The translations under genes and the position numbers were made by a program. A DNA stretch of 43,761 bases from NCBI GenBank assembly GCA_964641635.1, contig CAZXMD010000001.1:1-43761 (forward strand), given 5' to 3'. Each line of letters opens with the position of its first letter. The stretch's first letter is position 1. The DNA comes from an uncultured Candidatus Finniella sp. (GTDB lineage: Bacteria; Pseudomonadota; Alphaproteobacteria; Paracaedibacterales; VGCI01). Shown piece after piece: positions 1-43,761 of the stretch. The notes beneath the pieces are model-generated. The model was not told the origin of the DNA and searched no databases. It saw only the letters and a list, made by a program, of their open reading frames with translations.

Positions 1-402
1 AGGTTTAGCCTCAAATTTTGGCTTGGTTTTCTCTTTAAGGGAATCAGGCAGGTAATAATCCTCTGCTTGCGCTTGATCTATATCTTCAGGAAACCCGCCA
101 GAAAGAACGGCGTTTTCACATTTTTTTTCACAATAGAACCATGCCCGTCCGATTCTTCCCGCTGCTTTCTCGTAGAACTTAGCTTCTCTCAGAGAGGAAC
201 CTTTATAAAGATCGTGGGTGATCTTTTCATTTCGTGCTCTGGCCGCAGCTGCGCATCCTTTCTTACACTTATCCCAATCAGATTCACTCTCGGAGCCCAC
301 GAGGTCAGGAGATGGCGTGCTTTCCATTCCACTAGCAAACGTTGTTAGCAGACACAGACCCATGACTGAGTATACTAAGGCTTGGATAAATCTCTTATAC
401 AT
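1..402 (-). CDS. Secreted hypothetical protein, 3' end cut by window edge (signal peptide, twin Cx3C)
   Basis: Absent from the ORF track because it has no stop inside the window. Hand translation of the minus strand from ATG 402..400 stays open to nt 1 (134 codons). It begins MYKRFIQALVYSVMGLCLLTTFASG (hydrophobic, signal-like), then ...DWDKCKKGCAAAAR...(40 aa between the pairs)...WFYCEKKCENAV... The + strand ORF 67..348 is its antisense shadow. Confidence 0.55.
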   Translation of the reverse strand, partial: MYKRFIQALVYSVMGLCLLTTFASGMESTPSPDLVGSESESDWDKCKKGCAAAARARNEKITHDLYKGSSLREAKFYEKAAGRIGRAWFYCEKKCENAVLSGGFPEDIDQAQAEDYYLPDSLKEKTKPKFEAKP

Positions 403-589
403 TTTACTCGTCCTCTTAATTTTATAAATTCTTTACATAATTATTAGATGATCCCTTTTTTTAAATTGTATTAAGGGTATGCCAATTCTGTCAACGTGGC
501 TTTTATGCTTGAAGTTTTTGCATTTATTCTTTAAATAAGAAGAATATAGCCCTAATAAAATATCCAACAATTCTGCAAAGGAGAATTTC

Positions 590-778
590 ATGGGAATGAG
601 TTTAAGCCACATGGTTTTGTTGTTAGCAATTGTTTTGGTGATCTTTGGCGCCGGTAAACTGCCCCGCGTCATGGGGGATATCGCCAAGGGTCTAAAAGCC
701 TTCAAGGATGGCATGAAAGACGGCGAAGATGCTGATAAAATTGCAAAACTTCCCGATGACAAAAACCGCGCTGCATGA
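590..778 (+). CDS. tatA: Sec-independent (twin-arginine) translocase subunit TatA
   Basis: 62 aa with one N-terminal TM helix, then the hinge and amphipathic helix [32 protein letters not shown] typical of TatA/E. AAGGAG sits 6 nt upstream of the ATG. Followed by tatB and tatC. Confidence 0.9.
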
Positions 779-790
779 TCGGTTTCACCC

Positions 791-1015
791 ATGATTGATT
801 TCGCGTGGTCTGAATTTTTATTTATCGCTTTACTCGCCTTAATTTTAATTGGCCCCAAAGAACTGCCAACGGTTTTAAGATATATTGGCCGCATGGTTGG
901 AAAAGCACGCGCATTCACAAAAGAATTCTCCTCCCAACTTGATCTTGAAGCGCATATGGACCCAAAGGAAGCAGACAGCGAAGATACCAAAGCCTCAAAA
1001 GACACCCAATCATGA
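791..1015 (+). CDS. tatB: Twin-arginine translocase subunit TatB
   Basis: 74 aa. The N-terminus FLFIALLALILIGPKELPTVLRYIGRMVGKARAF matches the TatB TM + GP + amphipathic helix pattern. Its stop overlaps the tatC start (ATGA at 1012..1015). Confidence 0.85.
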   Translation: MIDFAWSEFLFIALLALILIGPKELPTVLRYIGRMVGKARAFTKEFSSQLDLEAHMDPKEADSEDTKASKDTQS

Positions 1016-1761
1016 CAGCAGACACCCCTCAACCCCTCCTTCATCATCTTATAGAATTGCGACAGCGGTTAATTTATGCCTTGATCGGGTTCTTCATCGC
1101 CTTCATTTTGTGCTATGCTTTTTCTGAAGAAATTTTTCGTTTTCTCGTTCAACCACTAGCAACACTGTTGCAAGAAAAAGGCCATCGGCGCCTTATTTAT
1201 ACAGGCCTTACCGAAGCGTTTCTAACCTACATCAAGGTTTCGGCCTTTACCGCCGCTTTTTTATCTTTTCCCGTTGTTGCATCCCAGTTGTGGATGTTTA
1301 TTGCCCCCGGCCTTTACCGCCAGGAACGAAAAGTTTTTATTCCCCTATTGATTGCAACGCCGATCCTGTTCCTGATTGGCGCCGCTTTTGCCTACTATGT
1401 TGTTTTTCCAGTTGCTTATGCTTTTTTCTTAAGCTTCGAGACGCCGGGATCAACAGGCCAACTGCCCATTCAGCTCGAAGCAAAAGTCAATGAATATCTG
1501 TCTTTTGTCATGCGGCTTATTTTTGCTTTTGGGGTGAGTTTTGAATTGCCCGTTTTATTGACATTATTAGCCAATGTCGGTATGGTCAGCTCGCAAGGGT
1601 TGGTAACTAAATGGCGCTTTGCCATCGTTGGTATATTTATTATTGCTGCCCTTGTTACACCGCCGGATATGCTGAGCATGGTGGGATTAGCTATCCCCCT
1701 CATTATCCTTTATGGGATATCAATTCTCATGGTAAGATGGGTTGAACGTCGGCGCCAGTAA
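1012..1761 (+). CDS. tatC: Twin-arginine translocase subunit TatC
   Basis: 249 aa polytopic membrane protein. LLHHLIELRQRLIY...FxxPL...FIAPGLYxxER... are TatC signatures. Third gene of a tatABC cluster. Confidence 0.95.
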   Translation: MTADTPQPLLHHLIELRQRLIYALIGFFIAFILCYAFSEEIFRFLVQPLATLLQEKGHRRLIYTGLTEAFLTYIKVSAFTAAFLSFPVVASQLWMFIAPGLYRQERKVFIPLLIATPILFLIGAAFAYYVVFPVAYAFFLSFETPGSTGQLPIQLEAKVNEYLSFVMRLIFAFGVSFELPVLLTLLANVGMVSSQGLVTKWRFAIVGIFIIAALVTPPDMLSMVGLAIPLIILYGISILMVRWVERRRQ

Positions 1762-1792
1762 CTGTTCTGACTTAATAGAGATTTTTAAAACT

Positions 1793-3085
1793 ATGTTAGA
1801 TCTAAAATTAATCCGCACCCAACCTGAAATACTAGACCAGGCTCTTCAGCGCCGGGGGAAACCGCCAATTAGCGCAGAAATTTTGGACTTGGACACAAAA
1901 CATCGAGCAGCGCTCACCGAATTGCAAACCTGCCAAACCAACCGCAATGCCCTTGCCAAACAATTTGGAGAAGCCAAACGCAAAGGGGAAGATACAACAG
2001 GCCTATCTGGCCAGTCTGACCACCTGAAGGCTGAGATTTCACGATGGGAAAAAGAAGTCGACACGTATGAACAGGACTTGCACGGCTTGTTGTCAACTTT
2101 ACCAAATTTACCGGCAAGTGACGTTCCGGAAGGACAGGATGAGTCCCAAAACAAGGTGGTCCGCACTGTTGGAACTCTTCCCACCTTTGACTTTACCCCA
2201 AAAGCACACTTTGATCTCGGAGAGGCCCTTGGATTGATGGACTTTGAGCGGGCAACCAAAATTTCAGGCGCTCGGTTTGTCGTCTTATACGGTCAATTGG
2301 CCCGCCTGGAACGTGCTTTAGCAGCTTTTATGATAGATATCCATACCCGCGAATTCGGCTACAAGGAAGTCTATCCCCCTTTAATGGTTCTTGAAAAAAC
2401 AGCCTATGGAACAAGTCATCTCCCCAAATTACGGGAAGATATGTTTCAAACAATGCAAGGTTTATGGCTCATCCCAACTTCTGAAGTCGCTCTAACAAGC
2501 CTCGTTGCAGAAGAAACGTTAAGTGAGCAGGTTTTACCCCTAAGATATACGGCTTATACGCCCTGCTTCCGCTCCGAAGCTGGCGCTGCAGGAAAAGATA
2601 CCCGTGGGATGATCCGTCAACATCAATTCGGAAAAGTTGAGTTGGTGAGCATTACAGCTCCTGAGCAATCAACAGCTGAGCATGAACGCATGACATCCGC
2701 TGCAGAAGCCATCCTTCAGCGCCTAGAACTCCCTTACCAGCTTGTCGAACTTTGCACAGGGGATCTTGGCTTTTCTGCTGAAAAAACTTATGACTTGAAT
2801 GTTTGGCTTCCCAGCCAAAATACCTACCGGGAAATTTCAAGCTGTTCCCGTTGCGGTGACTTTCAAGCCCGGCGTATGAATACCCGATATCGCCCTCACG
2901 CAACAGGCGCAGATCCGAAACCAGCCTTACAGTTTGTCCATACCCTTAACGGATCCGGATTGGCGGTTGGACGGACCCTTGTCGCTATTATGGAAAATTA
3001 CCAGCAGCCGGATGGCAGCATCCGCATCCCCAAAGTCTTGCAGACCTACATGGCAGGCGTTGAAGTTATTGGTAAAGAAGGTTAA
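1793..3085 (+). CDS. serS: Seryl-tRNA synthetase
   Basis: MLDLKLIRTQPE... N-terminal coiled-coil arm followed by a class II core (TSEVALTSL, FRSEAGAAGKDTRGMIRQHQFGKVE, LNGSGLAVGRTLVAIMENYQ). Start moved to ATG 1793. The track start at 1742 overlaps the tatC end and adds a non-conserved leader. Confidence 0.95.
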   Translation: MLDLKLIRTQPEILDQALQRRGKPPISAEILDLDTKHRAALTELQTCQTNRNALAKQFGEAKRKGEDTTGLSGQSDHLKAEISRWEKEVDTYEQDLHGLLSTLPNLPASDVPEGQDESQNKVVRTVGTLPTFDFTPKAHFDLGEALGLMDFERATKISGARFVVLYGQLARLERALAAFMIDIHTREFGYKEVYPPLMVLEKTAYGTSHLPKLREDMFQTMQGLWLIPTSEVALTSLVAEETLSEQVLPLRYTAYTPCFRSEAGAAGKDTRGMIRQHQFGKVELVSITAPEQSTAEHERMTSAAEAILQRLELPYQLVELCTGDLGFSAEKTYDLNVWLPSQNTYREISSCSRCGDFQARRMNTRYRPHATGADPKPALQFVHTLNGSGLAVGRTLVAIMENYQQPDGSIRIPKVLQTYMAGVEVIGKEG

Positions 3086-3086
3086 A

Positions 3087-3848
3087 ATGAAGACCATGCG
3101 TATTCTATTAAGTAATGATGATGGCATCCATGCCCCAGGCCTCAAAGCCCTAGAAAAAATCGCTCGCGAATTGTCCGATGATGTGTGGGTTGTTGCGCCC
3201 GAAATGGACCAAAGCGGCGCTAGCCACTCTCTCACTTTACGGGATCCTTTGCGCATCCGCCCGATCTCTGAGCGGCGTTTTGCAATCAGTGGAACTCCTA
3301 CGGATTGTGTGATGATTGCAACCAAAAATCTCCTGAAGGACAGCCCCCCCGATCTGGTGCTATCAGGCGTCAACCATGGCAGTAACATGGCCGAAGATAT
3401 TACCTATTCGGGGACGGTCGCCGCCGCCATGGAAGCGGCCCTCTTAGGCATTCCCGCAATAGCCATGAGCCTGGTAACCACAGACAACCATCCCGCAAAA
3501 TGGGCAACAGCGGAACAATATGCTCCGGATATTATACGACGCTTGCTTAAAATCAAATTTCAGGACAATATCTTTGTAAATATCAATTTTCCAGACCTTG
3601 TTGCTTCTTCCGTCAAAGGAATTGAGATTACTCATCAAGGGCAACGCCGCATAGAAGGAAATTTGGAAGAGCGCGTTGATCCTCGGGGTCGACAATATTA
3701 TTGGATTGGTGCTATCCAATATGATGGAAGCGGCGACGAAGGAACAGATTTGAAGGCTAATTCCAAAGGGCTCATTTCTGTGACGCCCCTCTCTTTGGAT
3801 TTTACCCATCGGGAAACAATGAAACAGTTTAACAAGGTGTTTGCATAA
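3087..3848 (+). CDS. surE: 5'/3'-nucleotidase SurE
   Basis: MKTMRILLSNDDGIHAPGLKAL... and GVNHGSNMAEDITYSGTVAAAMEA are canonical SurE motifs. ATG 3087 lies 1 nt after the serS stop. The longer track ORF (2934) runs inside serS. Confidence 0.93.
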   Translation: MKTMRILLSNDDGIHAPGLKALEKIARELSDDVWVVAPEMDQSGASHSLTLRDPLRIRPISERRFAISGTPTDCVMIATKNLLKDSPPDLVLSGVNHGSNMAEDITYSGTVAAAMEAALLGIPAIAMSLVTTDNHPAKWATAEQYAPDIIRRLLKIKFQDNIFVNINFPDLVASSVKGIEITHQGQRRIEGNLEERVDPRGRQYYWIGAIQYDGSGDEGTDLKANSKGLISVTPLSLDFTHRETMKQFNKVFA

Positions 3849-3850
3849 TC

Positions 3851-4837
3851 ATGAAAAACTATAAAATAATCAAAGTTGCTCTAACTATTTTCACACTCGG
3901 CACACTCCTCATCGGGTGTGCTTCCCGCAGTGGGCCACCCGCATCTGTGCACTATGACAAGAAAAGCACCCCCTACCATGTCGTCAAAAAGGGAGATAGC
4001 ATCGCTTCCATCGCTCGAAAGTATGCGATGAACAAACGGGAATTAATCCGCATCAACGGGCTGGAATCCCCCTATCGAATTGTAAGAGGACAACGCCTTC
4101 TTGTGCGGCCGCATAAACCTTCGATTGCTACAAGAGACCAAGAAGATCAAGTAGATGAAACAGAGGCCCCCGCAACGGAAGAAGTCGGATCTGTCCCAGA
4201 AGATGGCGACGTCCAAACCAAACCTCTAGCACCTGTAGCAGGAGTACCTAGTGGAGTCAGGCTGGACGGATCAGACCAAAAGGGCGCCGTCGAATCCCAA
4301 GGCAGGATGAACCCGGAAACAGATGAAGAAATGGATGTAGATGAGGGACAAGATTCCCGTAACCGTAAGTATGATGAAGATAACATTGACGAAGCGGAAA
4401 ACCTTTCCAAACGCCAGACCCGTGACCAGGCCTCGAGCATTGCCCCTCCTCCTCCAGCAGCAGCAGGCTATACCTGGCCGACACAGGGCACTGTTACCCG
4501 CAACTTTAATCCGGCCGGGAAAGGGAAAGCTCAAAATGATGGCATCAATATCGCCGCCGCTAAAGGAGCTCCCGTTGTTGCCGCCAACAATGGCGTTGTC
4601 GCCCATGCAGGAAACCAGCTGCGCGGTTTTGGAAATGTTGTCCTTGTCAAGCATGACAATGGAACAATGACCGTTTATGCACACCTTGACAAAGTCTCCG
4701 TCAAAAAAGGAGATATGGTGGGTGCTGGACAAAAGTTGGGTACCGTTGGTCAAACAGGAACAGTTAAGGACCCTCAGCTTCATTTTGAAATTCGAAAGGG
4801 CCGCAAGCCTATTGATCCGAATAAGTTCTTGAGTTAA
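3851..4837 (+). CDS. LysM + M23 peptidase lipoprotein (NlpD/DipM-like)
   Basis: Lipobox LLIGC after a signal peptide. LysM domain (YHVVKKGDSIASIARKYAMNKRELIRINGL...GQRLLV). A long acidic low-complexity linker. C-terminal M23 domain (GINIAAAKGAPVVAANNGVVAHAG...GNVVLVKHDNGTMTVYAHL...GTVGQTGTVKDPQLHFEIR). Occupies the usual position after surE. Confidence 0.85.
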   Translation: MKNYKIIKVALTIFTLGTLLIGCASRSGPPASVHYDKKSTPYHVVKKGDSIASIARKYAMNKRELIRINGLESPYRIVRGQRLLVRPHKPSIATRDQEDQVDETEAPATEEVGSVPEDGDVQTKPLAPVAGVPSGVRLDGSDQKGAVESQGRMNPETDEEMDVDEGQDSRNRKYDEDNIDEAENLSKRQTRDQASSIAPPPPAAAGYTWPTQGTVTRNFNPAGKGKAQNDGINIAAAKGAPVVAANNGVVAHAGNQLRGFGNVVLVKHDNGTMTVYAHLDKVSVKKGDMVGAGQKLGTVGQTGTVKDPQLHFEIRKGRKPIDPNKFLS

Positions 4838-4873
4838 AGAGAATAGTAGTCATAATTTTTTAGGAGTAAAATA

Positions 4874-5296
4874 ATGGGAAGTGGTTTTGATGTAATGGCT
4901 TTGTTGCCATTTGTGCTGATTTTTGGCGTCTTTTATTTTTTAATTTTGCGGCCTCAGCAGCAAAAATTGAGAAAGCATCAAAATATGCTGGCCAATTTGC
5001 GGCGGGGAGACCGTGTTATCACCAATGGAGGCCTGATTGGAACAATTTCCAAAATCGTTGATGAAAGTGAAGTCCAATTAGAGGTCGCTGACGATGTCCG
5101 CATTCGTCAAGTCCGCGGCATGATCGCAGAAGTTCTGGCTAAAACAGATCCGGTCTCAGCCGGACAAACCGCTAAGGGTTCTGTCCCTACTGACAAGGGC
5201 CTTGTCTCTCCCATTGTGCGCAAATCTGGCGCCTCTACCGTAAAGAAAGTTACTAAATCCGCAGCGAACCGATCCACAGGAAAATCCAAAAAATGA
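4874..5296 (+). CDS. yajC: Preprotein translocase subunit YajC (with extended basic C-terminal tail)
   Basis: LLPFVLIFGVFYFLILRPQQQKLRKHQNMLANLRRGDRVITNGGLIGTI is the YajC signature. Its stop overlaps the secD start (ATGA). Confidence 0.9.
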   Translation: MGSGFDVMALLPFVLIFGVFYFLILRPQQQKLRKHQNMLANLRRGDRVITNGGLIGTISKIVDESEVQLEVADDVRIRQVRGMIAEVLAKTDPVSAGQTAKGSVPTDKGLVSPIVRKSGASTVKKVTKSAANRSTGKSKK

Positions 5297-6894
5297 TCTT
5301 TATCCCCCGCTGGAAAATTTTTTCTATTCTCAGTATTTGTGCGTTGGGCATTTTATTTGCCCTGCCGAATGTGCTGCCACCCTACCTTTACGATAAGCTC
5401 CCCGAAGCTTTTCAAAAGACGGTGAACCTTGGCTTGGAATTGCGGGGGGGATCACACCTTCAATTGGAAGTTGACCTTAAATCCGTTCTGAAAGAACAGC
5501 TGCTGAATACCCTGGATGAAGTCCGGGCCACTTTACGTAAAGAACAAATTGGCTATGCTGGTTTATCCGTTAACCAACAGCAAGGAAACATTTCATTCAC
5601 TTTACGCAATCCGGGAGACACACAACTACGGGAGAAAACCCTTAAATCTCTTAAAAAGATTGACCCTCAGGCAGTTGTTGCTATAACCCCTGAAGGAAGA
5701 GGAACCCTCACCCTTTCGTCAGAATCAATTGAGAGCCGTAATCGTGCTGTGGTTGAACAATCCATTGAAGTTGTCCGCCGACGTATCGATGAATCCGGCA
5801 CAAAAGAACCTTTGTTGCAACGTCAGGGAAGTGACCGTATTATTGTTCAGCTTCCCGGGGTTGAAGACCCGGGCGAAGTGAAACGGCTGATTGGCCGTAC
5901 GGCTAAAATGACTTTCCGTATGGTGGATGAAGAGGCGGGGCCTATCGAAGTAACAGCAAGTGGTACGCCACGCGCAAATGTGCCGCCAGGTTCGGAAATT
6001 TTAAAATATGACGACAAATCTGAAACGGCTAAATTCATTGTTATCAAAAAACAAATCGCCATCAGCGGAGATAACCTAATCAATGCCCAAGCAGCATTTG
6101 ATGATAATGGCGCCCCTGCGGTGAGTTTAAAGTTCAACAATATTGGCGCCCGGAAATTTGCCGAACTTTCCGGCAACAATATCGGCCGCCGCTTTGCAAT
6201 TGTTCTGGATGATAAAGTCATCAGCGCCCCTGTATTCCGCAGCCTTATCCCCAACGGTAACGGAGTTATCAGCGGCAGCTTTACCTCCCAGGAAGCAGCT
6301 GAATTATCTTTGCTCCTTCGTGCAGGTGCTTTACCGGCTCCTTTAAATGTTATTGAAGAACGGACCGTTGGACCAAGCCTCGGCGCTGACTCCATCCGGG
6401 ATGGAAAGCTCGCCACCGTATTGGCCTTCATCTTTGTGGCCGTCTTCATGGTCATGAACTATTCCTTGTTTGGTTTATATGCGGATATTGCTTTAGCCTT
6501 TAACCTTATCTTCCTATTTGCAGCTCTTTCCCTATTACAAGCAACCTTAACCTTGCCTGGAATTGCTGCGATTGCGCTTACCATTGGAATGGCTGTAGAT
6601 GCCAACGTGCTTATCTATGAGCGTATCAAGGAAGAATTGCGCAATGGTTTGCGCCCCATAGCTGCGATTGAAGCCGGTTATGCCAGGGCCATTACAACCA
6701 TCGTAGACTCGAATCTTACCACACTTATTGGAGCTGCTGTCCTGTTTGAATTCGGGTCTGGTCCCATTCGCGGTTTTGCCGTTAACTTGTCCCTTGGAAT
6801 CGCCATATCTTTGTTTACGGCGCTTTCTTTAACACGTTTAATCATTGTGACGTGGCTGCGCCGGCGCGGTACCGTCACTTCACTGCCCATTTAA
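5293..6894 (+). CDS. secD: Protein translocase subunit SecD
   Basis: 533 aa with an N-terminal TM, a large periplasmic domain (LGLELRGGSHL, VQLPGVEDP, RLIGRTAKMTFR) and a C-terminal 5-TM bundle (TLPGIAAIALTIGMAVDANVLIYERIKEE). Confidence 0.95.
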   Translation: MIFIPRWKIFSILSICALGILFALPNVLPPYLYDKLPEAFQKTVNLGLELRGGSHLQLEVDLKSVLKEQLLNTLDEVRATLRKEQIGYAGLSVNQQQGNISFTLRNPGDTQLREKTLKSLKKIDPQAVVAITPEGRGTLTLSSESIESRNRAVVEQSIEVVRRRIDESGTKEPLLQRQGSDRIIVQLPGVEDPGEVKRLIGRTAKMTFRMVDEEAGPIEVTASGTPRANVPPGSEILKYDDKSETAKFIVIKKQIAISGDNLINAQAAFDDNGAPAVSLKFNNIGARKFAELSGNNIGRRFAIVLDDKVISAPVFRSLIPNGNGVISGSFTSQEAAELSLLLRAGALPAPLNVIEERTVGPSLGADSIRDGKLATVLAFIFVAVFMVMNYSLFGLYADIALAFNLIFLFAALSLLQATLTLPGIAAIALTIGMAVDANVLIYERIKEELRNGLRPIAAIEAGYARAITTIVDSNLTTLIGAAVLFEFGSGPIRGFAVNLSLGIAISLFTALSLTRLIIVTWLRRRGTVTSLPI

Positions 6895-6908
6895 GAGGCC
6901 TAATTTAT

Positions 6909-7826
6909 ATGTCACTTCACATTATACCCTACAATACTAAAGTCGACTTCGTTGGTTTTCGCTTTATAACCTTTGCCATTTGCGTACTTGTCATTGTGGC
7001 TTCTACCATCAGTTTTGCTGTTAAAGGCTTAAACTATGGCATCGACTTTCGTGGCGGATTTATCCTTGAAGTCCGCATGCCCGAAAAACCAGATGTTCCA
7101 AGTTTACGCACAAAAATAGAACAACTTCACCTAGGAGACGCTTCTCTACAAGATTTTGGTAAGGATAATACCCTCTTAATCCGTTTGGAAAGCCACCAAG
7201 AAGAGGGAAAAGAAGACTCTCAAGTTCAAGCTGAAACATTGGAAAAAGTCAAAAAGGTGTTAGGGGCTGGCGTCGACTATCGTAAAGTGGAAACCATTGG
7301 ACCAAAAGTTGGCGGAGAATTGATCCGTAATGCCCTCAATGCCATCGGCCTTGCGCTTCTTGCCATGCTTATCTATATTGCCGTCCGTTTTGAGTGGCAG
7401 TTTGCCGCCTGCGCCGTCATGGCTCTCTTTCATGACTGTATCGCGATCCTCGGACTCTTCTCCCTGTTTCCGTTGGAGTTCAATGAAAATGCCATCATCG
7501 CCATTTTAATCACGGCGGGCTATTCCATTAATGACACCATCGTGATCTTTGACCGAATCCGTGAAAATATCCGTAAATACAAAAAAATGGATTTAGGGGA
7601 CCTTGTTAACAAAAGCCTGAACGAGACATTGTCCCGAACTTTGCTTACAGCTTCCACAACCCTATTGGCCCTGGTTGCTTTATACCTCTGGGGCGGAAAA
7701 GTTATCTCAACATTTACCTTACCGATTATTATCGGCATCCTTATCGGGTCGTTTTCCTCCATCTGCCTGGCTGCTCCCCTGCTCCTTTATTTGCGCTTAA
7801 AAAGAGGCGAAGAGGTAGCGGCGTAG
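6909..7826 (+). CDS. secF: Protein translocase subunit SecF
   Basis: GLNYGIDFRGG, GPKVGGEL and GYSINDTIVIFDRIREN are SecF motifs. Start moved to ATG 6909 (MSLHIIPYNTK...), since the track start 6852 overlaps secD. Ends with TAG 7824..7826. Confidence 0.93.
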   Translation: MSLHIIPYNTKVDFVGFRFITFAICVLVIVASTISFAVKGLNYGIDFRGGFILEVRMPEKPDVPSLRTKIEQLHLGDASLQDFGKDNTLLIRLESHQEEGKEDSQVQAETLEKVKKVLGAGVDYRKVETIGPKVGGELIRNALNAIGLALLAMLIYIAVRFEWQFAACAVMALFHDCIAILGLFSLFPLEFNENAIIAILITAGYSINDTIVIFDRIRENIRKYKKMDLGDLVNKSLNETLSRTLLTASTTLLALVALYLWGGKVISTFTLPIIIGILIGSFSSICLAAPLLLYLRLKRGEEVAA

Positions 7827-7838
7827 AATTTCGATCCA

Positions 7839-9758
7839 TCAACTGGTTTTGGCCTTCATAAAGTCCCGTAACGCTTGAGCCATATACCCATCAAAATCAT
7901 GAGAAGAATTCATGTTAGCCGTTTTTTTCACGCGACAAAAATTGAGGGCAACCTGAATTTTTCTCAACCTTTTAGCCAACTGAAAAGCCTCAAGGAGTTG
8001 GTCTTTGGGCGCAAACGCCAGCCAGTTATCCAGGTACGCATTTTTCAAAATTTCATATCTTCCGTCGGTTTCCTGCAAGTCATGGTTTCGTCTCGCACTG
8101 TTCAAACAGGACGCCAATGAAAAGAAAGGATGAGAAATAACGGCGTCTCCCCAATCCGCTATGGTCAGATAGCCGTCTTTGATGAGGATGTTATTGTCAT
8201 GAAAGTCTACGTGGTCAATGGTTTCGGGGATTTTATACCCCGACAAGAGCTCACAAAGATCTGAGACTTTATCCTGCAAGCCTTTCAGTACCTTAATTTC
8301 AGGAAGGGTTAACCCATCTGTCTGCAAAACGTCTTCCTGATTGATGAGCTGCTGATAGAGATCCGGAAGCTTTACCACTCGCCAATCTGGAATACCTATT
8401 AATAGCAGGGCCTCTACCTGCTTTACGGCCTTGATCTGAATATGCGCATAAATCTTTAATGCCTTACAGAACAAGTCCAACTGAAGCCCGTCTTTTTGAT
8501 GGTTGCGCAAAGGTTGGCCTGCATCTTTCATGAGAAAGCAGTAAAGCGCCTTATTGTCAGCAATAACCTTTGGTACGTTATCAATGTCCCACTCGGACAA
8601 AGTTTTTATCAATGTAGGCTCAAGAGCAAACGGAGCTGCCATCTGTTTCAAAAAAACAGAACCTTCTGATGTCGAAAAACACGACACTTTTGACCATGGC
8701 ATGGCGCGGATTGGTTCCGGCACTCCCTTTGTAACATACCCATTATCTAACAGATAATTTCCAGCCCATTCTATAGCATCATCAGCAACAATCCGGGAAA
8801 GAATAGTCCCAATGAGATCACAAATATCTGCGCATTGATTGGGGCGTTGGTCAGGCAAACACCGGACAAGGCATGAGAGGAGATTGAGAATATTCAGAAG
8901 ATCAATACGCAACCGCCAATCTTCCGGCAAAGGAACGCCCCCCTTTTTTAAGCCTGACAGAAATGCTGTCTCATACATCGGTGACATATGGTGGGCATAA
9001 CGCAGCATCAGAGCCACATCCTGTAACGGGGAAGCACAATATGCAAACTCCCAATCCAGCACGCCGGATATTTTCCAAAAACCATCGGATTTCTTAACCA
9101 ACAGGTTTGCCGGATCAAAGTCGCCATGCACCAGATGGGTCTGAGTCTCATCGGGAAACAAAACAGCATGAACATCAAGGAGATGGTCGATCTTGGAGAT
9201 GGACTCTTCCCCAAGTATATGGATGACTGTTGGATGCTTTAGACAATCCTTGGCAAACGTGACGTAACCCTCTTGCTTCAAAGGCTCCTGGATGCTCAAG
9301 TCCTTACTGAAGAAACCCGAAGCGGGAAAGCGGACTGTCTGGATTTTGCTCAAAATTTCTCCCGCCTCCTCCATAAGCTGCTCCATATTGCAAGGCTCCT
9401 CTCCCAAAAGAAGGTCCCTCAGAGTAATTCCCGGCATAAACTCGGCGATTGCAAAACGGTGTTCATCCAAGTCTCCTACAAAGTATATCTGAGGTATGGG
9501 TACACGTCCTTTTAGAAGTTCTCCAAGCTTTTGTTCGCGGTAAGCAGCATCCTTATCCCGCAAATATACCCTCAAGATATAGGGCTGACCCACATCTTCT
9601 AGAATAATTTTGATGTTCAGGTTGGCGCATCCCCCGGAGATGATCTCATAGGAGTATAATTTTTCTTTTAGGAAAGCAAGCGATACCATCCCCTCAACGG
9701 TTTGAGAAGAGATGTCATAATGTTGATCTGTTTTTTCCCAATGTTTCTTGAAGGTCAT
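7839..9758 (-). CDS. Tandem aminoglycoside/choline-kinase-like phosphotransferase (two APH-fold domains fused)
   Basis: The N-terminal half has the APH catalytic loop HLVHGDFDPANLLV and the metal-binding VLDWEFA. The C-terminal half has a second set: IDHVDFHDNNILI and TIADWGDA. Start placed at ATG 9758 (MTFKKHWEK). The track start 9800 is TTG. Confidence 0.75.
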   Translation of the reverse strand: MTFKKHWEKTDQHYDISSQTVEGMVSLAFLKEKLYSYEIISGGCANLNIKIILEDVGQPYILRVYLRDKDAAYREQKLGELLKGRVPIPQIYFVGDLDEHRFAIAEFMPGITLRDLLLGEEPCNMEQLMEEAGEILSKIQTVRFPASGFFSKDLSIQEPLKQEGYVTFAKDCLKHPTVIHILGEESISKIDHLLDVHAVLFPDETQTHLVHGDFDPANLLVKKSDGFWKISGVLDWEFAYCASPLQDVALMLRYAHHMSPMYETAFLSGLKKGGVPLPEDWRLRIDLLNILNLLSCLVRCLPDQRPNQCADICDLIGTILSRIVADDAIEWAGNYLLDNGYVTKGVPEPIRAMPWSKVSCFSTSEGSVFLKQMAAPFALEPTLIKTLSEWDIDNVPKVIADNKALYCFLMKDAGQPLRNHQKDGLQLDLFCKALKIYAHIQIKAVKQVEALLLIGIPDWRVVKLPDLYQQLINQEDVLQTDGLTLPEIKVLKGLQDKVSDLCELLSGYKIPETIDHVDFHDNNILIKDGYLTIADWGDAVISHPFFSLASCLNSARRNHDLQETDGRYEILKNAYLDNWLAFAPKDQLLEAFQLAKRLRKIQVALNFCRVKKTANMNSSHDFDGYMAQALRDFMKAKTS

Positions 9759-9829
9759 TACATATTCCACGTTTTTAACTTGCTTGAAGGCGATGCCCAA
9801 ACCTATATGAGTAGGCTATAGTCCTAGAA

Positions 9830-10669
9830 TTATGCAATGGGAAAAACGCGTTTAACGGTTGCTGCGACCTGCTCATAGGCCGTATTCATCAAGGGGTCGC
9901 CGTGGGCCGTCAAGAGATGACCAAAGGTCATCGTAGTGAGAAGTCTGTGAAAATCCGCAGCACTTGTGTGAGTTGCCCCAAGCCAAATGGGCGTGATGTT
10001 TGCTGGTTTTACAAGCCCTTGACCTTGAAATGATTTGGCCGTTTCAGGACTATAGAACTTATCCGTGGATGTGATGTTTTGAATGCTGTCACAGGAAATC
10101 AGGATGCCTCCTTCACGGTCGATATGCAAAATGCCCTCTGGCAACCTAGATGTTTCAAAAACAAAAAGAGAACAACCCGAGAAGGGCATGGCCCCTTCTG
10201 GTGTTAAGTCTCGATCGGACTTCAAGCCGCTCTCATAGGTCATACCCTTTAACGTCCAAAGCTGAGCGGTTGGGTATTGATTTCGGTAAAAGGCATCATC
10301 CCGACCATGGAATGCCCCAATTCGGACAATATGACTAACGCTTCCTAAGAGTTCTAGTTTTTTAAGACCTTCTTCGTTTAACCTAACGGTATTGACTAAG
10401 GTTAACTCAGAGCCATTGCGAACGATGACCATGTTGCGGCTTGTTTGAATGTCAACACCTTCATGGTGAATCTTGTTGGTTCCTGTTACAAAAAAGACAT
10501 CTGGAAATATTTCACGTATATCATCATGAGGCCAAGCGGGGGTAAATTGAATTGATTGTGAGGAAGAAGCCATAGAACTTGCTCCTGGTTGAGTTGTGTT
10601 TTCACCAAAAGAGGGGAATGTGCAAAAAAATATTACGAGAAGAGGAACAGGGTACTTTAAAAAAAGCAT
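9830..10669 (-). CDS. Secreted hypothetical protein, possibly a degenerate metallo-beta-lactamase fold (DUF4336-like)
   Basis: Signal-like N-terminus MLFLKYPVPLLVIFFCTFPSFG. The central pattern NMVIVRNGSELTLVNTVRLNEEGLKKLELLGSVSHIVRIGAFHGRDDAFY resembles MBL-fold families that lack the HxHxDH motif; this family call is from memory only. Start set at ATG 10669 because the track start 10696 lies 4 nt from the tRNA-Lys 3' end. Confidence 0.6.
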   Translation of the reverse strand: MLFLKYPVPLLVIFFCTFPSFGENTTQPGASSMASSSQSIQFTPAWPHDDIREIFPDVFFVTGTNKIHHEGVDIQTSRNMVIVRNGSELTLVNTVRLNEEGLKKLELLGSVSHIVRIGAFHGRDDAFYRNQYPTAQLWTLKGMTYESGLKSDRDLTPEGAMPFSGCSLFVFETSRLPEGILHIDREGGILISCDSIQNITSTDKFYSPETAKSFQGQGLVKPANITPIWLGATHTSAADFHRLLTTMTFGHLLTAHGDPLMNTAYEQVAATVKRVFPIA

Positions 10670-10699
10670 CAGCGATGTACCTTTATTGATTAGCAATCT

Positions 10700-10775
10700 T
10701 GGTGGGCCCTGAAGGATTCGAACCTTCGACCCCCTGATTAAAAGTCAGATGCTCTACCAACTGAGCTAAGGGCCC
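10700..10775 (-). tRNA. tRNA-Lys (anticodon UUU)
   Basis: The reverse complement reads GGGCCCTTAGCTCAGTTGGTAGAGCATCTGACTTTTAATCAGGGGGTCGAAGGTTCGAATCCTTCAGGGCCCACCA. It has a 7-bp acceptor stem (GGGCCCT/AGGGCCC), the anticodon loop CTTTTAA, the T-arm GGTTCGAATCC and an encoded CCA. 76 nt. Confidence 0.92.
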
Positions 10776-10797
10776 CACGATCGCTACAATAGTCCCT

Positions 10798-10826
10798 TTA
10801 TAAGATGATTATTGCTGTATGGTCAA
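10798..10826 (-). promoter_or_regulatory. Candidate sigma70-type promoter of tRNA-Lys
   Basis: On the minus strand: TTGACC (10826..10821), a 17-nt spacer, then TTATAA (10803..10798). This ends 22 nt upstream of the mature tRNA 5' end. Sequence match only. Confidence 0.4.
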
Positions 10827-10920
10827 TGAAAAAGGCACGCGTCTGAGCGTCAAATTTAGGCGCTTCCCTAAATCCCTTATAAAAAATAAAGAAAACCTCA
10901 TATTCTAGAGTGGCCAAGCC

Positions 10921-11724
10921 TTAGAAAAATTTCAAGACCTCATTGCGAAGAACGACAACCACTTCGATCAGAATAAGCAGGATAATGGTCAATTCGAGGC
11001 GCGAAGAGTGGCGGTGGTTCAGTTCGCTTGACAAAATATCATAAAGTTCGTGGATCACCCCTAAACGTCGGTTGAGAATGTCGAGGCGAGTTGCAATATC
11101 CATATACTCTGAGGCCATCAGATAGTAGGGCTCATAGCGAGGTCTGCGCCAAAAGAATTCCGGTGTATCCAAGATATCACTATGAAGGTTGATGGAGTTC
11201 CGCTCTGCAAACAAGGCGCCAATCTTCTTAGACAGTTTTTTACGCGACATATAGATCTTGCCTTTTCTGGCAAGCTCTTCAGGTAAATGACGGGTTTTTT
11301 CGATGGTGCGACTGACGGAAGCTTCAAAACACTCTAACTTCACAGATTGAGAGAGCCCATGAGATAAGGAAAGCTTAATCAATATATCCTCAGATTCAAG
11401 GATGATTTCATCATCTTCTTCTTTAATTATTGTCGTATCGCCATAATGAAACGTTGATTGATCATGGGTTGGAAACGTTAGGGGGTAAACAACGTAAGGG
11501 CGCAACTCTGATAAGATTTGATGTTCTTCTTCCTCTTCTAACCCCCAAAAAATGGCGCATCCATAAGGAAAAAAGAAAGCATCACCACTGGAGCCGTCTT
11601 CATTTTCTTTACGGACATGGATCACATTGTCGTAGAATTTCGGCTCCCGCCCTATTTCCCGCAGGAACTTAGCCATTTCGTCGATATCATAGATATCACC
11701 GACACAATAATAAGAACATCTCAT
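10921..11724 (-). CDS. RMD1/RMND1-family protein (DUF155, YagE-type)
   Basis: 267 aa. It starts with the family-typical C-x-Y-x-x-x-x-x-Y-D-(I/L) region (MRCSYYCVGDIYDIDEMAKFL), has FFFPYGCAIFWGL, and ends in one C-terminal TM helix (LELTIILLILIEVVVVL). Recognised from memory of COG1723/DUF155. Confidence 0.7.
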   Translation of the reverse strand: MRCSYYCVGDIYDIDEMAKFLREIGREPKFYDNVIHVRKENEDGSSGDAFFFPYGCAIFWGLEEEEEHQILSELRPYVVYPLTFPTHDQSTFHYGDTTIIKEEDDEIILESEDILIKLSLSHGLSQSVKLECFEASVSRTIEKTRHLPEELARKGKIYMSRKKLSKKIGALFAERNSINLHSDILDTPEFFWRRPRYEPYYLMASEYMDIATRLDILNRRLGVIHELYDILSSELNHRHSSRLELTIILLILIEVVVVLRNEVLKFF

Positions 11725-11822
11725 AAATCACCCAGCATTATTAATCCTGCTAAGAATTATGGCCGAAAAGCCTATCCCAGCACAAGCCCTCTTCGTTACT
11801 TCGGGTCGTATTATGGCTACAA

Positions 11823-12797
11823 TTAGATGTTGGAAATGGATAAACCTAGTTTCAATCGGCGTTTTTCGAGAACCCACAACACCAGGCCAGGCACTCCACT
11901 TACCAGATGGAGTATCCCATAAACCAATGACAAGGCAAGGGCTGTTTCCTGAGTTACCCCATAAACACCGAGCGCAATGATCATCGCCCCCTCGCGCAAT
12001 CCCCATCCTGCAAAAGAAATTGGCAAGGAGGTCAACAGCAGCACTACAGGTAAAATCACCACGCCCTGCCCCCAGGTTAGAGGAACATCAAAGGCCATTA
12101 TCAAAACCTGAAGTCCGGAAATAAGCAAAATACTGCTGATCAGGGAATTCAGAAGAATAGATAGAAACAGGGCTTTGTGGCACAAAGCACGCCGGGTCAT
12201 CTCAATGAGAGGAGAAAAAGGCCGGATAAAAATAAAGTGATGCCAAGTCCGCGGAACAAAAAGAAGCAACAATCCTCCTCCCAAAACAGCTAACAGAAGG
12301 AACATTGTCGCCAAAAAGGGCCACTTGAGGTCTGAGCCTAGTAAAGTTTTTCCTTCCGCCGGCACAACCAAAACACACAAGATTCCCAAAGATATAAAAC
12401 CAAACAGACGGTCCATAAACACACCCGTAAGCGCTTCATTTAATGAGGCGCCATGGCGGCGTACCGCTAAAATCCGGAAAAAATCTCCCCCGACGGAGCT
12501 TGGCAAAAACTGGTTAAAAAAGGCGCCAATAAAGGTAGCGCCAGTTAGATTGGGTAACGGAACATCAATGTCACCCAACCGGACAACCAGTTGCCACCGT
12601 TTCGCAACCGCAAAAAGGGTTATCCAAATAAGCCCCAAAACAAGCGCTAAGGCGCCCCCATGAAGGTGTTGGATAACCCCCCATACTTTCGCAATATCAA
12701 TCCTGTTCAACAACCAGAAAATGAGACCACCAGACACAAATACCTTGAGGAAGACGCCCCATGGCATTGAAAAGGAAGATGTGGATACTTTGACCAT
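11823..12797 (-). CDS. UPF0104 / lysylphosphatidylglycerol-synthase-TM-like (flippase-like) membrane protein
   Basis: 324 aa, about 8 TM. The N-terminal LKVFVSGGLIFWLLNRIDIAKVW...RWQLVV...FIGAFFNQFLPSSVGGDFFRI pattern is typical of PF03706-type proteins. Confidence 0.7.
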   Translation of the reverse strand: MVKVSTSSFSMPWGVFLKVFVSGGLIFWLLNRIDIAKVWGVIQHLHGGALALVLGLIWITLFAVAKRWQLVVRLGDIDVPLPNLTGATFIGAFFNQFLPSSVGGDFFRILAVRRHGASLNEALTGVFMDRLFGFISLGILCVLVVPAEGKTLLGSDLKWPFLATMFLLLAVLGGGLLLLFVPRTWHHFIFIRPFSPLIEMTRRALCHKALFLSILLNSLISSILLISGLQVLIMAFDVPLTWGQGVVILPVVLLLTSLPISFAGWGLREGAMIIALGVYGVTQETALALSLVYGILHLVSGVPGLVLWVLEKRRLKLGLSISNI

Positions 12798-12830
12798 ATT
12801 ATTAATGCCCTTGGATTTATATTGCTTAAC

Positions 12831-13277
12831 TCATATCCCATTCACCGTTAAAAAACAACGAATTAAGAGGACAGCACCCAGTCCGAGTAGAAGGGCAGGC
12901 GTCATGGGAAATGTCGTAAGTCGCCACTGGTACCGCCAAAAAAGGCCTATCAACAAGGCAAAAACGCCTGTAGAAACGAGATACAGGGGAACCTCATGAA
13001 ATTGAAGCCACAAGCCGCAAAACGGACTTAGTACAATGTCCCCCCACCCCATAATAGGATTACGTTTCAAGAGGTAATAGACACTTTGGAAAACCATGAA
13101 GAGGAGGGCCAGGCTCCCTGCGACCCAAAAGCCTTCCGCATGAGGATCTAACATAGAATAATAAAGGGATGCCCCTGCAAAAACAATCCATCCATAAAGG
13201 GGGATCGTCTGCTTTTGCACATCCTGAACCATCATGAAGAGCGCGCTGCCCCCTAAAAGGATATAAAGTAGAATCAT
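12831..13277 (-). CDS. A24-family (prepilin-type) aspartic peptidase-like membrane protein
   Basis: 148 aa polytopic. First Asp context VQDVQKQTIPL, second Asp in MGWGDIVL (GxGD-like), and a C-terminal FPMTPALLLG resembling the (I)PFGPxL..G ending. No pilus genes nearby. Confidence 0.55.
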   Translation of the reverse strand: MILLYILLGGSALFMMVQDVQKQTIPLYGWIVFAGASLYYSMLDPHAEGFWVAGSLALLFMVFQSVYYLLKRNPIMGWGDIVLSPFCGLWLQFHEVPLYLVSTGVFALLIGLFWRYQWRLTTFPMTPALLLGLGAVLLIRCFLTVNGI

Positions 13278-13292
13278 ATTTCAACCCCCTGC

Positions 13293-14285
13293 CTACCCCA
13301 CAAATGCAATCTCACCGACGATTTGTTTGCTCCAGGTCTTTACTTGAGGATTTGCCCAATGGGCCCAGTGGGGGTTTTCCGTCAACAGATTATGTTTTTT
13401 CAAAATTCCCATGATGGCAACTTCAGCGACTTGTAAATGGCCATCATCAATTTTAAGGGCAATGCCCCATCCTTTTTTAGGCAAAATAACAGAAAAAACA
13501 CCATCGGCACCCATCTTTCCTAATAGATTGCCACCAGATTCTTGAGTAATCACAGTACAAAAACGACCGGTTCCGGCAATAAGCTCAGGGTGCTTCTGAA
13601 TGGCCGCCACTGCTTTTTCGGCCCCCTCACGCAGCACAGGGCTTAAAACTTCCGGACGCGCCATCTTTGCCATTCCTTTGGCCAGATTTTTCAGAGGCAT
13701 GCCAATGACCGGAACCTGACATCCATCAATACCTTTGGGAGCAACCGCCACATCAATCTCTATCATTTCTTCAATCATACCATTCACATAGTGCTGGACC
13801 GGATGGTCAAAATGGGTATACCCCGCAACAGGTTCTTTTAAGTGCAAGGCCAACGTCACAAACCCTGCATGCTTGCCAGAACAGGCATTGTGAGCAAGAG
13901 TAAGGACACGTCGCTCAAGGGCAAAAGCAAGGGCCATTTCTTTGCTCATAGAGGCGTGAATTCCACACTCCAGAACGTCACAAGAAAGCCCCAATCGCCC
14001 CAGCCATTGGGTGACAATATTAACGTGGTGGTCCTCCCCATTGTGAGAAGCACAAGCCATAGCAATTTCCGGCAATGTCACCTGAAATGCTTCAGCAGCG
14101 CCGGATGTGAGCATTCCAAGAGCCTGAATGGGCTTTAATGCAGAGCGTGGATAAATTTGCCGGTCTATATCACCAGCGGCATCAATAACCTGGCCATTAG
14201 CATCCATAATAACATAGGCGCCACGGAAAAAACTTTCCACCATGTCTCCCCGGACAATTTGAACCAAAATGGGATTGCTTTGCAT
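13293..14285 (-). CDS. Asparaginase II family protein (Rhizobium AnsA-type)
   Basis: 330 aa. VESFFRGAYVIMDANG...IYPRSALKPIQAL...MACASHNGEDHH...ACSGKHAGF...DGC are hallmarks of the PF06089 family as I recall it. Confidence 0.8.
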   Translation of the reverse strand: MQSNPILVQIVRGDMVESFFRGAYVIMDANGQVIDAAGDIDRQIYPRSALKPIQALGMLTSGAAEAFQVTLPEIAMACASHNGEDHHVNIVTQWLGRLGLSCDVLECGIHASMSKEMALAFALERRVLTLAHNACSGKHAGFVTLALHLKEPVAGYTHFDHPVQHYVNGMIEEMIEIDVAVAPKGIDGCQVPVIGMPLKNLAKGMAKMARPEVLSPVLREGAEKAVAAIQKHPELIAGTGRFCTVITQESGGNLLGKMGADGVFSVILPKKGWGIALKIDDGHLQVAEVAIMGILKKHNLLTENPHWAHWANPQVKTWSKQIVGEIAFVG

Positions 14286-14460
14286 CTCAATAAACCTTTT
14301 TTAAGAACTATGATAATTTTGTGTTATTTTATAAAATCGATCGGCTTATTTTAGTGTACCGTCCTTAAGGAACAAAAAGATACTTTCAACAATAATGCCT
14401 CAAATAAGTTGATACAATATCGTCTCATTGACAAAACGTCAAAGGAAACCTATCTTGTAG

Positions 14461-14885
14461 AGCACCAGATGGCTGGATGACTGCTGATTTTGCGGGTAAC
14501 CGCAAGATTGGAGGAAAGTCCGGGCTCCACACAAAACAGGGTGGCGGATAACGTCCGCCGGGGCCAGTTGACAAAGGCTGGCTTTAGGGAAAGTGCCACA
14601 GAAATTATACCGCCTTTGGGGAAACCTGAAGGTAAGGGTGAAATGGGGCGGTAAGAGCGCACCGCGCCTCCGGTAACGGAGGTGGCAGGGTAAACCCCAC
14701 CCGGAGCAAGATCGAATAGGGATGAGCGGGAGGGCAACCTCTCAAATGTGTTTGTGCATGTCATCCGGGTTGATCGCTAGAGGCGGCTGGCAACAGACGT
14801 CCCAGATGAATAGTCATCCAGTAAGGCAGGATGTAAAAGTCCCAAGCCTTATGGACAAAACCCGGCTTATAGGCCACCTGGTGTT
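14461..14885 (+). ncRNA. rnpB: RNase P RNA, bacterial type A
   Basis: Conserved blocks in E. coli M1 RNA order: GGAGGAAAGTCCGGGCTCC (14510..14528), GGTAAGGGTGAAA, GGTAAGAGCGCACC, CCACCCGGAGCAAG, CCCAGATGAATAGTCATCC and ACAAAACCCGGCTTATAGGCC. Terminal P1 pairing CACCAG (14464..14469) with CTGGTG (14878..14883). The ends are approximate. Confidence 0.9.
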
Positions 14886-15297
14886 TTATTAAACAGTAGC
14901 AATCCACAAATCTGCCCCATAAAATGAAAGAAAAGGATCTAACGCCCTAGCTGGGGGAGCTTCTGGTAAAAGAAAAATATCAGCGCCACGGGATTGGAGG
15001 CTCTCTTCATGATTGAGCCCTTACCCACATCAAATTCCTTAATTATAAAAAACTTCATCTGTTGGTTTTTGACCCAGACCATTGCAAATGGTATCGCAAG
15101 AAAGAATGGACAGTTATTAAGCCAGATGAGACAAGAGGCCATGCCTTGATTGTTATGACCTTGTCGCTCCTTATTTTTTAAGTTATGGAAAAAATCATTT
15201 CTTAGAGTTTATTCGCAGCTGTAATTGAGAAGTGAATACACTCATTGATAATATTGAGAGCCCCAAGGATAAAAAGCGATGGGGGGAGGAAGGAACC

Positions 15298-15981
15298 TTA
15301 TCCCCCTTCACCCTCTTCTTCCATAAGAAGGTTTTCGCCTTGATTAATAGAATCCGTCACGTCAGAAGAGATATGCGGGTTCAATTGGGATAACACAGGC
15401 GGAGTGTCAGAATCTGCACCTTCCGCTTCGTCAGTTTCTTCTGATGGCTTCTTCAAGGGATCTGGGCATTTTTTTCTTGTTCCAGAAGGGCAAATCAGGT
15501 GACAGTTATTCGCCACTTCTTCATCCTTACATTGACTTGCGGTACAGGCTATTTTGCAAAATTTTGTGAGCTTCTCCAAGGAAGTTTTAATTTTCGTATG
15601 GTGCAAATGAAACCACATCTTGTGGAAATCCTCTGCTTTGCTAAAACCCTCCATTAATTTTTCTCTTTTCTTATCCCTCTTTTTATTTTTTCTGCCCTTT
15701 TTTGCATTCTTCTTTAATTTATTTTCTGACTTCGGAGTTTCCTCAGCTTCTACCGCAGGAACTGTGTCCATCTCTTCAACAGCCTCACCTCCAGCCTCTT
15801 CATTTCCTTCATCCATGGAGATGGCGTCGCCCTCATCCAATTCCGCCATAATGGCGCTACCCTGGAGTTGTGCCGATGGCTTCTTTGCTCTTTGGGCTGC
15901 CTCAGCAATGCTTATACACAGGATCATCATGGCTGACAGAGCAACCAGCAAATGGCTCAGACGTATTTTCCAGGGCTGCAT
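15298..15981 (-). CDS. Secreted hypothetical protein with acidic block, Lys/Arg block and 6-Cys module
   Basis: From ATG 15981: MQPWKIRLSHLLVALSAMMILCISIAEA (signal-like). Then an acidic run (DEGDAISMDEGNEEAGGEAVEEMD), a basic run (KLKKNAKKGRKNKKRDKKREK), the module C-x3-C-x4-C-x8-C-x3-C-x7-C, and an acidic tail. The track start 16011 adds 10 aa. Confidence 0.65.
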   Translation of the reverse strand: MQPWKIRLSHLLVALSAMMILCISIAEAAQRAKKPSAQLQGSAIMAELDEGDAISMDEGNEEAGGEAVEEMDTVPAVEAEETPKSENKLKKNAKKGRKNKKRDKKREKLMEGFSKAEDFHKMWFHLHHTKIKTSLEKLTKFCKIACTASQCKDEEVANNCHLICPSGTRKKCPDPLKKPSEETDEAEGADSDTPPVLSQLNPHISSDVTDSINQGENLLMEEEGEGG

Positions 15982-16140
15982 CCTTGAAGTCCCATTCACT
16001 GATAATAACATTTCATTTACCTTAACCTTAACGGAAATGATTTCTTTTCAAAAGACTATTTTAAAGGTGATCTTAACCTCACTTGCAGCCCCCAACGGCT
16101 TTCAGTATATTGAAAATTATAAAAACATAGGCAATAAACA

Positions 16141-17088
16141 ATGAATTCATCCCACCCCTCTCCTCTTCGAATCGGCACGCGCGGCAGTGTTCTAGCTCTT
16201 ACGCAAGCCATGTTGACCTTAAGCCTGCTGAAAAATGCCTTTCCAGATGATCCGGCTGTTCAACATGCCTCCCTCGTTACCATCACTACAACAGGAGACC
16301 GCATTACAGACCGCCCCCTTTCTGAAATTGGCGGGAAAGGGTTATTCGCTAAAGAAATAGAACAGGCCCTTCATGCCTATGAAATTGACCTTGCCGTTCA
16401 TTGTGTAAAAGATATGGAGACCATTCTGCCTCCCGGATTGATGCTCGCTGCAATCCTCAAAAGGGAAGATGCCCGGGATGTATTACTAAGCGCCAAATCG
16501 CATGACCTGAAAACGCTTCCCCCCAAGAGTGTTGTTGGCACCTGTGCGCCACGGCGAGTTGCACAAATTTTGCATCATCGGCCAGACCTCATTTGCGTAC
16601 CCTTGCGGGGAAATGTGGATAGCCGGATCCGGAAGCTTCACGAAGGCCAGATGGATGCCATTATCCTTGCCCTAGCTGGATTGCGGCGCTTAGGGCGCCA
16701 AGATGAAGCCACTTATATCTTTCCTGAATCTGAGATGCTGCCAGCCGTTGGGCAAGGAGCCCTCGCCCTTGAGTGCCGCAAGGATGATGGCCGTGTTCAA
16801 TCTTACTTAACCATCTTAAACCATCCGGAAACGGAACGTTGCATAACGGCAGAGCGCGCGCTACTCGCAGAGCTTGATGGAAGCTGCCAAACACCCATAG
16901 GGGGCCATGCTTCCGTTTTAGAGGATGGCCGCTTACGCTTAAAAGCCCTTATTGCATCACCAACGGGAACATCTCTTCATCGAACAACCCAAACAGGGGA
17001 TGATCCGACAGAATTGGGGCGCTCAACAGCCAAAATCCTCAAGAACCTTGCGGGGCCTGACTTCTGGAATCTGCCATGCGTGTCCTGA
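16141..17088 (+). CDS. hemC: Hydroxymethylbilane synthase (porphobilinogen deaminase)
   Basis: LRIGTRGSVLALTQA, TTGDRI, GGKGLFAKEIE, HCVKDM, RGNVDSRIRKL, LALAGLRRLG and the dipyrromethane Cys context LDGSCQTPIGG. Confidence 0.95.
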   Translation: MNSSHPSPLRIGTRGSVLALTQAMLTLSLLKNAFPDDPAVQHASLVTITTTGDRITDRPLSEIGGKGLFAKEIEQALHAYEIDLAVHCVKDMETILPPGLMLAAILKREDARDVLLSAKSHDLKTLPPKSVVGTCAPRRVAQILHHRPDLICVPLRGNVDSRIRKLHEGQMDAIILALAGLRRLGRQDEATYIFPESEMLPAVGQGALALECRKDDGRVQSYLTILNHPETERCITAERALLAELDGSCQTPIGGHASVLEDGRLRLKALIASPTGTSLHRTTQTGDDPTELGRSTAKILKNLAGPDFWNLPCVS

Positions 17089-17789
17089 TCACAAGACCCC
17101 GGGAAAGCGCCGCTGCCCTCGTCGACGACCTTAAAAATCTTGGACATCAAATAATGATTGATCCTCTCATTGAAATAATTCCTTTGACCCCCGATCTCCC
17201 CCCACTATCTTCTTTTGAAGCCGTTGTCACAACATCGCAACAAGCTATCCGGTGTCTGTCATCTCTCACCCCTTTACGAGATTTCCCCTTATGGTGTGTG
17301 GGAAGCGGGTCTGGGAAAGTAGCCCAAAATCTTGGGTTCCAAACCATTCATATGGCGGAAGGATCCGCTGAGGATTTAATAATAAGATTAATGGAAAACA
17401 TTGATCCCTCCTGTAAAAAAACAGTTCTTCATGCATCCGGAGATGTTATCCGAGTTGATATGGTTGAGGCTTTGTCAAAAAGGGGAATTTCTGCCAAGCG
17501 GGTTGTCCTTTATAAAACTGCAGAAGCCTCTGCCTTCACACAGGAAACCTTTCAGGCTATAAAGCTCCATACCCTAGATGCAGCCCTGTTTTATTCTCCA
17601 AGAACAGGCCGTGTTTTCCAAAATCTGTGCCGCCTTTCCAAACTGGAAGACCATTGCAAAACACTCACAGCCATATGCCTAAGCAATTCAATAAAAACAG
17701 CAATTCATGATTTACCCTGGAAAAAAATTCGAGTAGCAAAAAAAACAACAACAGACGATTTACTAATAGCCCTGATGGTGGCAGAATGA
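17076..17789 (+). CDS. hemD: Uroporphyrinogen-III synthase
   Basis: MRVLITRPRESAAAL... is the typical HemD start. 237 aa, overlapping the hemC end by 13 nt. The family is weakly conserved, so position in the hemC-D-X-Y cluster supports the call. Confidence 0.8.
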   Translation: MRVLITRPRESAAALVDDLKNLGHQIMIDPLIEIIPLTPDLPPLSSFEAVVTTSQQAIRCLSSLTPLRDFPLWCVGSGSGKVAQNLGFQTIHMAEGSAEDLIIRLMENIDPSCKKTVLHASGDVIRVDMVEALSKRGISAKRVVLYKTAEASAFTQETFQAIKLHTLDAALFYSPRTGRVFQNLCRLSKLEDHCKTLTAICLSNSIKTAIHDLPWKKIRVAKKTTTDDLLIALMVAE

Positions 17790-17820
17790 CCTTGTTTTTA
17801 GGGTAATCCAGGAGGCTTTA

Positions 17821-18246
17821 ATGTCAAACAAACCAGTCCCCTCGTCCTCGCAAAAAGACCCGTCGCCTTCGAAGCCGTCGAAATTCTGCTGGGCCCAGTG
17901 TAGAAACGCGCTTATCTTTTGCCTGGTTTTGGGAATCCTCGCCACATCCCTCCTTCTCTATTACCGCCCTTGGCAAATTCATACCCTTTATACCGGGGAG
18001 ATTAATGCTTTAAAAAAGCTAACTACCGCCCTTGATGACCGTATTAACCATCTCGAATCATCTGGAAAAACTGATAAAACGGCATTGACATCACCCGATT
18101 CTGAACAGATCCATGCTTTTGAAAACCGCATCATCACCCTTCAACAGCAAGTTGAAGCACTCCAAAATCAGCCAAAGGCAAGTGAAGCTTCCGGACAATT
18201 AGAACAATCCCAAGCCTTTGAGAAAAACTTTAATCAACTTGCTTAA
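17821..18246 (+). CDS. HemX-slot / alpha-Mic60-like protein, N-terminal part (TM + coiled coil), ends at in-frame TAA
   Basis: AGGAGG upstream. One TM helix (ALIFCLVLGILATSLLLYY), then a heptad-like region (INALKKLTTALDDRINHLE...IITLQQQVEALQNQ). Lies between hemD and hemY-like. See the finding on the split gene. Confidence 0.65.
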   Translation: MSNKPVPSSSQKDPSPSKPSKFCWAQCRNALIFCLVLGILATSLLLYYRPWQIHTLYTGEINALKKLTTALDDRINHLESSGKTDKTALTSPDSEQIHAFENRIITLQQQVEALQNQPKASEASGQLEQSQAFEKNFNQLA

Positions 18247-18327
18247 ACACAAAAAATAATAAAAACGACACTCATTTTCTGGCGTTTAAAGAACAAAGCA
18301 CTTTCCAATGCTCCTTACGCATCCGAA

Positions 18328-18648
18328 TTGACAGCCTATAAAACGGTCAGCAAATCGGGTGAAACCTTGTCCCTCCTGGAAAAATATGCTGACCACGGAC
18401 TAAAAATTTTGGAAAGGATGCCCGAAGAAGGATCTCCCGCCTCTTTAGAAAATGAGACTGCATCTTGGTGGGATCGCGTTAAAACAACTGCACGATCTCT
18501 TATAAAAATTGAAAAAGTTGATGTCCCTGTTGCGCAACCTGTTTCTTCTGTTCAAGACCGTCAAATGATTGAAGACCTTCTCTCACAGATTGATCAAAAA
18601 TTGGCCCAACAGCTTGACGCAGCTCTACCTGGAGATGTATTAAAATGA
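18328..18648 (+). CDS. HemX-slot / alpha-Mic60-like protein, C-terminal part (same frame as 17821..18246)
   Basis: The track ORF starts at TTG 18328. The same frame is open back to the TAA at 18244..18246. It ends in ATGA overlapping the hemY-like start. As a stand-alone gene it has no ATG and no obvious RBS. Confidence 0.45.
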   Translation: MTAYKTVSKSGETLSLLEKYADHGLKILERMPEEGSPASLENETASWWDRVKTTARSLIKIEKVDVPVAQPVSSVQDRQMIEDLLSQIDQKLAQQLDAALPGDVLK

Positions 18649-19988
18649 TTCACTTTTTACGCGGTTTTATTTTCTTTATAAAGTTATCCATCATTGCCGC
18701 CATCGGCGTGCTTTTAGCCCAGCATCCCGGCCAAGCGCACCTAACCTGGTTTGGTTACAAAATTGATATGAGTATTGGCTTGTTGCTCGCAGCTATTTTA
18801 CTGAGCACCGCAGCAATCCTTCTTCTCGCAGGAGCCTGGCGATCCCTCTGGCGCTTACCTGTTATCTGGGCAGAACGACGGAAGAAACACCGAGCGCGCA
18901 AAGGTCAAGCTGCTTTAATAGAGGGCATCAGCGCTATTGCAGCCGGTGAATTTTCTGAGGGTCGCCGTCTTGCAAAACGAGCCATTTCCTTCAATCCACA
19001 GCAACCCTTAAATCTATTTCTTGCTGCACAAAGTGCTTATATGTCTGGAAAATTTGAGGAAGCAAATTCATATTTTCTTCAGATGACCAAAAACCAGGAA
19101 ACAATGTTTCTTGGGTTGCGTGGGCAAATTGTGCATGCCCGCCTCACAAATAACTGGGAGCAAATGCGCCACCTTCTTCAGGAAGCCATGAATAATCGCC
19201 CCAAGTCTCCCTGGGTCTTGCAACAATTGTTAGAACTTGACTTGCGCTTAGGTTCTTTTGATAAGGCCAGCATGATTGTTGAACAAATGCAGCTCCGTCA
19301 ATTAATCACCAAACCAGAAAGCCGCCGCAGGCAAGCCTTGATCCACTGGATGAAAGCTGAAGCTGCTGAAATAGCCGGAGATGAAGTCTTGTTTGCCCAA
19401 ACCGCAGCGAGCGCTCACTTTGAAGCGCCTGAAATCTCAACCATTGCCGTCCGGTTGGCAAAACACTACCACAAAATCGGCAAAAGCTCTAAAGGACAAA
19501 AGATACTGATGGGTGGCTATGCCCATTGCCCTCATCCTGATTTTGCGGACCAGTTACTCGCTTTGAACCCGGACACGCCGCCTCTTGATCATTATCGCGA
19601 GATTGAAAAGCTCGTTGAGGGGGCCCCCAACCATCCGGAATCACTTTATATTATGGCAAGGGCCGCAAAAGCTGCGAAGCTTTGGGGACAGTCCCGTCAT
19701 CACCTGACCTTGTTGAAAGGAATCTTATATTCTCAACGCCTGTGCCGTTTAATGGCAGAATTAGAGGAGGCCGAAAATCCTCATCAAACAAATCGATCTC
19801 ATGAATGGCGGGAACGGGCAATAGCAGCACCACCAGATCCTGCCTGGGTCTGTGGAAATTGTCACACAACCACAGCAACTTGGCATCCCATTTGTCCATC
19901 TTGTGAAGGATTTGACCAGATTTCCTGGGCCTCTCCCACAACATCAACCGGTACAGGCCAGAAGGAAAATACCCCACTGTTGGGGTGA
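18645..19988 (+). CDS. hemY: HemY-like protein (HemY_N domain, TPR-like repeats, C-terminal zinc ribbon)
   Basis: N-terminus with 2 TM and RRKKHRARKGQAALIEGISAIAAGEF, which aligns by eye with E. coli HemY (RKRRRARKQTEQALLKLAEGDY). C-terminal WVCGNCHTTTATWHPICPSCEGFD is a CxxC...CxxC ribbon. Confidence 0.85.
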   Translation: MIHFLRGFIFFIKLSIIAAIGVLLAQHPGQAHLTWFGYKIDMSIGLLLAAILLSTAAILLLAGAWRSLWRLPVIWAERRKKHRARKGQAALIEGISAIAAGEFSEGRRLAKRAISFNPQQPLNLFLAAQSAYMSGKFEEANSYFLQMTKNQETMFLGLRGQIVHARLTNNWEQMRHLLQEAMNNRPKSPWVLQQLLELDLRLGSFDKASMIVEQMQLRQLITKPESRRRQALIHWMKAEAAEIAGDEVLFAQTAASAHFEAPEISTIAVRLAKHYHKIGKSSKGQKILMGGYAHCPHPDFADQLLALNPDTPPLDHYREIEKLVEGAPNHPESLYIMARAAKAAKLWGQSRHHLTLLKGILYSQRLCRLMAELEEAENPHQTNRSHEWRERAIAAPPDPAWVCGNCHTTTATWHPICPSCEGFDQISWASPTTSTGTGQKENTPLLG

Positions 19989-20035
19989 TTGGGAGTTTTT
20001 TTAAGATATGATTATTTATTTCAAGGAAGTAACGA

Positions 20036-21067
20036 ATGCTCGCTCCTAACCTTTCAGATAATACATCAGAGCGGCCCTATACGCTCCACTCCCTTGATAT
20101 TTTGGGAAGCCCCTTGCAAGGGAAGTTTGAACGCATCACCCGGTTGGCCAGAAATTTATTTGAAGTCCCGGTCGCTTTCATCAGTTTAAATGATGACCAA
20201 CGTCTTTTATTTAAATCTCTCCTTGGAACAGATATTGTTGACATATCCCATGTCGAATCATTTTGCGAACATGTTTTTTTTACCGAAGAAATTTTTACGG
20301 TTCCAGAAACATCTATGGATGAACGGTTCTCTAAAAATCCTTACGTAACCGGAGAGCCTCACATTCGCTTTTATGCAGGCTATCCAATTCAATTGAACCA
20401 CCAGAAACTGGGAACAATTTCTATTGTGGATCATAAACCACGGTATTTTCCTCCCGACCAACTTTTATTACTGAAAGATGTTGCCGCTCTTATTGAAACA
20501 GAAATACAAAATTTTGCCATATCCTCAGATAAAGGCAAACTCGCCTTAGATCTTGACCAAGCCCGCCTCGCTTCTATGATTGATCCTTTAACCAGCCTAT
20601 GGAACCGCCAAGGGATATATAATATCTTAAAACACCGTATGGACGAATACCTCTTAAATGGCTCAAGCTTCGCCGTCGCCATTCTTGATATTGATAATTT
20701 TAAAATTATTAATGACACTTACGGTCACGAATCGGGAGACCAAACCTTAAAGGCCATCGCTAATATACTCATTGAGGGATGCCGCGAAACCGATGCCGTT
20801 GGAAGATGGGGCGGCGAAGAGTTCCTAATTCTCATCAATGAACCAAACATCAATTACGTAGCTGAAATTGCAGAGAGAATCCGGTCAACCATTGAAACAC
20901 AAAAAGTTTCTCTTCTTTTCGATCCGCCCTTAGATGTCACCGTCACCATTGGCCTTTCAAGTATTGCACCCTGGACATACCCAACCTTGGAAGAGATGAT
21001 CAACAAAGCTGACCAAGCCCTTTATCAAGGCAAAAGAGGGGGGCGGAACCGAGTTGTAAAAGTGTAA
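20036..21067 (+). CDS. GAF-domain diguanylate cyclase (GGDEF)
   Basis: N-terminal GAF (ITRLARNLFEVPVAFISLND...IRFYAGYPI...GTISIVDHKPR). C-terminal GGDEF domain with DPLTSLWNR, DIDNFKIINDTYGH, active site GGEEF and an RETD I-site 5 residues upstream. Confidence 0.9.
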   Translation: MLAPNLSDNTSERPYTLHSLDILGSPLQGKFERITRLARNLFEVPVAFISLNDDQRLLFKSLLGTDIVDISHVESFCEHVFFTEEIFTVPETSMDERFSKNPYVTGEPHIRFYAGYPIQLNHQKLGTISIVDHKPRYFPPDQLLLLKDVAALIETEIQNFAISSDKGKLALDLDQARLASMIDPLTSLWNRQGIYNILKHRMDEYLLNGSSFAVAILDIDNFKIINDTYGHESGDQTLKAIANILIEGCRETDAVGRWGGEEFLILINEPNINYVAEIAERIRSTIETQKVSLLFDPPLDVTVTIGLSSIAPWTYPTLEEMINKADQALYQGKRGGRNRVVKV

Positions 21068-21165
21068 AAATTCCCGTTTTCAAAATCATACTTCCCTTAA
21101 CGAATAATTAACCAACTATCCCTAAACTTAGAAATATAAGGTTCTTTTTTAATTGGGGTAAAATC

Positions 21166-21879
21166 ATGAAATATCATTCAAAATCTTTAAAATACAGCCT
21201 GTTGACGGCAAGCTTCCTACTAGCTAGCTTGGGTGCCGCCGAAGCGAAATGTCCCCCACTAGGTCGAGATGATGTAAGGGACATTTGCCGATGGGAAGTG
21301 CTTGGTAAGCTACCCGGCGTTCAGGCAGGAAAAAAAACAATTGGCAACGTTACCCTACAAAACATCGGTGAATGTGGGGAAAAAAAGTCCATTACCGAGT
21401 TCTTCAAGAAAAACCCTCAAAAGACTTTCTATGTTGGTAATGTTGCCAAAGATCTTCATAATCCATCAAAAATATATTGTATATATAATATAGATAACCA
21501 TCTGTTAAAGTTTGGCGCTACAGGGATTAACCTCCAAAAAGAAAATGTAAAGCCGGAAGAGCCAGCTGTATCGCATACTACGGAAGAGGCGCACCCTGAA
21601 ACCCATCCTAAAAAACCAAAGACAGTTCACGGCTTTGACATGACAACAGGCAAGATGGGAGAAGTGAGCATCCAAAACCAGCCCGTAAAGGAAAGTACTG
21701 TACGCGCACACCCCCCTCAAACGACTCAACAACATCCAAGCAAACCCCTAAGGCGTCCCCTTCCCGAAACTCCTGATACGACTACAGAAGAAAGGAGGCC
21801 ACCAAATTATCCACCACCAAAGGCTCCTAACCAAGCGCCACCCCGCCCTTCAATGCCCGTTCCATCTGATAACCAATAG
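21166..21879 (+). CDS. Secreted hypothetical protein with Pro-rich C-terminal tail
   Basis: Signal peptide MKYHSKSLKYSLLTASFLLASLGAAEA, a 4-Cys globular part, then a tail rich in P/T/Q (HPPQTTQQHPSKPLRRPLPETP...RRPPNYPPPKAPNQAPPRPSMPVP). Confidence 0.65.
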   Translation: MKYHSKSLKYSLLTASFLLASLGAAEAKCPPLGRDDVRDICRWEVLGKLPGVQAGKKTIGNVTLQNIGECGEKKSITEFFKKNPQKTFYVGNVAKDLHNPSKIYCIYNIDNHLLKFGATGINLQKENVKPEEPAVSHTTEEAHPETHPKKPKTVHGFDMTTGKMGEVSIQNQPVKESTVRAHPPQTTQQHPSKPLRRPLPETPDTTTEERRPPNYPPPKAPNQAPPRPSMPVPSDNQ

Positions 21880-21913
21880 GCTTCAGGCACCTTGGGTTTG
21901 TGAAAGTTTTTTG

Positions 21914-21948
21914 AGGCCAGTATGCTACCAATACTGGCCTTACTTTAA
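21914..21948 (+). terminator. Possible intrinsic terminator after 21166..21879
   Basis: Perfect 10-bp stem AGGCCAGTAT / ATACTGGCCT with a 7-nt loop (21914..21940), followed by a weak T-containing tract TACTTTAA. Confidence 0.4.
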
Positions 21949-22040
21949 GTTGCTTCAAAAGATAATGTGGCGTATATTCTGTTTAAGCTTTAATAAACCT
22001 TTCTATAGAAAAATAAAATAAATTCTCAGGAGGCAATCCA

Positions 22041-24560
22041 ATGCGGCGTATCATTTATGGATTTCTGGGATTCTTAGGGATACTTTTAGGAATAGCCCTT
22101 ATTGTTCCTTTCTTTCTCAATCTCAATGATTACAAACCACAAATTCAGGAGGAAGCCAAAAAAGCAATTGGACGTGACGTCCTCATTGACGGCAACCTTT
22201 CCTTATCATTGCTTCCAAGCCCCCAACTCACCATTCACAAGGTCCGTATCGTCAATATTAAAGGTGGGACACCTCGAGATTTCTTAAGCGTTAAACGGCT
22301 CCACATTGCAACAAGTCTTCTGCCGTTATTAAAAAAACACGTGAAAGTCAAATCTCTTGAACTGGACCAGCCGGAAATTTTTCTTGAAAAGCTTAAAAGT
22401 GGCCAAACGAATTGGACTTTCCCTGTTCTTTCTGAACCTTCACTTCCTTCCCCCTCCTCTGCGTCTCCAAATTTTGAGGTTGATTTTGAAAAAATGAAAA
22501 TAACCGATGGACGCCTCATTTATCTAACAAACGGGCAAGAAATTAAAATTCAGAACATCAATACCCATGCTAAAATGGCGAGCCTCAAAGGGCCCTATTC
22601 TGTCGAAGGAACCTTATCTGCTTATGACCAAGATATTAAGGTAGATGGACATTTCGGGACATCCGCAGACCCCGAGCACGTCACTTTAAAAGTTCAGGTT
22701 GATAAAGCAGCGTCTACTGTTGACGGAAAAATGTCTCTGTCCTCCCTCACTTTTAAAGGCAACCTGAAAGCCGAAGCCGATCCCCGGATGTTTAATAAGG
22801 ACAAACCTTCTCCAATCCTTACAGGAATACTTCAGATAAATGCCGATGTTGTCGCAACTGTCGACGGGATCTCTTTAAACGATGCCAAATTTGATATTGG
22901 CTCGGCCCATCCAACTGGCGACCTCAAAGTCCTCATGAAAAATGGATTGCGCATTGAAGGAACCCTTAAAAATTTACCCGGCCAGACTCAAGGGACTTTC
23001 GCCTTAGCGCCTTCTGACCAAGGCTTGAAGGGAACAATAAAGGCAACTGTTCCCCATGGCAAAGAACTTTTGAACTGGTTGATGATTGACACGCAATCTA
23101 TTCCACCTGGAATGCTGGGTGATCTCACATTATCCACACGTTACACGTTGGGTGATGCCATAAGCCTTGAAGATCTCACCCTGATGGTTGGAGGCGCAAA
23201 ACTCCAGGGAGATGCTTCTTGGCAAAGCCAAAAGAGCGGCCATTTGATGGTTGTTGACTTGGAAACCCCCAAAGTTGAAAACATATTAAAACTCTTAGGT
23301 TCCAAAGATCCTAAGCCCTTGGGCGCCAGCAAACTTAAAGGAAAGATACACGTAGGCGCAACATCTGTTCGTTTAACAAGCCTCAAAGGGCATTTAGGCA
23401 AAAACCTGAGTTTTGAAGGTGACCTAGCTGTTGATCACAAGAATACAAAGCCTCACATAAAGGCAACCCTTTCCGTCAATTCCATAAGCCTGGATACCTT
23501 ACTTGCCTCACGCCAACCGCAGGCTTCCCCATTTTCTGATGGTCAAATCTTTCTTGTCTCAACAAAACACAAGCAAAAGCAAAAGCACTCTGATTCTGCT
23601 CATCCCCGCTCTGACTCCAGGTGGTCAAACACCCCTCTCGACTTTAGCTTCTTACATAAATTTGATGGACAATTTGATATCACTTCGTCCCAATTAAGTC
23701 AGAAAGATATTGTGGTGACGCATCCGAAATTAATCGCCAAAGTTCAAAATGGCCGCCTGGATATTACATCTTTGACAGGCTCTATTTATGGGGGACTGTT
23801 CCGCGGAAGCGGTCATGTAACAGCTGACAACACAATGCATTTTCATATCCTTTTGCAAGATGCCAATCTGAAGCAGCTTTTTTCCCAAGGATCAAATATT
23901 AAAATTGTTGGTGGGAAATTAACCTTTTCCAGTGGCCTGTCCACCCATGGAAAAAGCATGGCTGGAATGGTTCAACATCTAGCAGGCCTCGTTAATATAA
24001 CAGCAAAAGATGGTGTGATTAATGGATTTGACCTTCAGGCTATTAGCCAACGTTTGGGCAATCTCCAAAACCTGCAATCTGTTCTCGGGCTCTTAAACAC
24101 ATCCATGGGAAAAGGGCAAACCCATTTCTCCAGCTTTAAAGCTGACCTTGCCTTCACGCAAGGGGTTGGGAAAATTCAGTCAATGAATTTGATTGCCCAA
24201 GGTGGACAAGGTCAGGCTTCGGGACAGATTGACCTGCCACACTATACGGTGGATATTCATTCAGAGTTCCGTTTAACCGACCACCCGAAACTCCCGGCTT
24301 TTCATATGCACCTCTCAGGGCCTATCGACAACCCGTCACGGCAATTGGATACAGCCGCCTTGCAAAAACACTTGGTAGAAAACGTCTTTAAAGGGGTCAT
24401 CGACAAATTGGGTAAAGGTAACTTTAAGCCAGCGGATATGCTGGGCTCCATTCTAGGAGGCGGCAATGGAGAGCAAGCTGCCACCCCTCAGCAGGATAAA
24501 GGTCGCGTGATCGATAAGCCTGAAAAAATCGTGAAAGACATTTTTAAGGGACTATTTTAG
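22041..24560 (+). CDS. AsmA-family outer-membrane biogenesis protein
   Basis: 839 aa. N-terminal anchor (GFLGFLGILLGIALIVPFFLNLNDYKPQI), then a long beta-rich repetitive body and a C-terminal AsmA_2-like region (GKIQSMNLIAQGGQGQASGQIDLP). AGGAGG RBS upstream. Confidence 0.8.
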   Translation: MRRIIYGFLGFLGILLGIALIVPFFLNLNDYKPQIQEEAKKAIGRDVLIDGNLSLSLLPSPQLTIHKVRIVNIKGGTPRDFLSVKRLHIATSLLPLLKKHVKVKSLELDQPEIFLEKLKSGQTNWTFPVLSEPSLPSPSSASPNFEVDFEKMKITDGRLIYLTNGQEIKIQNINTHAKMASLKGPYSVEGTLSAYDQDIKVDGHFGTSADPEHVTLKVQVDKAASTVDGKMSLSSLTFKGNLKAEADPRMFNKDKPSPILTGILQINADVVATVDGISLNDAKFDIGSAHPTGDLKVLMKNGLRIEGTLKNLPGQTQGTFALAPSDQGLKGTIKATVPHGKELLNWLMIDTQSIPPGMLGDLTLSTRYTLGDAISLEDLTLMVGGAKLQGDASWQSQKSGHLMVVDLETPKVENILKLLGSKDPKPLGASKLKGKIHVGATSVRLTSLKGHLGKNLSFEGDLAVDHKNTKPHIKATLSVNSISLDTLLASRQPQASPFSDGQIFLVSTKHKQKQKHSDSAHPRSDSRWSNTPLDFSFLHKFDGQFDITSSQLSQKDIVVTHPKLIAKVQNGRLDITSLTGSIYGGLFRGSGHVTADNTMHFHILLQDANLKQLFSQGSNIKIVGGKLTFSSGLSTHGKSMAGMVQHLAGLVNITAKDGVINGFDLQAISQRLGNLQNLQSVLGLLNTSMGKGQTHFSSFKADLAFTQGVGKIQSMNLIAQGGQGQASGQIDLPHYTVDIHSEFRLTDHPKLPAFHMHLSGPIDNPSRQLDTAALQKHLVENVFKGVIDKLGKGNFKPADMLGSILGGGNGEQAATPQQDKGRVIDKPEKIVKDIFKGLF

Positions 24561-24661
24561 AAATACGAAGAACAGCTGAAGCTATTAATCAATCGTTAAC
24601 AGATATAAATTAATCTTTAAATTACAGGTAGGTTTAACCATCTAGCCAACATGAGGAGCCA

Positions 24662-25039
24662 ATGAAAAACATTAAAGAAGCATTGATATCCTTTCGTGAG
24701 AGACTGCGGTCTTTTCTAAAGACAATCAAGCGTATTGCACGCTCAAGAATTATCAAGGTTTCCAAGGTCGGAGGTTCTTTAGGGGCATTTACCGTTTCGT
24801 TTATCGTTGTTCTCATTTGGGCTGTGACGGGACCATATTTTGATTACTCCGATACATGGCAATTGGTGATCAATACAGGCACAACAATTGTGACGTTCCT
24901 CATGGCTTTCAGCATTCAGTTCTCTCAAAACCGTGACACGAAACAAATCACCATGATTCTAAAGTCCCTTATGAAACAAAATGAGGACTTAAGAGATCAA
25001 TTAGCAGCTATTGAGCAGGAAATGGATGAAGACAATTAG
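24662..25039 (+). CDS. Low-affinity iron permease family protein
   Basis: GPYFDYSDTWQLVINTGTTIVTFLMAFSIQFSQNRDTKQI matches the conserved core (WQL.INT.TTI.TFLM.F.IQ..QNRD) of the family. GAGGAG RBS upstream. Confidence 0.75.
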   Translation: MKNIKEALISFRERLRSFLKTIKRIARSRIIKVSKVGGSLGAFTVSFIVVLIWAVTGPYFDYSDTWQLVINTGTTIVTFLMAFSIQFSQNRDTKQITMILKSLMKQNEDLRDQLAAIEQEMDEDN

Positions 25040-25167
25040 ACATTAATGTTTAATACTGTTCCTGCTTTTCATTGCCTTTTGACCATAAATATGATTTAAG
25101 TAGCCTAAAGGAAGGGTGCAAGCCCTCTTCTTCATCTTTTTGTTTTAATAGAGAAATTAGATTGATT

Positions 25168-26493
25168 ATGCCCAACGTTTGTCAAACGGATTTAAAAGAA
25201 GTTGCTCCCCTTAACAACGCCCCCTTGGTTATTACGTTCGGATGCCGTCTCAACACTTACGAATCACAAGTTATGAAAGAACTTGGTCAAACGGCCGGTT
25301 TAACAAACTCTATTATTATTAATACGTGTGCTGTGACAGCTGAAGCAGAACGTCAAGCCAAACAAACCATTCGCCGTTTGCGACGGGAACACCCAAATGC
25401 AGAAATTATCGTCACCGGATGCGCTTCACAGATTAACCCCCAGTCTTACGCGGATATGACTGAAGTCAGCCGCATCATCGGTAATGATGAGAAAATGAAG
25501 CTCTCCAGCTACCATCCGGATACAAATCATGATCGGGTTTTGGTGAATGACATTATGACTGTCCGGGAAACAGCGGGACACCTGGTCTCCGGTTTTGAAG
25601 GAAAAGCACGGGCTTTTGTCCAGGTGCAAAATGGCTGTGACCACCGCTGTACATTTTGTACAATCCCTTATGGCCGCGGCAATTCTCGCAGCGTTGCTAT
25701 TGGGGAAATTGTAGCCCAAGTAAAATCCCTTATCCAAGCTGGCTATCAAGAAATTGTGATGACGGGTGTTGATATCACAGCTTATGGCGCAGACTTACCG
25801 GGTTCTCCAACATTGGGACAGATGATTCGGCGCTTATTAGCTCTTGTACCTGACTTAAGCCGCTTGCGTTTGTCTTCTTTAGATCCGGTTGAAATGGATG
25901 ATGACCTTTGGCAGCTCATCGCTCAAGAGCCCCGTTTATTGCCCCACCTCCATATGAGCTTGCAAGCAGGGGATGATATGATTTTAAAGCGCATGAAGCG
26001 TCGCCATTTGCGGGCGGATGCCATCGCATTTTGTGAAAAAGCACGAATTTTGCGACCTGATGTTGTATTTGGGGCCGACCTGATTGCCGGATTTCCAACA
26101 GAAACGGACGAAATGTTTGAGAATACTTTGCGCAGCATTGACGATTGCGGTTTGACTTACCTGCACATTTTTCCCTACTCCTCCCGCCCCGGTACGCCTG
26201 CCAGCCGTATGCCCCCTGTTCCGGGACCCATAATCAAGAAGCGTGCCGCGCTTTTACGTCAAAGGGGTGCGCAAGCCTCCCATCAATTCTTCCAATCCTG
26301 CTTGGGACAAGAAACCAGCTTCTTGGTGGAGTCCACAGAAAAAACCAAAGGTGGCATCGTTGTCCGCGGTAAAACAGACCATTTTGCTCCAATTCACCTT
26401 GAAACCACCCGAGAATTTGCCGTAGGATCAGTCATTAAGGCACATATTATTGAAGCAACATCTGACGGATTAAAAGGAAAAGAGATCGAATGA
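25168..26493 (+). CDS. mtaB: tRNA (t6A37) methylthiotransferase MtaB (MiaB-like radical SAM)
   Basis: UPF0004 N-domain (ITFGCRLNTYES...INTCAVT), radical SAM CDHRCTFCTIP and a C-terminal TRAM-like region. Start set at ATG 25168. The track start 25072 adds an unconserved leader. Confidence 0.88.
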   Translation: MPNVCQTDLKEVAPLNNAPLVITFGCRLNTYESQVMKELGQTAGLTNSIIINTCAVTAEAERQAKQTIRRLRREHPNAEIIVTGCASQINPQSYADMTEVSRIIGNDEKMKLSSYHPDTNHDRVLVNDIMTVRETAGHLVSGFEGKARAFVQVQNGCDHRCTFCTIPYGRGNSRSVAIGEIVAQVKSLIQAGYQEIVMTGVDITAYGADLPGSPTLGQMIRRLLALVPDLSRLRLSSLDPVEMDDDLWQLIAQEPRLLPHLHMSLQAGDDMILKRMKRRHLRADAIAFCEKARILRPDVVFGADLIAGFPTETDEMFENTLRSIDDCGLTYLHIFPYSSRPGTPASRMPPVPGPIIKKRAALLRQRGAQASHQFFQSCLGQETSFLVESTEKTKGGIVVRGKTDHFAPIHLETTREFAVGSVIKAHIIEATSDGLKGKEIE

Positions 26494-27443
26494 AAGATGG
26501 TGCAGAATCTCTCGATCAGGAAAAAGGAGGATGGTGGTCCCGCCTCAAACAGGGGTTAAAGCGTTCTTCAGACAAACTAGGCGACGGCTTAAAGACGATT
26601 TTTGTATCTCGCAAGCTCGATCAAAGTACGCTAGAAGAGTTAGAAGACCTGTTGATTACTAGTGATCTGGGCGTAGAAACAGCTGCTCGTCTGACGGGAG
26701 AACTTGGCAAACAACGTCTCGACCAGGATGTGGAACTTGAAGAAGTCAAAACCTTTCTCGCAAGCGCAATTGAGACCATTTTAAACCCGGTTGTCCAGCC
26801 CCTTTCCCTTGATCAGTCTCACAAGCCCCATGTTATTTTGGTCGTTGGCGTAAATGGCAGCGGAAAAACAACAACCATGGGAAAACTGGCCAAGCAATGG
26901 AAAGACGACGGTGTTTCCGTTATGATGGCGGCCGGCGATACGTTTCGGGCGGCAGCGGTTGAACAGCTCCAGGCCTGGGGACAACGGGTGGGTGTCCCCG
27001 TGATCTCAGGCGCTTCCGGAGCGGACGCCGCAGGTCTTGCCTATGACGCCCTGACAAAAGCGAAAGAAAACGGCGCTGATGTTCTTTTGATTGACACCGC
27101 GGGGCGCCTTCAAAATAAAGCCCATCTCATGGAAGAGTTAAAAAAAATTCAGCGTGTTCTGAAGAAAATTGATGAAACAGCTCCCCACAGTACGCTCTTA
27201 ATTCTCGATGGCACAACGGGTCAAAATGCCCATAGCCAAGTTCAAACCTTCAAGGAAATCATAGGGCTAACAGGCCTTATCATCACCAAGCTCGACGGCA
27301 CGGCCCGCGGCGGCGTTGTTGTTTCCCTGGCTCAAAAATTCGGACTACCCATCCATGCGATCGGAGTCGGAGAATCTGCGGATGATTTGCGCCCCTTTAC
27401 GAGCCATGAATTTGCGCGTAGCCTATTAGGACTAGAGGATTAA
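26490..27443 (+). CDS. ftsY: Signal recognition particle receptor FtsY
   Basis: NG domain with VVGVNGSGKTTTMGKLA, AAGDTFRAAAVEQL, LIDTAGRLQNK, TKLDGTARGG and GVGESADDLRPF. ATGA overlap with mtaB. Confidence 0.95.
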   Translation: MKDGAESLDQEKGGWWSRLKQGLKRSSDKLGDGLKTIFVSRKLDQSTLEELEDLLITSDLGVETAARLTGELGKQRLDQDVELEEVKTFLASAIETILNPVVQPLSLDQSHKPHVILVVGVNGSGKTTTMGKLAKQWKDDGVSVMMAAGDTFRAAAVEQLQAWGQRVGVPVISGASGADAAGLAYDALTKAKENGADVLLIDTAGRLQNKAHLMEELKKIQRVLKKIDETAPHSTLLILDGTTGQNAHSQVQTFKEIIGLTGLIITKLDGTARGGVVVSLAQKFGLPIHAIGVGESADDLRPFTSHEFARSLLGLED

Positions 27444-27478
27444 AAGCTAACTGCATAGTTAGCGCGACATTAAGACTT

Positions 27479-27520
27479 CTCACCCGCCATTACGCTTATT
27501 CTTATGGCGGGCAAGAGGTA
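27479..27520. repeat. Degenerate copy of a dispersed hairpin element (partner at 43638..43692)
   Basis: CTCACCCGCCATTACGCTTATTCTTATGGCGGGCAAGAGGTA. It has an 8-bp stem CCCGCCAT/ATGGCGGG (27483..27511) with a 13-nt loop. Most positions match by eye the sequence after the DUF218 gene. Confidence 0.5.
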
Positions 27521-27585
27521 GCCATAGGGTAGCAAATCATAATGCAAAAAGAGATACGATATTTAACGGGATTCAGCAGGTAAGC

Positions 27586-29085
27586 ATGGCAAAAAACGAT
27601 ACCAACAAAGTACCCGAAGAGACCTATTTTCCAGGTGTTACGGGAGTTGTCGCCTACACGGATGCCTCCAAAGCCGTTAAAGCCATAGAAGATATTTACA
27701 ACAAAAACAGCGCCCTGATCCATGATGCCTTTCAACGCCTGCTCGAAGGGGAGGACGTGCCGGAATCTTTGCTGGCGGAAGCAACCTATCCTTATGTTGG
27801 AATTCACGTCACCCAGAAAGATTTGAACCTTGACGCCCGGTTGTCCTATGGCATTGTTGTAGAGGCTGGCATTTATGGCGGCACTGTTACCCGTCCTGAC
27901 ATTTTTAAACGGTACTATCATGATCAGATCAGCCTCCTCATGGAGCGGCACAAAGTCCCTGTCTATGTAGGCGCAAGCAACTGGCCTATTCCCCTGCCCT
28001 TTGCTATGGATCATACGCCTGCTCAACTAGATCCAAAAAGCTTAGATATGGGACAGCTCTGGCAAATGCAAACAGGATTTGCTCTGCCAAATTTAACACG
28101 AGTTAACGATGACATTGCGAATTGTACCTATCGCCCCGGAACACATGGAACGAAACCTGTTTCCATGTTTAGCGGCGAGCGTGTTGATTATTCCCTGCAT
28201 CGCCTTCACCATTACACCGGGACTTCTCCGGACCATTTCCAGGACTTCGTCCTGCTCACCAATTACCAGCGCTATCTTGATGAGTTTGTGGCTTTTGGTT
28301 TGGAGCAAATCAAAAACTCCTCAGAATATGAAGAACTGGTCGTTCCCGGGAACGCCATCTACCGTCGCGGAGATGAAGCCATCAGCTTGCCTAAAAACTT
28401 GCCCCAAATGCCAGCTTATCACTTAAAAAGAAAAGATGGGATGGGCATTACGTTTATCAATATCGGGGTTGGTCCCACCAACGCCAAAACCATCACGGAC
28501 CATCTAGCGGTTTTGCGCCCCCATTGCTGGTTGATGCTGGGGCATTGCGCTGGTTTGCGCTCCACCCAGGCATTGGGCGACTATGTCCTTGCCCACGGGT
28601 ATGTGCGGGAAGATAACGTTCTAAACCAGGATCTGCCCACCTGGATTCCGGTGCCACCCATTGCTGAAGTTCAAGTAGCCCTCCAGCAGGCCGTTCAGAA
28701 TATTGCCCTTAAAAAAGAAGCCTTGAAAACAGGCATGCGCACGGGCACGGTCGTGACGACGGACAACCGGAATTGGGAACTACGGTCTGATGAAATTTAT
28801 GAGCGGTTCCGCCAGAGCCGCGCCGTTGCCCTTGATATGGAATCTGCAACAGTCGCCGCCAACGGGTTCCGCTTTAGGGTTCCTTATGGCACGCTTTTGT
28901 GTGTGTCGGATAAACCCATTCACGGAGAAATCAAATTGCGGGGCATGGCGAATAATTTTTATAACGAACGGGTCAACCAGCATTTGCGCATTGGCCTTGA
29001 AGCCATCCGGTTGCTGCGCTCCCAGGGGGTTGACCAGCTTCACTCTCGCAAGCTCCGTGGCTTTGACGAACCCCCGTTCCGGTGA
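27586..29085 (+). CDS. amn: AMP nucleosidase
   Basis: Near-collinear by eye with E. coli Amn: HRLHHYTGTSP.HFQ.FVLLTNYQRY.DEF, GITFINIGVGPTNAKTITDHLAVLRP, GDYVLAHGY, RTGTVVTTDNRNWELR, DMESATVAANGFRFRVPYGTLLCVSDKPIHGEIKL and the ending HSRKLRGFDEPPFR. Confidence 0.95.
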   Translation: MAKNDTNKVPEETYFPGVTGVVAYTDASKAVKAIEDIYNKNSALIHDAFQRLLEGEDVPESLLAEATYPYVGIHVTQKDLNLDARLSYGIVVEAGIYGGTVTRPDIFKRYYHDQISLLMERHKVPVYVGASNWPIPLPFAMDHTPAQLDPKSLDMGQLWQMQTGFALPNLTRVNDDIANCTYRPGTHGTKPVSMFSGERVDYSLHRLHHYTGTSPDHFQDFVLLTNYQRYLDEFVAFGLEQIKNSSEYEELVVPGNAIYRRGDEAISLPKNLPQMPAYHLKRKDGMGITFINIGVGPTNAKTITDHLAVLRPHCWLMLGHCAGLRSTQALGDYVLAHGYVREDNVLNQDLPTWIPVPPIAEVQVALQQAVQNIALKKEALKTGMRTGTVVTTDNRNWELRSDEIYERFRQSRAVALDMESATVAANGFRFRVPYGTLLCVSDKPIHGEIKLRGMANNFYNERVNQHLRIGLEAIRLLRSQGVDQLHSRKLRGFDEPPFR

Positions 29086-29111
29086 GGGTTCATCCCTGAT
29101 TGACCTTTTTC

Positions 29112-30152
29112 TTAAAATAGTTTTTTCGCTTCAGCAAAAATCCTATTAACGGCTTCTGCATCATGTACTTTTTTAGCGGGCTCCCTGTTAAGATCTTTCG
29201 TCAATTTACACATTTCAGTTAATTGAGCTTCAAATGTAGATAGTGTTTTGGCTTTAACTTTATCTTTAGTCCCTTTAACCTTTTCCTGAATCCTTGTAAG
29301 GACAGCCTGACAAGATGTACCATCCAACGTACCTGTTGCAGATGAAGCTGTGCTAAACTGTTCGGGCTTATACTCAATATCATGCTCAGGATCGTTGCGA
29401 ATTTCAGGCTTGTCAAAGCCTGTATTCTTTTGTAGCCTCGCCAAAAGCTCATGGGCCCCAAAAGCATGTTCTGCTAACGGTTCCAGCAAACCTATCCGTT
29501 TTTCGAGGGCACCTATTAATTTTTCGAGACCTTCGATCTTTTCTTTCATATGTTTAACTTTAATGCCTTTCCCCTCGTTTAAGGCGAACATCTCCTCTGC
29601 CGTTATTCCTTTTCCGCCAGCGCCAGTAACATGATGCTCTGATGGTTTCTTTTCCAGGTGGGATGATGTTGTTGGTAAGGGCTGAGTTGGCCGCTGCGGA
29701 GCCTTCGTTGATGGTTGCTTTTTCAATTCGGAAGGCCCTACTGTAGACGGGGTTTTTTCTAGCGGTGGCCTTGAAAATGCCATTGCCTGCCTTCTTTGCA
29801 TTGGAGGTTTTGACCCCTGTTTTTCTAGCTGGGTTTGCTCCTCATCGCCTTTGCTTTTTTCTGGTTCCACAGGTAAAGGCTGTGGCTGGGGTTTCTGGGG
29901 AAGGCCACGTCTCGAAGGAGGAGTTGGCCTTGTAGTCTGCGCGGAGCCTTGTGGCTTGGCCTTCATACAGGCATCTATGGAACCGAGATTGCTAGCGCAA
30001 TTGGTTTTACATATCTCCTGTTTTGTCGCATCAGCGCAGGAAACATTGGTACACTCTTTCAGACACCTTACAAGCCCCCACTCGTCTCCCTGAACGCTTG
30101 CCTGTAAACACACCACACTGATAGATGCCAAAAGTAATTTTTTCGCTGACAT
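29112..30152 (-). CDS. Secreted hypothetical protein: N-terminal 6-Cys module, Pro-rich linker, helical C-terminal domain
   Basis: Signal peptide MSAKKLLLASISVVCLQASVQG, then C-x3-C-x4-C-x8-C-x3-C-x9-C, then a P/Q/T/K-rich segment (residues ~66-170), then a helical region (KIEGLEKLIGALEKRIGLLEPL). Confidence 0.7.
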   Translation of the reverse strand: MSAKKLLLASISVVCLQASVQGDEWGLVRCLKECTNVSCADATKQEICKTNCASNLGSIDACMKAKPQGSAQTTRPTPPSRRGLPQKPQPQPLPVEPEKSKGDEEQTQLEKQGSKPPMQRRQAMAFSRPPLEKTPSTVGPSELKKQPSTKAPQRPTQPLPTTSSHLEKKPSEHHVTGAGGKGITAEEMFALNEGKGIKVKHMKEKIEGLEKLIGALEKRIGLLEPLAEHAFGAHELLARLQKNTGFDKPEIRNDPEHDIEYKPEQFSTASSATGTLDGTSCQAVLTRIQEKVKGTKDKVKAKTLSTFEAQLTEMCKLTKDLNREPAKKVHDAEAVNRIFAEAKKLF

Positions 30153-30220
30153 ATTGATTCTCCTTAAAATAACGGCTCCATATAAAAATTGTATCGAAGA
30201 ATCATTAAAAAATTCCTAAC

Positions 30221-30823
30221 CTACCAGTTTGTTTTATGTTTGCTCGGACTGTAGCTTGTCCCTGTTTGATGGTCAGAGCGAAATCCCGCCTCATCTCCCC
30301 AATGGATCTCTGCCTTTTCTGCTTTAGCTCGCGCAGCAATCTTGGGATAGGTGTCTTCTAGCCAGACTTTTACGGCTTTATCTTGACGCTCATAGGCACG
30401 ACGAAGAGGTTTTTGAGGCGTAAAGCCCCATCTTTTTAGATAATTGCCAACACTACGAATCGATAATTTTATAGAAAATCGACGTTCAATCAGAGTGCCA
30501 ACGGCCTCGCGGGTCCAAAGTGCAAAAGGCATCTTAAGTTGGTCCGGACAGCGATCTTTGATCATGTTGACGATTGTCGCGCATTGATGCGGGGCGAGAA
30601 GCCTCTTATACATAGAGCGACGTCCGCGCTTCTTCTTTAGAATGGATCCTTCGCCTTGCTTCAGGTAGGCTGAAACCCAGTTGCTGACAGACACACGAGT
30701 AACTCCCAAAAGCTCAGCTGCAGCGGTTCGTGATTGCCCCCCGTCCAAAACCATTTTAATGGCTCTTAGCCTTATAGCTTCCTAGGCATCCGGACTCAGC
30801 TTACGGGTATCAACTAATTTCAT
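30221..30823 (-). pseudogene. IS630-family transposase remnant (premature TAG at codon 14, 3' half missing)
   Basis: From ATG 30823: MKLVDTRKLSPDA then TAG (30784..30782). The frame continues EAIRLRAIKMVLDGGQSRTAAAELLGVTRVSVSNWV... (HTH) ...WTREAVGTLIERRFSIKLSIRSVGNYLKRWGFTPQKP...IHWGDEAGF (first catalytic Asp region). It stops about 190 codons in, so the rest of the DDE domain is absent. Confidence 0.8.
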
Positions 30824-30883
30824 CCATTAGATATATTACATTTAGCTCGCTTCGTAAAATATTTTATTGCCGGAGTAATAGCA

Positions 30884-31216
30884 TTAAGCACAACGCAAAC
30901 TCAGCAATTGCTTATGGCGTGTATTGAGGTGCGCGAGCAACAGCTTATTATGTTTTTTAGCGGCAGACCCATTTGCATAGTCATACCCCGCTGAACGTAA
31001 TGTAATAAATTTAACTCCGTTCTCAATCAATCTTGCCATCAACTGCTCATCTACATAATCGGCCACAAAGCAACTAACTCCGGCGTACCCTATGGCTTTA
31101 TCTGCGCTTCTTAAAGTAAGCCTGTCCGATATAAAACAAAGTTCATGTTTCCCCTGATTAGCGTTGTTGATGTGCTTTTTTTCGAAGGACTTCGTGCTAT
31201 AAATAATAATTTTCAT
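30884..31216 (-). pseudogene. ldhA: D-lactate dehydrogenase (2-hydroxyacid dehydrogenase) N-terminal fragment
   Basis: MKIIIYSTKSFEKKHINNANQ...ELCFISDRLT...TADKA..GVSCFV.D......L...GVKFITLRSAGYD aligns by eye with the first ~90 residues of E. coli LdhA (MKLAVYSTKQYDKKYLQQVNE...). The remaining ~230 residues, including the NAD-binding domain, are missing and the tail diverges before the stop. Confidence 0.7.
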
Positions 31217-31506
31217 AATTCATTGTCTTTCTATAGATAAATACAATTTACATCGCCGCAACAATGCGACTTTATAAAAAAAATTATTTAAAAAATACTT
31301 TAATTTTTACGTAAATTTAAGGTTTAAAGTCTGAATTCAGTGCGAAAGCGTTTAACCAGCTTGATTTATTTGAAGAATAGGATTGCATAATCAACAATCA
31401 AAATCACCCACTAACATCGAAACTTGTTGAATTATGAAAAATGGAAAATACTTTAAATGATCAATAGCTTCTTAGAAAAATATTTTTTGAATGGTTTTTA
31501 GTAATT

Positions 31507-34500
31507 TTATTCTACTTTACTCCTTCTTTTTTGTGGTATATCAAAATAGAAAGTTGTGCCTTTATCAACCTCTGATTCAACCCATATTTTACCACCATAA
31601 TCCTCAACTATTTTTTTACAAATTGCCAACCCAATCCCCACACCTGTGTAGTCTTTCGATTTATTGAGCCTCCCAAACAACTTAAAGAGCTTTCCTTTAA
31701 AGTTCAGATCAATACCTATCCCATTATCCCTAACGAAAAATCTATACCCGGATTTATAAGTTTTAAAACCAATATGGATTTCAGGCTTTTGTTGATGTCT
31801 AAACTTGAGAGCATTAGAAATAATATTTTGAAATAAATGGTAAATTTTGAACTGATCTCCTATAATTGTCGGCAGTACATCATGGGTGATGGTGGCGTTA
31901 AACTCTTCGATAGAAGCTTTCAACTCCTCTATTATTCTTGTAATGAGAAATTCACAGTTCACGGACTCTATATTATGAGCTTCATTCGATATTTTGGCAT
32001 ATGAAAGTGTACTCTCGATCATTTTTTGCATTTGCTGAGAACCATCAAGGATATATTCAAGATATTTTCTACCTTCTTCATCGATTAAGTCTTTAAAACG
32101 CTCGGAAAATAGGGTAGAAAAGCTAAAAACAATTCGTGCAGGCTCCTGTAAATCATGCGAACAAATATGTGCAAAATTCTTAAGATCTTCATTCGCAATC
32201 TTTAATTTTTGAACTGTATTTTGCAGTTTTGCCTTTGAATTATAAACCTCCGTAACGTCTTGGTAACTACAAACGACATACCTCTCAGAGTTTTGACTTT
32301 CAAAAGTTACTTTTTGAATCACGTAAGTTCTTTGCTTTTGAGAAAGGAACCTTTGGCTTTTTCCTTGGAAAAAACCACATTCTAACGTTCTTTCGTTTTC
32401 TTTGATAACAATATCGGCTTCACGCTTTGAGTAAAGTTCTTGGGGAGTATGCCCGAGTAATTCTTTTTCAGTCTTAGAGAATTTTTCACAAAAAGCCTTA
32501 TTTACGATTACGAATCGATGGTGGTCATCCGACACACACATAGGGTCAGGAGATATGTCAATAACTGCCTTTAGAAAAGAAATTGCCGCCCGTTGACGGT
32601 CGGTTACATCGAAGATGAGAATAAAAAATCCTTTGGGTTCTAAGTTCTCCTTTATGTCAGGAATAAGGACGATTTCTTCATATTGAAGAATATTTGTTGA
32701 TAAAACGACTTTGTTGTCAAATTTCGTAACTTGGCCTGAGAGGACTTTATTGACATGGGGTTTTATAAATTCATACACTTTGTCTGAATCTAGTGATTTT
32801 AAAGAATGCCCCAGAAGCTTCTCTGATCCACCCTCTAACCATTCCATATATAATTTATTACTAAAGTGGTATTTTAGATTTCGATCAACATAAGCTATGC
32901 TAACGGGTAAAGTATCAAGAATTTCACGAAATTTTTGTTCGTTTTCCAGCGCTGACAGCTGTAATTTTTTGATGCGCGTCACGTCGGCAAAAGTAATAAT
33001 AACCCCTGAAGTTTTACCTTCTGATGTTCTATAAGCGCGGCATTTTCTCAAATACCAATTCTTTTCTTCCGTCTCAACTTCTTGCTCAATTGAGCTATTT
33101 GTTTCTAAAATCTTTTGGGCATCGCTCATCAAAGTCCCATCAATAAACCGCATGGTAATATCTTTAAGGGGACGGCCCAGATCAGAGTCTCTCAGATTAA
33201 ACATTTTAACAGCTTCAGGTGTAAACCGCTTGAGACGCAGCTTATGGTCTAAAAATATTGTCGCAATATCTGTACTTCTGAGTAAATTAACCAAATCATT
33301 ATTGGTTTTATTTTGTTCTTCTATTTTTTCCTGAAGTTCGGAATTAACAACAGTCAACTCTTCATTGAGAGACTGCAATTCTTCTTTAGATGTTTCCATT
33401 TCCTCATTTGTGGCTTGCAATTCCTCATTAACTGATATGATTTCCTCATTATAAATTTTAAGCTCTTCGTTCGACTCCTTCAGATCTTCAATCGTATTTT
33501 GTAAGTAAGCTCGTGCATCCTTCAACTCCCGCTCAAGGGTTTTGATCAATAAATTTCCCTTAAATCCCTTCTCTTGAATCTCAGGATTTTTGAATTTTTC
33601 CATCTCTTTGAAAGTCACAATAAAAAGATCATGACCAGGTGCTTTTTTAAGAATTGATATTTTAAATTCGACCCAGTACGGCTCTTTAAGAGCTTCTATA
33701 TAGGTGCTATCTATAACATAGTCTTTTTTACTTTGAAGGAGAGTTTGGAGCGCCTTTTTAATTTTTCCTCCTAAGCCCTCTCGTGCCATCATCAGCAAAT
33801 TTAGGCTGGGTGATCCCTCAGGAACTTTAAGATATTGGCCCGTAGGACCAAAGAAATATATGACTTCAAATTTAACATTGATGAGGACTGAAGTAGGAAC
33901 ATACTCTTCTAGAAGTTGCTGTTTTGCGCGTTCATAAAAAGTTCGCTGGGTTTGTGGTATGAGAAATTGAGAATGTGAAATTTGAGTGTTGCTCACTCCC
34001 TGGGAGTTGCTGATCTTAGAAGCAATTTTATCTCCTGAAGAAGATAAAATACGCTTAAATATATGATCTTTCTTGGACACAATCTCAAAAAGAGTATCTT
34101 CTCGATTAATAGTTTCTGAATTTCCTAAAAACAAATAACAGTTTTTCCTCAATGCGAAATGAAACAGCTTTATAATTTCCTTCTGGATCTCTGAGTCAAG
34201 GTAAATAAAGAGATTACGGCATGAAATAAGATCGAGTTTAGAAAATGGAATATCTCTCAAAAGATTATGGTGAATGAACAATATATGTTGCCGAACATCA
34301 TTTTTAACAACATAATTTTTCCCATTTTTATCAAAAAATTCTGCCAAACGTTCTGCCGATACATTGTTCTGGATATTACTGGGATAAATACCTTTACGAG
34401 CAATCTCAAGAGCCTCTTCATCAATATCTGTGGCAAAAATTTGTAGTTTCTTATTAATTTTTGCAAGGGAACATTGTTCCATTAATAAAATAGCAATGGA

Positions 34501-35481
34501 ATACGCTTCCTCACCTGTCGAACATCCAGGTATCCAAACTCGGAAGGGCGTCTCTGGATCTGTGATAAGGTTGGGATTTATCATTTCGGCAAGCGCTTCA
34601 AAGCATTTAGGATTACGAAAAAAACTGGTCATTCGAATTAGTAAATCCTTACGCAATTTGTTTGCTTCCGAAGGATGATTTTCCAAAAAGTGATAGTAAT
34701 CAGAGTAGCTATTAAGGTGGTTCGCCTCTATGCGTCTTTGAATCCGCCTCTTAATACTTGGTTTTTTATAAGAGGAAAAATCATCTTTTGTCTTTGTTTT
34801 TAAAAGATTTAAAATAAGGATGAGACCACTAGCATCTTTTTCATCTGCTCCAAAATCATAACTTTCTGCATCTATAATATGTTCTGTATTAAGAACAAGT
34901 TTGGCGCTATGTTTAATCAAAATATCAGGGATTTTCTCAACTGGCAGAACATGATCAGCCAGCCCCCTAGAGATAACATTTTGAGGCATGGTGCTAAATT
35001 CTGTGCTCGTGGGATCTTGAGCAATGACAAGACCACCATTGTCTTTAATTGCTTTACAACCTGCCCCACCATCATTACCCGTCCCTGAAAGAATGATGCC
35101 AATCGCATTCTGCTTTCTAGCCTCGGCTAATGAAGAGAAAAAAACATCAATTGTCGTTCTTATGCCTTTTACTTCTGGGGTGGTTTTGAGGTAAAGCATA
35201 CCACCTTTGATTTTTAAAAATTTGTTGGGAGATATAACGTAGACATGGTTAGGTTCTACCTGCACGCTTTCTTTAACTTCGATGACCTTCATAGGCGTAC
35301 AACGAGATAATATAAGAGAAGTAAGGCTTTCATGATGAGGAGCAAGATGTTGAACCATAACAAAAACCAACCCCGTATCTATCGGCAGTGAAGAAAGAAG
35401 TATCTTAAAACTCTCAAGCCCGCCTGCAGAGGCTCCAACGCCAACCACGATGGGTAGATTTCCAGAATTGCTCATTGCCAT
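31507..35481 (-). CDS. CheB methylesterase - CheR methyltransferase - coiled coil - PAS repeats - histidine kinase fusion protein
   Basis: 1324 aa. CheB domain (VGVGASAGGLES, VMVQHLAPHH, LSGTGNDGGAG). CheR domain (FFRNPKCFEAL, RVWIPGCSTGEEAYSIAILL, FCRNLFIYL-like CRNLFIYLD). NEE[LIM] heptad zipper. PAS-like segments. H-box FAHICSHDLQEPARIV. HATPase_c (FVRDNGIGID, GVGIGLAICKKIVEDYGGKIWVES). Confidence 0.9.
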   Translation of the reverse strand: MAMSNSGNLPIVVGVGASAGGLESFKILLSSLPIDTGLVFVMVQHLAPHHESLTSLILSRCTPMKVIEVKESVQVEPNHVYVISPNKFLKIKGGMLYLKTTPEVKGIRTTIDVFFSSLAEARKQNAIGIILSGTGNDGGAGCKAIKDNGGLVIAQDPTSTEFSTMPQNVISRGLADHVLPVEKIPDILIKHSAKLVLNTEHIIDAESYDFGADEKDASGLILILNLLKTKTKDDFSSYKKPSIKRRIQRRIEANHLNSYSDYYHFLENHPSEANKLRKDLLIRMTSFFRNPKCFEALAEMINPNLITDPETPFRVWIPGCSTGEEAYSIAILLMEQCSLAKINKKLQIFATDIDEEALEIARKGIYPSNIQNNVSAERLAEFFDKNGKNYVVKNDVRQHILFIHHNLLRDIPFSKLDLISCRNLFIYLDSEIQKEIIKLFHFALRKNCYLFLGNSETINREDTLFEIVSKKDHIFKRILSSSGDKIASKISNSQGVSNTQISHSQFLIPQTQRTFYERAKQQLLEEYVPTSVLINVKFEVIYFFGPTGQYLKVPEGSPSLNLLMMAREGLGGKIKKALQTLLQSKKDYVIDSTYIEALKEPYWVEFKISILKKAPGHDLFIVTFKEMEKFKNPEIQEKGFKGNLLIKTLERELKDARAYLQNTIEDLKESNEELKIYNEEIISVNEELQATNEEMETSKEELQSLNEELTVVNSELQEKIEEQNKTNNDLVNLLRSTDIATIFLDHKLRLKRFTPEAVKMFNLRDSDLGRPLKDITMRFIDGTLMSDAQKILETNSSIEQEVETEEKNWYLRKCRAYRTSEGKTSGVIITFADVTRIKKLQLSALENEQKFREILDTLPVSIAYVDRNLKYHFSNKLYMEWLEGGSEKLLGHSLKSLDSDKVYEFIKPHVNKVLSGQVTKFDNKVVLSTNILQYEEIVLIPDIKENLEPKGFFILIFDVTDRQRAAISFLKAVIDISPDPMCVSDDHHRFVIVNKAFCEKFSKTEKELLGHTPQELYSKREADIVIKENERTLECGFFQGKSQRFLSQKQRTYVIQKVTFESQNSERYVVCSYQDVTEVYNSKAKLQNTVQKLKIANEDLKNFAHICSHDLQEPARIVFSFSTLFSERFKDLIDEEGRKYLEYILDGSQQMQKMIESTLSYAKISNEAHNIESVNCEFLITRIIEELKASIEEFNATITHDVLPTIIGDQFKIYHLFQNIISNALKFRHQQKPEIHIGFKTYKSGYRFFVRDNGIGIDLNFKGKLFKLFGRLNKSKDYTGVGIGLAICKKIVEDYGGKIWVESEVDKGTTFYFDIPQKRRSKVE

Positions 35482-35565
35482 ACCTCCTCACAAGAGACTT
35501 TTGCTTAGTCTCTTTTAAAATTATTACCCTCACAGGTTTTTTTAATTTGTTGTTTTATGTAATTA

Positions 35566-36351
35566 TTAACGTCCAACTGAGCCCTTTAAATCTTTATTTA
35601 TTGGTTGACTCTGGGTCAGTTCGGGGGTCGTTGAGTTGAGTCTGGGAAGGACGACAACAGAAGACCAGTAATGAATAAGCGACTGGATTTGACTTTTAAA
35701 ATGGTCAAGGTCGCCTGACTTACAAATATAGCCACTGGCATGCTTCCTATAAACGTCAATCATTTCATCTCTTTTTAAGCTATTCGTAATAACTATAACA
35801 GGAATATCTTGAATTCTTGAATCTCGTTTTATCTCTTTAAGAACCATATGCCCATCTATCTTTGGGATATTAAGATCAAGAATAATAATATCAGCTCGTG
35901 CAAATAGGGGGGTATGCTGGGTTCCGCGCAAGAGTTCTAAAGCTTGCTGACCATCATGAACAGCATAAACATTGCTTGGGTTGGAGGAAGTTCCTATAAA
36001 TTTTCTAATGATAAACTCGTCGGCTGGATTATCTTCTACCAGTAAAATATTTATTTCTGCATGGTTTACTATTGAAATGGCGCCTAAATCCAAAAATTTT
36101 GCAGTTAATTGAGCATCATAATTAAAGTCTTGGAAGAAGAAATCAGGAGAGACTTTAAAAATCTGACTTAGTTTATATAAAACTTCGACAGATGTCCTAT
36201 TTATCCCCCGTTCATAATTTTCAACTTGGGGAATAGAAACTTCTAATTTTTGGGCCAAATCAGAAAGTGTCATGGCCGCCCTTTTCCGACGATCTTTTAT
36301 TTTTTTACCAATATGCTCGCTCAAAGGCAAAAAAATCTTCATATGGGACAC
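35566..36351 (-). CDS. XRE-family HTH + C-terminal receiver-domain response regulator
   Basis: The N-terminus RKRAAMTLSDLAQKLEVSIPQVENYERGINRTSVEVLYKLSQIFKVSPDFFF is an HTH_3/XRE motif. The C-terminal REC domain has INILLVEDNPAD, DIIILDLNIPKIDG (phospho-acceptor Asp), PVIVITNS and GYICKS. It lies 84 nt upstream of the kinase on the same strand. Confidence 0.85.
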   Translation of the reverse strand: MSHMKIFLPLSEHIGKKIKDRRKRAAMTLSDLAQKLEVSIPQVENYERGINRTSVEVLYKLSQIFKVSPDFFFQDFNYDAQLTAKFLDLGAISIVNHAEINILLVEDNPADEFIIRKFIGTSSNPSNVYAVHDGQQALELLRGTQHTPLFARADIIILDLNIPKIDGHMVLKEIKRDSRIQDIPVIVITNSLKRDEMIDVYRKHASGYICKSGDLDHFKSQIQSLIHYWSSVVVLPRLNSTTPELTQSQPINKDLKGSVGR

Positions 36352-36484
36352 CTTCCAAAAAGAAAAGAATGATAAAAGGCAGCAAAATCTTAATAAATTT
36401 CGGTTTTTTTTACATTCAATTTGAATATTAGCCCCTTTGGCTAAAAAAGCAATGTCCTTATCTGATCATAGGAGCCCCTTTAGA

Positions 36485-37329
36485 GAGTTCTATTGCAAAG
36501 TTGAAAGATTTTGCTAGAGTTCTCCCTATTAATCTTAAGAAGGGGCCGTTATATGCAACCACAAGACTTCAAGTGCAGACAATTCCTATCAACCATAATC
36601 CTTCAATGCATGAGATGGTACTTGAGGTATCACACCAGTTATAGGAATTTGGAAGAGATGATGATTGAGCGAGGGGTTGAGGTAGACCACACAACTGTTT
36701 ATCGTTGGGTCCAACAATATGCCCCTGAATTTGAAAAGAGAATTAGATGGTATACAAGGGGTCGGGCAGCCTCTTAGAGAGTAGACGAGACTTATATCAA
36801 GGTCAAAGGCAAATGGAAGTATCTCTATAGAGCCGTTGACAAACATGGTAACACCCTAGATTTTATGCTTTTCTCCAAGCGTAATTATACCTCTGCCCTA
36901 CGCTTCTTCAGGCAAGTCTTAGCTTCAACAAGACAAGCACCGGAAAAGATTACGACTGACAAGCACTCCCCTTATAATAGGGCTCTTAACAAGTTAAAGC
37001 AGAAAGGAGAGATAAAGGTAGATCTCGAACACCGACAACAAAAATACCTGAACAACATTATTAAGCAGGATCACAGACGTATAAAACGTATAGTAATGCC
37101 TATGATGGGTTTTAAAAGCTTGAACACTGCTAAGCGAACCATCAAGGATATAGAAGCCATGGCTATGATGACTAAGCAACAATGCGACATGTATGCAAGA
37201 ACTACCCCAAAACAGGTAAGATTTGTGAACCGCTTATTTCATATTTATACCTGAATTATGTCTAAAATTTGAAAAATCTTTAATCTCCCAGAGAATTTTA
37301 CCCGGCGCAAATAGTTGCAACACAACCCC
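36485..37329 (+). mobile_element. IS6-family insertion sequence (inactivated)
   Basis: ~845 bp unit with a single transposase frame. The imperfect terminal inverted repeats are GTTCTATTGCAAAG (36487..36500) and the reverse complement of 37313..37326, GTTGTGTTGCAACT (10/14 identical, both containing TTGCAA). The exact ends are uncertain, and no flanking 8-bp direct repeat was seen. Confidence 0.6.
36553..37254 (+). pseudogene. IS6-family transposase with single in-frame TAG (36775..36777)
   Basis: MQPQDFKCRQFLSTIILQCMRWYLRYHTSYRNLEEMMIERGVEVDHTTVYRWVQQYAPEF...RGRAAS then TAG, then RVDETYIKVKGKWKYLYRAVDKHGNTLDFMLFSKR...TTDKHSPYNRAL...KYLNNIIKQDHRRIKR. Both track ORFs (36511.. and 36865..) are in the same frame. 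The TAG sits where family members have the Trp of the conserved S-W-R-V-DETY motif. Confidence 0.85.
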
Positions 37330-37808
37330 TATAAGAAGGAATTTGCAATACGCCCATTACCTGGCGACTTAAAATTTTGTTTTTTCTCAAGAAATATAAT
37401 TTCTTCTTTCAAATGGCCGCGTGCAGCCTTTAAAAGTCTTTCTTTTAAATGGCGTGATGAACATCCCTGAGAAAAGAAAATATTGAGAAGAGTACTACTT
37501 GATAAATCTGATAGTTGCCAATCATCGCAAACAGCTTGAGGACAATATATTACAGGCTCAAGCTGAAGCGGTAGAGGAATAAATTCGTCTTGATAAAAGT
37601 TATTTTCCTTTATCCAAGCGCGATTTAAATACCACGCGGCTTTCTTCAAATCGTCAACAACGAAATTCTTATGACTTGCTTTTTCTATATACTTAACAGC
37701 ACATGCCAAATGATAACTTAAGTTCCAGTCTTCAATAACGTCAATTGATTGAATTGATTGACCTGTAATATTACGTTTGAGGAAATTAATGTAGGATACG
37801 TTAAGCAT
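37329..37808 (-). CDS. DUF3310-like protein (phage-associated family), apparently with a second degenerate repeat
   Basis: SIDVIEDWNLSYHLACAVKYIEKASHKNFVVDDLKKAAWYLNRAW fits the DUF3310 pattern (ID.I......f..gN.iKY..R...K....dL.KA..Yl). The stop codon (37331..37329) touches the IS6 right end. Confidence 0.6.
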   Translation of the reverse strand: MLNVSYINFLKRNITGQSIQSIDVIEDWNLSYHLACAVKYIEKASHKNFVVDDLKKAAWYLNRAWIKENNFYQDEFIPLPLQLEPVIYCPQAVCDDWQLSDLSSSTLLNIFFSQGCSSRHLKERLLKAARGHLKEEIIFLEKKQNFKSPGNGRIANSFL

Positions 37809-38481
37809 ATTACTCTCTAAAAGTTAAGGTGAATACACCAAACCGTTTTCAACAAAAACATCATGTCAAAGCCTCCCGTTTTAAATAATTTCTTTACTTA
37901 TTATCTTGGACATTTATGCTTTTTTTATTCTTTTTATCCATTGCCACTTGAGGGAGTTATGTTTTCAATCGCAATTTTTATTATTAAAACCAGCCTTAAA
38001 TTCAATATTTTTTCTTGAATCCCACCATAAGAAAAAGATGTTTAGAAGAAAACTTTATTTTTTATACGCATTTAAAGTTTATGGGAGAGTTATTTATGGC
38101 CTTGTTGCATAAATAGGTAAGGATCAGGGTTGAGACTGGGGTTGTTTTAGCTTAATTAGAGGAAAGTACGACCAATTCTCTAGACGCTGCTATTAAAGCA
38201 GCATGAGTATCGAAGAGAGAAAGAACTTTAACAAAGCCAATTTTGCCATCGATTTCTAAATTTTTGTTTTGCATGCTCGAAATAATAAAGCTTTTCCAAT
38301 GTCCAAAAACTTCTTCTTTTGTACGAAACATTGAAAGAAATTTCTCAGCAGCGTCTTATGTTTTCAAATAAACAACGAAAGAAGCGCTATATAACTTGAC
38401 GACATAGTGTGGCCTCCTGTTTATTAGAGTAAGTGCTTGCAAAAAGCTGAAATAAACCGCATCAGGAAGACTATATAAGAA

Positions 38482-39450
38482 ATGCTTAAATTTTATTGCG
38501 ACATAAACAATACATTAGAGGTTGTTTCTTACAAAGAAATAGAAAATGGTTCGCATGAGGCGATATGGATAGATTTATTTAATCCCACAAAACAAGATAA
38601 AAAAACTCTGTACCATTTACTAAGAACAAACCTACCAGATAGAAAAAAAATGGATGAAATTGAAATATCAAATCGATTTTATCAAAAAAACAACAGCATC
38701 TACATTACGGGAAATTTTTTCTCATGTGATCAAAAAATTCAACCTATTACCTTTATATTAATACATAAAATAATTATTACGTTAAGATACGATGATTTTT
38801 CATTTTTTGAATATTTTTTCCTTCTTGAAAAAAACAATACAAGCAAACCATACTCTTATGTAAGGCTCTTTGTGGATTTTTTGGAAGCATCTATCGCACA
38901 AATGGCTGATAAGCTAGAAGAATCAGAACGTTTGATTGATAAAAGCACTCAAACAATCTTTAGATCACACAGCCTAGAAGAAGGAAATCATAAAAAAATT
39001 AATTTTAAAAATATTATCTATGATATTGGAAAAAATGGTGATTTGATTTCTAAAACTAATGAAGCTTTATTAAGTACCAATCGAATTCTGAAGTTTTTCT
39101 TATCTATAAAAAGTTTAAAATTTTCAAAGGATGAGTCTAGAAAATTAAAAATATTACTAAATGACATTGCTCCATTAAGTGATCATGCTGCATTCCTAGC
39201 AAATAAGGTTAATTTTTTACTAGATGCTTCTCTCGGTATAATCAACGTAGAACAAAATAATATCATTAAAATAGTTTCCGTAGCAGCACTGGTGTTTTTT
39301 CCTCCCACCTTAATCGCCAGTATTTATGGTATGAATTTTGCAGTATTTCCTGAATTGCAATGGAGTTTTGGATATCCATTAGCTCTTCTTCTTATGGTTT
39401 TATCGGGATTATTGCCTTATTTATATTTTAAATATAAAGAATGGATTTGA
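38482..39450 (+). CDS. corA: CorA-family magnesium/cobalt transporter
   Basis: 322 aa with a soluble N-domain and two C-terminal TM helices carrying the signature LIASIYGMNF (GMN motif). Ends in a basic FKYKEWI tail. Very AT-rich. Confidence 0.88.
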   Translation: MLKFYCDINNTLEVVSYKEIENGSHEAIWIDLFNPTKQDKKTLYHLLRTNLPDRKKMDEIEISNRFYQKNNSIYITGNFFSCDQKIQPITFILIHKIIITLRYDDFSFFEYFFLLEKNNTSKPYSYVRLFVDFLEASIAQMADKLEESERLIDKSTQTIFRSHSLEEGNHKKINFKNIIYDIGKNGDLISKTNEALLSTNRILKFFLSIKSLKFSKDESRKLKILLNDIAPLSDHAAFLANKVNFLLDASLGIINVEQNNIIKIVSVAALVFFPPTLIASIYGMNFAVFPELQWSFGYPLALLLMVLSGLLPYLYFKYKEWI

Positions 39451-39705
39451 CAAATCAAAAAGATTTAAAAAAACCAAGAAACTCAAAAGCGCATTCATTA
39501 ACCGCAGGGCATCGATAATTCAGCTGCCACCTTAATGCTTGCATCAGCAAATTTTTGCAAATTTTTCAAGCTACCATTAACTCTTAAAATTTAACCAAAT
39601 GCACAAAATGTGTGTTACAAATAAGGATATTGGTTGTGACGTTATCGAGTCACGACAATGTTACCAGAAAAACTAAACTATAATAAATGAAGGAAAATAA
39701 GAATT

Positions 39706-40161
39706 ATGTATTTTAACAACAAAAAACTAAAAATTCTAAGCGCTGCTCTGGTATTGATGAGCTTCAACTATATACCAGCACATGCATCCTCTGCAGGCAC
39801 AATGGAAGCAATCAACAGTGGAACTTCTAATCGCCGCAATATTGTTGGCGTAGAACTTTCTAACCTCACGCCTGCACAAAAAGCAGCCTTGAGCTTCGAT
39901 GGTGAAGGCGTTTATGTAAGCGCAGTTCTGCCAACACATCCGGCAGATGTTGCAGGTGTTCTTGTAGGTGACATCATTACTAAAATTGGTGATTGGGAAG
40001 TTACTGATCTATCCAGTGCACTTGAGAACATGGATGCCTTGGAAGCCGGACAAAAGAGCCTTTTCCAAGTTCATCGTTTGGTAAACGGCAAGCCTGAAAG
40101 CCTTACTCTCAATGTATTAGTTGAAAAAGTTCAAGAAAGAGCGATTGGTAAAATTAGCTAA
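39706..40161 (+). CDS. Secreted single-PDZ-domain protein
   Basis: Signal peptide MYFNNKKLKILSAALVLMSFNYIPAHA. PDZ core GVYVSAVLPTHPADVAGVLVGDIITKIGDWEVTDLSSALENM. AAGGAAA RBS upstream. Confidence 0.8.
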   Translation: MYFNNKKLKILSAALVLMSFNYIPAHASSAGTMEAINSGTSNRRNIVGVELSNLTPAQKAALSFDGEGVYVSAVLPTHPADVAGVLVGDIITKIGDWEVTDLSSALENMDALEAGQKSLFQVHRLVNGKPESLTLNVLVEKVQERAIGKIS

Positions 40162-40180
40162 TTCGAGACGGATAAAAGAA

Positions 40181-40220
40181 CTTCTGCTCCACATAGTAGG
40201 TGGGGCAGAAGCGCTTATTT
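40181..40220 (+). terminator. Rho-independent terminator after the PDZ gene
   Basis: 12-bp stem CTTCTGCTCCAC (40181..40192) / GTGGGGCAGAAG (40200..40211) with one G:U pair and a 7-nt loop, followed by CGCTTATTT. Confidence 0.65.
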
Positions 40221-40385
40221 CATGACGCGCGCCTTGCTTTCACAACAGACAACCAAAACCTTGGAATATACCAAGATCATTCCTCCATTAATTCTTTCAT
40301 AAACAAAGCATTTGCAAGACCCTTCCATTAAGCTCTATAAGCTCCTCAACGGTAAGGTTTTCAATGTCGACTAAATCTCGCAAGC

Positions 40386-40886
40386 TTAATGTACCTCGTT
40401 CGAGCTGCTTTGTTGAAGATACTCTCCCACGCTTTCCAGGGTTGTCTTAATTCTCTTACTTTCTGAAGTCCAATTTGCCGGACACACTTCTCCATTAAGT
40501 TCGACATGTTGTAGAGCTTCAAGCATTCTTATGGTTTCTGCAATATTTCTTCCTAAAGGAAAGTCATTAATGCTTTGGTGCCTGATAACGCTATCTCGAT
40601 CAATAAGGAAGAGACCACGGTAGGCAATACCATCTTCTTCGTTCAAAACGTCATAACTTTTAGCGATTTTACCCCCCACATCAGAAAGGAGGCCATATTC
40701 GATTCCTTTGATTCCTCCCTTTTCTCGTGGAGTTTCCAACCATGCTTTATGTGAAAACTGGCTGTCGGTACTGCAAGCCAGAACAGTGACCCCCAGGCGA
40801 TTAAAATCTTCCAGGTGTTCTTGAAATGCATGAAGTTCGGCAGGACAAACAAAAGTGAAATCGAGAGGGTAGAAAAATTTTATAGA
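40386..40886 (-). pseudogene. 2-Cys peroxiredoxin (AhpC/Prx1 type), 5'-truncated
   Basis: The frame is open from just after TAA (40889..40887): SIKFFYPLDFTFVCPAELHAFQEHLEDFNRLGVTVLACSTDSQFSHKAWLETPREKGGIKGIEYGLLSDV...AYRGLFLIDRDSVIRH...GRNIAETIRMLEALQ...GEVCPANW. Peroxidatic and resolving Cys are present, but the first ~30-35 residues and any ATG/GTG/TTG start upstream of codon L(40739) are missing. Verified by hand translation. Confidence 0.8.
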
Positions 40887-41115
40887 TTAGACCTGAAAGG
40901 TGTGGTCTTCAAAAGCAGATAGAATCGAATGTCTCGCCCTGCTGAGAAGAATAGAAAGTTTTCCAAACAAAATTGAGCTAATTGAATCTATGAATGCCAT
41001 CCCAGTCCCAAAAAAATAATAAACCAGTAGGCGAGCGCTATGTTTCACCGTATACCCTGAGTATACCCGCTAAATTTTCTGATTGTTTGGAAAGCCTTAA
41101 AAGCCTTGCTTTGAT

Positions 41116-41192
<77 letters not shown>

Positions 41193-41360
41193 AGAAAGCG
41201 GTAATCTGAAGTCCTGCCTCAAATCTCGTGTTCAATTATTAAGCTTTTTTGGTGTATGATGCAAGTAAAATATGAGGCGGCTCGCGAATTACTTTTGGAC
41301 GCCCTCTGGACGTCTGAAACACAATATGTCAAAGTCAGGAAAATATAGAAGAGAGTTGTT

Positions 41361-42086
41361 TTGGCACATCCACGTTCAGAAATCATTGAAATTGTCCGGT
41401 TTGACCAGGTGGGACTTCGGTACCCGGGGCGTCAGGTCTTGCAGAATTTAAGCTTTTCTTTGAGGATTGGCTCGTTTCACTTCCTGACGGGCGCAAGCGG
41501 CGCCGGCAAAACTTCCCTGTTAAAGCTCATCTACCGAGGGATTCTCCCTACCCAGGGTACTGTCAGGGTGTTTGGAAAGGACGTGAGCCGGATCAGGGCG
41601 TCAACCCTTCCAATTTTCCGGCAACGCATTGGCCTTGTCTTACAGGATGGGCACTTGTTGCCCCACTTGAGTATTGTTGACAATGTTGCGCTTGCCCTGA
41701 CCATTACAGGGGTAAAACTTAAGCTAGCGAGAGGCCAGGCTGTTGAACTACTTCAATGGGCAGGATTGGGAGATTATTTAAAAAGCAGCCCGGCAATCCT
41801 TTCAGATGGCCAAAAGCAACGGGTCGCCATTGCGCGGGCTGTCATCACCCGTCCTTTAATATTGCTTGCCGATGAACCGACAGGGCACCTAGACCATGAG
41901 GCAGCCTCCCGTCTCGTTCATCTGTTTCAAGAATTAAACAGAATCGGAACGACCATCCTTCTGGCAACCCATAGCCGCACCCTGGTTGCAGAGTTTGGAT
42001 ATCCGGAACTTCACCTGTCCCAAGGGCAACTTGTCGCCAACCACCACAACCCCATTCAACAGACCCGGACAACCTATGCGCAATAA
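41361..42086 (+). CDS. ftsE: Cell-division ABC transporter ATP-binding protein FtsE
   Basis: [11 protein letters not shown]..., Walker [29 protein letters not shown] and Walker [15 protein letters not shown] start at 41361 taken from the track; no in-frame ATG lies nearby. Confidence 0.88.
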
Positions 42087-42963
42087 CCCACAAACCATTG
42101 ATGATATTCCCGTCGGACAAGATGTTGGCAGCCGCTACGTTTGCTGGATCGTCGGCTTGATGGTTTTCCTGTTAAGCCTTGTTTTTGTCGGGGCTATGTC
42201 CCTTTCCACGTCGTTGAACCAGTGGAACCTGGGAGGAGACGGCCGCCTGACCATCGAATTACCATTACACGGCATCCAAAATCCTGAAGCTGTAACGGAA
42301 AATGTCCTGGCGGCCTTACAGAAAATACCCGGTGTAGCGCGCATAAAACTAGTCGATAGCCAGGAGGTTCTGGACTTATTGCAGCCATGGGTTGGACAGG
42401 TTAACCTTCTTCAGGACCTGACCCTTCCTGCCTTGATCGATGTGGACATGAAGCCGAATGCGAAAGCAAATGTGGAAGAAATAACAACAATCTTACGCCA
42501 ATTTGCTCCTGAGATCCGCATTGAAGAACACAGCCATTGGCAGCATATGCTTGAAAAATTGCGTCTGTCTCTTGAAGTGATGGCCTATTTATTTATCAGC
42601 CTTATTGCAGCAACCGTTATTGTAACCATTACCCTGATTACGCGCTCTTCCCTGGCTACCCATGCCAGCATCATTGATGTATTGCGGCTGGTCGGCGCCA
42701 ACAACCGCTACATTGCCCAAAAATTCCAACAGCGCGCTTTCTGGCTCTCCTTAAAAGGAGGAGCCTGGGGGGTCATTGCTGCGCTACCAACGATTTTTTT
42801 CCTGAATTGGCTCAGTTTACAGCTTGGAGTATCGGATGCCTTAAAGCCGACGCTTAATTTATCCCTTTTGCTCATGATTCTCTCTTTACCTTTTATTGTT
42901 GGCGGCATCAGTTTCCTTGCCGCCCGCCTTTCCGTCCTGAGAACCTTAGCACGATTGGGGTGA
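42076..42963 (+). CDS. ftsX: Cell-division permease-like protein FtsX
   Basis: Follows ftsE, with its ATG 42076 inside the ftsE end (ATGCGCAATAA). N-terminal TM, periplasmic domain, then 3 C-terminal TM helices (VLRLVGANNRYIAQKF...). Confidence 0.85.
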   Translation: MRNNPQTIDDIPVGQDVGSRYVCWIVGLMVFLLSLVFVGAMSLSTSLNQWNLGGDGRLTIELPLHGIQNPEAVTENVLAALQKIPGVARIKLVDSQEVLDLLQPWVGQVNLLQDLTLPALIDVDMKPNAKANVEEITTILRQFAPEIRIEEHSHWQHMLEKLRLSLEVMAYLFISLIAATVIVTITLITRSSLATHASIIDVLRLVGANNRYIAQKFQQRAFWLSLKGGAWGVIAALPTIFFLNWLSLQLGVSDALKPTLNLSLLLMILSLPFIVGGISFLAARLSVLRTLARLG

Positions 42964-43592
42964 CCATTTTGTACCTGTTTGCTAGAAGAGTTTTGATCAC
43001 AGTAACCGCCCTTATTCTTTTATGGGTTATGGGACTGGGTGTTTTTATCTTCACGGTTCCAAAAAACGTTGCTGATGAAGAAACAGAAACACAAGCTGTC
43101 GTCGTACTTACCGGAGGCCGCGAACGCTTAAAGACAGGCTTCCGGCTTTTATGTTCAAAACGTGCAGAAATGATTTTTATTTCCGGCGTCCATCCTCAAG
43201 AGACCCTAAAATCTCTCCTCAAGACCTTTGAAGCTTCGGGTATTGTTTGCAGCCAGGACCAGGACAAAATTGCAGCCGTGACCTATCTAGGCTATACCGC
43301 AAAAAACACAAAAGGAAATGCACAGGAAATAGAAACATGGCTGAAACAGATGCCGGTGACCTCTTTCCGGTTGGTAACGGCGGCCTACCACATGCCACGG
43401 AGCCTTCTGGAATTTAACCATCTGCTCCCCCAAGCAACCATCATTCCCCACCCTGTTTTCCCCAAGGGATTCAACCGTTCCCGCTGGTGGCAAGGCGGAA
43501 CGCTTTACCTGATGGTGTCCGAATATAACAAATTTTTATGGGCGTTTGTGCGAATCCACGCACCATTTGTATCCAAAGCAATCGTTTTATGA
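42960..43592 (+). CDS. DUF218 (YdcF/ElyC/SanA-like) domain protein
   Basis: N-terminal TM, then AVVVLTGGRERLKTGFRLL...ISGV...NTKGNAQEIETWL...FRLVTAAYHMPRSLLEF, which is the DUF218 pattern. GTG start overlaps the ftsX stop (GTGA). Confidence 0.78.
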   Translation: MTILYLFARRVLITVTALILLWVMGLGVFIFTVPKNVADEETETQAVVVLTGGRERLKTGFRLLCSKRAEMIFISGVHPQETLKSLLKTFEASGIVCSQDQDKIAAVTYLGYTAKNTKGNAQEIETWLKQMPVTSFRLVTAAYHMPRSLLEFNHLLPQATIIPHPVFPKGFNRSRWWQGGTLYLMVSEYNKFLWAFVRIHAPFVSKAIVL

Positions 43593-43637
43593 TCGCTTGT
43601 TACACCAATGAGCGATCTAAAGCATCATAAATTCCCC

Positions 43638-43735
43638 CTCACCCACCATTGCGCTTACGCTTATGGTGACCTCTCCCACAAGGGGAGAGGTACAAAATAC
43701 AAGCGCGCACCTTACCTCTCCCCTTGTGGGAGAGG
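43638..43735. repeat. REP-like composite palindromic element downstream of the DUF218 gene
   Basis: CTCACCCACCATTGCGCTTACGCTTATGGTGA is related to 27479..27511. It is followed by CCTCTCCCACAAGGGGAGAGG (43670..43690) and its exact reverse complement CCTCTCCCCTTGTGGGAGAGG (43715..43735). Each is itself a hairpin, and together they can form a 23-bp stem (43670..43692 with 43713..43735). Confidence 0.65.
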
Positions 43736-43761
43736 TTCTCTAATTGCCAATCAGTCAAGAA

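What the first reader, a model, noticed from the sequence alone, without database searches (positions are those of the whole stretch)
31507..36351. Intact XRE-HTH::receiver regulator + CheB-CheR-PAS-histidine kinase pair with no chemoreceptor context
Seen:
- Two co-directional minus-strand genes lie 84 nt apart.
- The upstream protein has an XRE-type HTH at its N-terminus and a complete receiver domain at its C-terminus (ED pair, IILDLNIP Asp, T/S, K). This is the reverse of the usual receiver-then-output order.
- The downstream 1324-aa protein fuses several modules: a CheB-type methylesterase (putative Ser/His/Asp contexts GASAGG, VQHL and GTGNDG all present), a CheR-type SAM methyltransferase (PGCSTGEEAYS), a heptad zipper, several PAS-like segments and a complete HisKA/HATPase_c kinase.

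Known: CheB/CheR normally deamidate, demethylate or methylate MCP receptors. CheB-CheR-PAS-kinase fusions are annotated in many genomes but have no assigned substrate or output.

Inference:
- The window has no MCP, CheA, CheW or flagellar gene.
- The pair sits in AT-rich, apparently acquired DNA, surrounded by four gene wrecks, yet keeps a 4-kb uninterrupted frame.
- That argues for a selected, self-contained module linking reversible protein methylation and phosphorelay to transcription, possibly acting on a non-MCP target.
- This is the best candidate in the window for an uncharacterised system.
Basis: partly seen in the sequence, partly recalled or inferred. Interest (0 to 1): 0.7.

Follow-up and report, generated by a model that had tools for sequence, protein, structure and literature searches.

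The report
Sensor kinase with candidate built-in methylation helix
An endosymbiont-like bacterium carries an intact signalling gene pair whose giant sensor kinase has chemotaxis-type methylating and demethylating enzymes fused next to a highly conserved acidic helix that may be their own target, which would explain why no chemoreceptor is nearby.

Summary
Window 35566-36351(-) encodes an XRE-HTH::receiver protein. Window 31507-35481(-) encodes a CheB-CheR-PAS-helix-PAS_10-PAS-PAS-HisKA/HATPase kinase with all catalytic residues present. The window has no MCP, CheW or CheZ. The kinase belongs to a very large, annotated but apparently uncharacterised family (KEGG-style name 'CheB/CheR fusion protein').

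It is a predicted 95-residue helix with 5-9 in-phase Glu-Glu pairs, in the same heptad register as Tar's methylation sites. In 68 loci chosen only by this helix+PAS_10 segment, with at least 2 kb upstream, 67 had CheB and CheR upstream and one had CheR only.

I propose, as inference only, that the fused enzymes methylate and demethylate this helix. That would make a self-adapting cytoplasmic sensor.

The receiver is of the phytochrome-regulator (Rcp1/RcpA) type. Its XRE-HTH fusion is seen mainly in Holosporales-like genomes (about 70 clusters). Pairing with the CheBR kinase is conserved only in the nearest sub-clade (kinase identity 54% or more); at 45% the neighbour is a plain receiver. The genome-wide chemotaxis check could not be run.

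Verdict: new variant of a known kind, with a testable mechanistic hypothesis.

The parts
35566..36351 (-). XRE-HTH::receiver response regulator gene. The ORF from GTG 36351 gives 261 aa; the likely true start is ATG 36342, giving 258 aa.
   Evidence: P0121 is 100% identical, 258 aa long and lies on a 43,761-bp NCBI contig.
36136..36300 (-). XRE/Cro-CI type helix-turn-helix (aa 18-72).
   Evidence: Pfam HTH_3, 9e-12. The AF2 model shows a helical domain at aa 8-73 with pLDDT 94-98.
35644..36048 (-). Rcp1/RcpA-type receiver domain (aa 102-236) with phospho-acceptor D159, K211 and the C-terminal YW..VLP tail.
   Evidence: Pfam Response_reg, 2e-18. Best solved relatives are RcpA 1k68 (7e-25), Rcp1 1i3c and RcpB 1k66. 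Invariant residues come from alignment A1.
35482..35565 (-). 84-nt intergenic gap. It contains an 8-bp inverted repeat (35492-35514) and the RBS GAGGAGG (35483-35489).
   Evidence: The repeat is not conserved in orthologous loci.
31507..35481 (-). CheB-CheR fusion sensor histidine kinase gene. The ORF gives 1324 aa; the likely start is ATG 35475, giving 1322 aa.
34921..35445 (-). CheB-type methylesterase/deamidase domain (aa 13-187) with triad S18/H45/D137 and no N-terminal receiver.
34069..34818 (-). CheR-type SAM methyltransferase (aa 222-471). It keeps the basic alpha2 face (K239, K240, R246, R249, R250) and the catalytic/SAM residues R289, D352, R422, N423 and Y427.
33601..33939 (-). Unannotated PAS-like alpha/beta domain before the helix (aa 515-627).
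   Evidence: AF2 secondary structure with pLDDT of about 75-87. No Pfam model matches it.
33274..33558 (-). Single continuous 95-residue helix (aa 642-736) linking the PAS-like domain to PAS_10.
   Evidence: AF2 model, helix H642-736, pLDDT of about 84-90.
33331..33477 (-). Glu-Glu heptad array (aa 669-717: ESNEELK IYNEEII SVNEELQ ATNEEME TSKEELQ SLNEELT VVNSELQ), the candidate methyl-accepting sites. Net charge is -13 over 49 aa.
32977..33291 (-). PAS_10 domain (aa 731-835).
   Evidence: Pfam PAS_10, 6e-28.
32227..32976 (-). Two further PAS domains (aa about 836-1085).
   Evidence: Pfam PAS_4 (three stretches), PAS and PAS_9.
31528..32181 (-). HisKA/HATPase_c transmitter (aa 1101-1318) with H1109 in SHDLQEP, G1 DNGIG and G2 GVGIGL.
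   Evidence: In 75 of 77 stand-alone Rcp1-like receiver loci a kinase domain 34-44% identical to this one lies next to the receiver.

Best explanation
The two genes form a cytoplasmic two-component system in an uncultured Holosporales/Paracaedibacteraceae-like alphaproteobacterium.

**Shown**
- The kinase is a member of the very large CheB/CheR-fusion sensor family.
- The family's near-invariant core is a CheB esterase, a CheR methyltransferase, a PAS-like domain, one long helix and PAS_10, joined by flexible linkers.
- The helix carries 5-9 in-phase Glu-Glu pairs and is the best conserved and most acidic part of the protein.
- This helix is almost never encoded without CheB/CheR.

**Inferred**
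- The helix is the enzymes' own substrate. The tethered CheR would neutralise the Glu pairs by methyl-esterification, and the receiver-less CheB would remove the methyl groups. Each would prefer one signalling conformation of the helix.
- The methylation level would then act as a built-in gain and adaptation memory for signals passing from the PAS sensors to the DHp/CA kinase. This is the logic of chemoreceptor adaptation packed into one soluble polypeptide, with no MCP, CheA or CheW needed.
- The kinase would phosphorylate D159 of the neighbouring XRE::REC protein.
- The Rcp1-type receiver would dimerise on phosphorylation and bring two N-terminal XRE helix-turn-helix domains together on an operator, as the C-terminal domain does in phage CI-type repressors. 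Transcription would change as a result.
- A weak lead from gene neighbourhoods in relatives suggests small stress-protein genes as targets.
For: **Family and core**
- All 120 listed homologues (33-94% identity; HK, HisKA_3, GGDEF-EAL or LuxR outputs) have 5-9 [EQ][EQ] pairs spaced exactly 7 residues apart.
- Across 112 distant members, aa 670-709 is the most conserved 40-residue window of the protein. Its mean majority-residue frequency is 0.83, against 0.78 and 0.76 around the CheR and CheB active sites.
- E686/687, E693/694, E700/701 and E707/708, plus the flanking N and S/T residues, are 96-100% conserved. This includes positions b, c and f of the heptad, which would be solvent-exposed.
- None of 20,000 composition-preserving shuffles of the helix reaches a run of 5 (observed run 6). 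Tar and Tap score 3, and in Tar that run is the known MH1 sites 295/302/309.
- The register is the same as in Tar: the Glu pair at b,c and small residues at f,g. EExx[ASTG][ST] is matched at residues 686 and 693.
- The helix has a net charge of -13 over 49 aa, the most acidic stretch of the protein.

**Linkage to the enzymes**
- Among loci chosen only by helix+PAS_10, 67 of 68 with at least 2 kb upstream have CheB+CheR upstream, and the other has CheR only. In 65 of 67 the genes form one reading frame.
- Two 'stand-alone' cases proved to be split genes with CheB-CheR or CheR pieces directly upstream.

**Enzymes intact**
- The CheB Ser and His are invariant and the Asp is present in 47 of 56 members, including this one.
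- The CheR catalytic/SAM residues are invariant. On the alpha2 basic face, R246 (=Arg53) and R250 are invariant and R249 is nearly so.
- Disordered linkers at 199-213, 481-513 and 630-643 could act as tethers.

**Phosphorelay**
- The XRE::REC-kinase adjacency is conserved in four flanking contexts.
- This transmitter type lies next to Rcp1-like receivers in 75 of 77 loci from other phyla.
- The receiver's best solved relatives are RcpA, Rcp1 and RcpB.
- D159 and K211 are invariant.
- The HTH and REC domains are independent and joined by a flexible linker.
Against: - There are no experimental data. Methylation, phosphotransfer and DNA binding are all inferred.
- The helix is not homologous to the MCP signalling domain: no MCPsignal hit appears even at E=10.
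- It is predicted as one helix, not an antiparallel hairpin.
- The strict 10-residue MCP consensus is not matched. The 6-residue motif also occurs twice in the HK domain, so the motif alone is weak evidence.
- Extreme conservation of the helix could reflect another partner or a signalling role unrelated to methylation.
- L093 shows a helix-PAS_10 kinase whose upstream gene ends in a receiver domain and has no CheB/CheR match, although only 1.1 kb of upstream DNA is available.
- The 80 loci are the best-scoring of more than 600 pattern matches, not a random sample of the roughly 16,000 clusters.
- The rest of this genome could not be searched for MCP, CheA or CheW.
- No conserved operator was found.
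- Pairing with XRE::REC is limited to one sub-clade.
Confidence: 0.5

Rival explanations
1. The fused CheB and CheR act in trans on conventional chemoreceptors (MCPs) encoded elsewhere in the genome. The fusion would merely place receptor adaptation under control of a PAS-regulated kinase.
For: - The domains are true CheB/CheR homologues with intact active sites.
- The rest of the genome was not available, so MCPs cannot be excluded.
- Some genomes that carry such fusions, for example Nitrosococcus halophilus (P0017), are free-living; I did not check them for chemotaxis genes.
Against: - The window holds no MCP, CheW or CheZ.
- No chemotaxis genes were seen beside the fusion in any annotated neighbourhood examined.
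- CheB lacks the receiver domain through which CheA feedback normally acts.
- This reading does not explain why an invariant Glu-Glu helix always accompanies the enzymes.
Confidence: 0.12
2. The enzymes modify another non-MCP protein, most obviously the partner response regulator at its acidic pairs (E106/D107, D111/E112). This would resemble the reported methylation of PhoP by CheR in Salmonella.
For: - PMC8546571 (abstract) reports CheR-dependent methylation of PhoP at E8/D9 and E107/E108, with effects on phosphorylation and DNA binding.
- The XRE::REC receiver has nearly invariant E106, D107, D111 and E112.
Against: - The CheB-CheR-helix-PAS_10 core is the same in family members whose output is GGDEF-EAL and that have no partner regulator. 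A family-wide target should therefore lie inside the core.
- The acidic pocket residues are conserved in all receivers for phosphorylation chemistry, so their conservation is not informative.
Confidence: 0.1
3. The Glu-Glu helix is a structural or signalling coiled coil, or a docking surface for another partner. The CheB/CheR modules would then serve some other role, for example SAM sensing, and would not modify the helix.
For: - The helix is a single long connector between two PAS domains, as in many signalling helices.
- It has no homology to MCP methylation regions, and the strict consensus is not met.
- Asn at every 'a' position and Leu at every 'd' position is a packing pattern in its own right.
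Against: - Surface positions b, c and f are as invariant as the core positions, which packing alone does not require.
- The catalytic residues of both enzymes are invariant or nearly so across the family.
- The enzymes and the helix are co-inherited in 67 of 68 loci.
Confidence: 0.2
4. The pair is a recently acquired, decaying passenger in an IS-ridden island and has no function in this host.
For: - It lies in a low-GC island flanked by IS630-like and IS6 transposase fragments.
- The flanks differ between relatives.
Against: - The 4-kb frame is uninterrupted and every catalytic motif is intact.
- Homologues at 94%, 80%, 79% and 69% identity also have full-length frames.
- The pair has lower GC than its flanks in all lineages, so low GC is not evidence of recent arrival here.
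Confidence: 0.04

Closest known systems
CheR/CheB adaptation of chemoreceptors (E. coli/Salmonella Tar, Tsr)
   Same: - Homologous CheB (Ser-His-Asp) and CheR (SAM, Arg98, Tyr235, basic alpha2) catalytic modules.
- Several Glu/Gln pairs spaced by heptads on an acidic helix, in the same b,c register as Tar 295/302/309.
- The enzymes are held close to the substrate: here by covalent fusion and flexible linkers, in Tar/Tsr by the C-terminal pentapeptide tether (the latter from established knowledge).
   Different: - There is no MCP signalling domain, no four-helix hairpin, no CheA/CheW array and no receiver domain on CheB.
- The protein is soluble.
- The output is a HisKA kinase on the same chain rather than CheA.
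- Methylation of the helix has not been shown.
KEGG K13924-type 'two-component system, chemotaxis family, CheB/CheR fusion protein' (annotation class)
   Same: The domain order CheB-CheR-PAS_10-PAS-HK is the same. JGI names close homologues this way. Membership is not in doubt.
   Different: This class is an annotation label. I found no mechanism described in the held literature. The partner gene here, XRE::REC, is specific to this sub-clade.
Cph1-Rcp1 and bacteriophytochrome-RcpA/RcpB two-component pairs
   Same: - The receiver is most similar to RcpA/Rcp1/RcpB, including the C-terminal FW..LP tail.
- The SHDLQEP-type transmitter lies next to such receivers in many phyla.
   Different: - Rcp1-type regulators are single-domain proteins. 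This one has an N-terminal XRE HTH.
- The sensor is a CheBR/PAS module, not a phytochrome.
Phage CI/Cro-type (XRE) repressors
   Same: An N-terminal HTH_3 domain, a flexible linker and a C-terminal domain that could provide regulated dimerisation.
   Different: The C-terminal domain is a phosphorylatable receiver rather than a peptidase or oligomerisation domain. No operator has been identified.
CheR methylation of the response regulator PhoP in Salmonella (PMC8546571)
   Same: It is a precedent for a CheR acting on a non-MCP protein at Glu/Asp pairs.
   Different: That case involves a stand-alone CheR acting in trans on a regulator. Here the conserved candidate target lies within the same polypeptide.

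Membership tests
CheB/CheR fusion sensor proteins (K13924-type) | CheB methylesterase domain with the Ser-His-Asp triad | tested here: met
   Pfam CheB_methylest, 2.5e-52. S18/H45/D137 align to Ser164/His190/Asp286.
CheB/CheR fusion sensor proteins (K13924-type) | CheR_N plus CheR SAM-dependent methyltransferase on the same chain | tested here: met
   Pfam CheR, 1.2e-52, and CheR_N, 7.7e-15. R289, D352, R422, N423 and Y427 align to E. coli R98, D154, R230, N231 and Y235.
CheB/CheR fusion sensor proteins (K13924-type) | PAS_10 domain preceded by the Glu-Glu heptad helix (a core feature found here) | tested here: met
   PAS_10, 6e-28. The window protein has 6 in-phase EE pairs, and all 120 homologues have 5-9.
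Canonical chemosensory pathway (MCP-CheA-CheW with CheB/CheR) | MCP, CheA and CheW genes in the cluster | tested here: not met
   tblastn of the window with E. coli Tar, Tap, CheW, CheA and CheZ finds nothing beyond the kinase's ATPase domain. None appear in the annotated neighbourhoods of homologues.
Canonical chemosensory pathway (MCP-CheA-CheW with CheB/CheR) | CheB regulated through an N-terminal receiver domain | tested here: not met
   The CheB domain starts at residue 13 of the protein, and the chain has no receiver domain.
Canonical chemosensory pathway (MCP-CheA-CheW with CheB/CheR) | MCP/CheA/CheW present elsewhere in the same genome | not testable with these tools
Methyl-accepting chemotaxis proteins | MCP signalling domain (PF00015) forming an antiparallel hairpin | tested here: not met
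   No MCPsignal hit at E up to 10. AF2 predicts a single 95-residue helix.
Methyl-accepting chemotaxis proteins | Methylation-site consensus [ASTG][ASTG]xx[EQ][EQ]xx[ASTG][ASTG] | tested here: inconclusive
   The strict 10-mer is not matched. The 6-mer EExx[ASTG][ST] is matched at residues 686 and 693, in the same heptad register as Tar, but it also occurs in the HK domain.
Methyl-accepting chemotaxis proteins | Glutamyl methyl esters actually formed | not testable with these tools
   This needs biochemistry or mass spectrometry.
Two-component HisKA kinase / receiver cognate pair | Complete H, N, G1 and G2 boxes, and the receiver's Asp and Lys | tested here: met
   H1109, DNGIG and GVGIGL are present. 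D159 and K211 are invariant.
Two-component HisKA kinase / receiver cognate pair | Conserved adjacency of kinase and regulator | tested here: met
   The window, L001, L002-4 and L005-6 have different flanks. The adjacency is lost at 45% identity.
Two-component HisKA kinase / receiver cognate pair | Specific phosphotransfer | not testable with these tools
   This needs in vitro phosphotransfer profiling.
Rcp1/RcpA-type phytochrome response regulators | Receiver with a C-terminal extension (FW..LP) | tested here: met
   Best PDB hits are 1k68, 1i3c and 1k66, and the tail is aligned. Y228, W229, L235 and P236 are invariant.
Rcp1/RcpA-type phytochrome response regulators | Single-domain protein with no output domain | tested here: not met
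   An N-terminal HTH_3 domain is present.
XRE/Cro-CI transcription regulators | HTH_3 DNA-binding domain | tested here: met
   Pfam HTH_3, 9e-12. The HTH alone matches an ICEBs1 Xre-family regulator, 7t8i.
XRE/Cro-CI transcription regulators | Palindromic operator near its own promoter | tested here: inconclusive
   The palindrome ATTCAAATTGAAT at 36414-36426 is not conserved in L001, L002 or L005.

The most novel reading that the evidence does not exclude
Methylation-based sensory adaptation may not be confined to chemoreceptor arrays. On this reading, the whole CheB/CheR-fusion family carries its own methyl-accepting helix and forms a one-polypeptide adaptation circuit. The family's helix+PAS_10 segment matches about 16,000 clusters at 50% identity, with kinase, c-di-GMP or LuxR outputs. 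In this Holosporales-like lineage the circuit would be wired to transcription through a lineage-restricted XRE::Rcp1-type regulator.
Probability: 0.4. Interest if true: 0.8.

Novelty: new variant of a known kind. Interest (0 to 1): 0.6.

Why it matters
CheB/CheR fusion proteins are annotated in thousands of genomes, yet I could find no substrate or mechanism described for them. The near-invariant Glu-Glu heptad helix, almost never seen apart from the enzymes, gives a concrete, residue-level hypothesis. It can be tested in days with purified protein, SAM and mass spectrometry.

If correct, the hypothesis would extend reversible glutamate methylation from chemotaxis receptors to ordinary cytoplasmic two-component and c-di-GMP signalling. 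It would provide adaptation or memory without any array.

The XRE::Rcp1-type regulator is a rare 'output-first' architecture found mainly in a group of protist endosymbionts. It gives this circuit a transcriptional read-out in organisms where regulatory systems are scarce.

Tried and rejected
- **Literature.** Ten searches found no mechanistic study of CheB-CheR fusions or PAS_10. 'CheBR' and 'K13924' appear only in gene-category lists. Nothing useful turned up on chemotaxis genes in Paracaedibacter.
- **Exact-sequence look-ups.** Look-ups of the window proteins found nothing.
- **Genome-collection scan with the XRE::REC alignment.** Stand-alone Rcp1-like receivers from Actinobacteria swamped it, because the patterns came from the receiver domain. 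Only three full-length loci came back. The loci were reused to show the kinase-receiver pairing.
- **Operator and hairpin search.** The palindrome at 36414-36426 and the inverted repeat at 35492-35514 are not conserved in orthologues. Promoter and terminator scans were at background level.
- **First impression of stand-alone modules.** About half of the helix-PAS_10 proteins first appeared to lack CheB/CheR. DNA-level analysis largely removed this impression, pointing to truncated gene calls.
- **MCP homology of the helix.** Rejected.
- **Solved structure for the PAS-helix-PAS_10 core.** None exists.
- **Phage origin of XRE::REC.** No phage record carries the fusion.
- **A larger conserved cluster.** The 2-hydroxyacid-dehydrogenase fragment and the DUF3310-like gene are shared with only one lineage, so they are not part of the core unit.
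- **Fold searches.** Not run, because the inter-domain arrangement of the large model is unreliable (pTM 0.40).

Full report
**1. Observation.**

The window is a complete deposited contig of 43,761 bp. An identical XRE::REC protein is on record from an NCBI contig of exactly that length.

Two co-directional minus-strand ORFs lie at 35566-36351 and 31507-35481, separated by 84 nt.

Pfam finds HTH_3 (aa 18-72) and Response_reg (aa 102-222) in the upstream protein. In the downstream protein it finds CheB_methylest, CheR_N, CheR, PAS_10, PAS_4/PAS/PAS_9, HisKA (slightly below its cut-off) and HATPase_c. NCBIfam gives only sub-threshold matches to named kinases and regulators, so neither protein is a known equivalog.

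The catalytic residues are all present:
- CheB S18/H45/D137 align to Ser164/His190/Asp286.
- CheR R289, D352, R422-N423 and Y427 align to E. coli R98, D154, R230-N231 and Y235.
- The kinase has H1109, the N-box, G1 and G2.
- The receiver has E106/D107, D159, T189 and K211.

From ribosome-binding-site spacing, and from the lengths of the deposited gene calls, the true starts are probably ATG 36342 and ATG 35475. Residue numbers in this report follow the longer ORFs.

**2. Context.**

The rest of the contig is chromosomal housekeeping: SecD, FtsY, a MiaB-like enzyme, AsmA, HemY and AMP nucleosidase. A low-GC island at about 31-40 kb holds, in order:
- an IS630-like HTH-only fragment;
- a short 2-hydroxyacid-dehydrogenase-like ORF;
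- the gene pair;
- IS6 transposase fragments;
- a DUF3310-like ORF, CorA and a PDZ protein.

A tblastn search of the whole window with E. coli Tar, Tap, CheW, CheZ, CheA, CheY, CheB and CheR hits only the two genes.

SecD is 65% identical to Ca. Paracaedibacter symbiosus, 64% to Ca. Finniella inopinata and 62% to a Paracaedibacteraceae MAG. The organism is therefore an uncultured Holosporales-like alphaproteobacterium, a lineage of protist endosymbionts.

The pair has lower GC than its flanks in every orthologous locus (0.36-0.39 against 0.40-0.46). Low GC is thus a property of the genes, not a mark of recent arrival in this contig.

**3. Is the pairing conserved?**

The kinase has homologues at 94, 80, 79, 69, 54, 51 and 45% identity.

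An HTH_3+Response_reg gene lies directly upstream, on the same strand, in L001 (79%), L002-4 (69%) and L005-6 (54%). The flanking genes differ in each case. Matching contig lengths suggest three further pairs.

At 45% identity (L095) there is no XRE::REC. A stand-alone 155-aa receiver lies next to the kinase instead.

Looked at from the other side, the XRE::REC family is small. About 70 clusters were found among 5.8 billion proteins, and most named members are Holosporales or unclassified alphaproteobacterial MAGs. Its more distant members behave differently:
- some sit next to plain PAS kinases or small kinases (L007, L008);
- others have no kinase nearby (L009, L088, L089);
- one lies beside phage-like genes (L087);
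- one lies on a 15-kb Paracaedibacter plasmid (L097).

The two-gene unit is therefore real but young. It is confined to the sub-clade nearest the window.

**4. What kind of receiver and transmitter?**

The receiver's best solved relatives are the phytochrome response regulators RcpA, Rcp1 and RcpB. The match includes the C-terminal FW..LP tail, which is invariant in the XRE::REC family.

In 75 of 77 loci that encode stand-alone Rcp1-like receivers, mostly from Actinobacteria, a kinase whose DHp/CA region is 34-44% identical to this one lies right beside the receiver. The transmitter and receiver therefore belong to an old cognate pair type. The XRE HTH was added to the receiver in the Holosporales-like lineage.

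The AF2 model shows two confident, independent domains joined by a disordered linker. This is the layout of CI-type repressors.

**5. The helix.**

- All 120 listed homologues have 5-9 [EQ][EQ] pairs spaced exactly seven residues apart, whatever their output domain.
- In 112 distant members this is the most conserved 40-residue window of the whole protein (0.83). It exceeds the stretches around the CheR (0.78) and CheB (0.76) active sites.
- Four Glu pairs and their flanking Asn and Ser/Thr residues are 96-100% invariant.
- If Asn is at heptad position a and Leu at d, the invariant Glu pairs occupy the exposed positions b and c. Packing alone does not explain that.
- The segment is the most acidic stretch of the protein, at -13 over 49 residues.
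- None of 20,000 shuffles of the helix reaches a run of five.

I read E. coli Tar from the genome record. Its MH1 sites Q295, E302 and Q309 form the same pattern (L-E-E-T-A-A-S / M-E-Q-L-T-A-T) in the same register, and the same metric scores Tar and Tap at 3.

The match has limits:
- the 6-mer EExx[ASTG][ST] is met twice in the helix, but the strict 10-mer consensus is not;
- the 6-mer also occurs in the HK domain;
- there is no MCPsignal homology;
- AF2 predicts one 95-residue helix (642-736) between a PAS-like domain (515-627) and PAS_10, not a hairpin;
- no solved structure covers this core.

**6. Does the helix travel with the enzymes?**

An exhaustive search with aa 640-840 found 16,425 clusters at 50% identity.

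About half of the best hits seemed to lack CheB/CheR. Two sampled cases turned out to be split genes, with a CheB-CheR gene or CheR pieces directly upstream. A third, L093, had a receiver-containing gene upstream, with only 1.1 kb of DNA available.

To remove gene-calling artefacts, I fetched 80 metagenome loci using the helix+PAS_10 segment alone and scored the DNA itself.
- Of 68 loci with at least 2 kb upstream, 67 have CheB and CheR upstream on the same strand, and one has CheR only.
- The other 12 loci are cut by contig ends.
- In 65 of the 67, everything lies in one reading frame.
- 77 of 80 keep at least five in-phase pairs.

The CheR module keeps the alpha2 basic residues: R246 (=Arg53) and R250 are invariant and R249 is nearly so. 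From established knowledge of CheR, this face recognises the acidic methylation helix.

Disordered linkers at 199-213, 481-513 and 630-643 could tether the enzymes within reach of the helix.

**7. Mechanism proposed.**

Shown: the architecture, the intact active sites, the conservation and co-inheritance of the helix with the enzymes, the conserved kinase-regulator adjacency, and the receiver type.

Inferred:
- The fused CheR methylates, and the receiver-less CheB demethylates, the Glu pairs of the protein's own helix, in cis or across a dimer.
- The charge state of the helix tunes transmission from the PAS sensors to the kinase and so gives adaptation.
- The kinase phosphorylates D159 of XRE::REC, whose receiver dimerises and brings the HTH domains onto DNA.

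I put about 0.5 on the full chain. The phosphorelay alone is more likely (about 0.8), and self-methylation alone is at about 0.45-0.5.

**8. Rivals.**

- *Trans action on MCPs elsewhere in the genome* cannot be excluded without the genome. It does not explain the invariant helix or the missing CheB receiver.
- *Methylation of the partner regulator* has a precedent in PhoP (PMC8546571). It cannot be the family-wide role, because GGDEF-EAL members have no such partner.
- *A purely structural helix* remains the strongest rival.
- *Decay of the pair* is unlikely, given the intact 4-kb frame and the intact frames of close homologues.

**9. Novelty.**

The kinase is a clear member of an annotated family, and the two-component logic is ordinary.

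Two things appear to be new, as far as the held literature shows:
- the recognition of a near-invariant candidate methyl-accepting helix, almost always linked to the enzymes, as part of the family core;
- the XRE::Rcp1-type regulator as a lineage-restricted output.

I class this as a new variant of a known kind, with interest 0.6. It turns a long-standing annotation puzzle into a direct experiment.

Noticed in passing
window 30884-31216 (-): The 110-aa '2-hydroxyacid dehydrogenase fragment' just downstream of the kinase is 62% identical over its full length to a 117-aa ORF in the same position in L002-L004. The match includes the non-dehydrogenase C-terminal tail. It therefore looks like a conserved short ORF rather than a fresh wreck. 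It is absent from L001 and L005.
   Followed up: partly
window 37329-37808 (-); L002 13466-13903: The DUF3310-like 159-aa ORF upstream of the pair, beyond the IS6 fragments, is 46% identical to the 145-aa gene that follows the dehydrogenase fragment in L002/L003. A rearranged four-gene neighbourhood is thus shared by two lineages.
   Followed up: partly
L097 (NZ_CP008942.1, 15-kb plasmid of Ca. Paracaedibacter acanthamoebae) 10576-11268; L002 6985-7537 and 14590-14799: A full-length XRE::REC homologue lies on a small plasmid among general-stress-type small genes (CsbD, DUF378, PA2169-like, DUF2383, KGG), next to a PAS kinase and a stand-alone receiver. In L002-L004, DUF3309 and CsbD precede the XRE::REC gene and DUF378 follows the kinase. 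This hints at a possible regulon.
   Followed up: partly
L087 460-1170: An XRE::REC homologue (63% identity) sits at the end of a 57-kb contig next to a run of small ORFs, a DnaD_N/HTH_36 protein and an AAA_24 protein, which together look like a prophage. There is no kinase nearby. No phage record in the phage collection carries the fusion.
   Followed up: partly
window 36414-36426 and 35492-35514: A perfect palindrome, ATTCAAATTGAAT, lies about 72-84 nt upstream of the XRE::REC start. An 8-bp inverted repeat lies just before the kinase's ribosome-binding site. Neither is conserved in orthologous loci.
   Followed up: yes
window 30221-30754 (-), 36511-36777 (+), 36865-37254 (+): The transposase remnants that bracket the pair are an IS630-like protein with only its HTH domains and an IS6/IS240 DDE fragment. 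The 88-aa ORF at 36511-36777 just upstream has no Pfam match and may be a second piece of the same transposase.
   Followed up: partly
window 29112-30152 (-): A 346-aa ORF with a signal-peptide-like N-terminus, a Cys-rich start and a long Pro/Lys/Gln-rich low-complexity region has no Pfam match. It could be a secreted effector-like protein of an endosymbiont.
   Followed up: no
window 20036-21067 (+): A GAF-GGDEF diguanylate cyclase is encoded on the same contig, so c-di-GMP signalling is present in this organism.
   Followed up: no
L105 3660-5582; P0290, P0388, P0295, P0317, P0375: Rare family variants seem to have only CheR (L105; three proteins with the helix at residues 408-476) or only CheB (two proteins with the helix at 272-325) in front of the Glu-Glu helix. 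If real, these would be informative natural 'one-enzyme' versions.
   Followed up: no
A2 column for residue 137 (P0052, P0056, P0061, P0071, P0090, P0107; P0080, P0092, P0095): In 9 of 56 family members the CheB catalytic Asp is replaced by His (6) or Glu (3), while the Ser and His stay invariant. This may mark a sub-family with altered esterase chemistry.
   Followed up: no
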